A stretch of 64,000 nucleotides of DNA from Tepidisphaerales bacterium (GCA_038244055.1 JBBRTW010000001.1:4291-68290); one strand, 5' to 3'. Positions 1-64,000 are shown, numbered from the stretch's first letter. Numbers and translations: made by a program. Notes: generated by a model not told the origin, from the sequence alone.

Positions 1-53
1 TGAAGGTTGAGCAGGCCTTCGCCGATGGGCCCCTGCGCCCCAAGATCCAGCGG

Positions 54-767
54 ATGACCAAGGTCTCCATCGTCATCCCCGTTTACAATGAGGAGGCGAC
101 GGTGCAGATGCTCGTCGGGCTGGTCGTCAGAGGGCCGCTCCCCTCAGGTGTCGCCCGTGAGATCATCTGCGTCAATGATTGCTCGCGCGATAAGACGGCC
201 GAGAAACTCGATCAACTGCCGAAACTTTTCCCCGAAACCGAGTTCAAGATCGTCCATAAGCCCGTGAATCAGGGCAAAGGCGCGGCCCTCCGCGATGGCT
301 TCAAGCTGGCCACCGGCGATACCGTTCTCATCCAGGATGCCGATCTCGAATACGATCCGCAGGATTATCTCAAGCTCCTCCAGCCCATCTACGACGACAA
401 GGCGGATGTAGTCTTCGGATCCCGCTTTATCGGCGAGCCGCACCGGGTTTTGTATTATTGGCACACGGTTGGAAACAAGTTCCTGACGTGGATGTCCAAC
501 ATGTTCACCAACCTGAACCTGACCGATATGGAAGTCTGCTACAAGGTCTTCCGCAAATCGGTATTGGACCAGATCAACGTCAAGTGCAATCGGTTCGGAT
601 TCGAGCCGGAAATCACCGCTAAAGTCGCCAAGATGCGGCCGCGCCTGCGAATATACGAGGTCGGGGTGGCGTATTACGGGCGAAGCTACGAGGAAGGTAA
701 GAAGATCACCTGGAAGGACGGGATTAAAGCCATCCTCGCAATCATCCGATTCCGATTTAGCAATTGA
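54..767 (+). CDS. Family 2 glycosyltransferase (polyprenyl-phosphate sugar transferase-like)
   Basis: 237-aa ORF. VSIVIPVYNEE near the N-terminus and a QDADLEYDP DxD-type motif are typical of GT-A fold GT2 enzymes. Confidence 0.85.
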   Translation: MTKVSIVIPVYNEEATVQMLVGLVVRGPLPSGVAREIICVNDCSRDKTAEKLDQLPKLFPETEFKIVHKPVNQGKGAALRDGFKLATGDTVLIQDADLEYDPQDYLKLLQPIYDDKADVVFGSRFIGEPHRVLYYWHTVGNKFLTWMSNMFTNLNLTDMEVCYKVFRKSVLDQINVKCNRFGFEPEITAKVAKMRPRLRIYEVGVAYYGRSYEEGKKITWKDGIKAILAIIRFRFSN

Positions 768-879
768 CGGCAAGACACGTCTGCGAAGAGACTGGTGATG
801 TCCGGGGTCCCCTAACTCATGGCGGCCCCGGGTGTCCTAACGGGCGCGGTTGACCGTTTTTTTATTGGGCTGGTTGTTT

Positions 880-1827
880 ATGCGTATTCTCATCTCCGGC
901 GGCGCCGGGTTCCTCGCTTCGCATCTGACCGACCTCCTGCTTACGCAGGGCCATGAAGTCGTCGGCCTCGACAACTTCATCACCGGCAAGGAGGACAACA
1001 TCCTCCACCTCAGCGGCAACCCGAAATATAAATTCATCCGCCAGGATGTCATCGAAACCGCCCATGTGGATGGCCCGATCGATCGCATCTATCACATGGC
1101 CTCCCCCGCCTCACCCATCGGATACGTCAAACATCAAGTCGCCACGATGAAGGTGAATAGCCAGGGGACCTGGAACCTGCTGGAAATGGCGCTCTCCAAA
1201 GGCGCGCGATTCCTGATGGCCTCGACCAGCGAATGCTACGGGGATCCGCACGTCAATCCGCAGCGCGAAGACTACTGGGGCAACGTCAATCCGATCGGCC
1301 TGCGCAGCATGTACGATGAAGCCAAGCGCTTCAGCGAGGCCTGTACGATGGCCTACCACCGCGAGCGCGGCGCTGATACGCGGATCATCCGCATCTTCAA
1401 CACCTACGGCCCGCGCATGGACCCGCACGATGGCCGGGTGGTGATTTCGTTCATCCGCCAGGCGCTCAACGATGAACCGATGACCGTTTTCGGCGAAGGC
1501 CGGCAAACGCGCAGCCTGTGCTACGTCAGCGATCTGGTGCGCGGAATCAACTTGACGATGGAAGGGGATTTCATCGAGCCGATCAATCTGGGCAATCCTG
1601 AAGAGTTGACGGTGCTGGATATCGCCCGCGAAGTCCGCGAGCTCATCCCCGGCAGCAAGAGCCAGATCGTCCACCTCCCCATGCCGCCGGATGACCCCAA
1701 GGTGCGCTGCCCCGACATCACGCGGGCGCGGCAGGTGCTGGGATGGTATCCAACAGTCTCCCGCAAGGTAGGCCTGGCGAGGATGATCGATTTCTATCGC
1801 GATCGGTTGATGAAGAAGACCGCTTAA
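880..1827 (+). CDS. UDP-glucuronate decarboxylase (UDP-xylose synthase), SDR family
   Basis: Rossmann motif ILISGGAGFLASHL follows the internal Met at 880. GDPHVNPQREDYWGNVNPIGLRSMYDEAKR closely resembles the UXS signature. The ORF-track start at 850 adds a hydrophobic leader and is less likely. Confidence 0.88.
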   Translation: MRILISGGAGFLASHLTDLLLTQGHEVVGLDNFITGKEDNILHLSGNPKYKFIRQDVIETAHVDGPIDRIYHMASPASPIGYVKHQVATMKVNSQGTWNLLEMALSKGARFLMASTSECYGDPHVNPQREDYWGNVNPIGLRSMYDEAKRFSEACTMAYHRERGADTRIIRIFNTYGPRMDPHDGRVVISFIRQALNDEPMTVFGEGRQTRSLCYVSDLVRGINLTMEGDFIEPINLGNPEELTVLDIAREVRELIPGSKSQIVHLPMPPDDPKVRCPDITRARQVLGWYPTVSRKVGLARMIDFYRDRLMKKTA

Positions 1828-1829
1828 AG

Positions 1830-1857
1830 GGTTCAGGGTTCAGAGGTCAGGGTTCAG
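1830..1857. repeat. Tandem heptamer array (GGTTCAG x4, one variant)
   Basis: GGTTCAG GGTTCAG AGGTCAG GGTTCAG begins 3 nt after the TAA stop at 1825-1827. Confidence 0.9.
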
Positions 1858-1869
1858 GAATAGAAAGTG

Positions 1870-1910
1870 ACCGGTGCGGTGTCATCGAGATACCGCACCG
1901 GTTCTGTTTT
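1870..1910 (+). terminator. Rho-independent terminator candidate
   Basis: Perfect 11-bp stem accggtgcggt / accgcaccggt (1870-1880 and 1892-1902), followed by tctgtttt. Confidence 0.7.
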
Positions 1911-2001
1911 GGGGTGTGTGTTTTCATTTCCCGTGAAAGTTGGATTTTGGGCTTTTATATACGCTATAGTTTCAGTACCTTTTGAAACTTAAGGAGCCTA
2001 T

Positions 2002-2625
2002 ATGAATGCCACGAACCCCGTCCTGACCGATCTTGCCGATGAAGCCGAAGTTGCCGTTCCCGCCGTGAAAGCGAAACCGATGACCGCCGTCGAGCAGCGT
2101 CTGCGCGAGGTGCAGGATACGTTCATCCGCCGCTGGGGGGAGATGGGGCAGACCTGGGGGATCAACCGCACGATGGCCGAGATTCACGCGCTGCTCTTCA
2201 TCGTCGGTATGCCTCTTTGCACCGATGATGTGATGGAGCGCCTGCACATTTCCCGCGGGAATTCCTCGATGAACCTTAGGGCATTGTGCGACTGGGGGAT
2301 CATCAAGCGCCTGCACAAGCGCGGCGAGCGCAGGGAGTTTTTTGAATCGCTGACCGATGTCTGGGAGATGTTCTCGATCATCGCGGCCGAGCGCAAACGC
2401 CGCGAGATGGACCCGGTGCTGGAGACGATCAAGCAGTGCCAGGAAATGCTCGGCGAACAGGCCCTGGGCAAAGCCGCCAAACTCGACCCCGTCCAAATCA
2501 CCCGCCAGCGCCTGGCCGGGATGGAAGACTTCATGAAGGTCACCAACAAAGTCTTCCAGCAATTCGTCGGCAACGCCAAGAGCGGGCTGACGCGGGTGGT
2601 GAAGGTGCTGCTGAAGGCGTTTTGA
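2002..2625 (+). CDS. GbsR/MarR-type winged-helix transcriptional regulator
   Basis: 207-aa ORF. RWGEMGQTWGINRTMAEIHALLFIVGMPLCTDDVMERLHISRGNSSMNLRAL resembles the GbsR/MarR wHTH region. Confidence 0.6.
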   Translation: MNATNPVLTDLADEAEVAVPAVKAKPMTAVEQRLREVQDTFIRRWGEMGQTWGINRTMAEIHALLFIVGMPLCTDDVMERLHISRGNSSMNLRALCDWGIIKRLHKRGERREFFESLTDVWEMFSIIAAERKRREMDPVLETIKQCQEMLGEQALGKAAKLDPVQITRQRLAGMEDFMKVTNKVFQQFVGNAKSGLTRVVKVLLKAF

Positions 2626-2630
2626 GGCAG

Positions 2631-2863
2631 AAGATAGAAGCGAGGAGCGAGGAGCGAGAAGCGAGAAGAAATTCACAGGGGTCGGAAGGGTCGGAAGCCT
2701 GTTACCAGCGATCTTCCCAGTGGAATCGGCTGATTCAGGCTCGCGACCCTTTCTCGTCAGTGAACTGCCGATCGCTCCTCGCTTCCCGCTTCTCGCTCCT
2801 CGCTTCTCGCTTCTCGCTTCTAACTTCTCGCTTCTAACTTCCAACTTCTAACTTCTCCCTTCT
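2631..2863. repeat. Heptamer-array hairpin element (RAGCGAG units facing CGCTYCT/AACTTCT units)
   Basis: The left arm (2631-2668) has about 5 units of (A/G)AGCGAG. The right arm (2773-2863) has 13 consecutive 7-nt units (CGCTCCT, CGCTTCC, CGCTTCT..., AACTTCT...). The arms are complementary. Confidence 0.9.
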
Positions 2864-2947
2864 GCCCTTTTCTATTCCATCCTGAACGGACTTGGCGCAT
2901 AATTCCCATGGGTGACATACGATTTGGGGTCAGCGAGGAGCCTCTTC

Positions 2948-5308
2948 ATGCGCCACTGGGCCTTTGTCGTCTGGATTGTTGCGGGAATCCTGATCTGTTG
3001 GCCGACGCCCGCGCCCGCGGCGACGTCCAAACAGGTCGAGGATGCGATTAAGAAGGCCAAGGAGTTTTTGATCAATTCCCAGCGCGAGGGAAACTGGGAA
3101 AGCGCGCAAAAGCGCATGCCCGAGCCGCGCCCCAATGCGCTGGGGCAGGTGATGATCACCGATATCATCAATTCCAATCAATGGGGCGGCACCACGGCGC
3201 TGGTGACTTACGCGCTGCTGGCCTCGGGTGAAAGCGCGCAGGAGCCTCGGATGGCCGAGTCGCTCAAGTGGCTCTCAACGCATGAGATCAACGGCACCTA
3301 CGCCATCGCCATGCGGGCGCAGCTCTGGTATCTGATGCCGCCGGGAAAACGCAAGGAATTCGCGGAGGTGATGAAAAAGGATCGGGAGATTCTCATCACC
3401 AATATGCGCGGGGGCAAGAGCCTCCTCGGCGGCGCGCGTCGGCCGCCGGCCGGGGGAGGGCCGATGATCGGCCCGGGCGGCGTCGATCCGAACGAAGAAT
3501 TCAAGGGCTTCTACCGCTACACGGCCGATGACAACGGCTACGACCACTCGGCCTCGCAGTTTGGCGTTTTGGGCATGTGGGCGCTGGAACAGGCGGGGAT
3601 GGAATCGCCTAACGGTTACTGGAAAATCGTTGAAGATGCCTGGCTGAAGGATCAGGATAAGGCAACCGGCGGGTGGAATTATGGGCCGCTATTCCGGCCG
3701 ATGCAGCCGATTACGCCGACGATGACGGCCGCCGGTGTGGCAACCCTCTTCATCACCCAGGACTACCTGCACATGAAGGATGCGCTGGATTGCAAAGGCA
3801 ATATCAGCAACAAGGCGATCGAAGCGGGGATGAAGTGGATGACCACCAACTTCAACCAGGTGTTCAAATCGGAGTGGCCGTTCTACGCGTTATACGGTGT
3901 CGAACGCATCGGCCTGGCCTCGGGGTACAAGTATCTGGGCACGATTGACTGGTACGAGATCGGCTCGGACAAGCTGGTCGGTTTGCAGCAGCCCGATGGC
4001 GGATGGGGGACGGCGTTCGATACGTCTTTCGCGCTGCTCTTCCTGGTGCGCGGGCGTGCGCCGGTGGTCATGAACAAGCTCGAATATGCGATCGATTTCC
4101 ACGGCGAGAAGAATGCGGGAACCAACTGGAACGAGCGCCCGCGCGATGCGGCCAACGTCACCCGCTGGATGAGCCGCCAGTTCGAGCGCGATTTGAACTG
4201 GCAGATCGTCAATCTCAAGGGCTCGGTGGATGATCTGCACGATGCGCCGATCCTCTACATCACCGGCAATCAGGTGCTGAACCTGACGGCCGAGGATGAG
4301 GCGAAGCTCAAGGAATTCGTCAACCAGGGCGGGCTGATCCTGGGCAATGCCGATTGCGGGCATCTCGGTTTCGCCACGTCATTCAAGAAACTCGGCGCCA
4401 AGCTTTTTCCCCCCGGCGAGTTCAAGGAATTGCCGGCTGGGCACATCGTCTTCAATAACTTCTATCAGCGCAGCAAGTGGAAGGGTGGATTGTCGGTGCA
4501 GGGCCTGAACAACGGCGCGCGGGAGTTGATGATCCTCTTCGCCTCGGCCGACCCTTCGCGGATCTGGCAGACCGGCACTTACGGCGCGCGCGAGGAGGCG
4601 TGGCAGTTCCTGGCCAATCTCTACCTCTACATGTCGGAGAAGAAGGATTTCCGATTTAAGGGCGATACCTACATCCTCAAGCCCGATGCCAACGTGCAGG
4701 CCAGCAAAACCGCCAAGTTGGCGCGCCTGCAATATGCCGGCAATTGGGACCCCGAGCCCGGATCGTGGAAGCGCGAGTCGGCCGTATTGCACAATGAGGC
4801 GCAGCTCGATCTGACTGTGGAAACCATCCGGCTCGGCGAGGGAAAACTGGCCGGATACAAACTGGCCCATCTGACCTCCACCAACAAGTTCAAGCTGAGC
4901 GACAAGGAACGCGAGGAACTTAAGGCCTTCATCGCCGGCGGCGGCACGCTCATTGCCGATGCCTGCGGCGGCAACGGCGAGGCGGCCAACAGCCTGGAAA
5001 CAGAGCTGGCGGCCCTCTCCACCGCCAAGATCGATATTCTCAAGCAGGATCACCCCCTCTATACCGGCCTGGGCATGCCGGCCGACAAGATCGAGTACCG
5101 TCCCTTCGCCAGCAAGCAGCATTTGGGCGGCGTCCACGGCCCGCGCCTGCGCGGAGCGGAGGTCAACAACAAGCTGGCGATCATTTACAGCCCCGAGGAT
5201 CTGAGCGTCGGCATGGTGGGGCAGGCGGTCGATGGGATCATCGGCTACACGCCGGCGAGTTCGGCGGCGCTGATGAAGGCGGTGGTGGTGTATGCCTCGG
5301 GGCAGTAG
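2948..5308 (+). CDS. Secreted DUF4159-domain protein with N-terminal prenyltransferase/terpene-cyclase-like repeats
   Basis: A signal-like MRHWAFVVWIVAGILICWPTPAPA follows the Met at 2948 (alternative start 2912). NWNERPRDAANVTRWM...APILYITGNQVLNLTAEDEAKLKEFVNQGGLILGNADCG resembles DUF4159. Confidence 0.7.
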   Translation: MRHWAFVVWIVAGILICWPTPAPAATSKQVEDAIKKAKEFLINSQREGNWESAQKRMPEPRPNALGQVMITDIINSNQWGGTTALVTYALLASGESAQEPRMAESLKWLSTHEINGTYAIAMRAQLWYLMPPGKRKEFAEVMKKDREILITNMRGGKSLLGGARRPPAGGGPMIGPGGVDPNEEFKGFYRYTADDNGYDHSASQFGVLGMWALEQAGMESPNGYWKIVEDAWLKDQDKATGGWNYGPLFRPMQPITPTMTAAGVATLFITQDYLHMKDALDCKGNISNKAIEAGMKWMTTNFNQVFKSEWPFYALYGVERIGLASGYKYLGTIDWYEIGSDKLVGLQQPDGGWGTAFDTSFALLFLVRGRAPVVMNKLEYAIDFHGEKNAGTNWNERPRDAANVTRWMSRQFERDLNWQIVNLKGSVDDLHDAPILYITGNQVLNLTAEDEAKLKEFVNQGGLILGNADCGHLGFATSFKKLGAKLFPPGEFKELPAGHIVFNNFYQRSKWKGGLSVQGLNNGARELMILFASADPSRIWQTGTYGAREEAWQFLANLYLYMSEKKDFRFKGDTYILKPDANVQASKTAKLARLQYAGNWDPEPGSWKRESAVLHNEAQLDLTVETIRLGEGKLAGYKLAHLTSTNKFKLSDKEREELKAFIAGGGTLIADACGGNGEAANSLETELAALSTAKIDILKQDHPLYTGLGMPADKIEYRPFASKQHLGGVHGPRLRGAEVNNKLAIIYSPEDLSVGMVGQAVDGIIGYTPASSAALMKAVVVYASGQ

Positions 5309-5403
5309 GCGCGGAGCGCGATGCATATCATCCAGGGACGTCAAACGAGGGGGCTCATTCTACTGGGTTTCCCCCTTTTCACGGGCGGGACGCTCGTGCC
5401 CCT

Positions 5404-6810
5404 TCATTCGATCGGCCCGCGCGGCGCTTCCTCGCGCATTTCGCGCGTGTGGTCCGGCAGCAGCATGGCCGCGAACATGGCGGGGATGAATAGGAATCCT
5501 CCCACGAGCAAGGGGATGCGCAACTGGCCGCTCAGGCTGTTGGCGAAGATGCCGAAGAGAATAACGCCGACAGCAGAAGCGATTCGCCCGATGTTGTAGC
5601 AGAAGCCCGCGCCGGTGGTGCGAAGAAGGGTGGGGAAAAGCGGCGGGAGGTACATGGTGAACAGGCCGAAGATTCCCGAAAAAAAACCGACCAGGGGGAT
5701 GTAGAAGTAAAGCAAGGGCATCCAGCTTCGCTCGATGCAAAAGGCGACGGTGATCGCTGCGACAAACCCCAGACACATGACGGCGATGGCCCGGCGGAAG
5801 CCGAAAATCTTCGCCAGCCAGGCCGCGAAGAAATTGCCCGGAATGCTCACGAGAACCGGGAGCATCAGCGCCGCCGCCTGCATCTGCCGCTTGTCGGGAT
5901 CGGACCAGTCTCTAATATCCGGGTGTGAGTTCATCAACTGCGGCACCCAGAACATGATCGACCACCAGGAGGTCAGGGCGCAGGCGCAGACCACGATCGT
6001 GAGGAGCGTGATCCGGCGGGTCGGCCCGCGGAAGAGGTCGGCGATGGAAGGTTGCCGCTCGGAACCCGCGCGAGCGGCGGCATTGGCGGTGTGCCATTCC
6101 TCGGGCTCGGGAACGTGCCGGCGAATCCAGAAAACAATGAAAGCCGGCAAAATCCCCACGAGGAAGACGAAGCGCGGGTTGATCCCTTTCATCAGCGATG
6201 CGGCGACGAAGGCGATGAGCACGCCGAGATTGACGGCCGTCTGGAGAACGGCGGCGATCCATGGCCGCCAGTTCCTGGGCCAGGTTTCGGAAAGAAGCGA
6301 TGACCCGACGGCCCATTCCCCGCCAATACCCAGGGCCGCCAGGAACCGGAAGATGAGCAGGTGCCACCACTGAGTCGCGAAGGCGGAGAGCCCGGTGAAA
6401 AGGGCGTAGGTCAGGACGGTGAGCGACAGCGCGCGCGCCCGTCCCATGCGATCACCCAGACGCCCGAAAAATCCGCCGCCAAGCGCCCAGCCGATGAGGA
6501 ACGCGGCCTGGATCCAGGAGGATTTCTGCTTGACGATGGCATCGGAGGAATTGACAGGCGAGGCGGGATCGGCGGTCAGCAGGATGGCGACGAAGGAGGC
6601 GGCCACCATCGTGTAGAGGTGCATGTCCAGGCCGTCGAAGAGCCAGCCGAGCCATGCGGCGATACCGGATTTCCATTGGGCGGGGGTGAGGTCGCGGAGG
6701 GTGGAGGCTTCGCGGGGAGGAGCGGTTGTGGTAGCGGGAGGGGAGTAGGGGAGAACCGCGGCGTCAACCTCACCGCTGGCGACTGGGGTCGTCGTAGTTG
6801 GGTGGTCCAT
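5404..6810 (-). CDS. MFS transporter
   Basis: 468-aa ORF that is highly hydrophobic with about 12 predicted helices. The GRLGDRMGRARAL loop resembles MFS motif A. Confidence 0.8.
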   Translation of the reverse strand: MDHPTTTTPVASGEVDAAVLPYSPPATTTAPPREASTLRDLTPAQWKSGIAAWLGWLFDGLDMHLYTMVAASFVAILLTADPASPVNSSDAIVKQKSSWIQAAFLIGWALGGGFFGRLGDRMGRARALSLTVLTYALFTGLSAFATQWWHLLIFRFLAALGIGGEWAVGSSLLSETWPRNWRPWIAAVLQTAVNLGVLIAFVAASLMKGINPRFVFLVGILPAFIVFWIRRHVPEPEEWHTANAAARAGSERQPSIADLFRGPTRRITLLTIVVCACALTSWWSIMFWVPQLMNSHPDIRDWSDPDKRQMQAAALMLPVLVSIPGNFFAAWLAKIFGFRRAIAVMCLGFVAAITVAFCIERSWMPLLYFYIPLVGFFSGIFGLFTMYLPPLFPTLLRTTGAGFCYNIGRIASAVGVILFGIFANSLSGQLRIPLLVGGFLFIPAMFAAMLLPDHTREMREEAPRGPIE

Positions 6811-6861
6811 CCAGTGGCCTCAATGTGGGTGCTTTGAAAGATAGCGAAGTGCGGAAACCCT

Positions 6862-7755
6862 TCATGACGGGACCGGGTGAGTCCGCAGCCATTCGCGGAC
6901 ATCTTCGAGATTCTTAAAATCCAGAATCGCTTCTCCAAGCTCTTCAATCGCCGGCCAGGGCAATACATCAATCGTCTCGTGCAAGTCGGTTGGAAGTTTC
7001 CCGAACCGCTTGGTCATTTGCCGCAAAACCAGCTTCTGCTGGGCCATTTCACCCCAGCCAGTCATGATTTCCATAAATTGCTCCTTGCTGGGCGAAGGCA
7101 CTTGCTCGATCGATGCCTTGAATACCTTAGCCTCCGCCGCCGTAAGCTTCAAATACGAATCCATAAATCCGCCCACGATTCGCAATTTGGCGGGGTTCAG
7201 ACGCAATGTGGCCAGGATTCGCAGGCATTCCAGCTTAACTCGCGCCCGATCTTCGAGGGCAATCCGCATCCGCGCCATCAGGGCCGTCGCCACCGGATTG
7301 GGCCTCCGCACATAATCGCGCCAGTTCAGTCGATTGAGCTGGATCACTCGATATCGAAAAGTCAAAACGTCGAGATCGGGAAACGTCAGGCAATACTCCT
7401 CCGGTTCAGCCCTCTGCGGCGACACATAGGAGAACAGCACGATCGGATAGACCGGAAGATTGTGCTTTTCGTGCAGCCGCGCGAAATACTTGAACATGCG
7501 CCGGGCGAAGTCCGTATCGGGCGATGCCTGGGTTTCGACATGGACAAGAAAGAACGCCTCGCTCCCTTTGAACTTCGCCCGCGCCAGGACATCGACCTCG
7601 TGCCTCTCGCCCGAGGTGACATCCGTGAAGATTTCCTTGTCCATGAAGGCGATCGAATCGCGATCGAGATACTGCATCACCTCAGGGAAAAACAGATCGA
7701 TAAAATCCGCAAAGAACGTCGTCAACAGTTCCTTGAACAATCGATCGTGATCCAC
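6862..7755 (-). CDS. Rpn-family recombination-promoting nuclease / putative transposase (PD-(D/E)XK) with DUF4351-like C-terminus
   Basis: The N-terminus MDHDRLFKELLTTFFADFIDLFFPEV, the EVDVLARAKFKG...FLVHVETQ core and the C-terminal LVLRQMTKRFGKLP segment are typical of this family. Confidence 0.7.
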   Translation of the reverse strand: MDHDRLFKELLTTFFADFIDLFFPEVMQYLDRDSIAFMDKEIFTDVTSGERHEVDVLARAKFKGSEAFFLVHVETQASPDTDFARRMFKYFARLHEKHNLPVYPIVLFSYVSPQRAEPEEYCLTFPDLDVLTFRYRVIQLNRLNWRDYVRRPNPVATALMARMRIALEDRARVKLECLRILATLRLNPAKLRIVGGFMDSYLKLTAAEAKVFKASIEQVPSPSKEQFMEIMTGWGEMAQQKLVLRQMTKRFGKLPTDLHETIDVLPWPAIEELGEAILDFKNLEDVREWLRTHPVPS

Positions 7756-7773
7756 GGCCGCCCTCCCTTCGTC

Positions 7774-8706
7774 TTACGATGCCAGAATCTTATCCAGACT
7801 CCCCGAAAGCACCTTCATCCGCGCCAGATCGCCGCCGCCCATTTCGATGGTTGCCCAGTGATCCGGGCCGGAGAAACCGACATCATCCAGCGCCTTCATG
7901 ATGGCCGGCCATTTATTCGAGCCTTCGAGGAGGTCCGTCTTGAAGCCGGCCCATTTGCCCTCCTTGTCGCTCTTTTTCATGTCGTATTCCTTGACGTGAA
8001 TGCGGACGATCCGCTTGCCGAGGATTCTGATCCACTGCTCGGGGAAGCCGAAGTGCATGACGTTGCCGATATCGAAGTACCAGCCGACGGCCGGGGATTC
8101 GAACTCATCGACATAGCGCGCCGCCTCGACGGGGCTGAGGTGGAAATTGTTCCAGACGTTTTCGATGGCGATCTTGATGCCGAGCTCGGTCGCCAGGGGA
8201 ATAGCCTTGCGGATTTCCTCCTGCGATCGTTTGTAGCATTCGTCGTAGGTGACCTTTTCATTCACGACACCCGGCACCAGCAGCACTGAACCGCCGCCGA
8301 GGGCCTTGGACTGGCGGATGGATTCGAGCAGGGCGTCCACTCCAGCTTTGCGAATGGAGGCATCCGGATCAGACAGGTGCAGCCGCCAGTGCTGGGAATC
8401 GCAGGTGCCTTCGAAGAGCAGGCCTGATTCCTTGAGGGCGGCCTGAATCTGCTCCACCGGGAGCTTGGTATCGGGGAGATTGAGCTGCAGACCGTCGAAT
8501 CCCGCCTCCTTCAGCACCTTCATCTGATCCACCAGTGAAGTGCCCTTGGGCAGGCCGAAGTAGGCTTTCTTGAGGGTGCGTTTTGGATTGGCGGTAGGGG
8601 CATCGGCGGCGAGAACGCCGGCGGGGATGAGCGAGTTCAAAGCAATTCCTCCGGCGAGTGCGCCCGACATTTTGAGGATGCCGCGGCGGTTGATGGTGTG
8701 GGGCAT
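7774..8706 (-). CDS. Sugar phosphate isomerase/epimerase (xylose isomerase-like TIM barrel), Tat-exported
   Basis: A twin-arginine leader MPHTINRRGILKMSGALAGG follows the Met at 8706 (ORF-track start 8754). LGIKIAIENVWNNF and VRIHVKEYD resemble AP-endonuclease-2/TIM-barrel motifs. Confidence 0.72.
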   Translation of the reverse strand: MPHTINRRGILKMSGALAGGIALNSLIPAGVLAADAPTANPKRTLKKAYFGLPKGTSLVDQMKVLKEAGFDGLQLNLPDTKLPVEQIQAALKESGLLFEGTCDSQHWRLHLSDPDASIRKAGVDALLESIRQSKALGGGSVLLVPGVVNEKVTYDECYKRSQEEIRKAIPLATELGIKIAIENVWNNFHLSPVEAARYVDEFESPAVGWYFDIGNVMHFGFPEQWIRILGKRIVRIHVKEYDMKKSDKEGKWAGFKTDLLEGSNKWPAIMKALDDVGFSGPDHWATIEMGGGDLARMKVLSGSLDKILAS

Positions 8707-8886
8707 GAGGTCCTTTCGAGCGGGATTGTGCGCGGGGAAGGCGGGCGAAAGCAAGCGCGATGACGGGCTGGCACGGATACGAGCCGCAACGATGGTTTTC
8801 GATGATATGGACGCGACAAGCGCGCAGGATGTGAATCACGAATGGCGTGCGCTCTGGACGCGCTGGGCAAGCCCAGCGGCTAACAA

Positions 8887-9495
8887 CTACAAAGTTGCGC
8901 CGACATCGTGCCCGCCGATATCCATCTTCACCACGCCGCGCTGCCGCTTGACGGCGATCACGCGCTGTTTGAGCGTATCGAATAGCGGCCGGGGATTCGG
9001 CAGGCCGCGCATCGGAAGCTGCGGCGTCGTGTCATCGTTCGAGAAGACCGTAATCGTTCCCACGCCCAGCAGGCGGTCCGTAAACGATTGCTCGAAGCGG
9101 ATGTCTTCCACATGCCACAGTTCGAGCGTATCGATCCGCTTGCCGAGGATGCCGCGCTCGAAATCGATGCGGTAGTTGGTGATGCGGTAGCGCAGCGATT
9201 TCGTGATGATGATCTGCACCATTACCACAATGATGCCGATGGCGATGCATATGAGATAGACCAGCCAATGATAGCTCGGCTTGCCGTGTTCGAAGAAGTG
9301 GTGGATCAGGAACGGCGCGGCCATGATCACCAGCCCGATGAGCGACCAAAGCGTCACTTTGCCAAAGTGCCCGCGCAGCATGGGCGTGCCGCTGTAATAG
9401 ACCTCCTCGCGATCATCCGCCTCCTTGTGCGGCGCGTGATCTTCAAAATCGTTGTGCGGGGCGTTCTGCGGGGCGTCTTTCGGTGTCTCGCTCAT
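8887..9495 (-). CDS. Membrane protein with bacterial PH (bPH_2/YdbS-like) domain
   Basis: Two TM helices are followed by YRITNYRIDFERGILGKRIDTLELWHVEDI, which is characteristic of bPH_2. Confidence 0.6.
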   Translation of the reverse strand: MSETPKDAPQNAPHNDFEDHAPHKEADDREEVYYSGTPMLRGHFGKVTLWSLIGLVIMAAPFLIHHFFEHGKPSYHWLVYLICIAIGIIVVMVQIIITKSLRYRITNYRIDFERGILGKRIDTLELWHVEDIRFEQSFTDRLLGVGTITVFSNDDTTPQLPMRGLPNPRPLFDTLKQRVIAVKRQRGVVKMDIGGHDVGATL

Positions 9496-9567
9496 ATTCG
9501 GGCTCCTTCGATTTCCGGCCGGCGCTCCGATCGGCCTGAAATTGGGCTGATCGCGCCTCCGACCGGT

Positions 9568-9987
9568 TCATTCATCTTTTTCAGGTTGGCTCAGTTCTTC
9601 GATTCGCTTCCACATCGCATCAGGCACGGGCACGACGCTCAATCGGCTGTTGCGGATCAGATCCCAACCGGCGAAGGCGGGGTCGGCCTTGATATCGGAG
9701 AGGGTGACCGGCTGGCCGAGCCTTTTCTTCGACTTCACATCGAAAACGACAATCCGCTCATCCTCTTCCTTTGGATCTGGATAAGGATTGGAGGCGACCT
9801 CGCCGATGCCGATGGCGGCCTTCTCATCGCCCGTGTGATAAATCAGAACCGCATCGCCCTTTTTGATCGTGCGAATGTGCTTCAGCGCCAGGGCATTGGT
9901 CACGCCATCCCAGACCGTCTTCTTATCCTGGGCGAATTGATCCCAGGAGTAGCAATCCGGTTCGGTCTTGAGAAGCCATCGGGCCAT
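9568..9987 (-). CDS. EVE (PUA-like) domain protein
   Basis: MARWLLKTEPDCYSWDQF...WDGVTNALALKHIRTIKKGDAVLIYHTG matches the EVE/DUF55 N-terminal signature. Confidence 0.8.
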   Translation of the reverse strand: MARWLLKTEPDCYSWDQFAQDKKTVWDGVTNALALKHIRTIKKGDAVLIYHTGDEKAAIGIGEVASNPYPDPKEEDERIVVFDVKSKKRLGQPVTLSDIKADPAFAGWDLIRNSRLSVVPVPDAMWKRIEELSQPEKDE

Positions 9988-10028
9988 GCGCGAATGCTCC
10001 GGTTGATGTTGATGCCGTCTCTTAAATC

Positions 10029-10412
10029 CTACCGACCCGCCCGCGATCCACCGGCCCCGGCCGCACCGGTGATCTCGGCCATCGGCTTCTGAATCGCCTG
10101 GCTCACCTTCCGCATGATGTCGTAGAAATCGACCTGGGCCAGATGCAGCGCCTTCATCTTGATGTGCGAGGCGATGCGATGCTGGAAGCTCTCGAGCTGC
10201 TGGTGCTGGGCATCGGTCACGGGCATGCCCGATTGCTCCTGGCGCATGAGCGTCTCGAGCTGGCGGTTGAATTCGGCGACCAGCCGCCCGGCCTCGGGAT
10301 CTTCGGAAACGGATTTGGCGGCCGTGCGGTAGCGGTCGAAGGAAGGGTGGTCCTTGAGCATCACCGCGATTTTTTCAGCGGCATCGAGAATGGTTTGCGT
10401 ATCGGTCGGCAT
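10029..10412 (-). CDS. YlbF/YmcA-family regulatory protein
   Basis: 127-aa helical ORF. Its pattern (AEKIAVMLKDHPSFDRY...DPEAGRLVAEFNRQ...) resembles UPF0342/YlbF. Confidence 0.55.
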   Translation of the reverse strand: MPTDTQTILDAAEKIAVMLKDHPSFDRYRTAAKSVSEDPEAGRLVAEFNRQLETLMRQEQSGMPVTDAQHQQLESFQHRIASHIKMKALHLAQVDFYDIMRKVSQAIQKPMAEITGAAGAGGSRAGR

Positions 10413-10487
10413 GGGTGCGTTCCTCGGTAGATTCGTTCGATTGTCTTTTCGACACTATAATCGGGCGTGTCCGGCAGGGGAAGAACA

Positions 10488-10664
10488 GGGTATCGGGTAT
10501 AGGGTGTAGGGTATAGGAAAGTGGGGGCGGATTTGAATGGACATTCTCGCCCATAGGTCGCAAACGCGCGCCGTTCCACGAACTGAGAATCCAGAAGTCG
10601 TAACCGCGCATGCATGACCGCGCCTGCCCTATACCCTATACCCTACACCCGATACCCTACCCCC
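10488..10664. repeat. Heptamer-array inverted repeat (GGGTATM units / CCCTAYA units)
   Basis: The left arm (10488-10517) reads GGGTATC GGGTATA GGGTGTA GGGTATA. The right arm (10627-10664) reads CCCTATA CCCTATA CCCTACA CCCGATA CCCTACC. The right arm ends directly at the ATG at 10665. Confidence 0.9.
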
Positions 10665-11708
10665 ATGTCCCGCTACCACCGCCAAATTCTCCTGCCGCAG
10701 ATCGGCCAAGCCGGCCAGGATCGCCTCGCCCGCGCTCGGGTGCTGTTGGTCGGTTGCGGCGCTCTGGGAACGGTCATCGCCGAGCAACTTGTTCGCGCGG
10801 GGGTGGGGCAGTTGACAATAGCCGATCGGGATATTGTTGAGCTGACCAACCTCCAGCGGCAAACCCTTTTCGATGAAAAAGACGCGGCCGAGGGAATTCC
10901 CAAATCCATCGCCGCCGCCCGGCGTCTGTCGGCCATCAATTCTTCCGTCCAAATCACCCCGCTCGTCTGCGATGTTCACTCCGGCAACATCGAGGGATTG
11001 CTGGGCATTTCGGGATCAAATCCGCGACCGGCAATGGACCTGATCCTGGATGGCACCGACAATGTCGCCACGCGCTATCTGATTAACGATGTGGCCGTGA
11101 AATATAGCCTGCCTTGGATTTACGGCGCGGCCGTCGCCAGCGAAGGCCGGGTCATGGCGATCATCCCCGGCCAGACGCCCTGCCTCCGCTGCCTCTTCCC
11201 GAATCCCCCCAGCGCCCACGAGCTCCAGACCTGCGATACCGCCGGCGTTTTAGGCCCGGGGGCGAACATCATCGGCGCGTTTCAGGCGATGCAGGCGATC
11301 AAGATTCTCGTCGGCCAGGCTCCCGAGCAGGCCATGCTGCGGATGGAGTTCTGGCCCTGGCGGATGGGGACAGTTTCGACAATCGATGCCCGGCGAGAAG
11401 ATTGCCCGTGTTGCGGGTTGCGGAAATTCGAGTTTCTCGATTCGGCCGCGGATTCGGCCGTCAGTCTCTGTGGTCGAAATGCCATGCAGGTGCGGCCGGC
11501 CGCGCGTGTGGCGATCGACCTCGACCAATTAGCACAACGCCTCCGGACCGCCGGCGAAGTGGAGCAAACCCCCCACCTGCTCCGCTGCCGCCTGAGCGAC
11601 CCAGCCGGTGTGGTTTTGACGGTCTTTCCGGATGGCCGATCGCTGATTCAGGGCGTTCAGGAGGCCGACCGCGCCCGGTCGATTCATGCCCGCTTTGTCG
11701 GCGCATGA
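10665..11708 (+). CDS. ThiF/MoeB/HesA-family E1-like adenylyltransferase
   Basis: RYHRQILLPQIGQAGQDRL...VLLVGCGALG nucleotide-binding motif. CxxC pairs are present (PCLRC, CPCC). The C-terminal ...VFPDGRSLIQGV...ARSIHARFVG tail is seen in ThiF/MoeB-like proteins. The start is ambiguous (10614 or 10665). Confidence 0.85.
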   Translation: MSRYHRQILLPQIGQAGQDRLARARVLLVGCGALGTVIAEQLVRAGVGQLTIADRDIVELTNLQRQTLFDEKDAAEGIPKSIAAARRLSAINSSVQITPLVCDVHSGNIEGLLGISGSNPRPAMDLILDGTDNVATRYLINDVAVKYSLPWIYGAAVASEGRVMAIIPGQTPCLRCLFPNPPSAHELQTCDTAGVLGPGANIIGAFQAMQAIKILVGQAPEQAMLRMEFWPWRMGTVSTIDARREDCPCCGLRKFEFLDSAADSAVSLCGRNAMQVRPAARVAIDLDQLAQRLRTAGEVEQTPHLLRCRLSDPAGVVLTVFPDGRSLIQGVQEADRARSIHARFVGA

Positions 11709-11763
11709 AGGAATCGGGCGGCTTCTTGAAGTGCCCGCCCATTCCCCCTAGCATTGGCCCGGA

Positions 11764-12720
11764 TTGAACAACGTCTTAAAACAACCCTCGCTCCATGTGA
11801 AATCCGTCCTGGAGCTCATTGGCAACACGCCCCTCCTGTCATTCAAGCGTATGACCCAGAACGTCGCGCCGGTGCAGGTGCTGGCCAAGGCGGAATGGTA
11901 CAACCCCGGCGGGTCGGTCAAGGACCGCGCCGCCATGGCGATGATCCTGGATGGCGAAAAACGCGGGTTGCTGCATTCCGGCAAAACGCTCATCGATGCC
12001 ACGAGCGGTAACACGGGCATCGCCTACGCCATGATCTGCGCCGAGCGCGGTTATAACGTTCGTCTGGCGCTGCCCAAGAACGCCAGTGTCGAGCGCAAGC
12101 AATGCCTGCTGGCCTATGGCGCGGAACTGGACATGACTGACCCGGCCGAGGGAACCGATGGGGCACAGCGGCACGTCAAGGAACTGGTCCAGCACCATCC
12201 CGAGCGCTATTTCTATCCCGATCAGTACAACAACGACGCCAACTGGCGGGCCCATTACGATTCGACCGCCATGGAAATCTGGCGGCAGACCGAAGGCCGC
12301 GTGACGCATTTCGTGGCGGGTGTCGGCACGAGTGGAACGTTCATGGGTGTCACCCGCCGGCTCAAGGAACTCAACCCGGCCATCCAGTGCATCTGCATGC
12401 AGCCCGATTCGCCGCTGCATGGTCTGGAAGGGATGAAGCATATGGCGACAGCGCTGGTGCCGGGCATCTACGATGCAACCGTTGCCGATGAGCACGTGGA
12501 AGTGGGAACCGAGAACGCCCATCGCACAGTTCTGCGCCTGGCGCGCGAGGAGGGGTTGCTGGTGGGTGTTTCATCGGGCGCCAATATGTACGCCGCCATG
12601 CAGGTGGCCGAGCGGATCAAGGAGGGGATTGTCGTGACCATCTTCTGCGACTCGGCCTCTAAATATCTCTCGGAGAGTTTCTGGACCGAAATGGACAGCG
12701 AGGCGGTGAACTGGCCGTGA
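11764..12720 (+). CDS. cysM: PLP-dependent cysteine synthase, CysM-like (possibly thiocarboxylate-dependent)
   Basis: The motifs NPGGSVKDRAA (PLP lysine), TSGNTGIA and GVGTSGT are present. The gene lies between a ThiF-like E1 and a JAMM peptidase, as in the CysO/CysM/Mec pathway. Confidence 0.78.
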   Translation: MNNVLKQPSLHVKSVLELIGNTPLLSFKRMTQNVAPVQVLAKAEWYNPGGSVKDRAAMAMILDGEKRGLLHSGKTLIDATSGNTGIAYAMICAERGYNVRLALPKNASVERKQCLLAYGAELDMTDPAEGTDGAQRHVKELVQHHPERYFYPDQYNNDANWRAHYDSTAMEIWRQTEGRVTHFVAGVGTSGTFMGVTRRLKELNPAIQCICMQPDSPLHGLEGMKHMATALVPGIYDATVADEHVEVGTENAHRTVLRLAREEGLLVGVSSGANMYAAMQVAERIKEGIVVTIFCDSASKYLSESFWTEMDSEAVNWP

Positions 12721-13166
12721 GTCAAACTATCGTGCTGCACATCTCCGAAGCGATCAAGCGGCAGATAGAGGCCGAGGGGGTGGCCGCGTTTCCGAGTGAA
12801 TGTTGCGGCATACTCATTGGCCGGGATCTGGCGGGTGGAGAGCGCATCGTCGAACGGCTGGCCCCGATGAAAAATGCCTTCGATGCCTCCGAGCAGTATC
12901 ACCGATTCACAATCGATCCGCGGGCGCAGATCGAGGCCGAAAAGTCGGCCGATGCGGAAGGAAAAATGCTGCTCGGATATTACCACAGCCACCCCAATCA
13001 CCCCGCCCGCCCGAGCGAGTACGACCGCCAGAACATGCCGCCGTTTTCGTTTTACAGCCAGGTGATCGTCTCCATCATGGAAGGCAAGCCGGCGGACATG
13101 ACTTGCTGGTATCTGGATGAGGAAACCGAGCAGTTTGCCCAAACGCGGATTGTTGTTGTAGGATGA
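12717..13166 (+). CDS. JAMM/MPN+ metallopeptidase (Mec/CysO-cysteine peptidase-like)
   Basis: ECCG glutamate motif and the JAMM motif [14 protein letters not shown]. The GTG start overlaps the cysM stop (GTGA). Confidence 0.85.
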
Positions 13167-13203
13167 TCGAGTCGCGGAAAAAACAACGAAAGAAGGAAAG
13201 ACC

Positions 13204-14169
<966 letters not shown>

Positions 14170-14170
14170 C

Positions 14171-14422
14171 ATGCGCAGTCTTGAAATCGCCAACTTGCCG
14201 GATGGAATGTACCAGCGAATCGAGGAACAAGCGGCGGCCCATGGAACAACGGTGAGCCAGGAAGCGGCTGAACTGTTAGCCAAGGCTCTCGCCGATGACG
14301 ATACTCGCGAAACGGAACTCCTGGCGGAACTTGCCGCCGGGCGGGCGGAACTCAAAGCCAAGGGAATTCCGTCCATCAGCGAAACCGAGATCCAAGACAT
14401 GAAGCAGTGGGGCCGCGAATGA
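14171..14422 (+). CDS. Type II antitoxin (FitA/VapB-like, ribbon-helix-helix)
   Basis: 83-aa ORF starting MRSLEIANLPDGMYQRIEEQAAAHGTTVSQEAAELL. Its stop overlaps the ATG of the downstream PIN gene (ATGA). Confidence 0.6.
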   Translation: MRSLEIANLPDGMYQRIEEQAAAHGTTVSQEAAELLAKALADDDTRETELLAELAAGRAELKAKGIPSISETEIQDMKQWGRE

Positions 14423-14826
14423 TTGTTGCGGACGCCAACCTGGTTGTGTATCTGCTCATCGACGGCGATTACACCCAAGCAGCGCATCAAGTTCGGAAAA
14501 GGAATCGTCCGTGGATGGTGCCTGCGCTGTTTCGAAGCGAACTGCTCAACGTTTTGTGTTCGCAAATGCGCATCTACGGCATGGAGCGCGATGACGCCCT
14601 GAAATTGTTTCAACGCGGCATGTCAATGGTTCAAGTTTCAGACGCCGCAGTTGATGCCGCCGGCGTCCTCAATTTGTGCAAGTCTTTGAAGTCCTCGAGT
14701 TATGACGCGGAATACGTCTTGCTTGCGGAATCGCTTGGCGTGCCTCTTGTCACGCAGGATGCCGCGCTTCTCCGCGCGGTTCCCAATATCGCAGTTTCCA
14801 TTGCTCAAGCGGCTGGTGCGACGTAA
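14419..14826 (+). CDS. vapC: PIN-domain toxin VapC
   Basis: MIVADANLVVYLL (first PIN Asp), ...SSYDAEYVLLAESLGVPLVTQD (distal acidic residues); about 135 aa. Confidence 0.7.
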   Translation: MIVADANLVVYLLIDGDYTQAAHQVRKRNRPWMVPALFRSELLNVLCSQMRIYGMERDDALKLFQRGMSMVQVSDAAVDAAGVLNLCKSLKSSSYDAEYVLLAESLGVPLVTQDAALLRAVPNIAVSIAQAAGAT

Positions 14827-14949
14827 TTCCAAATCTGGAATTCCCAACGCACGATCGCGGAGAATTGCGGGGAAGCCGGAAAGCCTTGATGACGCCGCCG
14901 ATTTGAAATTTCTAAAATTCATTGCTCTAGCATCACAAAAAGCCCACCC

Positions 14950-15618
14950 ATGACTCAATCCGAAATCCACCAAGCCAACACCGCTCTCGCCACCCAATCC
15001 CCCCTCGAAATCGTCCGCTGGGCCGTCACCCGCTCCGATGGCCGGGCCGTCGTCTCCACCAACTTCCGCCCCTACGAGGCCGTCATCCTCCATCTCGCCA
15101 CCCAGGTTCAGCTGGACATCCGCGTCCTCTGGGTTGATCACGGCTACAACAAACCCGCCACCTACCGGCACGGCGAAGAGCTGATCAAGCGTTTCAAGCT
15201 CAACGTGAGGCTCTATGTCCCGCGCATGACGGCCGCCCATTACGATGCGATCCACGGCGGCGCGCCCGAGCCGACCGCGGAAAATGAGGAGCGCATCAAG
15301 GCCTTCAGCACCGTCATGAAGCTCGAGCCCTTCCAGCGCGGCATGCGCGAACTCGCCCCCAGTGTCTGGCTGACCGCGCTGCGAAAAGTGCAAAACCCCA
15401 ACCGCGCCGGCATGGAAATCATCAGCGATGATCCCACTTTCAAGACGCTCAAAGTCAGCCCCGTTCTTAACTGGAACGACCAGCAGATGAACGAGTATTG
15501 CAAGCAGCATGACCTACCGGTCGAGTGGGACTACTTCGACCCCGCCAAGGCCGATGAAAAACGCGAATGCGGCCTGCACGCGGCGTGGGGCGGCAAGGCG
15601 GTTGCAAGCCAAGGCTAA
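14950..15618 (+). CDS. cysH: Phosphoadenosine/adenosine phosphosulfate reductase
   Basis: PAPS-reductase fold ORF with the C-terminal ECGLH signature (KRECGLHAAW). Confidence 0.85.
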   Translation: MTQSEIHQANTALATQSPLEIVRWAVTRSDGRAVVSTNFRPYEAVILHLATQVQLDIRVLWVDHGYNKPATYRHGEELIKRFKLNVRLYVPRMTAAHYDAIHGGAPEPTAENEERIKAFSTVMKLEPFQRGMRELAPSVWLTALRKVQNPNRAGMEIISDDPTFKTLKVSPVLNWNDQQMNEYCKQHDLPVEWDYFDPAKADEKRECGLHAAWGGKAVASQG

Positions 15619-15623
15619 CCAAG

Positions 15624-15890
15624 ATGGCGACTCGACGATTCAGCATCGCCCGCGTGATCATGGTCCTCAGCGCCCTGCTGGCGCTGGGGGCGCTGGCGGT
15701 GCTTGGGGTCTCGGCCTACGTGTTTGTCTTTCATTTGAAGGAGATGAACATGGAGGATGCGTCGATGACCAAGCGCATCTGTGCGATTTACGGTTGCCTG
15801 GCCGGGCTTTTCGCGGGTTGCTCGATCTTTTTGTATCTGAAGCTCTATCCCCGCAAGAGCCGGCAGCGCGGCTTCGACGTGATCCAATGA
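15624..15890 (+). CDS. Small two-TM membrane protein (hypothetical)
   Basis: 88-aa ORF with two hydrophobic helices. Its stop overlaps the ATG of the PHP gene (ATGA at 15887-15890). Confidence 0.4.
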   Translation: MATRRFSIARVIMVLSALLALGALAVLGVSAYVFVFHLKEMNMEDASMTKRICAIYGCLAGLFAGCSIFLYLKLYPRKSRQRGFDVIQ

Positions 15891-16756
15891 CGCGGCAGTT
15901 CGTCGACCTCCACTCCCACTCCACCGCCTCCGACGGCACATTCGCCCCCGCCGACGTCGTTCGCCTGGCCAAATCCGCCGGCCTGGTCGGCCTGGCCCTC
16001 ACCGATCACGACACCATCGCCGGCATTACCGAGGCCGCGGCTGAGGCCAAAAAGCTCGAGATCACCTTTATTCCCGGCATCGAAATCTCGGCCGTCCCGC
16101 CCATCGATAATGGCACGCTCCATATCCTCGGCTATTGCATCGATCCGCAAAGCCCCGCGCTGGCCGAAATGACCCGCAATCTCATCGATGCCCGCGACGA
16201 TCGCAATCCGAAGATCATCGCCCGACTGCGTGAGCTCGGAATCGTTATCACCATGGATGAAGCGGTCAACTACGCCCGCGGCGGCGTGCTTGGCCGGCCC
16301 CATATCGCCGCGCTTCTTATCCGCAAGGGCATCGTCAAGACCGTCAAGCAGGCCTTCGATGAGTATCTCGCCCCCGGCGGCAAGGCCTACTTCGACAAAG
16401 AGCGCCTCACCCCCCGCGCCGCCATCTCCCGCATTCGCCAGTCTGGCGGCCTGCCCGTTCTTGCCCACCCCGTCCAACTCCGCGCCACCAACCATGCCCA
16501 GCTCGATCGAGTCATCAAAGACCTTCTCGATCTCGGCCTGGCCGGGATCGAAGTCATCCACAGCGACCACTCCCAAGCCCTCGTCGATAAATACACCCGC
16601 CTGGCCGATCGCTACGGCCTGCTCAAAACTGGCGGCTCCGATTTCCATGGCGGCAACAAAAAAGACATCTCGCTTGGCACCGCCAATGGCCGGCGCATCC
16701 CCAGAAAATTCATGGATGACCTCCTCGCCCGCGCCGCGAACCCAGTCCGATTTTAG
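15887..16756 (+). CDS. PHP-domain phosphoesterase (TrpH/YciV-like)
   Basis: MTRQFVDLHSHSTASDG, LALTDHDT and GSDFHG motifs. The ORF-track start at 15509 is an implausible upstream extension. Confidence 0.85.
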   Translation: MTRQFVDLHSHSTASDGTFAPADVVRLAKSAGLVGLALTDHDTIAGITEAAAEAKKLEITFIPGIEISAVPPIDNGTLHILGYCIDPQSPALAEMTRNLIDARDDRNPKIIARLRELGIVITMDEAVNYARGGVLGRPHIAALLIRKGIVKTVKQAFDEYLAPGGKAYFDKERLTPRAAISRIRQSGGLPVLAHPVQLRATNHAQLDRVIKDLLDLGLAGIEVIHSDHSQALVDKYTRLADRYGLLKTGGSDFHGGNKKDISLGTANGRRIPRKFMDDLLARAANPVRF

Positions 16757-16833
16757 CCGCTCCGCTTGCGGAGCGCGTCCATCGGCGCACCAACCCGATC
16801 AGTCGGAGCATGATGGAGAATTGGAATTCAGAT

Positions 16834-18957
16834 TCATCGCATATCGCGGGCGCCAGCGGCGTTGGGATCCAGACGCAGGACAAAGACCTGGCTCTTGGCA
16901 TCCACCGCCCAAAACAGATGCCGCTTGTTATCGTGCATCAGGCCAAGCGAAACATTTCGGCCTTTGACTCCGCTGGGGTCGTCGCCGGTGATTTTCAGCG
17001 AGATCCAGCGACCGGCGGCCGGGTCGAAGGCGGGCGTTCGGCGAACACCGCTTTCATCGGCGGGCAGTGTGCATCCGGCCAGGACCAGGTCGTGATCGGG
17101 GTCGTAGCGGAGCTGGCAGAGATAGGAGATGGAAGCCGCCGCGGGGGCGTTGGCCGGCTCGATCCGGCTGGCTTCGAGGGTTTTCATGTCCAGCGCGTGG
17201 ACGATGCCGTCAAAGGGATGCGTGTCCCCGTATTCCTTGCGGACCATCAGGAGGCGATCGCGCTTGGAGTCATAGGTCATCGTTGAATTGTCGACGCGCG
17301 AGCCGGGCAATTTCGCGCCGGTGACTTTCAGCCGGAGCCATTCGCGCTTGCTCGCATCGAAGCGGAAGATCGCGCCGTCCTTGGTCCAGCAGGCGATACC
17401 GGCCGGCGTCGGGCAGAGCGTCAGGTCGTAGAAGCAATCGCCATGATCCATCCCTTTGGGTTTGGGGGCGCGCGAACTCCAGTCAGCGCGGTCGGGGTCG
17501 TAGAAGTAGGAATGGGTTCGTCGGCCGGTGAAGATCATTTGCTTGATGAGCGGTTCGTAGGCGTAACTTTGATAGGAATGGCCGGTGATCCAGGGGCGCC
17601 GATTCAGGTTGTAGCCATCGGGATATTCTGTGTTTGAATAGGTCTGGCCCAGCGGGAACTCAACCGGAAAAGGGAGCTCCCAGCGGCCGGTGGCCAGATG
17701 AAAGTGAAGCACATCCGAGCCGCCATGCGCGCAGTGCCCACCGGAAAAGCGCAGGATCTGATCGCGATCCACATCCAGCACTGCCGTTCCCCAGTCGCGA
17801 TTCACCTGCGGTAACTGCGGAGGTTTGATGGCGACCCAGGTGTTGGCGGGCAGATTACCGAGGCGCTGTTGAAACGCCTGCGCATCCGGAACGGGGTCCT
17901 TCAGGAAAAAGTCCGGATGAAATGCGCCGGTGCGATACTGACGCGTATCGGCCTCGGCGAGTGCATCGGGCGCGGAACTGCTCCAGCGGTCGGCGGCGAT
18001 GTCGTAGGTGAATTCGCCATCGGCGCGGTTGATGTACTGGCCGCCCATGTAGTCGGTGTTGTTGGCGTACTGGTAGCCGCCGCTGAGTTTGACCGTGCCA
18101 TCGCCGGCGGCGGTCAGTGCATGGTTCGCGCGAGGCGGCGGGGCGGTTGGTGGCTGGCGGCAGGTCCAGGCGCGGGAGTTGGGGTCGAAGGCCCAGGTGT
18201 CGCTCGTCACATAGTCGCAGTGGTCGCCGCCGAACAGAATGTAGAGGCCGGTTTTGCGATCGAAGACAATTGGGCTGAGGGTGCGGGCGGGAGGCTCCGC
18301 ATCCAGAGGCTCGGCCGCCTGTTCGAGCGCGCGCTGAATTTCCCACATCGCGTGCATCGATTCAGCATTGAGATCTTCACCCAGTGACTTTTCGACATCC
18401 GCGGACTGCCGCGCTACGGCCACCAGCCTAAGCACGCTACGATCGCGCCGGACCGCATCGCCGCCGTTGAGGGTTTCGCCCTTCAAACCCGCTTCGAGCG
18501 ATGAAACGTCTTTGGCGATTTGGGATTGGGCGGGTAGGAGCTGATTTCTGGCCGCTGCCTCCCGGCGCTCGGCCGGAAATCCCTGGAACCATGCCGAGCG
18601 CGCCTGCGCGAGAAGTTTCGCCTGATCGATTGCCGCCTTCACGCAGAGGTCATGGTATCCCTGCAGCTTGTTCGCCTTGCGCAGGTCGGAACCGATCGGC
18701 GTCCATTTGCCGCCTTCCAGAATCCGCGTTCCGGCCCGGCCATCTTCGGCCGACTGGTCCTGTCCGCCAAAGGCCAGTCCAGCGCCATCCGGGCCTTCGG
18801 CGGACGCGCCCCAGATGATCGGCTCGTGAAGATTCACCCCGGGCAGGCGGTAGGGTTTGGGTTTTGCCTCGGCCGCGCTTGCCGGGCGCTGCGCGGCGAT
18901 CGCCGCGACGAGAATGATCGAGAACACAAACGATGCCGTCCTGACCGGTTTTGCCAT
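16834..18957 (-). CDS. Secreted hypothetical protein, possible Kelch-like beta-propeller
   Basis: Signal peptide (MAKPVRTASFVFSIILVAAIAAQRPASA). Repeated GG..., W.F/W motifs (FGGDHCDY..DTWAFDP, FSGGHCAHGG). The functional assignment is weak. Confidence 0.4.
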   Translation of the reverse strand: MAKPVRTASFVFSIILVAAIAAQRPASAAEAKPKPYRLPGVNLHEPIIWGASAEGPDGAGLAFGGQDQSAEDGRAGTRILEGGKWTPIGSDLRKANKLQGYHDLCVKAAIDQAKLLAQARSAWFQGFPAERREAAARNQLLPAQSQIAKDVSSLEAGLKGETLNGGDAVRRDRSVLRLVAVARQSADVEKSLGEDLNAESMHAMWEIQRALEQAAEPLDAEPPARTLSPIVFDRKTGLYILFGGDHCDYVTSDTWAFDPNSRAWTCRQPPTAPPPRANHALTAAGDGTVKLSGGYQYANNTDYMGGQYINRADGEFTYDIAADRWSSSAPDALAEADTRQYRTGAFHPDFFLKDPVPDAQAFQQRLGNLPANTWVAIKPPQLPQVNRDWGTAVLDVDRDQILRFSGGHCAHGGSDVLHFHLATGRWELPFPVEFPLGQTYSNTEYPDGYNLNRRPWITGHSYQSYAYEPLIKQMIFTGRRTHSYFYDPDRADWSSRAPKPKGMDHGDCFYDLTLCPTPAGIACWTKDGAIFRFDASKREWLRLKVTGAKLPGSRVDNSTMTYDSKRDRLLMVRKEYGDTHPFDGIVHALDMKTLEASRIEPANAPAAASISYLCQLRYDPDHDLVLAGCTLPADESGVRRTPAFDPAAGRWISLKITGDDPSGVKGRNVSLGLMHDNKRHLFWAVDAKSQVFVLRLDPNAAGARDMR

Positions 18958-19108
18958 GGGCGATTCCTCCGCGAGAGATGGGCCTGAATGGCTATACCGG
19001 ATTGGCGGCCGAGTGTGGCGGGGGCGGGAGGAGTGCGAGGGGTGAGTAGCGCGCCTGCGCGGATTGAACGTCGGCCATGATGTTCATCGGGCGCAGTCGT
19101 CAGCCGCG

Positions 19109-20113
19109 TTATTTTCCGCGCCGCGTGATGTTGAAATTGATCGGCCGGGTCAGACGAACGGGAATGGGCGTGCCGTTCAAGCGCGCGGGCTGGAATTTCC
19201 AGGAGCGGGCGGTGCTGACGGCTTCGTTGTCGAGGATGTCGTGGCCGGATGAAGCGAGGATGCGCACATCGGTAACCTGGCCGGTGGCGTCGATGGAAAT
19301 TTCGAGCGTGACCGTGCCGGACCAATCCTTCTCGTACGCCTTTTCCGGATAGCGGGGGCTGCGGTTGTCCTCCGAGGGCATGGGAACGCCATCGGGCACG
19401 CCCGTGCGGCCGCCGCCATCGCCGGTCGCGGAACCTTTGCCTTGCGCGGCCGAGGCGGATTGGCCGGCATTCTGGCCCGGTGTTCCGCCGGAGGCCGGGA
19501 TGGGCTTGGATGGCGATGAATTCGTTCCGGCGACGGAGGCCATGAGTGTGGATGAGCCCCCGGATGCACCAGAGGGGTTGGTATCACCGGCCGTATTGTT
19601 CTCACTGGCCGATCGCGGTTCATCGGTGATCAGCGGGCCGATCGCGATGGGCGGGCGATTGAGGCTGGCCGGCGCGGTGATCGGCTGCGTCGGGAGCGCC
19701 GGCAGAGGCTCGGAATCCGTACCGGCCAGATGATCGAGCGTGGGAGCGTGCGGGGTGATGGGCGGCGCCTCCAGCGGCGGCGGTGCGAGCAAAGTTGAGG
19801 TTGGCGGCGCATCGGCCAGCGCGCCGGGCGGCGGGATGATGATGGGGGCATCGGCGATGTTGCCCAGCGCGGGCGCACCGGCCGGCGTGCCGTCGAATTG
19901 GGCGGCGTTGCCAAACCGAAGTTCGAGCGATGGCTGACTGAAGAACTCGACCTTGATCAATACGGCCGCCGCGGCGTGAGCGGCCATCACCAGCGCGAGG
20001 ATGATGAAGAAGGAATCATCGCGGCGGCGATGCTGCCGATGATCGCCGAAAAAAAGACGGCGCAGCAGACCCGGTCTGGATACCGGATCGAGGTTGCGCG
20101 GAGGTTGGGGCAC
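19109..20113 (-). CDS. TonB-family energy transducer
   Basis: N-terminal TM helix, a Pro-rich spacer, and the C-terminal YPEKAYEKDWSGTVTLEISIDATGQVTDVRILASSGHDILDNEAVSTARSWKFQPA TonB-C domain. Confidence 0.75.
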   Translation of the reverse strand: MPQPPRNLDPVSRPGLLRRLFFGDHRQHRRRDDSFFIILALVMAAHAAAAVLIKVEFFSQPSLELRFGNAAQFDGTPAGAPALGNIADAPIIIPPPGALADAPPTSTLLAPPPLEAPPITPHAPTLDHLAGTDSEPLPALPTQPITAPASLNRPPIAIGPLITDEPRSASENNTAGDTNPSGASGGSSTLMASVAGTNSSPSKPIPASGGTPGQNAGQSASAAQGKGSATGDGGGRTGVPDGVPMPSEDNRSPRYPEKAYEKDWSGTVTLEISIDATGQVTDVRILASSGHDILDNEAVSTARSWKFQPARLNGTPIPVRLTRPINFNITRRGK

Positions 20114-20168
20114 GGGGATAGTATAGGCGATGCGCGACAGAAGAGAAAAATGAGCGTAGAAGATTGAC

Positions 20169-20244
20169 GGGTAGAGGGTAGACGAAATACCGCGTGTTTC
20201 TTGGCGCTTCGTTCTATCCTCAATCCTCTATCCTCTACCCTCTC
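20169..20244. repeat. Heptamer-array inverted repeat (GGGTAGA x2 / TCTAYCC x4)
   Basis: GGGTAGA GGGTAGA at 20169-20182 faces TCTATCC TCAATCC TCTATCC TCTACCC at 20213-20240. Confidence 0.8.
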
Positions 20245-20262
20245 TTTCTTCCTAACGTGTTA

Positions 20263-21201
20263 TCAGAACTCCCACCCGATGTTGATGTAAACGCGGGCCG
20301 TGGCGGAATCGGGGGTAATGCCGAAAAGAGGGGCGACATTGATGCTGAGCTGGGGAACCGGCCGCCACTGGACACTGGGGCCGATGAGAATGGACGTTTC
20401 GTAGTTGGCGCGGTTGCCGTGCGTGGAGATGAACTCGACCTTGGTTTCCGCTCCAAAAGAGAGTTTTTCGTCGATGAGGGTATAGGAAATGCCGCCATCG
20501 ATTTCGTAGGTGTATTCGCGGCCGCCGCCGGTTTCGAATTCGCCGACGAAATTCACGCCCCAGTGCCAGCGCGGGGCCAGCTCATCACCGAGCAGCAGCT
20601 TGAATTCCACGCCATCCGCATCGTACTCATGGTAGATATATTCGGCATAGAACGTAGGGTTGCCCCAGATCTTGCCCCAGTCCGCCAGAGCCCAGCGGCC
20701 CTCCAGTTGAGCGCCGTTCTGCCCCTTGCCGGATTCGTCGATATCGAGGCGGTAATAGACATCGACCTGGAAGTGGTAGGGCAGCCCATAGGAGATTTCG
20801 GCCAGATACCGGCCGTTGGTTTCCCCGGATTTAAGAAAGCGCGGGATGAACCAGAGCTCGGCCTCGACCTTGCCCTCGGGGATGACGTAAACGCGCGTGT
20901 TGGGGAATCGGCGCGTGGCGGTCCAGCGCGGCTGGCCGTAGGAGCCGACCCGGTCTTCCTCGCGAAGCTCGGATTTGTTGGCGGTGACATTGACGGGGGG
21001 AAGCTCATAGGAGCGGAGGTGGGCTGGCGCGGGGGCGGGAGCGGCGGATTGGTCGAGCGTGAGTGGATTGGTGAGGTCGAGTTTGTCGTCGGTAGGAGCG
21101 AAGTTGGCGGGCGGTGCGCCTGCGCCGGGATTTTCAGCCAGGGCAGGCAAGACGAGAGCGAGTAGGGCGGCCGCAATGGCCAATCGAAGGGCGCGAAGCA
21201 T
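20263..21201 (-). CDS. Outer-membrane beta-barrel protein (hypothetical)
   Basis: Signal peptide, alternating beta-strand pattern and a C-terminal ...INIGWEF aromatic terminus. Confidence 0.5.
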   Translation of the reverse strand: MLRALRLAIAAALLALVLPALAENPGAGAPPANFAPTDDKLDLTNPLTLDQSAAPAPAPAHLRSYELPPVNVTANKSELREEDRVGSYGQPRWTATRRFPNTRVYVIPEGKVEAELWFIPRFLKSGETNGRYLAEISYGLPYHFQVDVYYRLDIDESGKGQNGAQLEGRWALADWGKIWGNPTFYAEYIYHEYDADGVEFKLLLGDELAPRWHWGVNFVGEFETGGGREYTYEIDGGISYTLIDEKLSFGAETKVEFISTHGNRANYETSILIGPSVQWRPVPQLSINVAPLFGITPDSATARVYINIGWEF

Positions 21202-21280
21202 GGAGTTCCTCCCAGAACTGTGAAAGTAGTAAATACGACTATATCATGCCGAGAATAATCGCGGAAAACGAGTGTTTTGT

Positions 21281-21392
21281 GTAGCACGGGCATCCTGCCC
21301 GTGTTGAGAATTAAGAATTTGGCGAGTTTCTAAAGTCCGAATCTCGCAGACATGGGCAGAGCCTGTCTTGAGCTTGCGAAAGAATGCCCATG
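21281..21392. repeat. REP-like palindromes (GTAGCACGGGCA..TGCCCGTG family)
   Basis: gtagcacgggcatcctgcccgtgttgag lies at 21281-21308. A split copy catgggca...tgcccatgctac lies at 21350-21392. Confidence 0.85.
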
Positions 21393-21447
21393 CTACGGGC
21401 CGCTCATCTGATCCCCTCTCCCGAGTACAGGAGAGGGGGTAAATCTC

Positions 21448-21478
21448 GCAACCAGCAACTAGCAACTCGCAACTATTT
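21448..21478. repeat. Tandem heptamer array (GCAACTM units) overlapping a stop codon
   Basis: GCAACTA GCAACTC GCAACTA TTTC. The CTA at 21473-21475 is the TAG stop of the minus-strand CDS. The same CAACTATTTC junction occurs at 23771-23780. Confidence 0.8.
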
Positions 21479-22696
21479 CTCGGGATGTTCTTTAAGATCC
21501 TTCTGGATTTCCTGAAGCGCCAGCGTGGCGTACGAGGTGACCAGGATATTGCTGTCTTCGAACCATTTCTTGTCGCCCTGCCACGAGCCATCTTCTTTCT
21601 GGAGGGCGGCGATCTTATTGGTCAGGTCCAGACGCCAGTCGTGCTTGTTGCCTTTGGCATCGACGATGATCGGCTCGCCGTAGACGTGCAGGGCGCGGGC
21701 CATCGTGTGATAGTAGTAGTAAAGACCATAGCGGGTCATATCGCCGAGCTTGGGGTCATTGACCTGCATGCCGGGGTTGGCATCGACCGTGTAGTTCTCG
21801 CTGATCCATTGCCAGGCCGCCTTCACCTTGGGATCGTTCCTGGAAAGCCCCGCATAGATCATGGATTTGAGGCCCGCATAGGTCATCGACCCGTAAGAGC
21901 GAATGACGCGCTTGCCATCGGGGCCGAGGATAATCCCGGCCGGCGATTCGCCTTCATTGGCGGGCGAGTAGAAGAATCCGCCTTTCTGGGCTGGATCATC
22001 GCTGGCGAACTTCTGCTCGTTCGTTTCGGTATTGTTCTGGGTGCGGGTCAGGAACTTGAGCGCGGCCTGAAACGCGGGATCATCCTTGGACAGACCGGCG
22101 TTCTGCAGCGCTTCCATGGACATCTGCGCGTTGGAAAGATCAGGCCGGCCGGCGCGGGAATAACCCCACCCGCCCCACCAGACATTCTTATCATCGGCGA
22201 TCTTTTCACCCTTGGGTCCGGGCGGTGTCTTGTCGGTCCACTGGATGCCCTTGATGTAGGCGACGGCGCGGTCGATCTTTTCCTTGTAGGCCGGGTTGTT
22301 GGCGGCCGCCAGTGAGGAGATGGCGATGGAGGTGTTGTAGTTGGCCAGCAGGTCCTGGTAGATCCCGCCGTTATCGAGTTGGTAAGTCAGGAGCTTGTCG
22401 TAGCCTTTTTTGACGAAATCCGCATTCGGGCCGGTCTTGGGGTCTTGCGCGAAGACCTTAAGTGGCAGGGCCGTCAGAGCAGGGGGGTCCTTCTCGCCCT
22501 GCCACCCGCCATCGGGCTTTTGCTGGGCTTTGAGGTAGGAAAGCGCTTTATCGATGGAGGCCTGAACGCGAGCGTCCAGCGCCGGGGCGTCGGCCGCGAT
22601 GGCCGTGCGCGGGTAGGGCAGGGGGTTGAAACTGAACGGGGCGATGATCGAAGCGGAAATCGCGAGAGACAGAAACAATCGGAGCTTGCGGGTCAT
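21473..22696 (-). CDS. Secreted prenyltransferase/squalene-oxidase-repeat protein
   Basis: Signal peptide and repeated DGGW/GGWG motifs (QKPDGGWQG, WWGGWGYS, KEDGSWQGD). Confidence 0.7.
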   Translation of the reverse strand: MTRKLRLFLSLAISASIIAPFSFNPLPYPRTAIAADAPALDARVQASIDKALSYLKAQQKPDGGWQGEKDPPALTALPLKVFAQDPKTGPNADFVKKGYDKLLTYQLDNGGIYQDLLANYNTSIAISSLAAANNPAYKEKIDRAVAYIKGIQWTDKTPPGPKGEKIADDKNVWWGGWGYSRAGRPDLSNAQMSMEALQNAGLSKDDPAFQAALKFLTRTQNNTETNEQKFASDDPAQKGGFFYSPANEGESPAGIILGPDGKRVIRSYGSMTYAGLKSMIYAGLSRNDPKVKAAWQWISENYTVDANPGMQVNDPKLGDMTRYGLYYYYHTMARALHVYGEPIIVDAKGNKHDWRLDLTNKIAALQKEDGSWQGDKKWFEDSNILVTSYATLALQEIQKDLKEHPEK

Positions 22697-23168
22697 GGAT
22701 TCCTCATGTTGGGGTCGAGGTATGAAAAAGTTCCCGGAATCTTACTAACGGGTGCCGACAGGATGATACGACAAAAGCATTCTGGCGAGCGATTGGCCAG
22801 GCGCTGGCGGAATTTTGACCAGTTATCCGGGCGCCGGTGCCAAGGGCGGTTGGATCAGAGGTCAAAATTAACGGTGAGGCAGTCCGACAGCGGGTTTCGG
22901 GAAATGGTTGAGCAAGGGCCGTGCCTACGCGCGGACTATGCGACACTCAAATTTTGGATTGATGACCTTCGCTCCGATACGCTGCCCGAACCTGCGTGGT
23001 AATCAAATTGAGGAGGATGACACGACAACAAATCATCGCGCGCGATTTCGCGCATGTGGTGCGGCCCCGTCTCGGCTGCCAAAGCAGGCGGAGGTGCCCG
23101 CACCACAAGCGCACGATCGCGCGCACTCATTCAGAATGCCGACGGGCATCGAGGAGCGTTGAGACGCG

Positions 23169-23603
23169 TCATGCCGATGGCGAGTTGGGCCGGTTATTGC
23201 CCGGGCGGATGTCGTATTTACCCTCGAGGATCGCGCCCGACCCAACCGCCAGCGCCGGCGCGGTGACATCGCCGTGAATCTCGGCCTCGGGGCTCACCAG
23301 CACCGGGCCATGCGAGATGACATTCCCCTTGAGCTTCCCGCGGACGATCAGCCCGCCGCAGGTGATGCGATCGGTGACGACGACGTTCCCCTTCTTCTCA
23401 ACCGTGACCATGCCGACCGTTTCGATGCTGCGGCGAGCCCGGTACTCCTTGATGCGAATGTCTTCGATCGTGAGTGATTTGTTGCAATACTTGCAGGTGA
23501 CCGTGAGGGCCTTCTTGCCGATCTCCTGGGGCTTGGCGCAGTAAATGCAGAAGATGATCTGGCGATCATCGGAGGAAGGGATGGGAAGATCGCCTCCGGC
23601 CAT
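23169..23603 (-). CDS. Bactofilin-family protein with N-terminal zinc-ribbon
   Basis: CIYCAKPQ...CKYCNKS CxxC pairs are followed by a beta-helical bactofilin-like repeat (VVVTDRITCGGLIVRGKLKGNVISHGPVLVSPEAEIHGDVTA). Confidence 0.72.
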   Translation of the reverse strand: MAGGDLPIPSSDDRQIIFCIYCAKPQEIGKKALTVTCKYCNKSLTIEDIRIKEYRARRSIETVGMVTVEKKGNVVVTDRITCGGLIVRGKLKGNVISHGPVLVSPEAEIHGDVTAPALAVGSGAILEGKYDIRPGNNRPNSPSA

Positions 23604-23641
23604 GGGAGCATTCTAGCGGGGGAATCAGCTTAGAGACAATT

Positions 23642-23780
23642 CGAGTTTCGAGTGAGATGCGAGTGAGTTGCGAGATTCGAGTTATGAGTTGCGAGTCGAG
23701 AAACCGAAATCCTCCACAACTCGCAACCCGCAACTCGCAACTATTTCCGCAACTCCCAACTCGCAACCCGCAACTATTTC
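23642..23780. repeat. Heptamer-array hairpin (GAGTTGC-type units / CAACTCG-type units)
   Basis: The left arm is 23642-23700. The right arm (23717-23780) reads CAACTCG CAACCCG CAACTCG CAACTAT ttccg CAACTCC CAACTCG CAACCCG CAACTAT. The right end overlaps the TAG stop of the bactofilin gene. Confidence 0.88.
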
Positions 23781-24184
23781 GGCCCCTGTGGCTGACCCGC
23801 GGGCAGGGCCGGCTTATTCTGCCCCTGTGGCGGGCGATTCTTGACCGCTTCGGGACCGACCGTGACATGACCGACGAGAATCGCGCCTTCATCGACGACG
23901 AGCCGGCTCGTGCGCAAATCCCCTTCGTAGCGGGCCGATTGTTTCAATTCGATTTTGTCGCTGGCCGTGAGGTTGCCCGTGACTTCGCCTTCAACGGTGA
24001 TCCCGCCCGAATCGACATCGGCCGACATCTTGGCTTCCTTGGCGATGTGCAGTTTGCCGGGGGTAATGATCTTCCCCTCGAACTTCCCATGGAGGCGCAT
24101 GCCCTTCTCGAACGAAAGTTCGCCCTTAAAGCTGGCATCTGGGCCTAAAATGGTCGGAAAATCCTGATTGACGGGGTCAGCCAT
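23774..24184 (-). CDS. Bactofilin
   Basis: Starting at MADPVNQ (24184): ILGPDASFKGELSFEKGMRLHGKFEGKIITPGKLHIAKEAKMSADV..ITVEGEVTGNL is a canonical bactofilin repeat. The tail is Pro/Gln-rich. Confidence 0.8.
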   Translation of the reverse strand: MADPVNQDFPTILGPDASFKGELSFEKGMRLHGKFEGKIITPGKLHIAKEAKMSADVDSGGITVEGEVTGNLTASDKIELKQSARYEGDLRTSRLVVDEGAILVGHVTVGPEAVKNRPPQGQNKPALPAGQPQGPK

Positions 24185-24392
24185 GGTGTGCCTCCTGCGG
24201 AGTACGGGGATTTGAGCAAACCCGGCACTCCATACCGGGCGAGAAGTTGGGCGGATTATATCGATCGAAGGCAGGGCCACAATCGATTGGAACTCAATGT
24301 GTCAGAAATCAGTAGCCAGGGGCGTTGATGCTCACAGAGACCCCAACAGACTCGCCGGGCAATCGCATGTGGCATGAAAAGGGCAACTATTG

Positions 24393-24474
24393 CGAATTTC
24401 GGATTGTGGATTGCGGATTGAAAGGCGGTTTTCAATCCGCAATCCGCAATCCACAATCCGAAATCCGAAATCGG
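24393..24474. repeat. Heptamer-array hairpin (CGGATTG units / CAATCCG units)
   Basis: CGAATTT CGGATTG TGGATTG CGGATTG (24393-24420) faces CAATCCG CAATCCG CAATCCA CAATCCG AAATCCG (24433-24467). A related copy lies at 42326-42412. Confidence 0.9.
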
Positions 24475-24591
24475 TGCGATAGGTGTTACATGCGATGGCC
24501 CTAAACAGACTCTGGCGCGAGCGGACCGACCCTTGACAACCCCCCCCCGCCCGATAGAGTATCCGCCCCAAGGCGAGAGGCCTTTTTCGTA

Positions 24592-24664
<73 letters not shown>

Positions 24665-24699
24665 TTTTAAGTAATTGCAAGCACTTATGGCAATCCGCC

Positions 24700-24725
24700 G
24701 GCACCCGGTTTTGGGTGCCTTTTTC
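24700..24725 (+). terminator. Rho-independent terminator after the tRNA
   Basis: Stem ggcaccc-ggtttt-gggtgcc followed by tttttc. Confidence 0.75.
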
Positions 24726-24801
24726 ATGCCGGTTTCCGATGCGTATCGGATCAAGAACAAAATCGCCCTGATAATGTCCGCCCTGGCGACGCCCCGCATT
24801 C

Positions 24802-24891
24802 AAAACATAAAACATAAAACATAAAGACATAATCATCCTCGAGCCCCATCCGCCCCCCTTGCCTCCTTTTGTTTTATGTCTTTATGTTTTT
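24802..24891. repeat. Heptamer-array hairpin (AAAACAT units / complementary ATGTTTT-type units)
   Basis: AAAACAT x3 plus AAAGACATAA (24802-24832) faces ttttgttttatgtctttatgttttt (24867-24891). Confidence 0.85.
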
Positions 24892-25022
24892 CCCGCCTTC
24901 GCCATGAGGAGGATTGTGCAGGCGGCGGGATTCGCATGCGCTGACTCGGGTATTGGTGAGCATTGCGTCTGGGGGAGAAGGATCGGCGGTATCATCGGGC
25001 GCTCCTAAGTGAAGGACATTTC

Positions 25023-26624
25023 ATGATGAAGATCCGATGTCTGGTGGCGCTGGTGTTGTGGATGCTCGTGGGTGTGCGAGGTGGGGAGGATCGCTCGAAT
25101 GGGGTTTATGCTGAGGAGAAGGAAGGGCTCAAGCCGGGGACCGAGGTCTTTCGGGGGGATTTTGATTCGGCCGATGGGCTGAAGGGCTGGCAGATCACCG
25201 GGCCGGGGACCGTCACCCTGATCGCGCGCGAGGGGGGGATGGCGGCGCAGGTGGATGCGCCCAAGATGCCCGGGCAGAAGATGCGCATCAAGCTGCCCGT
25301 GGAGCGCATCGCCGGGCTGCGCCTGGCGATCTCGGCCTTGATCAAGTCGGAGGATGTGAAGACGCCGGAGAAGAGTTTTCAGGGAATCAAGCTGATGCTC
25401 TACACGACCGGCCCGGCCGGGCCGCAGTGGCAGCATCCCTCCAAACTCTGGGGCACGTTCGATTTTAAGCCGGTGGCGTTTCTCGCCAGTGTGCCCAAAG
25501 ATGCCACCGAGGCCTGGCTGGACCTGGGCGTGGAGGCCACCACCGGCCGGGCGGTGTTCGATCAGATCAAAGTGATGGTGCAGGCTGTCCCGCGCACCCG
25601 CCCCGCCGTTCGGCCTGCCCTTAGCGCGGTCAATTCCAATCGATGCACCGAGATTTCCCGCCTGCGCGGGGTCATGTACGGCCCGGCCGGGAAGGCCGAG
25701 GATATTGAAACCCTCGCGAAGTGGAATGTGAACTTGATCCGCTGGCAATTGCACTGGGTGCCGGGTGGCAAGCACGATGCCTGGCGCGATGGGCTGGAGG
25801 CGTATGATAAATGGATCGACCACACCCTCGATCAAATGGATACCCTGCTGCCCCTGTGCGAGAAGCATGGGATCAAGGTTTTAATCGACCTGCACACACC
25901 CCCCGGCGGCGGGATCAACATCGGTGCCTGGGCACTCTTCGAAGAGAAGAAGTACCAGGATCATTTCATCAAAGTCTGGGATCGCATCTCCGCCCGCTAC
26001 AAGGGGAACAAGACCATCTGGGGCTACGACCTGGCCAACGAGCCGATCGAAGGTTTGACCGCGCCGGGCCTGCTGGGCTGGCGCGAACTGGCGCTGGCCG
26101 TCTCGGAGCGGATTCGCAAGGTCGACGCCGACCATGCGATCATCGTCGAGCCCGGCCCCGGCGGTGACTGGGAAAACCTCCCCTTCTTCCCACCTCTGCC
26201 GGTGAAAGGCATTGTCTACAGCCCCCACATGTACAAGCCCGGCCAGTTCACCCACCAGGGGGTCTTCGGCAAATCCGCCCCGATCGCGTACCCCGGCGAA
26301 ATCGCCGGCAAACAATGGGACAAGGCCGCGATGCGCCAGGCCCTCTCGGAGATTCGCGACTACCAGCTCGACTACGATGTGCCCATCTACATCGGCGAGT
26401 TCAGCGCCATCCGCTGGGCGCCGGGTGAATCCGCCCGCGATTACCTGGCCGACTGCATCAGCTTGTTCGAAGAGTTCGGCTGGGACTGGTCCTACCACGC
26501 CTTTCGCGAGTGGAGCGGGTGGAGCGTGGAGTATGGGTCGGATCCGAAAGACACCAAGCCGAGTGAGACGCAGACTTCGCGGGAGATTCTGCTCAGGGGG
26601 TGGTTTGGGAAGAACGGGAGATAA
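25023..26624 (+). CDS. Glycoside hydrolase family 5 (cellulase/mannanase-like) with N-terminal carbohydrate-binding-like domain
   Basis: A signal peptide follows the Met at 25023. VLIDLHTPPGG, YDLANEP (acid/base Glu) and IYIGEFSA (nucleophile Glu) match the GH5 clan-A pattern. Confidence 0.8.
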   Translation: MMKIRCLVALVLWMLVGVRGGEDRSNGVYAEEKEGLKPGTEVFRGDFDSADGLKGWQITGPGTVTLIAREGGMAAQVDAPKMPGQKMRIKLPVERIAGLRLAISALIKSEDVKTPEKSFQGIKLMLYTTGPAGPQWQHPSKLWGTFDFKPVAFLASVPKDATEAWLDLGVEATTGRAVFDQIKVMVQAVPRTRPAVRPALSAVNSNRCTEISRLRGVMYGPAGKAEDIETLAKWNVNLIRWQLHWVPGGKHDAWRDGLEAYDKWIDHTLDQMDTLLPLCEKHGIKVLIDLHTPPGGGINIGAWALFEEKKYQDHFIKVWDRISARYKGNKTIWGYDLANEPIEGLTAPGLLGWRELALAVSERIRKVDADHAIIVEPGPGGDWENLPFFPPLPVKGIVYSPHMYKPGQFTHQGVFGKSAPIAYPGEIAGKQWDKAAMRQALSEIRDYQLDYDVPIYIGEFSAIRWAPGESARDYLADCISLFEEFGWDWSYHAFREWSGWSVEYGSDPKDTKPSETQTSREILLRGWFGKNGR

Positions 26625-26787
26625 TGTCAAATGTCAAAAGGCAAAACAGGCAGACTCTTCAACAAGGCGGCGGAATGGTGAGAAGACATCCCGCGCGGGA
26701 GGGGGCGGGGCGTGGCCGGCCGGCGGAGATTGGGCAGGTCGGCATCGAGAGGGATGAGGTATTGGAGCTCGAGCTTGGTGAGCCCAT

Positions 26788-27756
26788 TCACTTCCCCGAC
26801 GTCCACGCCTTGTACCGTTCATCCAATTTCGCGGCCGCGGCATTGCCGGTGTGGAAGAGGGCGCGGTATTTGAAGGTGACGGGCTTTCCCGGTTCGATCT
26901 TGAAGTCGCCCGCGCCTTTGGGCTGGTTCTTGTCGAAATCGTGGAGGCCGAAGGGATTGGGGGCGTGCAGGCCATACTCGCGCGTGTGCCACATGGTCGG
27001 GTGGCGGGGGTTTTCGGGATGATCGAAGATCGCCACACCGTAGGGCTTGCCGCCGATCTGTCCGGATTCATCGCACCAGTCGGCCGGCTTGCCCCAGATT
27101 TCCTTCTCACCGGTCTTGCCGGCCGAGTTGGTCAGCGCGCCCTTGCGGGCCTTGTCTCCTTTTTCACTGTTGCCGATCTCGGAATGGAGACGGACGGCGC
27201 AGAGGCCGGCCTCCTTGGTGTCGCCGAGCGTGACCGCTTCATTTCCCGCCGGGACCAAAGTCACTGTCACATCGATCCCGCGCGTGCCATCTTCCAAAGC
27301 GAAGAAGCGCAGCGTGCGCGTCTCTTTCAGCAGGGTGGGATCGGTCTCGGTCTTGCCGCTCCATTCGAGCTGCTCGACGAGCGTGTCGCCTTCGACTTTG
27401 TCGAACTTGATGTGTTTCTGAATCCCGGATTTGCCGGCCAGATGGGACCAGTGATCCACGCCATTGACATCGCCTTGGGAAATCCAGAAAGAGCGGTGAT
27501 GCGGATGCTCCTTGGGGTTGGTGATGGTCTGATCGCTGGTGATGCACTGCCCATCGGCCGCGTTCACCGGATACGCGAAGGGGCGATGGAAATTCTTGTC
27601 ATCGCCGGGGAGGAAGTGGTAATCGGTGAAAAGTTTGCCGTCGATTTCGACCTTGATCGAAGTCGGCTGTTGCGTCAGTTTCACTTCAGCGCGGGCCGGC
27701 GCGGACAGCATCAAAGCTCCGATGACGATTGCGGCGGTAAACAGGCGGTGGGTCAT
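26788..27756 (-). CDS. PmoA-family (DUF6807) protein, secreted
   Basis: Signal peptide. FHRPFAYPVN...HPHHRSFWISQGDVNGVDHW is characteristic of the family. Confidence 0.72.
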   Translation of the reverse strand: MTHRLFTAAIVIGALMLSAPARAEVKLTQQPTSIKVEIDGKLFTDYHFLPGDDKNFHRPFAYPVNAADGQCITSDQTITNPKEHPHHRSFWISQGDVNGVDHWSHLAGKSGIQKHIKFDKVEGDTLVEQLEWSGKTETDPTLLKETRTLRFFALEDGTRGIDVTVTLVPAGNEAVTLGDTKEAGLCAVRLHSEIGNSEKGDKARKGALTNSAGKTGEKEIWGKPADWCDESGQIGGKPYGVAIFDHPENPRHPTMWHTREYGLHAPNPFGLHDFDKNQPKGAGDFKIEPGKPVTFKYRALFHTGNAAAAKLDERYKAWTSGK

Positions 27757-27793
27757 GGGGTTCCTTATAGCGGAAAAACTAAAAACCTAAACC

Positions 27794-27951
27794 GTAGCAT
27801 GGGCATCCTGCCCATGTGGAGTGCGCGGAGCATAAAAATGCAGAGCCCAAAACACCAACGCCGCTCCCACGGGCAAGATGCCCCGTGTTACTTACACGGG
27901 CAAGATGCCCGTGCTACTGTGTTACTCACACGGGCAAGATGCCCGTGCTAC
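27794..27951. repeat. Cluster of 4 REP-like palindromes (GTAGCAYGGGCA..TGCCCRTG)
   Basis: Copies lie at 27794-27821, 27868-27887, 27895-27917 and 27929-27951, in both orientations. Confidence 0.88.
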
Positions 27952-27956
27952 GAAAA

Positions 27957-29939
27957 TCACTTCACCGAATACTCCACCCACTGCGTCTCAACCTTCTGCC
28001 CGGCGTCGAAAGACCAGGAGGCATCCTCGCCCGCATTGGGCGCGGCGTAGGTATGGGCGGCGGTTTTGGACTGGCCGGTGGAATCTTTCCAGGAGAAAGT
28101 AACCTGAGTGGGGCTGGGCTGGGAATTGGCGTAGGCGAGATGGGCTTCGACTTTTCGGTAGGTTTTTCCGCCGCTGTTGGTGAAGCGGACGCGCACGGGG
28201 CCGGCGATTTCGGGTAAGGCGATATCGCCCCAGGTGAAGGACTGGCTCCAGTAATCGGTGGGCTCGGGCTGCCGGCGGAGGATCTGCCAGTCTTTGACCA
28301 CTGGCTTCCAGGTTTGGCCGGCATCGGCCGAGAAATCGATTTGATATTTAACCTCGGGTCGCGGCGGCGCGCCGGAGGATTGCCAACTGGCGGCGTAAAG
28401 TTTGACCGCCTTCTCGCCGCGCGGGGCGGTGAGTTCCAGGGTTACGCTGGGCGAACCCATCTTGCCATCCACCACATGCGCCTCGGCCTGCGGCAAGGTC
28501 GGCCCGGCGGAGATCAGGCCCTGGTTGGACTGGGCGAAGGTGATCTGGTTCATGCCATCGTGGAGATGGGGGATGACGGCGACATTGGTCTGGCAAATGG
28601 TTTGAATGCTCAGGCCGGATTTCTTGAGATCATCCATCGACCCGGCGATGCGGAGGAGGTAGCTGTACTGGCCTTTCACAAGATCGGTCGCATCGATCAT
28701 GTCCGGGGCCGGGCCATGCACATGACCGTTGGGCGACTTGATGAGCGTGGTGAACGCCTTGACGGCCCGGCCGGCATCGTTCCAGGTCTTGCCGGCATTG
28801 GTAGAGATGGAGATGGGGAATTTTCCGTTGGAAATGTAGATCACCAGGCCATTTTTTCCGCCGGGATCGTAAATACCCCAGGGTTTGTCGTTGGGAGGCG
28901 TACAGGCGATTGTGTAGGGCGAGCGGAATTCAAACGTGATTTGCTTGCCATCTTCATCCACCACCGCCTCTTTGTACGACCCACTGGCGAAATCGGGGGC
29001 GTAATTGAAGGCGACGTTTCCATAGCGCACCTGTCCCTGGGCTGCGCCGGTGCCTTTCTTGGATCCATACATTTTCTCGGGTTGGTTGACCCAGGTTCGA
29101 TCGCGCTGCGGGCCGGGGATGCCGCCGGTGTTGTAGTTGCGGCCCCAGAAGACATAGGCGTCTCCGATGTTCAGGCCGGGCTTCAGATAGCGGGTCATCG
29201 TCTCGCCGGCGCGCAGGTTCACCATCGGCGGCGGCCCGGCGTAACCCGCGAGGTATTCGGCCACTCGATACGAAGTGTAGACGCCGCCCGCATCTTCATC
29301 GGCCAATCCCGAAACGCGCCAGCCGCGCTGGCGATCGGGCTTGAAGCCGGGGTCTTTGAGCGTCTTGATTTGCGGGACGATCTCATCGATCCCCATCAGC
29401 CGGCTGCCATCGGGGGAGAAGATGACCGTGGAAATATCGTGATCGAGCAAAACCCATTTGCCCGCGCCATACGCTCCACCCGTCAGATAAACTTCGAAGG
29501 AGTTGTGGCCCGAGACGCCGACGCTTCGGCTGCGGCAATGCCCGAGCAGTGCATCCATCTCGGCCGTCCATTGGGCGTGGGTGGTGCCGCAGAGGCCGAA
29601 ACCGTGGGCGAAAAGGCCGGCCCAGTAGTCGCGATTCCATTCGGTCTTGTTGAAGCCCTGGCCGTAGAGGTCGCATTTGCCTTCTTCGCCATGGGCGTAG
29701 TGCAGGTTCCGCCAGTACCAGGAGGCGAGGGCCTTATCCTCATCGGTGACCACCTTTTTCCCGGTGGCCCGCTCGTAAGTCTCGGCCTGGGTTTTGAAGA
29801 GGCGCTCGAAGGTGGAGCATGAGAGCTCGCCGGGATAGAAGGGATGATCCGTCTTGATCTGGGGATCCCCCGATGCGGCCCGCAGCGCGGTCGCGCCCGC
29901 CATGACCAGTCCCGCCGCCAGCGTTTTCCATAGGCTCAT
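27957..29939 (-). CDS. Secreted hypothetical protein with transglutaminase-like Cys-His-Asp core
   Basis: Start at MSLWKTLAAGLVMAGATALRAASG (29939). GFGLCGTTHAQW ... VSGHNSFEVYL ... KWVLLDHD fits the transglutaminase-like G-x-C / H-x-x-x-E-V-Y / D pattern. The ORF-track start at 30221 reads through REP copies. Confidence 0.5.
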   Translation of the reverse strand: MSLWKTLAAGLVMAGATALRAASGDPQIKTDHPFYPGELSCSTFERLFKTQAETYERATGKKVVTDEDKALASWYWRNLHYAHGEEGKCDLYGQGFNKTEWNRDYWAGLFAHGFGLCGTTHAQWTAEMDALLGHCRSRSVGVSGHNSFEVYLTGGAYGAGKWVLLDHDISTVIFSPDGSRLMGIDEIVPQIKTLKDPGFKPDRQRGWRVSGLADEDAGGVYTSYRVAEYLAGYAGPPPMVNLRAGETMTRYLKPGLNIGDAYVFWGRNYNTGGIPGPQRDRTWVNQPEKMYGSKKGTGAAQGQVRYGNVAFNYAPDFASGSYKEAVVDEDGKQITFEFRSPYTIACTPPNDKPWGIYDPGGKNGLVIYISNGKFPISISTNAGKTWNDAGRAVKAFTTLIKSPNGHVHGPAPDMIDATDLVKGQYSYLLRIAGSMDDLKKSGLSIQTICQTNVAVIPHLHDGMNQITFAQSNQGLISAGPTLPQAEAHVVDGKMGSPSVTLELTAPRGEKAVKLYAASWQSSGAPPRPEVKYQIDFSADAGQTWKPVVKDWQILRRQPEPTDYWSQSFTWGDIALPEIAGPVRVRFTNSGGKTYRKVEAHLAYANSQPSPTQVTFSWKDSTGQSKTAAHTYAAPNAGEDASWSFDAGQKVETQWVEYSVK

Positions 29940-30018
29940 TTTTTTTGTCTCCTGTCGGGGTCGGGTGTCGCAACCGTCTCCCTTCATATCACGCCGGCGC
30001 GATTCCGTGGTATAATTT

Positions 30019-30124
30019 GTAGCATGGGCATCTTGCCCATGAAACTTGTAGCACGGGCATCTTGCCCGTGTTGAGGGTGTCATGTTGATACTGCTCGCTT
30101 CCACGGGCAGGATGCCCGTGCTAC
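30019..30124. repeat. Cluster of 3 REP-like palindromes
   Basis: Copies lie at 30019-30041, 30048-30075 and 30102-30124. Confidence 0.88.
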
Positions 30125-30154
30125 GTGAAACGAGTTGAAAGGAGCCTCGCGCGA

Positions 30155-30877
30155 ATGATGAAGAAAATCGGAATGATGACATTGGTGGCGTTCTGCATGG
30201 CAACGGTGCTCTCGATCGCACTTGCGGACGACCCCAAGCCGGCCGCGGAGGAAGGATTCACGTCTATCTTCAACGGCAAAGACCTCACCGGCTGGGTTTA
30301 CGGCAAGGCGAAGAAAAAAGATGGCAGCGAAGGCGAGAACAAGGCCGGCGAGGGGTATCAGGTCAAGGATGGCGTGGTGTTTTGCACCGTCAAGGATGGC
30401 GGCAACCTTTACACCGAAAAAGAGTACGGCAACTTCGTCCTCCGTTTCGAGTTCAAGCTGAGCGAAAGCGCCAACAACGGCATCGGCATCCGCGCCCCCT
30501 TGACCGGCGACTCGGCCTACGCCGGCATGGAGATCCAGGTTCTCGATGATGAAGGCAAAGCCTACAAAAAGCCCGATGGCACCAAATGGATTCGCCCCGA
30601 GCAACATCACGGCTCGATCTACGATGTGTTCGCCGCCAAGCAGGGTTTCCAGAAGCCGGTGGGCGAATGGAACGTGGAGGAGATCAAAGCCGATGGCCCG
30701 CACATCACGGTGACACTCAACGGCACGGTGATCACGGATGCGAACCTTGATGATGTGAAGGATGAAGCGAAATTGAAGAAGCATCCGGGCCTGCGGAACA
30801 AGACCGGGCATATTGGATTTCTCGGGCATGGTGCCGAGGTGCAATTCCGGAATCTGAGGATCAAAGAACTGCAGTAG
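30155..30877 (+). CDS. DUF1080 (3-keto-disaccharide hydrolase-like) protein
   Basis: Signal peptide, then FTSIFNGKDLTGWVY, GYQVKDGVVFC, YGNFVLRFEFKLSESANNGIGIR and GHIGFLGHGAEVQFRNLRIKEL. Confidence 0.85.
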   Translation: MMKKIGMMTLVAFCMATVLSIALADDPKPAAEEGFTSIFNGKDLTGWVYGKAKKKDGSEGENKAGEGYQVKDGVVFCTVKDGGNLYTEKEYGNFVLRFEFKLSESANNGIGIRAPLTGDSAYAGMEIQVLDDEGKAYKKPDGTKWIRPEQHHGSIYDVFAAKQGFQKPVGEWNVEEIKADGPHITVTLNGTVITDANLDDVKDEAKLKKHPGLRNKTGHIGFLGHGAEVQFRNLRIKELQ

Positions 30878-30900
30878 GATCGAACCAGGTAGGTTTATCC

Positions 30901-31521
30901 ATGAAACGCCGGCGACTTCTCATCACCGCATTGGCGTTTGTTGGAATAGTGGTCTTTGGGTTTTTTGTATGGCCCGGGCGCGCGATTCTGGATCCGACTG
31001 TCCATACCCAGGCGGATCCCGAAGCGGTTAGCGCGGGACAGGTCGATCTCTTGAATGCCACGGACTTTCACTTCACCATCGGTGATGGAAGCGGCTGGCA
31101 TGGCTATGACGTCCTCAAAGTCGACGCTGATGGAAGCTGTGAATACACATACCAGCAGCATGCCTATACGAAATCTCCCGATGGTAAGACCATGCTCGAT
31201 CCGGGGTGGCGTCGCGCGAACTTTAAGATCGATTCCGCGACCCTTTTGGCGCTCCGTCAGGCCCTGGTTCAAATCGACTATTGGCGTCTCAAGAAGAGTT
31301 ATCGTGCCGATGTCGCCGACGGCACTCAGCGCTACCTGAAGATCATCGCATCCGCCCATCGAAAGGCGATCTGGTGCGACAACTACTTTCCGTCCGAATT
31401 CGAATCCATCCGCAAGTTCACTGAGTCTCGAATTATCGCAATTCACCGTCCAGAAATCGATGCGGCTCCTGCAATCCGACTCGACAGTAAGGATTGGGAG
31501 CCGGAGACCTTCGGCCCTTGA
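30901..31521 (+). CDS. Membrane-anchored hypothetical protein
   Basis: 206-aa ORF with an N-terminal TM helix. No family recognised. Confidence 0.45.
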   Translation: MKRRRLLITALAFVGIVVFGFFVWPGRAILDPTVHTQADPEAVSAGQVDLLNATDFHFTIGDGSGWHGYDVLKVDADGSCEYTYQQHAYTKSPDGKTMLDPGWRRANFKIDSATLLALRQALVQIDYWRLKKSYRADVADGTQRYLKIIASAHRKAIWCDNYFPSEFESIRKFTESRIIAIHRPEIDAAPAIRLDSKDWEPETFGP

Positions 31522-31595
31522 TCTCGATTTCGCCCTATTTTCCCGTTGTAAGATGGCAAGCTTGCTCACCCGCTCATTTCGACTAAAACTCCCTC

Positions 31596-32699
31596 ATGGC
31601 TTCGATGAGTTACGAGCAGTCGGGTGTGGATTATGACATGCTGGATGCGTTCAAGCGGGCGTGTCAGCGCGAGGCGGCGCTGACTGCGCCGGCGCTGGCT
31701 CTGCATGGACTCTCGGAGCCGGCCAGGGTGCGGGGGGAATCGGCTTATCTGATCGAGATGCCGACGGAATATCTCGCGCATGTGGAAGAGGGTCTGGGGA
31801 CGAAAAATCTGGTGGCCGATGCGATGCTCAAGCTGACGGGGCGGAGTTTTTACGCCAATGTCGGGATCGATACGGTGGCGACGATGGTCAACGATTTGAT
31901 CACCTGCGGGGCGCTGCCGATTTCGGTGGCGATGCACGCGGCGGTGGGGGATTCGGGCTGGTTCGCCAACAAGCAGGTGGCCGAGGATCTCGCGCGGGGG
32001 TTCGCGGAGGGATGCCGGCAGGCGAACGCGGTCTGGGGCGGCGGGGAAACGCCGGCGCTGAAGGGGATCGTCAATCCGGAGACGATCGTGCTGGCGGGGT
32101 CGGCCGTTGGGCGGATCGCGCCAAAGAATCTTCGGATCATGAACGATGTGAAAGATGGGGATGCGATCATCCTGCTGGCTTCCAGCGGGGTGCATACCAA
32201 CGGGCTGACGCTTTGCCGGGCGATCGCGGACAAACTTCCGGAGGGGTATCTGACGAGGATGGCGGATGGACGGGCGTATGGGGAGGCGCTGCTGGATCCG
32301 AGCGTTCTGTATGTGCGCTTCATCGCGGCCTGTCAGTCGGCCGGGGTGGGGCTGCATTATGCGGCGCATATCACGGGCCACGGCTGGCGGAAAATCATGC
32401 GGCTGGATGAGCCGTTCGTTTATCGCATGACCGAAGTTCGGCCGGCGCCGGCGGTGTTTGGCTTCATGATGGAGAAAGGGCCAATCGATCTGCGCGAGGC
32501 GTATGCGACATTCAACATGGGGGCGGGTTTCGCGGTCTACGTCAGCCCGTCCGATGCGCAACAAGTATTGCGATTGGCGGAATCATTAAGGCACGAAGCA
32601 TGGATCGCGGGGACCGTGCGGAAGCAGGGGGATCGCAAAGCGGTGGAGATCGTGCCGCTGGGGATTACGTTTGAAGGGGAGACGCTGCGGGTGAGGTAG
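31596..32699 (+). CDS. AIR-synthase-family protein (PurM-like)
   Basis: SYEQSGVDYDMLDAFK at the N-terminus, GLGTKNL and VNDLITCGA motifs, and the HITGHG C-domain motif. Confidence 0.62.
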   Translation: MASMSYEQSGVDYDMLDAFKRACQREAALTAPALALHGLSEPARVRGESAYLIEMPTEYLAHVEEGLGTKNLVADAMLKLTGRSFYANVGIDTVATMVNDLITCGALPISVAMHAAVGDSGWFANKQVAEDLARGFAEGCRQANAVWGGGETPALKGIVNPETIVLAGSAVGRIAPKNLRIMNDVKDGDAIILLASSGVHTNGLTLCRAIADKLPEGYLTRMADGRAYGEALLDPSVLYVRFIAACQSAGVGLHYAAHITGHGWRKIMRLDEPFVYRMTEVRPAPAVFGFMMEKGPIDLREAYATFNMGAGFAVYVSPSDAQQVLRLAESLRHEAWIAGTVRKQGDRKAVEIVPLGITFEGETLRVR

Positions 32700-32765
32700 G
32701 AATTCGATTTGGAGCGGTGCGTTCGCATCGTCGTCATCAGAGGTAGTGGTATCCGCCATAAGAAA

Positions 32766-32810
32766 ATGTGCCCGATCTGTTAAGGAATGGGCACATCCAT
32801 TTATATTTTC
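32766..32810 (+). terminator. Hairpin terminator candidate (possibly bidirectional)
   Basis: Stem atgtgccc / gggcacat (32766-32773 and 32789-32796), followed by ccatttatatttt. Confidence 0.5.
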
Positions 32811-32825
32811 GCCACATACGAAACC

Positions 32826-32960
32826 TTAGTGCTTGGCCAGCAAGGACATCGCCTTCGCGTGAGTCTTGAAGACATAGTCACGCGCTTCCTGAGCGCTCAT
32901 CTTCCGACCGGGTGGCGGGATCTTTTTGGGCTTCTTTTTGAGCTTGGTCGGCGTCGCCAT
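32826..32960 (-). CDS. Small Lys-rich ORF (44 aa), hypothetical
   Basis: Hand-translated as MATPTKLKKKPKKIPPPGRKMSAQEARDYVFKTHAKAMSLLAKH. It falls below the ORF-track length cutoff and has no supporting homology. Confidence 0.25.
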   Translation of the reverse strand: MATPTKLKKKPKKIPPPGRKMSAQEARDYVFKTHAKAMSLLAKH

Positions 32961-33076
32961 AATTAACACTCCTCACGGGATTATCGGCAAGAAATATTAG
33001 CACGTTGCGGCGGGAGAGTACAGATTTACCTTCAACGTGCTGAATTCGTGCCTTTAGTGCCCTTCGTGGTTCAAAG

Positions 33077-33856
33077 TCACGGCACTTTCGGCGCGGGCTC
33101 ACCATGCTCGGAGCTGTGGGCGAACTGGCGCTCGACGTAGTCGACGTGGCCGTCGCAGAACAGGACGTTTCCCCTGGCATCCGGATTGGGGATGGGGAGC
33201 GTGGGGGATGGGGCATCGGCGACTTTTTTCTTGGCCATGTCGTGGCGGAGGGAGAGGAGGTTGACGCCGTTTCCCGGGCCGTTCCAGATGACGCCGTTGC
33301 CATCATCGATGGTGGCCATGTCTTCTTCGTACATGAGGATTTTGTCGGATGAGCCTTTGACCTGACTGAGCTTTTTGACGATCACGAAGGTGGCCGGGTT
33401 GGCGTTGGTGCCGCCGCTGGTCATAAACCAGTTCATGACGTAGCTGAAGTAGTAGGGGCCCATGGCGGCGGAGTTTGTTCTCGGGCGGATGGTCCAATCA
33501 TCGGAGGGGCAGCGCATGACTTCGAGATTCGAAGGCGAGAGGTTGACGTACTTGGCCCAGGCGGATTCGCCGATCTGGCCGACCCGGCTGAGCTGCCACC
33601 AGATGAAATCTTCCTCCCAGATGCCGCCGGAGTTTCGCGAGTCGAAGGGGAGATAGCCCTTGTTGTCGTTGGTGTAGGCGATCATGGCCATGCCGAGCTG
33701 GCGGAGATTGGAGGAGCACTTGACGCGCTGGGCATTCTCGCGGGCTTTGTTCAGGGAGGGCAGGAGAATGGAGATCAGCAGCGCGATGATGCCGATGACG
33801 ACGAGAAGCTCGACGAGGGTGAAAGCGCGACGGGCGGATTTTTGAATAGCGGCCAT
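33077..33856 (-). CDS. DUF1559 protein with prepilin-type N-terminal cleavage/methylation domain (H-X9-DG)
   Basis: Starting at [40 protein letters not shown]. The C-terminal [12 protein letters not shown] is also present. Confidence 0.85.
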
Positions 33857-34152
33857 GAATCCTCTGAAATGACAAGCGAATGATACTCCAGTTTTTAAGC
33901 GGCACAAAGCGGTTGCCGGCGGGAGCGTTTGGAAGCGGACCAGGCAGGGGGTGATCGTCGTCATCCGGGTCGTGGCTGGAAGCTCCGAACCCGGCGTGGC
34001 GGCGCTCAATTTACGCTAGCGATCAGCTTGTGGGGTAATCCCTTGGGTTTTCGGGCGTGCGAAGTCGGTTAAGGTGCTTGCGGCAGGTGCGTGTTCGTGT
34101 TCTTTCTCACGATCGGGGGATGGCATTGGCCGATGAACGCCTTGGAAACGAT

Positions 34153-35541
34153 ATGAGAAGAATTCGCACCCTATTCGAAATTCGATTTGCAGCGATGTAC
34201 CTCCGCCGCGCCTGTAGCTTGCGTGGCGGCATGGCGGCGATGTCTGGCCTGGTCGTTTTAATGGCCATCGCGGCGATTCCGACTATCTCGCTGGCCGATT
34301 CGCCGGCATCGGCTGATGCGCATGCCCAGGGCAGCCCGGACGAGCGGCAGGCTTCCGTGCAGGCACCGGCCGATCCTTCGCCCAATCTCACGGGCGATTG
34401 GGCCGCGCGGAAAAGGCTGGCGGAGCAGGGGGTGTCGTTCGATGTCGATTTCATCAGCGATACCACCAGGAACCTCCGCGGTGGGTTGGACACGGCCGGC
34501 ACCTCCTGGCGGCGCATGTTTGAGGCGACGCTGACCCTCGATACCAAGCCGCTGCTGGGGATTGAAGGGGGAACGATCTTCGCCGATTTTCAATATGCGC
34601 AAGGCTCGAATGCCTCGGATAAGCTGATCGGCGACATTCAGGGAATCGATGGCCTGGATGGCGTGCCGGGGCTGCCGCATCAGAACCGCACGCAACTCAG
34701 CCAGCTCTGGTATCAGCAAATCGCCTTCGATGGCGCGCTGCGGATCAAGGCGGGGAAGATCGATGCGAACAATGATTTCGATCACTCCCCAACGGCCCAG
34801 GAATTCCTGCATCAATCGACTGGCTCCAGCGCGACGCTGTTCACGCTGCCGACTTATCCCGACCCGGCGACGGGGCTGACGATCTTTCTCAAGCCGAATA
34901 AAGATACGCAGATCGGATTCGCGATTTTCGATGGCTCGGGGGCAGAGGGGGTTCACACCGGATCGAATGGTCCGCGGACGTTCTTCCGCAATGCCCAGGA
35001 TTTATTCCTCATCGCGGAGATCGATCAGACTTGGGAGCTTGGCAAAGATCATTTGCCGGGGAGGCTGGGGGTTGGCGGGTGGTACAGCACAAATCACTTT
35101 CAGCGAATGGACTCGGCCATGGGCGCGGCCGGCCGGCAGGTTACGGGGACGGGCGGCCCGTATCTTCTGCTCGATCAAACGATTTGGCGCGCCGACCCGA
35201 AGAGCGAGAAAGATGGCCCGAATATCGCTGTGTTTCTCATGTATGGATACGGCGATCCGACGATCCTGCCTTACGATCATGGCATTGGGGGCGGGCTGGC
35301 GTGGACCGGGGCGCTGCCGAATCGGCCGGACGATATTCTGGGCGTGGGCGTTCAGGCGATTCACTTTGGCGATGCGTATCGCGCGGATTGCCGCTTCGAG
35401 ACCAGTTACGAGGTTTTCTATCGCATTCAAATTGCGCCGTGGATGGCGATCAAACCGGACCTGCAATACATCTCAAATCCCGGCGGCAGGGGGACGGCGG
35501 ATGCAGTGGCGGTGACGTTGCGGATTGAGATGCATTTTTGA
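34153..35541 (+). CDS. Carbohydrate-selective porin, OprB family
   Basis: LTGDWAARKRLAEQGVSFDVDFISDTTRNLRGGL, with a C-terminal beta-barrel ending ...LRIEMHF. The start is ambiguous (34057-34230). Confidence 0.72.
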   Translation: MRRIRTLFEIRFAAMYLRRACSLRGGMAAMSGLVVLMAIAAIPTISLADSPASADAHAQGSPDERQASVQAPADPSPNLTGDWAARKRLAEQGVSFDVDFISDTTRNLRGGLDTAGTSWRRMFEATLTLDTKPLLGIEGGTIFADFQYAQGSNASDKLIGDIQGIDGLDGVPGLPHQNRTQLSQLWYQQIAFDGALRIKAGKIDANNDFDHSPTAQEFLHQSTGSSATLFTLPTYPDPATGLTIFLKPNKDTQIGFAIFDGSGAEGVHTGSNGPRTFFRNAQDLFLIAEIDQTWELGKDHLPGRLGVGGWYSTNHFQRMDSAMGAAGRQVTGTGGPYLLLDQTIWRADPKSEKDGPNIAVFLMYGYGDPTILPYDHGIGGGLAWTGALPNRPDDILGVGVQAIHFGDAYRADCRFETSYEVFYRIQIAPWMAIKPDLQYISNPGGRGTADAVAVTLRIEMHF

Positions 35542-35598
35542 AGGTGGCGATGGATTGGCGGGATGTCCGCGCTTTTCACTGTAATTTGGAGATAAGGC

Positions 35599-36165
35599 TC
35601 AGGTGAATGAAAGCTTCTTGATCCCATGCCCCTTGTCCTGGAGGTGGGACATGACCAGGCCGACGTAGCTGGTCTTGATGATCTGGCGGGTGGCCATTCC
35701 CATGGCGGCTTGAACTTCCTGGACGGCCTTTTCGGTCGGGCCTTCGATTTCGACGAAGGTGCCGAGGTGGGGGAGCTCATCGAGCTCGATCTTGCAGCCG
35801 CGCAGGAGCCACGATTGCCGCTTTTTTTCGAAGGTCAGGACTTGCTGGTATTTCAGGGCCTTGAGCAGGTCCAGGGCTTTGTGGAAGTCGGCCACGCTCA
35901 GTTCCGTCTCATCGCGGCTTTTGAGCGCGGTGGGATGGCGCGGGCCTTTGTAGGTGATGGTGCACTGCTCGCTTTGATCGGCGACGTTCCGCGCCGAGCG
36001 GACGCGCAGGCCCATATCGGCGGCGAGGAGCGAGCGATCATCGGTGTCGAAGATCGCGTTGATCTCAAAAAAATCGCCGACCGGCTCGGCCGAGAGCTCT
36101 TTCAGTTTGGCCTGAAACGGGGCGAGGGAATCCACTTTGATTTTGGCTTCGATTTCAACGGGCAT
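35599..36165 (-). CDS. CYTH-domain protein (class IV adenylate cyclase/triphosphatase-like)
   Basis: The MPVEIEAKIKV ExExK motif is at the N-terminus. 188 aa. Confidence 0.8.
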   Translation of the reverse strand: MPVEIEAKIKVDSLAPFQAKLKELSAEPVGDFFEINAIFDTDDRSLLAADMGLRVRSARNVADQSEQCTITYKGPRHPTALKSRDETELSVADFHKALDLLKALKYQQVLTFEKKRQSWLLRGCKIELDELPHLGTFVEIEGPTEKAVQEVQAAMGMATRQIIKTSYVGLVMSHLQDKGHGIKKLSFT

Positions 36166-36170
36166 AGGGG

Positions 36171-36205
36171 GAAGGATGAATGATGAAGGATGAAGGATGA
36201 AGGAC
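36171..36205. repeat. Tandem heptamer array (GAAGGAT x5 with variants)
   Basis: GAAGGAT GAATGAT GAAGGAT GAAGGAT GAAGGAC lies immediately upstream of the CYTH gene start. Confidence 0.85.
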
Positions 36206-36285
36206 GCGGATCTTGTGACTGATGATAGGAGCGTTGGGAATTCGATCCACTGGCCAGGAGAATATTTTGAACATATCGATGCGAT

Positions 36286-39200
36286 TCATTTCACGACGAA
36301 ATTCACCAGCCGCTTGGGGACGTAGAGTTCCTTCACCACTGTCTTGCCGGCCAGATGGGGCTGGACGCCGGCGTCCTGGCGGGCGGCGGCGAGAATTTCG
36401 GCTTCGGGGGCGTCGGCGGGGACGGTGACTTTGCCGCGGAGTTTGCCGTTCACCTGGACGGGAATCTCGATGGCCGTTTCGGCGAGTTTGGCCGGGTCGA
36501 AGGTGGGCCAGGGGCGGCGGGTGAGGGTCTTGGAATGCCCCAGGCGGGCCCAGATTTCCTCGGCGATGTGCGGGGCGAAGGGGGCCAGCATCAAGGTGAA
36601 ATTCTCGGCCAAGTCGCGCGGGATCGACTCCAGTTTGGCCATCTCGTTATTCAGCTTGATCAGCTCGGCGATGGCGGTGTTGAAGCGCAGGTCTTCGATA
36701 TCCTCGGCCACTTTCTTGATGGTCCGGTGCATCTGGCGATCGATGGCATCGGGGATCGGGCCGGTACTGATAACGACGACCTTCTTCTTCTGGTCCTTTG
36801 ATTCTTCGCCGCCATCTTCATAGTCGCCGACGAGGTTTCGCCAGACGGAGTTGAGGAAGCGGGCCATGCCGACGATATCACGGGTGTTCCAGGGTTTTTG
36901 GGCTTCGAGAGGGCCCATGTACATTTCGTAGAGGCGGAAGGTGTCGGCCCCGTAGTCGCCCACGATGGTGTCGGGATTGACGACATTGCCGCGGGATTTG
37001 GACATCTTGAAGGACCGGGCATCGACCTTGATGGCGGCGTTGGCCTTGAGGACGTAGGAGTCGCCCTGCTTCTGGATCAGGATTTCTTCGATGCGCCGGG
37101 CGAAGAGTTTGACGCCGGTCTGCCTGTGGTAGCCGAACATGCGCACGCCGGCCTCGGTCGCTTCTTCCTCGACATCGCGGACCTCGGTGGCCGAGACCGG
37201 CTTGCCGCCATCGTCTTCGAAAAAGTGATATTCCATCTCACCCAGAATCAGCCCCTGGTTGACCAGGCGCTTGAATGGCTCAGGGGTTGCCACATGACCG
37301 AGGTCAAACAGCACCTTATGCCAGAAGCGCGAGTAGAGCAGATGCAGGACGGCATGCTCGACGCCGCCGACGTACAGATCGACGGGCATCCAGTAGGCTT
37401 CTTTGGCCGGGTCGACGAAGCGGTCGGAGTTGCGCGGGTCGATGTAGCGCAGGTAATACCAGCAGGAGCCGGCCCACTGGGGCATGGTGTTGGTCTCGCG
37501 CGTGAAGGTATCCCCGGCTTTGTCGGTGTAGGCGATCCAATCCTTGACCTTCGACAGGGGGGGCTCGGGGGTGCCGGTGGGTTTGAAATCGACCATTTCC
37601 GGCAGGGCGAGGGGGAGCTCGGATTCATCCAGCGGATAAGGCTCGCCATCTTCATCCAGCACGATCGGGAAAGGCTCGCCCCAATAGCGCTGGCGGGAGA
37701 AGAGCCAGTCGCGGAGTTTGTATTTGATGGATTTGTGGCCGACGCCTTCGTCTTCGAGGTGATCGGTGATTTTCTCTTTGGCGTCGGCCGTCGGCAGGCC
37801 TTCGATCAGGGGGGAGTTGATGGCGATGCCTTCGCCGACGAAACAGGTCTCGGGGTCGGCGGTCCCGGTCGCCGGTTTGACGACTCGGGTGATGGGCAGG
37901 CCGAACTTTTTCGCGAACGCCCAGTCGCGATCATCGTGCGCGGGGACGGCCATGATCGCCCCGGTTCCGTAGCCCATCAGTACGTAATCCGCGATCCAGA
38001 CCGGAATCTGCTCCTTGTTCACCGGATTGATCGCATACGTTCCCGTGAAGACGCCGGTTTTGTCTTTGGAATCGGCCATTCGATCGCGCTCGGAGCGCCC
38101 GCCGACGGCGGCGCGGTAGGCTCCGACGGCCGACTTTTGCGCATCGGTGGTGATCCGCTCGACCAGCGGATGCTCGGGGGCCAGGACCATGTAAGTAGCG
38201 CCGTAGAGCGTATCCGGGCGGGTGGTGAAGACGGTGATGACATCGCCCATGTCGGTTTCGGCGGCGAGTTCGTCTTCGAGGGAGGTTGCGGGTTGCGAGT
38301 TGGGAGTTGGGAGTTGCGAGTTACGCGAGTTGTCCGTTGTCCGTTGTCCGTTGTCCGTTGTTGGTGATTGCTCGCTCGGTCCAACTGACAACGGACCACT
38401 GACGACGGACAACGGACCTTCTCGCTTCTGTTCGACTACATCAAAATCCACCTCCGCGCCGATGCTTTTGCCGATCCAGTTTCGCTGCATTTGCTTCAGC
38501 GATTCGGGCCACTCCACGCTGTCCAAGTCATCGGCGAGGCGGTCCGCATATGCAGTGATGCGCAGCAGCCATTGCTGCATCGGCCGACGCTCAACCGGAT
38601 GACCGTCCCGCTCCGACTTGCCATCAATCACTTCTTCATTGGCCAGCACAGTCCCCAGCCCCGGGCACCAGTTCACTGGAATTTCATCTTTGTACGCGAG
38701 CCGCGAGTTAAGGATTACATCGGCCTGCTCTTCTTCCGACAGCTCGCGCCAGAGCCGCTCGGAGCGGATTTCGCCGGCGACCTGCTCGAGGCCTTCGGTG
38801 GTTGGGTTCACATGGATCGTGAAATCGGGCGCGACGACGTAATTTTCGTTAGCCAGTTCGTTCATCAGATGGGCGATGGGCATCGCCTTTTGCTGGATCG
38901 GGTCGAAATAGGAGTTGAACAGTTGCAGGAAGATCCACTGGGTCCAGCGGTAGTAGCCGGGGTCGGTGGTATCGACTTCGCGATCCCAGTCGTAGCTCAG
39001 GCCGAGCATTTGGATCTGGCGGCGGAAATTCTCGATGTTTTTGCGGGTGGTGGCGGCGGGGTGAACGTTGTTTTTGATGGCATATTGCTCGGCCGGCAGG
39101 CCGAAGGCGTCCCAGCCCATGGGATGGAGGACATTGAACCCTTTCATGCGGTAGAAGCGCGAGACGATATCGGTGGCGGTGTATCCTTCGGGATGGCCAA

Positions 39201-39354
39201 CATGCAGCCCGGACCCGCTGGGATAGGGGAACATATCCAGGATGTATTTCTTAGGCTGATCGGGAGCCTCCTCGGGGTCGAAGGCCCGGAAGGATTTGTT
39301 CTCCAGCCAATACTGCTGCCACTTCTTTTCGATCGCGGTAAAGTTGTAAGGCAT
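36286..39354 (-). CDS. leuS: Leucine--tRNA ligase
   Basis: HVGHPEGY (HIGH) and KMSKSRGN (KMSKS) motifs, the [20 protein letters not shown] editing-domain entry and the YWLEN N-terminus. At 1022 aa it is longer than usual because of an internal low-complexity insertion. Confidence 0.97.
38284..38418. repeat. Heptamer-array hairpin element embedded in-frame in leuS
   Basis: GGTTGCG GGTTGCG AGTTGGG AGTTGGG AGTTGCG ... GTTGTCC x4 (38284-38363) faces GACAACG GACCACT GACGACG GACAACG (38387-38414). It is about 135 nt and is translated as [45 protein letters not shown]. Confidence 0.85.
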
Positions 39355-39397
39355 AACGGGTTGGATGATAGCGGAAAGTGGTTGGGCGGGAAGGCGT

Positions 39398-39494
39398 CAA
39401 TGGTCCATGGTCAATTGTCCATGGTCCATTGTTTATTGGAGGAGGAGTTGTCCGAGCGGGCATACGCGATGGACAATGGACAATTGACAAAGGA
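39398..39494. repeat. Heptamer-array hairpin (CMATGGT units / GGACAAT units)
   Basis: CAATGGT CCATGGT CAATTGT CCATGGT CCATTGT (39398-39432) faces GGACAAT GGACAAT TGACAAA (39471-39491). It lies upstream of the leuS start. Confidence 0.85.
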
Positions 39495-39595
39495 CGTCCC
39501 ATAACGCGATCTTGCGCAAATTTTGGAGGAAAGTTCTAAATTGAGCCGACAGCGTTCCGATAACCGATATAGGACATCAGAGTAAGCCAGTTCGA

Positions 39596-40021
39596 ATGTC
39601 CTGGAAGGTGTGCCTTATGCTGCTGTTGACTCAACCTGAGACCGACCACGCCGGATTGGATATCGCTCCCCGCCGGAGCGCCGCCACGGGGGCCGAGCGC
39701 CGCCGCGGGCTGCGCATCGAGCAGGCCCGGCCGATCAAGGTCTTCGATCCGATGACCTCGCGCTACTTCGGCGGGCAGACCTGCGACGTCTCCGCGACCG
39801 GATTGCGGATCGAGTTGCCGGCCTCCATGCCCGTCCGCGAGGGCAAGACCATCAGCGTCCACGTCGGGCTGAACGATCAGGGGCAGGCGCTGGCCAACCG
39901 CCGGGCCATGATCCCCGCCAAGATCGTCTGGATCGACCGCTCGATGGATTCCCAGAACCCCAAGGTGATGGCGGGCGTAGAATTCGTGGTCAGCATCGCC
40001 GCGCATCTCGACGCGGCCTGA
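39596..40021 (+). CDS. PilZ-domain protein
   Basis: The RRRGLRIE (RxxxR) and DVSATGLRI (D/NxSxxG) c-di-GMP-binding motifs are present. Confidence 0.75.
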   Translation: MSWKVCLMLLLTQPETDHAGLDIAPRRSAATGAERRRGLRIEQARPIKVFDPMTSRYFGGQTCDVSATGLRIELPASMPVREGKTISVHVGLNDQGQALANRRAMIPAKIVWIDRSMDSQNPKVMAGVEFVVSIAAHLDAA

Positions 40022-40080
40022 TGCGGAACAATACAGTGGGGCGGCGTGCTGTCTGGTGCGCCTGCCCCGATAGGATTGGA

Positions 40081-40113
40081 AACACCCGCCGGTGAATGGC
40101 GGGTGTTTTCGTT
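40081..40113 (+). terminator. Rho-independent terminator
   Basis: Stem aacacccgcc-ggtgaat-ggcgggtgtt followed by ttcgtt. Confidence 0.7.
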
Positions 40114-40398
40114 GATGTCGCCAGTGCCACTTCTCCTACCGCTGGGACGGCAGAAATTGCTCGCATTGCGGATTTGTAACCCCCGCAATCGTTTGAACCG
40201 TGAAACCCCGGCAATCTCACCGCGTCCATGTAATATTGGGCGGTGCATATCCGTTCAACATTTGTAGTGGCCAGCGTAGGATGAACAGAGCATTCTCACG
40301 TCGAACGCATTCGCTTACGCAAACGGGAATCCCGATGTAGGGGTTTCCCGGCTGCGGCGAAATTTCCTGGATTGTCGCGTCGTCGGGGATGAGTTGTT

Positions 40399-42324
40399 AT
40401 GGAAGAAGCCGCTCGAAAATTCGCCCGCCGGATCCTGATGATTCACCTGGCATTACTGCTGGCGGTGATCGGGATCATCTACGCCGCCTCGCGCGAAGTG
40501 TACGACACGACTCGCGAGCAGGCGCTCAAGCAGGCCGAGGCGCGGCAGTTGATTTTGGCGGGGCAGACCGCCAAGGGGATCGAGGCTTTTTACAAGTCCA
40601 TTCTCAACGACCTGGACCTTCTGCGGCAGGCACCGGCCGATGAGGATGAAGGCGCGGTGACCAGCGAAAAACCCACCACTTCCCCAACCGCCCCGCCAAA
40701 CGGCATCGAACTGAAGCCCTTCTTCCAGTCCCTGATGGGCAGCGACTCCCGCACCGGGAACACGGTGACCGCCCGGCTCTACGCCAGCATCCTCTGGAAG
40801 CAGTTGCAAGGGCGGGTGTCGCTCCTGTTCCGCGTGGACCGCGACCGACTGGGCAAGGGCAAGCTTGATCGCGAGCTTTTGCACGATAGAGGCCCGATCC
40901 AGATGCCCCTGAGCCCGGTGGATCCAAAACAAATCCATCCGCGCGAAATCGTCGCCCGATCCATGGACTGGCTCCGCGCCGTCGATAAGCCCACGATCGG
41001 CCCGTTCCAGCAGATCACGGTGGGGGACAAGACTGAATCCATGAATCTCGTGGCCGTGCCCACGCCCGAGCGCAATCGCCTGATCGTGGCGGCGGTGCCG
41101 ATCGCCTATGCCCAGAAGCGTTTCATCGAAGATCTGAATCGCGATGGCGATTCAACCAACGCGATCCTCGCCGATGAAACCGGCACGATCATGATCGGCA
41201 CCAACCCGCAACTCGTCGGCCGGGAAGTGCAGTCGCTCAAGGACCCGGAGGTGATGCGGCTGGCCACCGATTATGCCGCCAGCCCGACCAAGGCCGTGCG
41301 GACGATCGAGCGCGAGTACGTGCTGGGCGGGCAGAAATTCCCACCGGGGCTGGTCGCCATCGAGCCGGTCAGTGTCGGCGGAAAAAAGTGGATGTTGATG
41401 ATCATCACACCGCTTTCGGATGTGGACATGGTTGTCAGCCAGATCTTCCGCCGCGCGGTGTACTGGGCGATCTTCGTTGTCTTCTCGATGACCGCGATCC
41501 TGGTTTCATCCTCGATCCAGCTCATCCGCGGGCGCATCCGTCTCGAACGCATCCGCCACGATGTCATCAACAAGGAACTCAAGCAGGCGCGGGAAATCCA
41601 GATGGCCTGGCTGCCGCAGCAGGGGGTCTCGATCCCCTCCATCGATATCGCCGCGATCAACCACCCGGCCAGCCATATCAGCGGCGATTTTTACAACTGG
41701 TTCGAGCTGCCGGGCGGCCGGATGGTCGTCACCATTGGCGATGTCACCGGCCACGGCATGTCGGCCGCGTTTCTCATGGCCACCACGCAGTTACTGGTGC
41801 ATACGACCATGCTGCGGCTGCAAGACCCCGGGCGAACGCTGACCGAGGTCAACCGCCAACTCTGCATGCAGGTCTTCAATGGCCAATTCGTGACGATGCT
41901 GATTTGCGTTCTTGATGTGGATGGGCAATCGCTTGAAGTCGCCACGGCCGGGCACTATCCACCGCTGATTAGCCGCGAGGGCCGATTCGAAGGTCTGGCC
42001 ATCGAATCGCAGTTGGTCCTGGGCGTGGAGAAAGAATCGCGCTATCCAACCGAGCGCTTTATCCTGCCGGCTTCGGCCAGCCTGGTGATGTACACCGATG
42101 GCGTGCTCGATGTGCGCTCCCCCGAGGGCAAGCGATTCGAGATGCGCCGGCTGATCGACTCGGTGCATGGCCGGGCGGAATCGGCGCAGTCGCTGATCGA
42201 TTCGATCGTGGGCCATGTGAATCATTTCCGGGGGAACAGGCCCTTGCCGGATGACCTGACGATGGTTTGCATCCAGACGCAGACGCAGCCGGCCGAGGCG
42301 GGCGTGGAGGCGATTGTGGTGTAG
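40399..42324 (+). CDS. SpoIIE/PP2C-family protein phosphatase with N-terminal membrane sensor region
   Basis: Two TM helices flank an extracytoplasmic domain of about 300 aa. The C-terminal region ISGDFYNWF...VVTIGDVTGHGMSAAFLM...LVMYTDGV is PP2C (RsbU-like). Confidence 0.85.
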   Translation: MEEAARKFARRILMIHLALLLAVIGIIYAASREVYDTTREQALKQAEARQLILAGQTAKGIEAFYKSILNDLDLLRQAPADEDEGAVTSEKPTTSPTAPPNGIELKPFFQSLMGSDSRTGNTVTARLYASILWKQLQGRVSLLFRVDRDRLGKGKLDRELLHDRGPIQMPLSPVDPKQIHPREIVARSMDWLRAVDKPTIGPFQQITVGDKTESMNLVAVPTPERNRLIVAAVPIAYAQKRFIEDLNRDGDSTNAILADETGTIMIGTNPQLVGREVQSLKDPEVMRLATDYAASPTKAVRTIEREYVLGGQKFPPGLVAIEPVSVGGKKWMLMIITPLSDVDMVVSQIFRRAVYWAIFVVFSMTAILVSSSIQLIRGRIRLERIRHDVINKELKQAREIQMAWLPQQGVSIPSIDIAAINHPASHISGDFYNWFELPGGRMVVTIGDVTGHGMSAAFLMATTQLLVHTTMLRLQDPGRTLTEVNRQLCMQVFNGQFVTMLICVLDVDGQSLEVATAGHYPPLISREGRFEGLAIESQLVLGVEKESRYPTERFILPASASLVMYTDGVLDVRSPEGKRFEMRRLIDSVHGRAESAQSLIDSIVGHVNHFRGNRPLPDDLTMVCIQTQTQPAEAGVEAIVV

Positions 42325-42325
42325 G

Positions 42326-42412
42326 GGGATTGCGGATTTGAGATTTGAGATTGCAGATTTTGCGCGGGAAATTCAATCCGCAATCCGCAATCGCCAATCC
42401 GCAATGCGAATC
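42326..42412. repeat. Heptamer-array hairpin (SRGATTK units / CAATCCG units)
   Basis: GGGATTG CGGATTT GAGATTT GAGATTG CAGATTT (42326-42360) faces CAATCCG CAATCCG CAATCGC CAATCCG CAATGCG (42374-42408). It starts 2 nt after the TAG stop. Confidence 0.9.
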
Positions 42413-42570
42413 TTCTTTATCTTCACTCAGACAATCGGTTAGAATACTCCCCGGGCCACCGTCATACGGGCATCGTACGATTCTGCGTTCGACCGGGTAG
42501 ATTCTTCGAACAGCTCGCGCCGGGGTGGAGCGGGTCATCGTGTTGGGTCATCCTTTTACGGAGTATTTCT

Positions 42571-45450
42571 ATGCAGCCAGTGTCGGAAGCTTGTCAGCGC
42601 GGGATTCGCGCCGGCCGCCTTGGTGTTGTGGCGATGGTGTTTGGTGCGGCGGCCTGCCTGCCGATGGGGGCGCTGGCTCAACCCGCTCCGGTGCCCGCGC
42701 CGGCCGCCCCAGTGGCGACGGCTCCGGCCGCGCCCGCGCCCGCCGCCGCGCCGGCCGAAGCGCCCAAGTGGCCTGATTTCAATCTGGTCACCAAGGACAT
42801 GGTCGCCCAGCAGGGCCTGTTCACCCTTTACCGCTACAACCCGGCCGACAATTCCAAGGATCAGACCAAGCTCCTTTGCCAGATTCCGCGGGCGCTGCTC
42901 AAGCAGGACCTGCTGCTGGCGACGAGCATTTCGCGCGGGCCGATGGCGGGTTTTCAGTGGGATGATTACCTGATTCGCTTTGAGGCATCCGGGCGGCTGA
43001 TCCTGATCAGCGTTCCGGATTCGCGCTACGTCAGCCGCGCGGATCAGCCGGTGTCGGATGCGGTCAACCGCACTTACAACGATGGTTTCCTGACGGCCAT
43101 GCCGATTCTGACGATGGCGCCCAATGGCGACCCGGTGGTCGAGATCGGCACACCCCTTCTGACGCCGATCGTCAGCCTCCCGCCCGCCGGCGCTGGGCTC
43201 GCTCCGCGCAAGGACCTCTCGACCTTTTCCAAGGTCAAATCCTTTCCCGATAATATCCTGATCGATGCCGATATCGCCCTGGTCGGCCGAACCGGCGCGG
43301 GCACCAATGTCGGCATCACCTACTCGTTCCGCCGCCTGCCTCCGATTGCCTCGTATACCCCGCGCATCGCCGATGAGCGGGTGGGCTACTTCACCACCGC
43401 CCGCCGCGACTGGGCGATGAAGCACACCGAAAAAGACACGACGCTCCGCTACGTCAACCGCTGGGACGTCAAGAAGAAAGACCCCTCGCTCGAACTCTCG
43501 CCCCCCGAGAAGCCGGTCGTCTTCGTGATCGAGAAGACCGTCCCGCTGCAATGGCGCAACTATGTGGCCCAGGGCGCGCTGGAATGGAACAAGGCCTTTG
43601 AAAAGCTTGGAATCGTTGGCGCGGTGGTCGTTCAGCAGCAGACCGATGACAACGAATTCGCCAACGCCGACCCCGAGGATGCCCGCTACAACTTCATCCG
43701 CTGGACCGTCAACGATGGCGGGATGGCGGTTGGACCTTCGCGGGCCGATCCGCGCACGGGGCAGATTCTCGATGCGGATATTATTTTCGACGATTCGATG
43801 CTCCGCTTCTACTTCCGCGAGTTTGAGGTGTTCGGGCCGCAGGGAATTTCCTCGGCGATGGGGCCGGAATATCTCCAGTTCCTGGCGGCCAATCCGCAGT
43901 TCATGCCCATGGGGATGAACGCGGATCAGGTGCGTGACGCCGCCAAGACGGCCGGCGCGGAACTGCTCCGCGACTCGGGCGATAACACCAGCCCGGATTC
44001 GATGGCAATCGCCCCCCGGCGCATTGCCCCCGCCCGCGCGGCCTGCAGCTACGCGGCCGGGATGCGTCAGGAAATCGCCATGGCCAACCTCGCGGCCGCC
44101 GCCGGTGGAAAGAAGATTCCCGACCGCTTCATGGGCGAAGTGATCCGCGAAGTGGTTGCCCACGAAGTCGGCCACACGCTGGGCCTGCGCCACAATTTCA
44201 AAGCCTCCTCCTGGCTGAGCGAGACCGAGATCAAGAAGCGCCGCGACACCACCGATGAGCCGCTGGTGGCCTCGGTGATGGATTACAACCCGGTGGTCTT
44301 CTTCGCGGGCGACGATATCGACAAGCTCAAGCACTTCATGACCCCCTGCATCGGACCCTACGATCACTGGGCCATCGAATACGGCTACAAGAACCTCTCC
44401 AAGGAAGAGCCCGAGGAGAAGGCTCTCATTGCCAAGGTCGCCTCGCGCAACACCCAGCGCGAGAACGCGTACGCCACGGATGAAGATGTCATGGGCCCGT
44501 CCTCGGTCGATCCAACCGCCAATCGATTCGATCTGTCCGATGATCCGATCGCGTGGGCGAAGTCGCGGATCGCGCTGAGCGATGCACTGCTGAAGGATTT
44601 CAAGAAATGGGCGGTCAAACCCAACGATCCGAACGACCGTCTGCGCGAATCGTTCCTGTATGTGATGTCGCAGAAGATGCGCGATCTGCTTTTCGTGACG
44701 CGCGTGGTCGGCGGGCAGAATTTCAACCGCAACCGGCCGGGCGATCCGGATGCCAAGCCGGCGCTGCAACTGGTCGAGCCCAAGCGGCAGCGCGAGGCGC
44801 TGGCGGTGCTGGAGTCGACGATTTTCCGCGATGATTTCCTGGCGGTCGATCCCGAGCTTTACAACGAGCTGGTGCCATCGGGCCGCTGGATCGACTGGGC
44901 CGGGCAGGATCCGTTCCGCACGCCGCGCGTCGATTTCCCCGTGCATTCCTACATCACCCGCTACCAGGGCCTGGCACTGGCGAGCCTGGTGACGCCGCAG
45001 AATCTCCAGCGCATTTACGATGCCGAGCTCAAGAGCAAGTCGGAGGATAAGTTCACCGCCGCCGAGTTGATCTCGCGCGTGCGCACGATCATCTGGGGCG
45101 GTGCCAAGCCCGCGAGCAGCGTCAAGTACACCGATGCCAAGCCGCTGCTGACGAGCGTCCGCCGGAATTTGCAGCGGCAGCATGTGCAGTTCATGCTGGC
45201 GATCGCCGAATCCAAGCCCGGCGCGCTGGTGTCGGCCGACCTGCACTCGATGGTCTGCTTCACCCTGCGCGACCTGGCCCAGCAGATCGGCACGGATCTG
45301 AACAACGCCGGCGAGCGGCTGGATCTTGGATCGCGGGCGCATTTGTCGGAGACCAAGGCGCAGATCGACCGGGTGCTGAATGCGCCGTACATCCAGATGC
45401 CGGGTTTTGGCGGGCCGATGATGATGTTCGGGCAGCCAGCCGGGCAGTGA
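42571..45450 (+). CDS. Secreted zinc-dependent metalloprotease (DUF4953/DUF5117-type)
   Basis: Signal peptide, an Ala/Pro-rich linker, and the zincin motif VVAHEVGHTLGLRHNF with a downstream SVMDYN. Confidence 0.85.
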   Translation: MQPVSEACQRGIRAGRLGVVAMVFGAAACLPMGALAQPAPVPAPAAPVATAPAAPAPAAAPAEAPKWPDFNLVTKDMVAQQGLFTLYRYNPADNSKDQTKLLCQIPRALLKQDLLLATSISRGPMAGFQWDDYLIRFEASGRLILISVPDSRYVSRADQPVSDAVNRTYNDGFLTAMPILTMAPNGDPVVEIGTPLLTPIVSLPPAGAGLAPRKDLSTFSKVKSFPDNILIDADIALVGRTGAGTNVGITYSFRRLPPIASYTPRIADERVGYFTTARRDWAMKHTEKDTTLRYVNRWDVKKKDPSLELSPPEKPVVFVIEKTVPLQWRNYVAQGALEWNKAFEKLGIVGAVVVQQQTDDNEFANADPEDARYNFIRWTVNDGGMAVGPSRADPRTGQILDADIIFDDSMLRFYFREFEVFGPQGISSAMGPEYLQFLAANPQFMPMGMNADQVRDAAKTAGAELLRDSGDNTSPDSMAIAPRRIAPARAACSYAAGMRQEIAMANLAAAAGGKKIPDRFMGEVIREVVAHEVGHTLGLRHNFKASSWLSETEIKKRRDTTDEPLVASVMDYNPVVFFAGDDIDKLKHFMTPCIGPYDHWAIEYGYKNLSKEEPEEKALIAKVASRNTQRENAYATDEDVMGPSSVDPTANRFDLSDDPIAWAKSRIALSDALLKDFKKWAVKPNDPNDRLRESFLYVMSQKMRDLLFVTRVVGGQNFNRNRPGDPDAKPALQLVEPKRQREALAVLESTIFRDDFLAVDPELYNELVPSGRWIDWAGQDPFRTPRVDFPVHSYITRYQGLALASLVTPQNLQRIYDAELKSKSEDKFTAAELISRVRTIIWGGAKPASSVKYTDAKPLLTSVRRNLQRQHVQFMLAIAESKPGALVSADLHSMVCFTLRDLAQQIGTDLNNAGERLDLGSRAHLSETKAQIDRVLNAPYIQMPGFGGPMMMFGQPAGQ

Positions 45451-46151
45451 AGTTTGCCCCGGATGAACGCGGATGGGCACGGATGAACATTCGCGCTCCA
45501 CAAGCTGATACGGCCGCCCGGCGGAACTCAGGTTTCGCCGGGCGGCTTTGGTATTTGGCGTGGAAGGCGTGCGACTTATTCCTGGTGGCGATGTCGTCGA
45601 TTCTGTTTTTGTGCGTGGTGGTGATGTGGGTGAGGAGCCGGTTCGTGGCTGACCAATGGGCGGTGATTGAGCAAGGGCCGGATGAGAGTGGAATCTACGA
45701 GCAAGCGCGAGTCCGAGCGATGCAGTCGATGGCCGGTGAGATCTCATTGGGATGGACCACATTGCCATTGCCCGTCATGTCCGGGCAAACAAATCCGCCG
45801 CCAATGAAGCCGGCTGCATTCCTCCATTCAACCGGGCATGTGGAAGGCACGCTTGCGACCGGAATAGCGTATCCTCATTCGATCTGGAATCGCTTGGGGT
45901 TCGCCTCGGGTAAGCACGATTCGTTCGGCGACTATTCCTTCATTATCGTCCCCTACTGGAGCCTGGCGGTCTTGACCGCGATCCTGCCGGGGACGGCGAT
46001 CATCCGCGGCACGCGCGGCCGGCGCATCGCGCGGAGAATCCGCGATGGTCTATGCCGGAATTGCGGCTACGATCTTCGCGCTTCCGAATCACGCTGCCCC
46101 GAATGCGGAACACCGATCAACCAGGCGGCGCCTTCCAATCCGTCATGCTGA
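45447..46151 (+). CDS. Membrane protein with C-terminal zinc-ribbon (CRNCGYDL...CPECG)
   Basis: Hydrophobic helices plus a terminal CxxC-x12-CxxC. The start is uncertain. The stop codon lies inside the 24-bp inverted-repeat arm. Confidence 0.55.
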   Translation: MKFAPDERGWARMNIRAPQADTAARRNSGFAGRLWYLAWKACDLFLVAMSSILFLCVVVMWVRSRFVADQWAVIEQGPDESGIYEQARVRAMQSMAGEISLGWTTLPLPVMSGQTNPPPMKPAAFLHSTGHVEGTLATGIAYPHSIWNRLGFASGKHDSFGDYSFIIVPYWSLAVLTAILPGTAIIRGTRGRRIARRIRDGLCRNCGYDLRASESRCPECGTPINQAAPSNPSC

Positions 46152-46247
46152 GCTTGCGAAGCATCTGGCCTCGAACGTCGAGGCCCGCCACGCTCACTCG
46201 AATGGTCCTCAACGCATCAGCAAGATGCTTCGCAAGCTCAGCATGAC
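46142..46247. repeat. Perfect 24-bp inverted repeat with nested hairpin
   Basis: gtcatgctgagcttgcgaagcatc (46142-46165) faces gatgcttcgcaagctcagcatgac (46224-46247). An inner stem ggcctcgaacgtcgaggcc is present. A partial copy (gatgcttcgctgcgctcagcaggac) lies at about 49019-49043. Confidence 0.9.
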
Positions 46248-46304
46248 AGTATGATATCCCACCCCGCCTTTGATTCTTCAATTTGATCTGCGATAACCTT
46301 CCGC

Positions 46305-47831
46305 GTGTCATCCGCCGAGCTCGAAACCATACTCAAAGACCTTCCGCGCCACGGCCAGCGCATCAAGGATCGGCCCTATCGCCAGGTCTGGCGTTTCGAG
46401 GCGGGCGGGAAGGCTTACTACCTCAAGTTCTATCCCCGCCCCGGCTCGCGCCTCAAACGCGTGTTTCGCGGCAACCCCGCCATGCGCGAATTCCTGCGGA
46501 TGCAGTGGCTCCAGAAGGCGAAGATTCCTTCGCCACGGGCGGTGGCGATGCTGGCCGGGTACACCATCGAAGGCATCAAGGGCGATGCTGTGCTTTCACT
46601 CGCCATTGAGCCCTCGATCCAACTCGACAAATACCTCAACGGCTTCGAACTGCTCGGCCAGCGCGCCGCCGATCATCTTCAGCTCTCCGCCAAAGTCCGC
46701 GAACTCGTCTTCTCCCTCGGCCGCGCCGGCTTTGGCCATAACGACCTCCACCTGGGCAACTTTCTCAAGTCCGGCGATGCCGTCTATCTCCTCGACGCCT
46801 ATGCCGTCACCCCCGGCGGGCTGAAGATGAAACAGCTTATGAAGCTCGGCCACAGCGCCGCCCGATATGCCACGCGCGGCGATGTCCGCTGCGCCTGGGC
46901 GATGCTGGCCGAGGGCGCGCCGATGCCGCGCAGCAATGCCACCTCCTCGCGCATCTGGCAAAAGTTCATCGATCAGATCGCCGGCGGCAATCGCTATTTC
47001 GGAAAGATGGATTCGCGAGGCTGGAGCGGATCGTTTTTTCAGCACTGGAAATATCCTTACCGTTGGTCGGCCGCCAGCCAGCTAAATGTTTCCGATGCCG
47101 ATTGGGCGCGGGAATGGCCGATGCTGTTGGAAAAGATGGAATCTGGCGCGTTCGAGGTTCTGAAAACGGGCCGCAGCGGCGATGTTTTGGCCGCGCAGGT
47201 CACGCTGGGCGGGCGGGCGATCGATGTGATCGTCAAGCGCCCGCGTCGGAAGAGGTGGTATCGCTATATCAATGAAATCGGCCGGGGCTCGCGCGCCTGG
47301 CGGGCCTGGAAGAAAAGCTGGAGCCTGGTCACGCGGAACATCCCCACGGCCTGGCCTCTGGCGATCGTGGAGAAGAAGACGCTCGGCTACGTCATGGATC
47401 AGGTCATTATCTGCGAGCGCGTGCCCGGGCAGTCGCTGGCGGTGACCGATCTCGATGCCCTGCCGGGGAGCGAGCGCGATCAGATGTTCCGCCGCTGCGG
47501 GAGGATGCTCCGCCGAATCGAGACGACGGGGATGAGCCATTTCGATTCCAAGTCGAGCAACTGGATCATCTCGCCCGATGAAAAGCGCGGGCCGACGCCG
47601 ATACTGGTCGATGTCGATGGCATCCGGTTCTATCGCTGGGACGCGTTCAGCATCCGCCGGCTATTGAGATCCATGCTCGAACACCCTCAATACACCCCGG
47701 CCGACAGTCTAGCGCTCTGCCAGGGCTACGCGCCATTCACGCTTCTGGAACCTGAAGAAGAATTGAACCACGAAGGACACGAAGAGCACGAAGGGGAGAA
47801 TGAGGTTGAAGAGGATGTCCGCGAGAAGTGA
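46305..47831 (+). CDS. Lipopolysaccharide kinase (Kdo/WaaP/InaA) family protein, two kinase-like lobes
   Basis: GHNDLHLGNFL and SHFDSKSSNWII catalytic-loop-like motifs. The C-terminus is an acidic HEGHEEHEGE tail. Confidence 0.68.
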   Translation: MSSAELETILKDLPRHGQRIKDRPYRQVWRFEAGGKAYYLKFYPRPGSRLKRVFRGNPAMREFLRMQWLQKAKIPSPRAVAMLAGYTIEGIKGDAVLSLAIEPSIQLDKYLNGFELLGQRAADHLQLSAKVRELVFSLGRAGFGHNDLHLGNFLKSGDAVYLLDAYAVTPGGLKMKQLMKLGHSAARYATRGDVRCAWAMLAEGAPMPRSNATSSRIWQKFIDQIAGGNRYFGKMDSRGWSGSFFQHWKYPYRWSAASQLNVSDADWAREWPMLLEKMESGAFEVLKTGRSGDVLAAQVTLGGRAIDVIVKRPRRKRWYRYINEIGRGSRAWRAWKKSWSLVTRNIPTAWPLAIVEKKTLGYVMDQVIICERVPGQSLAVTDLDALPGSERDQMFRRCGRMLRRIETTGMSHFDSKSSNWIISPDEKRGPTPILVDVDGIRFYRWDAFSIRRLLRSMLEHPQYTPADSLALCQGYAPFTLLEPEEELNHEGHEEHEGENEVEEDVREK

Positions 47832-48966
47832 TTCCTCTCCTATACCCTATACCCTACACCCTATACCCTCCCCTTTGACCAGCCCCCAAAAGATCCTCGT
47901 CATCAAACCCAGCGCCATCGGCGATGTCGTGCATACGCTGCCGATCCTGAATCTGCTGCGCAAGCGCTGGCCGGCAGCGCATATCGCGTGGCTCATTACG
48001 CCCGCCTGCGCGGGGATGATCCAGGGGCACCCGCAGCTCGATGAAGTGATCCTCTTCGACCGCAAAAAACTCGGCTCCATGTGGAAAAACCCGCGCGTGT
48101 TCTTCGAGCTGCGCCGCTTCACGCGCTCGCTTGCCGCGAAACAATTCGACCTGGTCCTCGATCTTCAAGGGCTTTTCCGCAGTGGCTGGCTCGCCCGGAA
48201 AACTCATGCGCCGATGCGGGTTGGCTTCCGCAACGCCCGTGAGTTGGCATGGTTCTTCTATACGCATCGCGTGCCGATCGGCACGATGGAGCAGCATGCG
48301 ATCGAGCGGTATTTGACGCTGGCGCGCTCGATCGGCTGCGAGGGGGAAGTGGAATTTGTCTTCGCGCACGATGATGAGGACCGACGCGCGGTGAGGGCCA
48401 TGATCGATGATGCGATCGGCATGCGCGGCGTCCAATCGAGCCCGGCCGCTTCCATGCCCCTCGGTGTTTCATCTTCATCCCTCCACATTGCCGCCCCGCG
48501 CTACGCGATTCTCGCTCCCACCACGAATTGGGACACCAAGCGCTGGCCGGCCGGGAAATTCGCCGGGCTGGTCGCGCCTTTGCGGGATCGTTTCGGGCTC
48601 GAGTCCATTCTGATCGGCGGCCCGGACGTGGCCGCGATGTCGTCCCAATTCCCTGGCGCAATCAACATTGGCGGGAAAACCACGCTTCGCCAGCTTTGCG
48701 CGCTCATCGAAAGCGCTGCGCTGGTCATCTCGAACGACTCGGGCCCCATGCACATCGCGGCCGCGATGCGCCGGCCGCTGGTGACGATGTTTGGCCCGAC
48801 CAACCCCGTGCGCACCGGCCCGTATGGGCGGATGCAAAGCGTCATCCGCCTGCCGATCGCCTGCTCGCCGTGCTATCTGAAAACCTGCTGGCATCAGAGC
48901 TGTTTGAAGCATCTGGAAATTGGCCCGGTTCTTGAACTGGCAGAGCGGCAGATGAACGGCAGTTGA
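47815..48966 (+). CDS. Glycosyltransferase family 9 (LPS heptosyltransferase)
   Basis: ILVIKPSAIGDVVHTLPILNLLRKRWP, LDLQGLFRSG and NDSGPMHIAAA motifs. The start is uncertain (ATG 47800/47815, or in-frame TTG 47875 after the repeat). Confidence 0.85.
   Translation: MSARSDSSPIPYTLHPIPSPLTSPQKILVIKPSAIGDVVHTLPILNLLRKRWPAAHIAWLITPACAGMIQGHPQLDEVILFDRKKLGSMWKNPRVFFELRRFTRSLAAKQFDLVLDLQGLFRSGWLARKTHAPMRVGFRNARELAWFFYTHRVPIGTMEQHAIERYLTLARSIGCEGEVEFVFAHDDEDRRAVRAMIDDAIGMRGVQSSPAASMPLGVSSSSLHIAAPRYAILAPTTNWDTKRWPAGKFAGLVAPLRDRFGLESILIGGPDVAAMSSQFPGAINIGGKTTLRQLCALIESAALVISNDSGPMHIAAAMRRPLVTMFGPTNPVRTGPYGRMQSVIRLPIACSPCYLKTCWHQSCLKHLEIGPVLELAERQMNGS
47838..47872. repeat. Tandem heptamer array (CCCTAYA units), same unit family as 10627-10664
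   Basis: TCCTATA CCCTATA CCCTACA CCCTATA CCCTCCC. It lies inside the only ATG-initiated reading frame of the GT9 gene. Confidence 0.88.
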
Positions 48967-49072
48967 AAGACTTCGCTTCCACTTCCACCTTTCGAAACGC
49001 CCTCGGCCGAATAGGCAAGATGCTTCGCTGCGCTCAGCAGGACCTCGGGCGCATGTTTTTTGGGGAATCCAT

Positions 49073-49118
49073 TTGACTTAGACGATCCACTTCGTATAAT
49101 TCGTTAATTCGCGAATTA
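49073..49118 (+). promoter_or_regulatory. Sigma70-type promoter plus palindromic operator upstream of arsR
   Basis: TTGACT (49073-49078), a 16-nt spacer, then TATAAT (49095-49100). A perfect 14-bp palindrome TAATTCGCGAATTA lies at 49105-49118. GGAG lies 7 nt before the TTG start at 49131. Confidence 0.7.
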
Positions 49119-49130
49119 TGGAGATGACGT

Positions 49131-49625
49131 TTGATCGAGTTCCTTGCCATTGCCAACGCACTTGCCGATGAAAACCGCGCCCGGGCGTTTCTGTCGCTCC
49201 GTGGCGGGGAGCTCTGCGTGTGCCAAATCATTGAGCTGCTTGAACTTGCGCCATCGACGGTTTCCAAGCACATGCAGATTCTCCGCCAGGCGCGTCTGGT
49301 GGAAATGCACAAGGAAGGGCGCTGGATTTACTACCGCCTGGCGGGTGAGTCGGCCAGTCCGATGGTGCGCGAGGCGATCGATTGGGCCAGCAAATGGCTC
49401 GGGGATGAGGCACAGGCCAAGGCCGACATTCGACGGATGGCGGAGATCGTTCAGGAAGACCCGGAGGCAGTATGCAGAAGGCAGATGGGGCGCCCGGAGA
49501 AGCAGGCATCGACCGCGAGCGGCGCGATGGAACCAGACAAGGCGTGCGACGAATCAAAGTGCTGTTCCTCTGCACCGGCAACTCCTGCCGAAGCCAGATG
49601 GCGGAAGGATGGGCTCGCCATCTGA
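49131..49625 (+). CDS. arsR: ArsR/SmtB-family metalloregulator
   Basis: ELCVCQIIELL (CVC As(III) site), STVSKHMQILRQARLV recognition helix and GRWIYYRL. TTG start. An unusually long Cys-containing C-terminal tail overlaps arsC. Confidence 0.82.
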   Translation: MIEFLAIANALADENRARAFLSLRGGELCVCQIIELLELAPSTVSKHMQILRQARLVEMHKEGRWIYYRLAGESASPMVREAIDWASKWLGDEAQAKADIRRMAEIVQEDPEAVCRRQMGRPEKQASTASGAMEPDKACDESKCCSSAPATPAEARWRKDGLAI

Positions 49626-49993
49626 AGGGCGATGTCATCGAAGCTTACTCAGCCGGTGTCGCGACGCATGGGCTGAATCCCAATGCCGTGCGGGTGATGA
49701 AAGAGGCCGGGGTCGATATTTCGGCCCATCGCTCGAAGCATGTGGATGAACTCAAAGACGTGGGTCTCGAATACGTCGTGACTGTCTGCGGCCACGCCAA
49801 TGAAAGCTGCCCGATGTGGCTGGCGAAGGGGAGTGCGAAAGTGATCCACGTCGGTTTCGACGATCCGCCCAAACTGGCGAAAGAGGCGAAAACGGAAGAA
49901 GAGGCGCTGGGGCATTATCGGCGCGTAAGGGATGAGATTCGGGCGTTCGTGGAGAGGTTGCCCGAGGCGTTGCAGAAGGCAGAAGACCGATGA
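49544..49993 (+). CDS. arsC: Arsenate reductase, LMW-PTPase (thioredoxin-coupled) type
   Basis: [20 protein letters not shown]-loop. A GTG at 49544 gives a canonical N-terminus; the alternative ATG at 49472 adds 24 residues. Confidence 0.85.
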
Positions 49994-51110
49994 AATCCGG
50001 AATCGCAAAAAACTCTCGTTCCTCGATCGTTACCTCACGCTCTGGATTTTCCTGGCGATGGTGCTGGGTGTCCTGCTCGGTTACGCCATCCCGCAGGCGC
50101 AGGGTTTTATCGATCGGTTCAGCATCGGGACGACCAACATCCCCATCGCCATCGGCCTGATCCTGATGATGTATCCGCCTCTGGCCAAGGTGCGGTATGA
50201 GGAGATGGGGGATGTGTTTCGCAACGTCAAAGTGCTCGGATTGTCGCTGGTGCAGAATTGGGTGATCGGGCCAATCCTGATGTTTGGTTTGGCGCTGGCG
50301 TTTCTGCATCGGCCTGAGCATCAGGAATTCATGGTGGGCCTGATCATGATCGGCCTGGCGCGGTGCATCGCGATGGTCATCGTGTGGAACGAGCTGGCCA
50401 AGGAGGATAGCGAATACGCCGCGGGGCTGGTGGCCTTCAACAGCGTGTTTCAAGTGCTGTTTTACAGCGTTTATGCCTGGCTGTTCGTAACCGTATTGCC
50501 GCCGATCTTTGGCCTGTCGGGAAGCATCGTGCGCATCACCATGGGCCAGATCGCGCAGAGCGTTCTGGTTTACCTGGGCATTCCGTTCGTGGCGGGGATG
50601 TTGACTCGTCTGGCGCTGGTTAAATCCAGAGGCCGGGAGTGGTACGAGAAGAAATTCATTCCGCGGATCAGCCCGATCACGCTGATTTCGCTGCTGTTTA
50701 CCATCATCGTGATGTTCAGCATCCAGGGGCAGAAGATCGTCAAGCGGCCGTGGGATGTGGGGCTGATCGCGGTTCCGCTTTTGATCTATTTCATCGTGAT
50801 GTTCCTGATCAGTTTCTGGATGGGGAAAAAGGCCGGCGCGGATTATTCCAAGACCGCGACGATCGCCTTCACGGCGGCCAGCAATAATTTCGAACTGGCG
50901 ATCGCGGTGTCGGTGTCGGTGTTCGGGATCAATCACGGCGCGGCCTTCGCGGCGGTCATCGGCCCGCTGGTCGAGGTGCCAGCGCTGATCGGGCTGGTGA
51001 ACGTGTCGCTGTGGCTGGGCCGAAGGTATTTCGGCGTGAATGCCGCGGAAGATGGGGCGGGTAAGAAGATGGAATCGGTGCCGTGCGCGACGGTTCGCGC
51101 CGGCCGGTAG
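49932..51110 (+). CDS. acr3: ACR3-family arsenite efflux transporter
   Basis: [13 protein letters not shown]..., 10-TM pattern and an R-C-I-A-M-V conserved Cys segment. Confidence 0.9.
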
Positions 51111-51164
51111 CTGAGATCGCATCGAATCGCTGCGCGGGACTCCGCGCGAGAGAGGATGTGGGTT

Positions 51165-51542
51165 ATGAAACAGTCATGTGGTGGACAATGTGAATCGAAT
51201 GCCCCGACGCTGGTTTTCGCCTGCTCGGGCGCTGCCGATGTCGGAGAGATTACCGATCGCGCAGCGCGGGCGCTGAGCGCATCGGGCGCGGCGAAGATGT
51301 TTTGTCTTGCGGGCATAGGCGGCCTCGTGCCGGACATGGTCGCCAAGGCCCGGGAGGCCGGGAAGCTCCTGGTGATCGATGGATGCGAGAAGAACTGCGG
51401 ATTCGAGTGTCTCGCGCGGGCCGGCCTGGGCGATCTGACCCACATCGCATTGAACGACATGGGCATGGAGAAGGGCAAATCGCCCGTGACCGAAGAGGCC
51501 GTGGCGCGAGTGGTGCAGGCCGCTCGGACGGCGCTCGTGTAA
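51165..51542 (+). CDS. DGC-domain putative zinc-binding protein
   Basis: [19 protein letters not shown]...[10 protein letters not shown] matches the DGC-domain pattern often found in ars clusters. Confidence 0.6.
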
Positions 51543-51670
51543 GCGCGCGGGCGAGTCCGCCGCCCGATGGTCGACACAAAACGGAGTGGCACTGTCAAGC
51601 TGTAAGCTTGCCAGTGGTAATTGCAATATTCGCTCGATACCGGTGGGCAGTGCCCATCCTACGGAGATTG

Positions 51671-52594
51671 ATGATGTCTGATAAAATTACCCAAGCGGTC
51701 AAGAACAAGTACGGCGATGTCGCCGCCAGCGCACTCTCGAACGATCATGCCGGCGTTCGCGCGGTGGCCGAGGCTTTTGGCTACTCGCGCGAGGAACTGG
51801 GCTCGATCCCGGCCGATGCCAACATGGGCCTCTCCTGCGGCAACCCCACCGCCATGGCCAGCCTGAAGCCCGGCGAAGTCGTCGTCGATCTCGGCTGCGG
51901 CGGCGGGCTGGATGTACTGCTCGCATCGCCGAAAGTCGGCCCGGCGGGCAAGGCAATCGGCATCGACATGACTCCTGAAATGATCGACCGCGCCCGCCGC
52001 AACGCCGCCAAAGCCGGCATCAGCAATGTCGAGTTTCACCTGGCGACCATCGACAATCTCCCCCTGGCCAGCGCCTCGGCCGATTGCGTCATCAGCAATT
52101 GCGTGATCAACCTCGCACCCAATAAGGCGGCCGTCTTCCGCGAGATTTTCCGCGTCCTCAAGCCGGGCGGGCGCGTGGCGGTGAGCGATATCGCGCTCAA
52201 GAAGGAATTGCCCGCGGAACTGGCCAGCGATTTGATGGCCTATGTCGGCTGCATCGCCGGGGCGATTCCGATCGAGGAATATCGCCGCGGGCTGATCGAC
52301 GCGGGATTCTCGGCCGTGCAGGTCGTCGACAGCGGCGCGGATCTAAACGCCTACGCCAAGGTGGAGAATCAGGCCGCCTGCTGCTCATCAACCATGACCC
52401 CGGAGCCGGCCGCCTCGTGCTGCGGCGGCGAGAGCGCGCCCAATCCAAAGAGCCTGACCCTCGCTAAAACCGGTTGTTGCGGCAAGGAAGAGCCGGCCAT
52501 CGGCACGGTGCATGAGCGCCTTGCGGGCCTTTTGAAGCAGTACGATGTGAACGATTACGCGGCCAGCGTGAAGGTGTATGCGATCAAGAGATGA
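51671..52594 (+). CDS. arsM: Arsenite S-adenosylmethionine methyltransferase
   Basis: Starts [15 protein letters not shown]. Has LSCGNP and VGCIAG cysteines, the [14 protein letters not shown] motif and a Cys-rich tail. The ORF-track start at 51302 is an upstream extension. Confidence 0.85.
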
Positions 52595-53113
52595 TCAGCC
52601 GATGCACATCTCGCGCCAACCGGTCTGGGCCTGATGGACCACGCTCTCGAGCATTCGGCGCGATGGCGTCCAGCGGTTGTCGTGCTGCATCCGCGGGTCG
52701 ATATTCCAGGCCATCCGCCACTGATGGAATGCGCCGGGCGGGAGCAGGGTCAGGTGGATCGCCTGAATCTGATCCGAGCGCCGGGCGGCCGAGTATTCCA
52801 TGCTGCGGCGGATGAGCGCGCGGTCCAGTTGAATCGCGAAGTCCGCGGCCGAATGCGGCGGGATGAAAAACTCGACGGCGACCTCGATCCACGGCAATCC
52901 GCCGGCATCGAGAATCGAAGGTGCAGCGAGAAACTCGCTGACCGTCGACTTGGCGGCGCGGGCGGCATAGTCGATTGACTGATCGATCTGCCGGATCTGG
53001 GCCAGCGCGCCGAGGGGCGCGACGTTATCGGAAGTATTCGATGTCACGTGGAAATCGGGATGGCTGGGCACCGGCGCAGGCATCCTTGCATTGCGGGGTT
53101 GGTAGTTAATCAT
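52595..53113 (-). CDS. Hypothetical protein (weak resemblance to a GH3-family C-terminal domain)
   Basis: 172-188-aa ORF that converges on arsM with zero intergenic spacing (TGATCA). YSAARRSDQIQAIHLTLLPPGAF is vaguely GH3 C-terminal-like. Low certainty. Confidence 0.35.
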   Translation of the reverse strand: MINYQPRNARMPAPVPSHPDFHVTSNTSDNVAPLGALAQIRQIDQSIDYAARAAKSTVSEFLAAPSILDAGGLPWIEVAVEFFIPPHSAADFAIQLDRALIRRSMEYSAARRSDQIQAIHLTLLPPGAFHQWRMAWNIDPRMQHDNRWTPSRRMLESVVHQAQTGWREMCIG

Positions 53114-53381
53114 GCGGGCAAAGATAGGGCAGGAATCTTGAGATTGTGCGAAGGTTTGCACGGCGGCGCGCTAAGGCGGGTTTCGCAGTTTGCCACGACG
53201 TCGCGGCGATAGCGGGGGGGATCGGATCCGTAATTGCATTCGGCGTATGCCCGACATGGGATTCTGATCCTCATATGTGCAGCGCCTGGCCCACCTGCTG
53301 CACGGGCAGATCCACCTTATTGGGCTCCAGTGACGTGAGGAATTCCTGGGGTCAAATCAACACGCCCGGTCCGCGGCGGCT

Positions 53382-56075
53382 ATGAATAAAATGGAGCGCA
53401 AGCAAAGGAGCCAATCCATGGATCGAGCAACACTGGTCTGCGGGGCGATCGGGATCGTATTCTTTTTGGCGGGAACTCACCGGCTCTCCGGAGCGGAGCC
53501 CGCCGGTCCGGCGCTTAACGTGGCGGCGGCGGCGACCGCCTCGACATCGTTCGTTTCGGGCCACGAAACAATCGACGCCCTCAACGATGGCAACGCGCCC
53601 CGGGATTCCAACGACAAAAGTCACGGCGCGTATGGCAACTGGCCGCAGACCGGCAGGCAGTGGGTGCAGTACGATTGGCCGCAGGCGATCAGCACCAATC
53701 GTGTCGCGGTCTACTGGTTCGATGACAATCAGGGCGTGCGGCTGCCCAAATCCTGCACGCTGAGCTACTGGGACGGAAAACAGTTCATCCCCGTGGCCAA
53801 TTCCCGGGGCCTGGGCCTGGAAAAGAACAAGTTCAACACCACCACGTTCGACTCGATCGCCACGATGCGCCTCCGGCTGGAGATGGACGGCAGTCAGAAG
53901 TTCTCCACGGGTATCCTGGAATGGCGCGTGTACGATGATGGCAAGTCGCCCAATTTCCCGCCGGTGGCGGTGGCCGGGGCGGACCGCGTGGCCATCCTGC
54001 CGGCCAAGACGCATCTGGCCGGGCGGATCAGGGATGATGGCAAGCCCCAGGGGAAGCTATCGAGCGTCTGGAGCAAGGAATCGGGCCCCGGCGAAGTGAA
54101 GTTCGACGATGCGAACGCGCTGGCGACGACGGCCGAGTTCTCTGCGGCGGGACAGTATGTGCTCAAGCTGTCCGCCAGCGATGGACAGTTGAGCGCTTCC
54201 GACACGCTCAAGGTCAGCGTGGAGAATGCTCCACCGGCTCGCCCTCTGCAAATCATTCCAACGCGGAACTATTCGATCGAAAGTCCCTTCTGGCGGCAGC
54301 GCGCTAAGATGCTCATCGTTAACTGGATTCCATATTGTTACGATAAATGCTCCGACCCGGCCACCAAAGAAGGTGGAATCGACAACATCATCGAAGCCGG
54401 CAACAAACTCGCCGGAAAACCATTCAAGCCGCACCATGGGTATGTCTTCGCCAATGCCTGGGTGGTGAACACGCTTGAGGCGATGTGCGTGGGGATGATG
54501 GTCGATCCTCAGGGAGATGCCGACATCATCGCCGCCCAGAAGCGCATCCGCGATGGAATCGAAGACTGGATTCCCAAGCTTCTCGCGGCCCAGGAGCCCG
54601 ATGGCTATTTCCAGTCCGCCTACACCCTCAGCGGGCGTCAGCGGTGGACCAACAAACACGATCATGAGGGATACATCGCGGGTTATTTCATCGAGTCCGC
54701 CATTGCCCATCACGAGATGACCGGCCGCAAGGATACGCGCCTGTACAACGCCGCAAAAAAGATGGCCGACTGCTGGTGGGACCACATCGGCCCCGCCCCC
54801 AAGCGCGCCTGGTACGAAGGGCATCAGGAGCTCGAACTGGCGCTGGTGCGCCTGGCGCGGCATGTCGAGGAGATCGACGGCCCGGGCAGGGGGCGCAAGT
54901 ATGTGGAACTGGCCAGATTCCTGATGGACTCCCGCCGAGATGGCGCCGAGTACGACCAGAGCCACGCGCCGGCGACACAGCAGTATGAGGCCGTGGGGCA
55001 TGCGGTGCGGGCGGTCTACTCGTACACCGGCATGGCCGACATCGCCATGGAAACCGGGGACATCGATTACCACAGCGCCATCAGAAGCATCTGGAACAAT
55101 CTGATTAACAAGAAATATTATGTGACCGGCGGCGTGGGCAGCGGCGAGACGGCCGAGGGATTTGGAAAGAACTATTCGCTCCCGCAGAATGCATACAACG
55201 AATCGTGTTCCGGATGCGGCGAAGTCTTCTTCCAGCACCGGATGAACCTGATCCACCACGACGCCAGATACGCGGACCTCGTCGAGGAAACGCTCTACAA
55301 CGCGATCCTGGGAAGCGTCGATCTGGAGGCCAAGCACTTTACTTATACCAATCCCCTGGATCAGGGCCATGCTCGCTATCTGTGGCACGTTTGCCCCTGC
55401 TGCGTCGGGAACATTCCGCGCACGCTGCTTTCGCTGCCGACCTGGATGTATGCGCGCGACGAGGATGGACTGTACGTCAACCTTTTCATCGGCAGCACCG
55501 TGGACGTCGGCAGCGTCGCCGGCACGCCGGTGAAAATGATCCAGCAGACCGATTATCCCTGGAGCGGCAAGGTCGCAATCACGGTGAGGCCGGCTGAGGA
55601 AAAGCGCTTTGCCATTCGCATCCGCGTGCCGGACCGCAGCGTGAGCGAACTTTATTCCAGCGCGCCCGATTCCAATGGCATCGCATCGCTCGCGGTCAAT
55701 GGCGAGCTCGTCGCGCCGGTCATCGAGAAGGGCTACGCCGTCATCGCGCGCAACTGGAAGCCCGGCGACAAGATCGATCTGGAATTGCCGATGAAGGTGC
55801 AGCGCGTCAAGGCCATCGACAAAGTGGCCTCGTGCGCCGGGAAGGTCGCATTGCGCGTCGGCCCGCTGATCTACAGCCTGGAATCCGCTGATCAGAAGCT
55901 CGACAAGCCGCTGGTGCCCGAAAGCATGCTGACCGCGGAGTGGAGGCCGGACTTGCTGGGCGGCGTGATGGTGATCAAGGGCGCCTTCGCCGATGGCTCG
56001 CCCATGCTGGCGATCCCCAACTATGCCCGCAACAACCGCGGAGGAAAGTCGATGGTATGGGTGCGGGATCGATAG
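53382..56075 (+). CDS. Glycoside hydrolase family 127 (beta-L-arabinofuranosidase-like) with N-terminal discoidin and Ig-like domains
   Basis: The N-terminus is F5/8-type-C-like (WPQTGRQWVQYDW...VAVYWFDD). NESCSGCG and HVCPCCVGN cysteine clusters are typical of GH127/DUF1680. Confidence 0.83.
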   Translation: MNKMERKQRSQSMDRATLVCGAIGIVFFLAGTHRLSGAEPAGPALNVAAAATASTSFVSGHETIDALNDGNAPRDSNDKSHGAYGNWPQTGRQWVQYDWPQAISTNRVAVYWFDDNQGVRLPKSCTLSYWDGKQFIPVANSRGLGLEKNKFNTTTFDSIATMRLRLEMDGSQKFSTGILEWRVYDDGKSPNFPPVAVAGADRVAILPAKTHLAGRIRDDGKPQGKLSSVWSKESGPGEVKFDDANALATTAEFSAAGQYVLKLSASDGQLSASDTLKVSVENAPPARPLQIIPTRNYSIESPFWRQRAKMLIVNWIPYCYDKCSDPATKEGGIDNIIEAGNKLAGKPFKPHHGYVFANAWVVNTLEAMCVGMMVDPQGDADIIAAQKRIRDGIEDWIPKLLAAQEPDGYFQSAYTLSGRQRWTNKHDHEGYIAGYFIESAIAHHEMTGRKDTRLYNAAKKMADCWWDHIGPAPKRAWYEGHQELELALVRLARHVEEIDGPGRGRKYVELARFLMDSRRDGAEYDQSHAPATQQYEAVGHAVRAVYSYTGMADIAMETGDIDYHSAIRSIWNNLINKKYYVTGGVGSGETAEGFGKNYSLPQNAYNESCSGCGEVFFQHRMNLIHHDARYADLVEETLYNAILGSVDLEAKHFTYTNPLDQGHARYLWHVCPCCVGNIPRTLLSLPTWMYARDEDGLYVNLFIGSTVDVGSVAGTPVKMIQQTDYPWSGKVAITVRPAEEKRFAIRIRVPDRSVSELYSSAPDSNGIASLAVNGELVAPVIEKGYAVIARNWKPGDKIDLELPMKVQRVKAIDKVASCAGKVALRVGPLIYSLESADQKLDKPLVPESMLTAEWRPDLLGGVMVIKGAFADGSPMLAIPNYARNNRGGKSMVWVRDR

Positions 56076-56136
56076 GGCCCGGCCCGACTCCGCGCCCAGT
56101 CCCGCTCTCTGGCGATGGCGGCGGCTGTCACCTCGA

Positions 56137-57141
56137 TCAGCGAATTTGATGTTGGGAAAAGAACTCCCAGATCAGATCGTTCGCCACGATGTTCTTCGTG
56201 GATTTGCCGATGAACTTCACGGGCGGCGCCTGGCCGGGCCAGGTATGCCCGCCGCCTTCGATTTCATAAAGCACCACGTCCGCCCCATTCTTGCCCGCCC
56301 CGTAGATCTTCCGCGTGACCCGCGTGCCGTCCGCTACGATCTCGGGCAACTCCGTCACCTGCGGCTTGGCATCGCACCCGTTGAGCCCAACCCACAGTCC
56401 GATGGTCTGCTCCACCGATTGGAAGCGCAGGAACTTGGGCGTTTGAGCCGGTGGGCCACGAAAAGGGACGATCGTGTCGGCCGTGCCGTGGAAACAAAGT
56501 ACCGCCACCGGCCGCTTGGGATGCAGCCCCTCTTTGGCCATCGGCATGGCCATCGTTCCGGCCACCGGCGCGATGGCGGCGATACGGTCGGACAACTCCG
56601 CCCCCAGCCGCTGACACATCATCGCGCCATTGGACATCCCGGTCGCGAAAACCCGCTTGGCATCAACGTTCACCACCGTCTTGAGATCGTCCAGCATTTT
56701 GGCCGTGAACTCGACATCATCCACCGGCCCGGGCGGGTCCTGCCCGGGCTTTCCCGGCGTTCCCCAGGCATTAAAGAACAGCGCGGCGTCGCCGAAGCCC
56801 GTGCCGTTGGGATAGATCGCGATAAACCCGGCCTCATCGGATTTGGCGTTCATCCCGCAGAACGTGGTCATCATCGCCGCGTTCATCCAGGCCCCGTGAA
56901 AAACCAGGACAATCGGCGTGGGTTTGGCCCGATCGTATTGGGGCGGGATGTGAATCAGGTACGAACGCGGGAGATGATCCTGTTCCAGGCGGCGGAGATG
57001 ATCGCCCGGAGCAAGCAGTTCAGGGCGCGCGGGCCGGGTGGGGATGGGACGGGTCGCGGGAGAGGCGGCGAAAGCGGGAGATACCCAGGCGATGGCCACC
57101 ATGCCCAGCCACAGGCACGCGTGAAACGGTAGAGTTTTCAT
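56137..57141 (-). CDS. Secreted esterase, PHB-depolymerase/feruloyl-esterase (LpqC-like) family
   Basis: Signal peptide from the Met at 57141. PIVLVFHGAWMNA, YPNG and GMSNGAMM (GxSxG) motifs. Confidence 0.72.
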   Translation of the reverse strand: MKTLPFHACLWLGMVAIAWVSPAFAASPATRPIPTRPARPELLAPGDHLRRLEQDHLPRSYLIHIPPQYDRAKPTPIVLVFHGAWMNAAMMTTFCGMNAKSDEAGFIAIYPNGTGFGDAALFFNAWGTPGKPGQDPPGPVDDVEFTAKMLDDLKTVVNVDAKRVFATGMSNGAMMCQRLGAELSDRIAAIAPVAGTMAMPMAKEGLHPKRPVAVLCFHGTADTIVPFRGPPAQTPKFLRFQSVEQTIGLWVGLNGCDAKPQVTELPEIVADGTRVTRKIYGAGKNGADVVLYEIEGGGHTWPGQAPPVKFIGKSTKNIVANDLIWEFFSQHQIR

Positions 57142-57487
57142 CGTGTGATTCACCGTCAGCCTTAATTCTCGGCCGTCCCTATGCGCCGGCGTTGCGACCG
57201 GGTACAGGTTGCCGAGAGTACACTAAAACCCCATCTCCCGCCTCGTTTGGATCAACTGCCGCTGGATGTGAACACGCAGGGAATTTCGCCAAGGCAACCG
57301 GCACCGATGCCGCAATTTCCCTGCCCGATGAGACCAATCCAGCGCGAATGCTTGTGCCAACGCTTCGCCACAGCATCGGTTGAGATTACCGGCGAGCCCA
57401 ATCTACATAGCCTGCGGCAGGGTTGACCGCCGGGCCGATGGTGAGGAAAACACTGTAAAACAAGGGGAAAATGATCAATTGGCAGGG

Positions 57488-57736
57488 ATGGGCAGGACTG
57501 AGGAAACAAAGCGGGCGAAGGGGGTCGAACCCTCGACAAACCCGCTGGATTCTGCTGGAAAAGTGACTGCTTTTGACCTGGGTGGCGTGAAAGCGGCACT
57601 CGGAGAATTGGCGGAGTGCCCAATTGACCCCGACTTGACCGACGTGGCGAACGCCTGGCCGACACTGCCGGCCGCGCTCCGGGCGGGCATCGTGGCGATG
57701 GTGAATGCATCGGCCAGCAACGGGGTCAAGCCATGA
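57488..57736 (+). CDS. Small hypothetical protein (island-associated)
   Basis: The ORF ends with ...LTDVANAWPTLPAALRAGIVAMVNAS. The start is very uncertain (ATG 57380, ATG 57488 or GTG 57563). The stop overlaps the next ATG (ATGA at 57733). Confidence 0.35.
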   Translation: MGRTEETKRAKGVEPSTNPLDSAGKVTAFDLGGVKAALGELAECPIDPDLTDVANAWPTLPAALRAGIVAMVNASASNGVKP

Positions 57737-58281
57737 GTAAAGCATCAAGCCGGGGTAACGTCTTTTCAGCAGGCCATGCGCCGCCTCCAGCCTTGTTCGA
57801 TATCAAGCTCCTGGCGTTCATCCAGAAGCGCGGCGGGCGCGTCAGCGTTCGGGAGCTTTCCCGGAGCCTGGCTACCTGCCGCCATGCCGCAGATGCCCGA
57901 AGCCGTCTGGAGGCCCTGGTGGACGCCGGCATCGGCAACTGGACCTATCTCCGTCCTGGCGCCAAAGGCGGACGGCCGGCTCGGCTGTTCATCCTGACGA
58001 TTGGGCCTGGTGCGGTCGAGCCGCTGGTCATGGCGGCCAGGCAGGCATCGACGGTGCGGGGTAGCGCATACACTCGACTGATTGCCCGCGACACGGTGCG
58101 ATTCTTGAACCGCTTCGGCTGCGTGCCCTGCCGGCAAATCTCCGAGGCGCTCTCCCAAGTAACTCGCGCCTTGGACAAAGTTTCGCTCGACGACTTCCCC
58201 GCCCCCATGTTTCGCCGAACCATCCGGATGACCGCCCGAGGAAGTTTCAGCGTTGAATGGGTCAATGTGAGCCCATGGTAA
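57733..58281 (+). CDS. Hypothetical protein with probable winged-helix N-terminal domain
   Basis: LLAFIQKRGGRVSVRELSRSLA...EALVDAGIG...GGRPARLFIL is a wHTH-like pattern. It is translationally coupled to the upstream small ORF. Confidence 0.45.
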   Translation: MSKASSRGNVFSAGHAPPPALFDIKLLAFIQKRGGRVSVRELSRSLATCRHAADARSRLEALVDAGIGNWTYLRPGAKGGRPARLFILTIGPGAVEPLVMAARQASTVRGSAYTRLIARDTVRFLNRFGCVPCRQISEALSQVTRALDKVSLDDFPAPMFRRTIRMTARGSFSVEWVNVSPW

Positions 58282-58380
58282 CCATGTCGGGGAGTTACTG
58301 TTTCCGTGAGCGATTTCGACTTCGGATTGCGACACAACCACGGGCGGAGCGGGCTGGATGCCGAGTTGTGGCGGAAATGC

Positions 58381-58410
58381 GCAAACAGGCCCCGCCGCCT
58401 GTTTGCGTTT
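58381..58410 (+). terminator. Hairpin terminator candidate
   Basis: Stem gcaaacaggc-cccgcc-gcctgtttgc followed by gttt. The T-tract is weak. Confidence 0.45.
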
Positions 58411-58598
58411 CATCTCACGCGCATCCGAGGACCCGCGCCCGATTCATTGCCCTAAGCGATCAACTCGCCCTCAATGATAATTCACGCCGGCGCGGCCGAT
58501 CCGGCATGGAAATCGTCATCCTGCGCATATTGAAAAACGTGTTAGTCTATATCGGCCATTGACTTACATGAGATGAAGTATGCGCCGAATGCGCTGTC

Positions 58599-59444
58599 TT
58601 GTGTCGCATGGGTATGGCGGACGATAATCCATCCATCAATTCGAAACACTTCTCGAAGGGAAGAGCGATGCCCAGCACACCCGCCGCCAAACGTTCACCG
58701 ATTAAACAACCTTCGCGTCCGCAGGCCGGCGAAAGTTTGATGCACCAGCGCAATATGCGGTTGCTGGACATCGCCTATTTCGTCTTCCTCCCCGCGATCT
58801 TCATCATGCTCGCGGCTTTTGAGTGGCTCCGATACTGGTTCCGGGTCCCGGTTTCGCCCTGGATTCTCACCATCACGGCGTTGGTCGTCGCCACCTACTC
58901 TGCAATCCGGGGCCGAAGGATCTGGCGCGGTTTGGCCGCGCTGGAGCTCGGCCTTCGCGGCGAACGAACCGTGGGCCAGCGTTTGGAGGAGTTGCGGGCA
59001 ATGGGCTATCACGTCTTCCACGACCTGTGCGAGGACGCCTGGAATATCGACCATGTGCTGGTCGGCCCCGGCGGCGTCTTCGCGGTGGAAACCAAGACGA
59101 TTTCCAAGCCTAATGACCATGATGCCAAGGTGACCCACGACGGCGAAAAGCTCCTGGTTGATGGCTTTGAGCTCGACCGCGATCCACTCAAGCAGGCGAC
59201 GGCGGCCGCCCGCCATGTGCAGAAGGTTCTGCGAGAGCAGACGGGCCAGGATGTGAAGGTCCAAGCCGTGGTGGTATTCCCCGGATGGTTTGTCGAAGGA
59301 ACTTCACGCAGCGCGGATGTGTATGTTTCCAATGACAACTATCTGATGAAGCGATTCGAAAACGAGGGCGGTCGCCAGGTCCTCGACCCGCGCGACGTGG
59401 ATCTTTACGCGGCGGGAATCGATCGGTATCAGCGACGTACGTGA
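58599..59444 (+). CDS. Membrane-anchored NERD (nuclease-related domain) protein
   Basis: Two TM helices (LLDIAYFVFLPAIFIMLAAF, ILTITALVVATYSAI) are followed by GYHVFHDLCEDAWNIDHVLVGPGGVFAVETKT. The start is ambiguous among several Met codons. Confidence 0.72.
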   Translation: MCRMGMADDNPSINSKHFSKGRAMPSTPAAKRSPIKQPSRPQAGESLMHQRNMRLLDIAYFVFLPAIFIMLAAFEWLRYWFRVPVSPWILTITALVVATYSAIRGRRIWRGLAALELGLRGERTVGQRLEELRAMGYHVFHDLCEDAWNIDHVLVGPGGVFAVETKTISKPNDHDAKVTHDGEKLLVDGFELDRDPLKQATAAARHVQKVLREQTGQDVKVQAVVVFPGWFVEGTSRSADVYVSNDNYLMKRFENEGGRQVLDPRDVDLYAAGIDRYQRRT

Positions 59445-59455
59445 TGGGCAGAGCG

Positions 59456-60097
59456 CTATCCCAAGGGTTTGAATAGCAGTTCCGTACCGATGGTCTTGAT
59501 CAGCTCATTGAGGTAGGAGTCGATGTATTGCAGGCATTGCGCCTGATCGGTCGAGCCGACTTCCGAAAAGACCACCCGTAAAGTCGTGTGTTTATCGCGG
59601 ACTGCGGCGAACGCCGCGGCGGTTGCCTGCACGCCATCTGCGGTCACTAGGAGGCGCAATACTGCTTCGAGGCAGACGATGCGACAGCGCAGCGCATCCC
59701 GCACGGCCTGGAGGGTGGGGGCCGCCGCCAACGCCCGCATCGCGCGTTTGTCGCCCGAGGCTATGTAATAGGCGGGGTTCTCGGCCGCCAGTGCCAGGAG
59801 CAGGGCCTCGCCTTCATCAATCGCTTCGACTTCGTTAAGGAGTTGGAAGAGCGCATCGTCGGCGGGACGGTCAATCAGGGGCGCAATGCCGTTGCACTCG
59901 GCGACCGCCTTTCGTCGCACGGCATCGCTATAGTTCTTCTTAAAAGCCTTCCCCCGGTCGAGCTGGTGCGGCAGCGCCTCCAGCCGGCGAATGTTCCCGT
60001 CCTCCACCCCCAGCAGCGCGGCGACGCGTCCGATCAACCCGGCCGAGGCCAGGAGGATGAAGATATCGGAGTCAATGATGAGCAGCCGGTCTGCCAT
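59456..60097 (-). CDS. PIN-like domain protein (putative nuclease) with C-terminal extension
   Basis: LLIIDSDIF (Asp9/Asp11), EAIDEGEALLLALA and YIASGDKRA give a PIN-type acidic pattern. AAGGA lies 7 nt upstream of the ATG, and only 12 nt separate it from the upstream gene. Confidence 0.5.
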   Translation of the reverse strand: MADRLLIIDSDIFILLASAGLIGRVAALLGVEDGNIRRLEALPHQLDRGKAFKKNYSDAVRRKAVAECNGIAPLIDRPADDALFQLLNEVEAIDEGEALLLALAAENPAYYIASGDKRAMRALAAAPTLQAVRDALRCRIVCLEAVLRLLVTADGVQATAAAFAAVRDKHTTLRVVFSEVGSTDQAQCLQYIDSYLNELIKTIGTELLFKPLG

Positions 60098-60109
60098 CCC
60101 CGTCCTTTC

Positions 60110-61183
60110 TCAATCACAGGAATCGCCAATGGATAGACACGAGAGGAACCGGGCGGACGACTCGGGAAGGTCACCCATGTCGACGTGCCGCTTCAAATGC
60201 TCGGCGATGATGGCATGGGCGCCGGCATCTTCTCCCAGCGTCTGGAGCGCCAACTGACCTGGCCCCCAGCGATTGGCGGAGCGTGCATAGACTAAGGCGA
60301 CAGTGCCAGCAGCCACACCATTCTCAGCGCCCCAGCGCTGGGCGGCTTTGGCAAGCTTGGCGGCGGTCAGCCCCCACTCGGGGCGGAACCCCGGCTTCTC
60401 CTGCCCAGTCAAAACCTTATTGGCAAAGGCGTCCGCCTGCTTCTCCTGGGCGTCATCATCAACGCGGTCAATATCGGCATCCACGAGGGGTGCTTCGCCC
60501 GGATTGACATGTCCCAGGAACAGGTGCCCCATCTCGTGAGCCAGGTGGAAGGCAAGCCACGGCGGACTTTGCTTCACCGAACCCAGGACAATCACCGGGA
60601 CATTGCCACAGTAGAGCGCCAAGCCGGCAAACTTCTTTGCCGCCCGGGGAAGGCGCTCGGGAAGAACGTGGAACACGACAATTCCGCTCCGCCAGGCGAA
60701 GGTCAGAAGCGATGCCAGATCGACGGCTGGTGCATCGGCCAAGATGTGCCCCCGCACCTTTTCCGCCACTACAGACCCGCCGAAGGGCGCAGGAGCCGTC
60801 GTATGCGCGACAACCAGCGCTGCCAGGCGCTGCGCGATGTGGACGGCGGGGCGCAACTCCTCGGCGGGCACGTTTTTATGCCGCTTCAGGCGAAAAGAGC
60901 CGATTGCGGGCACGGGCAGGGCGCGCTTTGGATCACGCAGTTCGGCGATCTTGAAGCCTAATTGTTTGGCGATCGCGGCCTCGGCCAGCGCGCGATTGGC
61001 GGGCACGGCGGCGAGCTTGTCTTCCCACCAGTCGGGTAGCACGACCCCTTTCAGAAACGCGGCGTCAAAGCCGCGTTCCTTTAGGCGGTCGTACAGATCC
61101 TGCATGGGCTTGGCGTTCTGGATGATGGCTCTCCTTGGCGTGGTAGGCATGAATTGTAGCATGCCGGCCGCGCCCTCGCACAT
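60110..61183 (-). CDS. ImmA/IrrE-family (COG2856) HEXXH metallopeptidase
   Basis: LAFHLAHEMGHLFLGH plus downstream EKQADAFANKVL is typical of the family. The start is ambiguous (61183, 61162 or 61105). Confidence 0.72.
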   Translation of the reverse strand: MCEGAAGMLQFMPTTPRRAIIQNAKPMQDLYDRLKERGFDAAFLKGVVLPDWWEDKLAAVPANRALAEAAIAKQLGFKIAELRDPKRALPVPAIGSFRLKRHKNVPAEELRPAVHIAQRLAALVVAHTTAPAPFGGSVVAEKVRGHILADAPAVDLASLLTFAWRSGIVVFHVLPERLPRAAKKFAGLALYCGNVPVIVLGSVKQSPPWLAFHLAHEMGHLFLGHVNPGEAPLVDADIDRVDDDAQEKQADAFANKVLTGQEKPGFRPEWGLTAAKLAKAAQRWGAENGVAAGTVALVYARSANRWGPGQLALQTLGEDAGAHAIIAEHLKRHVDMGDLPESSARFLSCLSIGDSCD

Positions 61184-61266
61184 ACTGACAGTCGAGGCAT
61201 CTGATCGGAATTAACCTGAAGTTCCCTGGCTGATCTCCGGGTCGCCGCATGCGGACGCTGGTCCGC

Positions 61267-62361
61267 CTAGCGCCGAGTGGCCGACGCGAGGCTCTGGACG
61301 TAATGCCAAGGACATTCCCGGATTGCCTTCCTCGTCCGGGCTCGGTGCTTGACCCACCACGCCACGAGCGACACTGCGATCCCGATTCCTGCCAAGACCG
61401 GAGCGAAGACGGTCCCGGCAACTGTGGCAGCGCCCGCAGCCGCCATGGCGGGCGTCGAAATTGCCAGTGCCGACACCCCCGTCTCAATCCGGGCCTCTCG
61501 CAATGCCTTGCGGTGGTCGCGGATCGCCGATTTGATTTCGCCCCGTTTCTGCACAATGAAGTCCTCGATCGCAGCCGGGTCCTTCAGTTCGGCGCAGCCT
61601 ACGCCCAACGCCTCGACCGCCTCACGAAAGCGGCGGCGCTCATCGGCCCGTCTTTCTCGGAAATCGAGTATCTGGCGCATGGTCAGATTGGCGACTGAAT
61701 CCGCTGTCGGGAATTCGATCCCCAGCCGCAGCAGGAACGACCGTCTTACCGCCTCGCCGTCACACTCTTCCGGGAGCGCGTCGGCGTGCAAGAGGTACTC
61801 GCCCCCAGGCGCGACACGGGGGACGTCGGTCACCATGGGACAGCCCATTTCCCGCGACATCACGGTGGCGAGGCACGCCATGTAGCCCGCGCTGAGGTCG
61901 ACCGCCATTCTCATCCAGTCACCGCGTTTCTCTGCACGACCGCTCCTCAATAAAAGATCTCGCAGTTCCTCGCTCATTTTGCTGCTGTACACGTAATCCG
62001 CACCCCTCCTATTGGCGAACGTGCCCCACATGGTCGCCGACTGTTCGGATTCCCGATTCGCCCAAGGCAGTACCCGCGCCTTGAAAAGCTCCGCCGCAGC
62101 GACGGCGTAATCCCGGGGATCGCCGGTGAGGAGGCATCCGGCCCCGGCGGCCTGATTCACCTCCTTCGAGTCCCGCACCTCGAATCTGAGGGCGTTCGGG
62201 ACGATCCGCCGCACCCGCTCCCAATACAGCAAGCTAGATTTAAGCCAACCAAGGTCTGGTTTGAGATTCGGATAATAAAGTGCGGTGCCGGCTTCCGTTC
62301 TGAACCGCACCGGCGCACTCTCCTCCGCTTCGTCCAATGGTCTTCTCGTCGTCATGGCCAT
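61267..62361 (-). CDS. DUF6236-like protein with C-terminal transmembrane segment
   Basis: ALYYPNLKPDLGWLKSSLLYWERVRRIVP near the N-terminus resembles what I recall of DUF6236. The C-terminal hydrophobic stretch is AGTVFAPVLAGIGIAVSLVAWWV. A strong AAGGAG SD is present, and the gene starts 17 nt after the methyltransferase stop. Confidence 0.5.
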   Translation of the reverse strand: MAMTTRRPLDEAEESAPVRFRTEAGTALYYPNLKPDLGWLKSSLLYWERVRRIVPNALRFEVRDSKEVNQAAGAGCLLTGDPRDYAVAAAELFKARVLPWANRESEQSATMWGTFANRRGADYVYSSKMSEELRDLLLRSGRAEKRGDWMRMAVDLSAGYMACLATVMSREMGCPMVTDVPRVAPGGEYLLHADALPEECDGEAVRRSFLLRLGIEFPTADSVANLTMRQILDFRERRADERRRFREAVEALGVGCAELKDPAAIEDFIVQKRGEIKSAIRDHRKALREARIETGVSALAISTPAMAAAGAATVAGTVFAPVLAGIGIAVSLVAWWVKHRARTRKAIRECPWHYVQSLASATRR

Positions 62362-62378
62362 TGCTCCTTTCTTTTGGT

Positions 62379-64000
62379 CTATTTCCCCACCGCGTACACC
62401 TTGAGTACCTCGTCCCCGTAATGATTGATCACCTTCACCGCGATCTTCCCCGACGCGGGCCGGGGGAACGGGCGGCTCCTGGTCTGGTACAGGTCGGCCC
62501 AGGCCGATTCATCCACCTCAGCGCGCAGGGCTTTCTTGAGCTTCTCATAGGGCTCATCCGCCCCGGTGAAATAGGCGTGGCGGACGAAGAAGCTCTCATC
62601 GTTGTAGTTGGTGTCGATAAACCAGCAGGCGATGTCATCGGTGGAGTTGGAGCGAATCTCCCCCGTGGTGGGGTCATAGACGTCCAGGCCGCGAATCTCG
62701 GCCACCAGCATTCCCTCGGGCACATCCGGGTCGTAGCGGACCGCTCCGGCGTCGGCGGCGGGCTTTTTCCCTTTGGCGGCGGCAGCGCCGGCCGGCTTAT
62801 CGCCGGAGAGGATCGCCACATCCGGCTCGCCGAAAACCATGAAGAGATTCCCCGCCCCGGTCTTCTTGAGCAGCTCATCCCCCATCGACAAATCCGGGTT
62901 CATCTTGACCGACAAAACCGTGAGCTTGCCGTACCGTTTGGCCTCCTCCGCTACGTGTGGGTCAAAGGCGAAGCCGCAGACCAGCAGGATGTCGAACCCG
63001 ACCCCCTTCACCGTCTCCATGGCCGCATCCTTGACCAGCCGCGGCTCGACCGTGCCGAACTCCGGGCCGATGCAGATCGCGGCCCGGCGGGGCTTGCCGT
63101 CGGCGTCCGCGTACCGCCCCTCGCCGCAGATCCACTCGCCCGGGTAAATCTCGACCGAGTCGAACTTCAGCCGCTGGCTCTTGACCGTGTTCTGCACCCC
63201 CGCCTTCTTGAGGTTCTCCAGCATGGTGTTGGTGAAGTCGCTCCCGGCGAGCATCTTCATCGTGAAGCCCAGGTCGGTCGGCTTGTTGGCCGCCCGCTCC
63301 TTGGCCTCGACACTGATCGTCCGGTGCGGGGAGAGGCTCTCGACAGTGAACGGCCCGGCGACGCGCAGGCGGCCGGCGTCGGCGTAGGGCTTGTCGAAGA
63401 GGGTCTCGGTATCGGCGTGTTTGGCGATCGCGGCGTCGATCTCGCGGCGGGTCATGCCCTCTTTAATGTCCGGGTTGTTGGCGATGGATTTGAGCGTGAC
63501 ATGGGGGACGCGCTGGTAGACGAAGCCCTTGCGCACGTCGCCGTCGAATGCCGCGGAAGGATTCACCACGGAGGACACGGAGGGCACGGAGGCGGACAAC
63601 TCGGCTTCCTTCTTGCGGCCCTCGGGAGAGTCGGAGAGGAGGTAGTACGGGAAGCGGGCGCACATCAGGCGAGTGCGGGCGAGGGCCAGGGCAACGCGGC
63701 TTGTGTCGGTAGTGATCCAGCGACGGCCCCATTGCTCGGCGACATAGGCAGTCGTGCCGCTACCACAAGTGGGATCGAGGACGAGATCGCCGGGGTCGGT
63801 GGTCATCATGATGCAGCGTTCCACCACCTTCACTGATGTTTCGACGACGTACCGCTTGTCACTCGCAAATCCGGCAACGACGGTATCAGCCCAAAGATCG
63901 CTGATCGGCATGGCCGGGAAGTCATTGATAAACCTTACGTAATACAGTCCCCCACTAGTCGCCTCCAGGCGCCTCGCGGCGAGCAATTTCGTCATGCCGG
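62379..64000 (-). CDS. Site-specific DNA methyltransferase, beta-class N6A/N4C (Mod-like), 5'-truncated by the window edge
   Basis: AdoMet motif I is LVLDPTCGSGTTAYVAEQWGRRWITTD. A long C-terminal domain ends ...KIAVKVINHYGDEVLKVY, as in large Mod-type enzymes. The catalytic (D/N)PP(Y/F) motif is expected beyond 64000. Confidence 0.82.
   Translation of the reverse strand, partial: GMTKLLAARRLEATSGGLYYVRFINDFPAMPISDLWADTVVAGFASDKRYVVETSVKVVERCIMMTTDPGDLVLDPTCGSGTTAYVAEQWGRRWITTDTSRVALALARTRLMCARFPYYLLSDSPEGRKKEAELSASVPSVSSVVNPSAAFDGDVRKGFVYQRVPHVTLKSIANNPDIKEGMTRREIDAAIAKHADTETLFDKPYADAGRLRVAGPFTVESLSPHRTISVEAKERAANKPTDLGFTMKMLAGSDFTNTMLENLKKAGVQNTVKSQRLKFDSVEIYPGEWICGEGRYADADGKPRRAAICIGPEFGTVEPRLVKDAAMETVKGVGFDILLVCGFAFDPHVAEEAKRYGKLTVLSVKMNPDLSMGDELLKKTGAGNLFMVFGEPDVAILSGDKPAGAAAAKGKKPAADAGAVRYDPDVPEGMLVAEIRGLDVYDPTTGEIRSNSTDDIACWFIDTNYNDESFFVRHAYFTGADEPYEKLKKALRAEVDESAWADLYQTRSRPFPRPASGKIAVKVINHYGDEVLKVYAVGK

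Follow-up and report, generated by a model that had tools for sequence, protein, structure and literature searches.

The gene cluster

The DNA analysed here, called the window below, is a stretch of 64,000 nucleotides from a Tepidisphaerales bacterium. At its far end, four open reading frames (ORFs) follow one another on the minus strand and face a convergent gene on the plus strand. In the order in which the minus strand is read, the genes are the following:

62379 to at least 63995 (running on to 64000), minus strand: methyltransferase ORF (mod), 3' part, open at the window edge
61267 to 62361, minus strand: DUF6236-like ORF, 364 aa, apparently a passenger gene
60110 to 61183, minus strand: ImmA/IrrE (M78) zinc-peptidase ORF, 357 aa, RmrA/CapP-like
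59456 to 60097, minus strand: PIN-like (VapC-fold) ORF, 213 aa, without a Pfam model
58599 to 59444, plus strand: NERD-domain ORF, 281 aa, convergent neighbour

The preliminary description of this DNA had reported four consecutive minus-strand ORFs with spacers of 17, 83 and 12 nt, and the ORF coordinates bear this out. The spacer of 83 nt grows to about 161 nt if the peptidase begins at M27 of the ORF (near 61105), which is the start conserved in its family. The minus strand of the intergenic spacers shows no terminator-like site. The domain assignments of that description also hold, with Pfam matches to N6_N4_Mtase (8.8e-14), DUF6236, Peptidase_M78 (7.6e-7, with the motif HEMGH) and NERD, and with the PIN-like assignment coming from AlphaFold and Foldseek.

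The methyltransferase and its predicted restriction partner

The methyltransferase contains the strings DPTCGSGTT and ...KIAVKVINHYGDEV, and its fragment starts near residue 390 of a protein of 943-986 aa; the window holds the C-terminal ~540 residues of a mod gene of ~940-985 codons, and the rest lies beyond the window edge. The PADLOC model MTase_III PDLC03632 matches it at 2.9e-173, and the match ends at profile position 982 of 983. The window Mod is 58-70% identical to the Mod proteins of five loci (L001, L007, L020, L029 and L030) and 46-70% identical to Mod proteins adjoining BPTD_3080 Res. The Mod family is widespread and Type III-like, and its partner is named "BPTD_3080 family restriction endonuclease" by NCBI. 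All relatives have this Res, a ResIII helicase-domain protein of ~1000 aa, and its homologues amount to more than 8000 matches.

In every locus of the family in which both genes are visible (20 of 20), res shares the strand of mod and is located upstream of it, with zero to four genes in between. The preliminary description had started from the premise that a Mod of this type precedes its Res, which is the reverse of the order seen here, so the lack of a downstream res is expected and uninformative. Its own caveat, that a res gene might lie upstream of mod, was well placed, since the family order leads one to expect the res of the window operon upstream of mod, beyond base 64000. Inside the 64-kb window, tblastn finds no Res-like sequence (best E >0.2), and there are no res relics near the peptidase and PIN-like genes. 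Judged by sequence, mod appears to be the methyltransferase of a Type III-like, BPTD_3080-type restriction-modification operon and to stand at the tail of that operon. By homology, it would methylate host recognition sites, and the ~1000-aa Res, with its SF2 ATPase and nuclease, would cut unmodified DNA.

The N6_N4 methyltransferase domain of the window Mod and the large, ResIII-containing Res of its relatives are reminiscent of Type III restriction-modification systems of the EcoP15I/EcoPI type. The BPTD_3080 family differs from them in its res-mod order, opposite to the classical mod-res order, and in a variable cargo slot between the two genes. In addition, the Mod of EcoP15I is much shorter than those of the BPTD_3080 family (~950 aa).

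The DUF6236-like gene

The gene that follows mod is annotated publicly as a protein of 362 aa (P0020), which begins two codons later than the ORF. The match to DUF6236 (PF19749) covers only its C-terminal part, residues 225-357, and lies slightly above threshold (27.8 bits, cut-off 26.2, 1.8e-6); a precomputed PF19749 mark is present on P0020 and on six homologues. A hydrophobic segment at residues 305-338 supports a C-terminal membrane anchor. The N-terminal domain is modelled confidently by AlphaFold, and a fold search of the model against the PDB returned no credible match, with all probabilities at or below 0.18.

The preliminary description had counted this protein among the partners of the system. 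Its gene is missing from all related loci, those with the peptidase and PIN-like genes as well as those with this Mod family, and its homologues elsewhere (P0021-P0030) are found in unrelated contexts, beside HicAB, integrase and GmrSD genes. It thus appears to be an unrelated passenger that was inserted between mod and the genes downstream of it, and that is no conserved partner of its neighbours.

The peptidase and the PIN-like protein

The peptidase has an intact HExxH site, and residues H216, E217, H220, H225 and E247 are invariant in its family. A profile of the family finds CapP (7t5t, 9e-6) as its best match in the PDB; the PADLOC capP model matches all 13 family members, and the RmrA models match 12 of the 13 (best 2e-9). 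The matches to RmrA, CapP and PD-Lambda-2_B span only the M78 core, where the window protein reaches an E-value of 1e-6 and the best family member one of 1e-10. phrog_18577 aligns with the peptidase over its full length (5.6e-58). The N-terminal region of ~130 residues is conserved within the family and matches no helix-turn-helix (HTH) family in Pfam or NCBIfam. The peptidase is presumed to be the antitoxin or the sensor of the pair that it forms with the PIN-like protein.

The PIN-like protein has no Pfam match, and neither does any of 18 members of its family at E-values up to 1; likewise, no match was found in NCBIfam, in the PDB searched by profile, or among the PADLOC models, RmrT included, at E-values up to 0.1. 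It does match phrog_15597 (4.6e-22). Its AlphaFold model has a pLDDT of 93.9, and the top Foldseek matches of this model are PAE2754, VapC11, PAE0151 and VapC30. These PIN/VapC matches have probabilities of 0.77-0.99 and TM-scores, normalised by target, of 0.51-0.65, with weak E-values (0.14-0.7). Five acidic residues (D9, D11, E97, D116 and E144) are invariant among 18 sequences, which argues for an active nuclease, and the same motifs align in an enterobacterial homologue. On the strength of the modelled fold, the protein is presumed to be a nuclease toxin of PIN/VapC type. An exhaustive profile search places 1692 representative clusters in the family and overturns the result of a word-indexed search, in which it had seemed to be a tiny family of 19 proteins. 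A family of this size, so far without a Pfam model, can now be described as constantly paired with an ImmA/IrrE-type peptidase of a distinctive kind.

Genomic context of the pair

The pairing of an HEXXH peptidase with a PIN-like protein, proposed in the preliminary description, is confirmed by comparison. Wherever both positions can be read in a related locus, the genes are direct neighbours, 8-13 nt apart or overlapping, and they remain so at 35% identity, where hhalign matches the peptidase partner at 1e-44. In at least five loci, the pair stands free among housekeeping genes. In P2-like prophages of E. coli, Klebsiella and Enterobacter, a homologous pair is flanked by gpA and the portal gene. 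One pair adjoins P4 beta and cII genes. The gpA-portal position is a P2 defence hotspot according to the paper on P2/P4 hotspots, the main text of which makes no mention of this pair. The enterobacterial prophage homologues were recovered solely by way of peptidase matches in plasmid records and of profile comparison; the PIN-like protein had no match in tblastn searches of plasmids or in a scan of viral contigs, nor did the peptidase in tblastn searches of phage records. Residence in a hotspot of E. coli makes the pair a candidate for defence that can be studied in a tractable host.

These observations bear directly on the proposal of a single novel, modification-linked defence system that lacks Res and is made up of Mod, the DUF6236-like protein, the peptidase and the PIN-like protein, with the membrane protein and the nuclease in place of the missing enzyme. 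The proposal drew on the common strand, the short spacers, the minus strand free of terminator-like sites and a 64-kb window devoid of Res. Comparative context largely refutes it: the family order puts res off the window, all three downstream genes occur elsewhere without this methyltransferase, the DUF6236-like gene is found apart from the others, and the gap behind it widens once the conserved start of the peptidase is taken into account. We consider this proposal highly improbable. The four genes are probably instead a composite of three units that share a strand, namely the tail of a restriction-modification operon, a passenger and the peptidase/PIN pair. The locus thereby loses its attraction as an unclassifiable system lacking Res, and it is the pair, the cargo slot described below and the possible coupling of the two that remain of use.

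Within this composite, the pair would be a mobile module of RosmerTA type, complete in itself and acting in either toxin-antitoxin or abortive-infection fashion. Its PIN-like member would act as a latent nuclease toxin directed against RNA or DNA, and the RmrA/CapP-like zinc-peptidase protein would neutralise it. The peptidase protein probably also senses a cue of infection, upon which the nuclease would be set free and bring the infected cell to arrest.

A different role can be imagined for the peptidase, in which it would cleave a repressor of the restriction operon, as in ImmA/ImmR, IrrE/DdrO or CapP/CapH, and the PIN-like protein would be an accessory and not a toxin. ImmA-type peptidases are known to cleave repressors, and the matches to CapP in the PDB and in PADLOC are in line with such a function. 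No HTH repressor gene, however, accompanies the pair in any locus examined, and the pair persists where there is no restriction or other defence operon to be regulated; the invariant acidic residues of the PIN-like protein also favour an active nuclease. A regulatory module of this type therefore seems a very unlikely explanation.

Relation to known toxin-antitoxin systems

The preliminary description could assign the locus to none of the named systems that it considered. The combination of a peptidase and a nuclease is nevertheless of a described kind. RosmerTA consists of the toxin RmrT and the zinc-peptidase antitoxin RmrA, which frequently, although not universally, carries an N-terminal HTH domain, and ImmA-type antitoxins have been reported in pairs with PIN-like toxins (Millman et al. 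2022, bioRxiv 10.1101/2022.05.11.491447; Ernits et al. 2023, PMC10440598). Like RosmerTA, the pair described here is a two-gene operon in which an M78/ImmA-type peptidase protein of ~330-390 aa adjoins a variable toxin, and which occurs on phages and in defence hotspots. It differs in that the peptidase family matches RmrA in the M78 core only and with modest E-values, has its own conserved N-terminal region of ~130 aa without a detected HTH, and has a PIN-like partner that matches no RmrT model. Moreover, the peptidase gene comes first in the window pair.

The second precedent is that of three-component toxin-antitoxin modules composed of a PIN-like protein, a DUF955 (COG2856) protein and an HTH protein, for example those with DUF4411 or COG2405/DUF3368 (Matelska et al. 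2017, PMC5499597). The same study reports PIN toxins that are transcriptionally coupled to restriction-modification genes of Type I systems. In both cases, the gene of the PIN-like nuclease is located directly 3' of that of the DUF955/M78 peptidase. However, the PIN-like family of the window matches none of the Pfam PIN families, no HTH component is seen beside pairs of the window type, and the restriction link concerns a Type III-like res/mod operon and not a Type I system.

The CapH/CapP proteins of CBASS share the M78 HEXXH core, and CapP (7t5t) is the closest solved structure by profile. They differ in context, given that neither a CapH-like HTH repressor nor CBASS genes adjoin the peptidase, whose partner is PIN-like.

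A cargo slot between res and mod

The preliminary description had tied the pair to the methyltransferase family, and the association is indeed not random, as it is seen in about 9 of 15 informative loci. In eight Planctomycetota-type loci, the closest relative of the window among them, the pair is flanked by res and mod. Loci with a restriction-embedded pair comprise L001, L007, L017, L020, L023, L025, L028 and the decayed L026/27. L017 and L023 are partial cases, and the spacers are 8-43 nt in the remaining five undecayed loci (L001, L007, L020, L025 and L028). Among the 14 loci found by way of Mod or Res only, 8 have cargo in the slot. Other loci have unrelated cargo in it or have it empty, and in plasmid pAQ5 it holds a different PIN toxin-antitoxin pair, UPF0175 and DUF3368. 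The BPTD_3080-type family carries a variable res-mod cargo slot that recurrently hosts PIN-toxin modules. A literature search found, among the papers covered, no description of the order res - peptidase - PIN - mod, of 'BPTD_3080' or of DUF6236.

The window groups with the restriction-embedded L025 in both trees, and the order mod - X - peptidase - PIN is found in no other locus, which makes its arrangement a singleton. The pair beside mod appears to be a rearranged version of the res - peptidase - PIN - mod order of its relatives.

Placement in the slot may bring the pair only co-transcription and co-transfer, or it may reflect functional coupling to the restriction enzyme. A documented precedent for the latter is PrrC, which is encoded within the Type IC restriction locus of EcoprrI and serves as a restriction guardian, as does RloC. 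By analogy, the pair could be held inactive as long as Res-Mod is intact and fire once an anti-restriction factor of a phage disables the enzyme, a scenario that we regard as unlikely. Alternatively, and with similarly low probability, it could act in the manner of an addiction module, to the detriment of cells that lose the restriction cassette. As with PrrC, the gene of a presumed latent nuclease lies inside a restriction-modification operon in the relatives, where the pair sits in the slot from res to mod. PrrC is, however, a single anticodon nuclease of ABC-ATPase type that belongs to a Type I locus and has no peptidase partner, and the pair of the window comes after mod, separated from it by another gene, outside the operon.

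Besides the tight embedding in five loci, several observations are consistent with a coupling of this sort. In the trees, loci with an embedded pair are mixed with those in which it stands free, which points to an association that is old or has formed repeatedly, and the identities of Res and peptidase to those of L001 fall in step across five loci. The slot of pAQ5 shows a second kind of PIN toxin-antitoxin pair in the same position, and L026/27 retains an intact pair beside decayed restriction genes, as predicted for an addiction module. On the other hand, the same pair stands free in at least five housekeeping loci and occupies P2 hotspots that lack this restriction system, and the slot also carries unrelated cargo or none. 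Even close restriction operons differ in their cargo; the Res of L029 is 72% identical to that of L001, yet L029 carries Bro-N and other genes. It is doubtful that the slot is a dedicated one that recruits PIN-nuclease modules as guardians or addiction partners. Such a PrrC-like arrangement would have no precedent among Type III systems, and its toxin would be protease-gated. If true, the repeated presence of PIN toxin modules inside these operons would exemplify a link of restriction to abortive infection in systems other than Type I.

Whatever the nature of the association, the composite reading leaves a very common Type III-like family with a res - [cargo] - mod layout, the slot of which could be mined for new defence genes, as has been done for the P2/P4 hotspots and for genes embedded in Type I loci.

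The convergent NERD gene

No NERD match is present in any related locus, and the convergent gene at 58599 to 59444, unlinked to the other genes in relatives, appears to be a neighbour only. An assignment of its product as a MAD6 kinase was rejected, because the NCBIfam match (E 0.001, against a cut-off of 460 bits) reflects the shared NERD domain only. The protein matches Pfam NERD at 3.8e-18, and hydrophobic segments at residues 52-79 and 85-103 support two N-terminal membrane helices.

Gene content of the locus

The locus is a composite of a Type III-like DNA methyltransferase gene (mod), a passenger gene, and a RosmerTA-like module of a peptidase and a PIN-like protein. The restriction partner of mod (res) is expected upstream of it. 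Its four consecutive minus-strand ORFs are separated by spacers of 17, 83, and 12 nt in the ORF list, as the preliminary description had reported, and the domain calls made there for the methyltransferase, the DUF6236-like protein, the HEXXH peptidase, and the NERD protein are upheld by Pfam.

Genes of the locus
62379..63995+, minus strand: methyltransferase gene (mod, 3′ part, from the ORF list), open at the window edge; Pfam N6_N4_Mtase, 8.8e-14
61267..62361, minus strand: DUF6236-like gene, 364 aa; Pfam DUF6236, 1.8e-6
60110..61183, minus strand: Peptidase_M78 gene, 357 aa as listed; Pfam 7.6e-7, HEMGH motif
59456..60097, minus strand: PIN-like gene, 213 aa; no Pfam family
58599..59444, plus strand, convergent: NERD gene; Pfam NERD, 3.8e-18
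57733..58281, plus strand: ORF of 182 aa; no match in Pfam, NCBIfam, PADLOC, or PHROGs

The minus strand has no terminator-like sites between its four genes, and GC and GC3 are ordinary for every gene. The start conserved in the peptidase family (MQDLYDRLK...) lies 26 codons inside the window ORF, at about 61105; if it is used, the gap to the DUF6236-like gene grows to about 161 nt, which leaves room for a promoter of the pair's own. The 182-aa ORF is the sole content of the roughly 1.4 kb between an esterase gene and the NERD gene (57154-58598), a segment that forms the border of the housekeeping genes (GH127, esterase) with the variable region.

The peptidase and PIN-like genes as one module

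The peptidase gene and its PIN-like neighbour make up a single conserved module. Wherever a related locus can be read at both positions, the PIN-like gene has the peptidase gene directly upstream on the same strand, and the two are 8-13 nt apart or overlap. The adjoining peptidase is retained even in the most distant member examined (L043), where the PIN-like protein is 35% identical and the protein encoded upstream of it, of 350 aa, fits the peptidase profile from end to end (hhalign 1e-44). The pair of L043 (1462-4794) overlaps by 23 nt and adjoins gop-beta-cII genes (Beta_protein and Phage_P4_cII domains) that belong to a P4-like satellite hotspot.

The catalytic motifs are intact. HExxH, H225, and E247 are invariant in the peptidase family, which also has a conserved N-terminal region peculiar to it. 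Its profile matches the M78 peptidase CapP (7t5t, 9e-6), and when 13 members were compared with PADLOC models, capP matched all 13, and RmrA and PD-Lambda-2_B 12 each. In the RosmerTA defence system, RmrA serves as the zinc-peptidase antitoxin (10.1101/2022.05.11.491447; PMC10440598). PIN-like toxins have been reported as partners of ImmA-type antitoxins, and toxin-antitoxin-like modules of PIN and DUF955 (M78) proteins have been described (Matelska et al., PMC5499597).

In the PIN-like family, D9, D11, E97, D116, and E144 are invariant in the alignment. Searches of curated sequence families with its members gave no match for any of them. The closest PDB folds to the AlphaFold model (pLDDT 93.9) are the PIN/VapC proteins PAE2754, VapC11, PAE0151, and VapC30, with probabilities of 0.77-0.99, TM-scores by target of 0.51-0.65, and weak E values (≥0.14). 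An exhaustive profile search places the family at 1692 representative clusters, so it is sizeable rather than rare, and the homologues come chiefly from Planctomycetota-type MAGs and metagenomes. In two loci (L006 1766-2391; L021 1052-1677), the PIN-like gene matches as two overlapping pieces in differing frames beside an intact peptidase gene, which suggests a frameshift in this lineage, either an inactivation of the toxin or an assembly error.

Genomic contexts of the pair

Free-standing pairs are found amid housekeeping genes (L002-L006, L019), with GH28 and gyrA, LptF/G, an M42 peptidase, or Nuo-type genes as neighbours. Both families also have PHROGs matches (phrog_18577, 5.6e-58, for the peptidase; phrog_15597, 4.6e-22, for the PIN-like protein), and P2-like prophages carry the pair in a defence hotspot. 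Records of Enterobacter soli and Klebsiella have a full-length peptidase homologue followed by a 212-aa protein, and profile comparison shows the Enterobacter 212-aa protein to be a homologue of the PIN-like family (hhalign probability 97.9%, E 3e-13). The two genes lie between gpA, which encodes the replication endonuclease, and the portal gene, the position that Rousset et al. define as the P2 defence hotspot. The pair is matched in 25 of 5426 complete E. coli genomes; the single genome inspected, MS 57-2, has it at this gpA-portal position (L048 4501-6141, proteins WP_000181463.1 and WP_000636523.1; other P2-prophage pairs, L044 5034-6674 and L047 5013-6656). The E. coli prophage genes are annotated only as “ImmA/IrrE family metallo-endopeptidase” and “hypothetical protein,” and the paper on the P2/P4 hotspots does not mention the pair in its main text. 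One part of the value of the finding is a candidate PIN-like toxin family that these P2 prophages of E. coli make experimentally reachable.

The pair is also recurrently embedded in restriction operons. Five loci (L001, L007, L020, L025, L028) have the order Res (about 1010-1063 aa, ResIII), peptidase, PIN, and Mod, and L023 and L017, each cut by a contig end, have one half each of it. Near its contig end, L023 has a 63-residue match to the Res C-terminus (6738-6926) that overlaps the PIN-like gene at its 3′ end, perhaps through an assembly artefact or a local duplication. With the window included, about 9 of 15 informative loci join the pair to one restriction family, far above chance adjacency. 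Embedded and free-standing loci are intermixed in the neighbour-joining trees of both proteins, and in both the window clusters with L025, an embedded locus (58-59% identity).

The DUF6236-like and NERD genes

Of the four gene families proposed as one system, the peptidase and PIN-like genes are adjacent and the pair is linked to the Mod family, and the DUF6236-like gene belongs to neither association. Its 10 homologues each occur alone relative to Mod, the peptidase, and the PIN-like gene, and a search of all loci that contain either the pair or the restriction family found no homologue of it. The match to DUF6236 barely exceeds the Pfam gathering score and covers only the C-terminal third; the protein has a hydrophobic stretch at its C-terminus, and a PDB fold search with its confidently modelled N-terminal alpha/beta domain gave no match. 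The homologues lie either among small unknown genes and HicAB (adjoining it in L009, ~4300-4760, and L010, ~3670-4100) or, as in L014 (1971-8383), with a phage-type integrase, a pair of T4-type RNA ligase and PNKP-like kinase/phosphatase, and GmrSD. Such island-like contexts hint at a mobile or defence-associated role, and the gene is best read as a passenger of variable islands. For the NERD gene, no linkage was found in any of the relatives.

The restriction genes and the slot between them

PADLOC identifies the methyltransferase as MTase_III (PDLC03632, 2.9e-173), with a match reaching position 982 of 983. Aligned with relatives of 943-986 aa, the fragment begins at about residue 390, which puts some 1.2 kb of mod outside the window. 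The Res partner comes from a very large and well conserved family of its own (more than 8000 matches at E ≤1e-50), named “BPTD_3080 family restriction endonuclease” by NCBI. The preliminary description found no Res downstream of mod, where it expected one, and there is indeed none in the entire 64 kb. For this family downstream is the wrong side: in all 20 loci that show both genes, res precedes mod and shares its strand (thirteen annotated plasmid records from five phyla, L029, the five embedded loci that are complete, and the decayed L026). The absence of res downstream therefore has no weight. Here, judging from the family order, res is expected upstream of mod and outside the sequence covered; the contig is 70,069 nt long, and the roughly 6 kb outside the window, if on the mod side, would fit the rest of mod (1.2 kb) and a 3.1-kb res. 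With res upstream in the family and the DUF6236-like gene unlinked, a Res-less four-gene system is not supported, and the window arrangement is rearranged from res-peptidase-PIN-mod.

The slot between res and mod is variable and holds 0-4 genes.

Contents of the res-mod slot
Six plasmids: empty
Four plasmids: a single hypothetical protein (139-336 aa)
Chlorohelix plasmid: DUF7380/DUF4209 protein
L029: Bro-N, MJECL33, and two small genes
Shinella: unannotated 3-kb gap
Picosynechococcus pAQ5: UPF0175 and DUF3368 (a second antitoxin/PIN-like pair)

From what is known of these families, Mod and an off-window Res would together make a Type III-like restriction enzyme, and the PIN-like protein would be a nuclease toxin restrained by the RmrA/CapP-like peptidase protein until an infection cue frees it and the cell is arrested. 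Embedding might go beyond co-transcription and co-transfer, with the pair functionally coupled to restriction as a guardian like PrrC or as an addiction module. That another PIN pair fills the same slot in pAQ5 speaks for such coupling, as does the decayed operon of L026/L027 (L026 7526-12248), in which the toxin module has outlived the surrounding restriction genes: an intact pair persists beside fragments of Res (N-terminal, 174 aa) and Mod (C-terminal, 328 aa) and a gene with an NmeDI_C domain. However, the pair clearly works alone too and the slot accepts unrelated cargo, and we consider coupling rather unlikely.

Part of the remaining value of the finding lies in the slot itself, as seen in plasmid and metagenome loci of this very common family (L029-L042, L049): it looks like a hotspot of accessory or defence genes that has yet to be exploited. 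Some plasmids also have same-strand genes 3′ of mod, namely CBASS in one and a “3′-5′ exonuclease” of about 690 aa directly downstream in four (L034 8503-10602; L038 8883-10940; L039 7701-9794; L041 6320-8437). These four plasmids of the BPTD_3080-type family are proteobacterial, and the exonuclease is a possible third conserved component of their branch.
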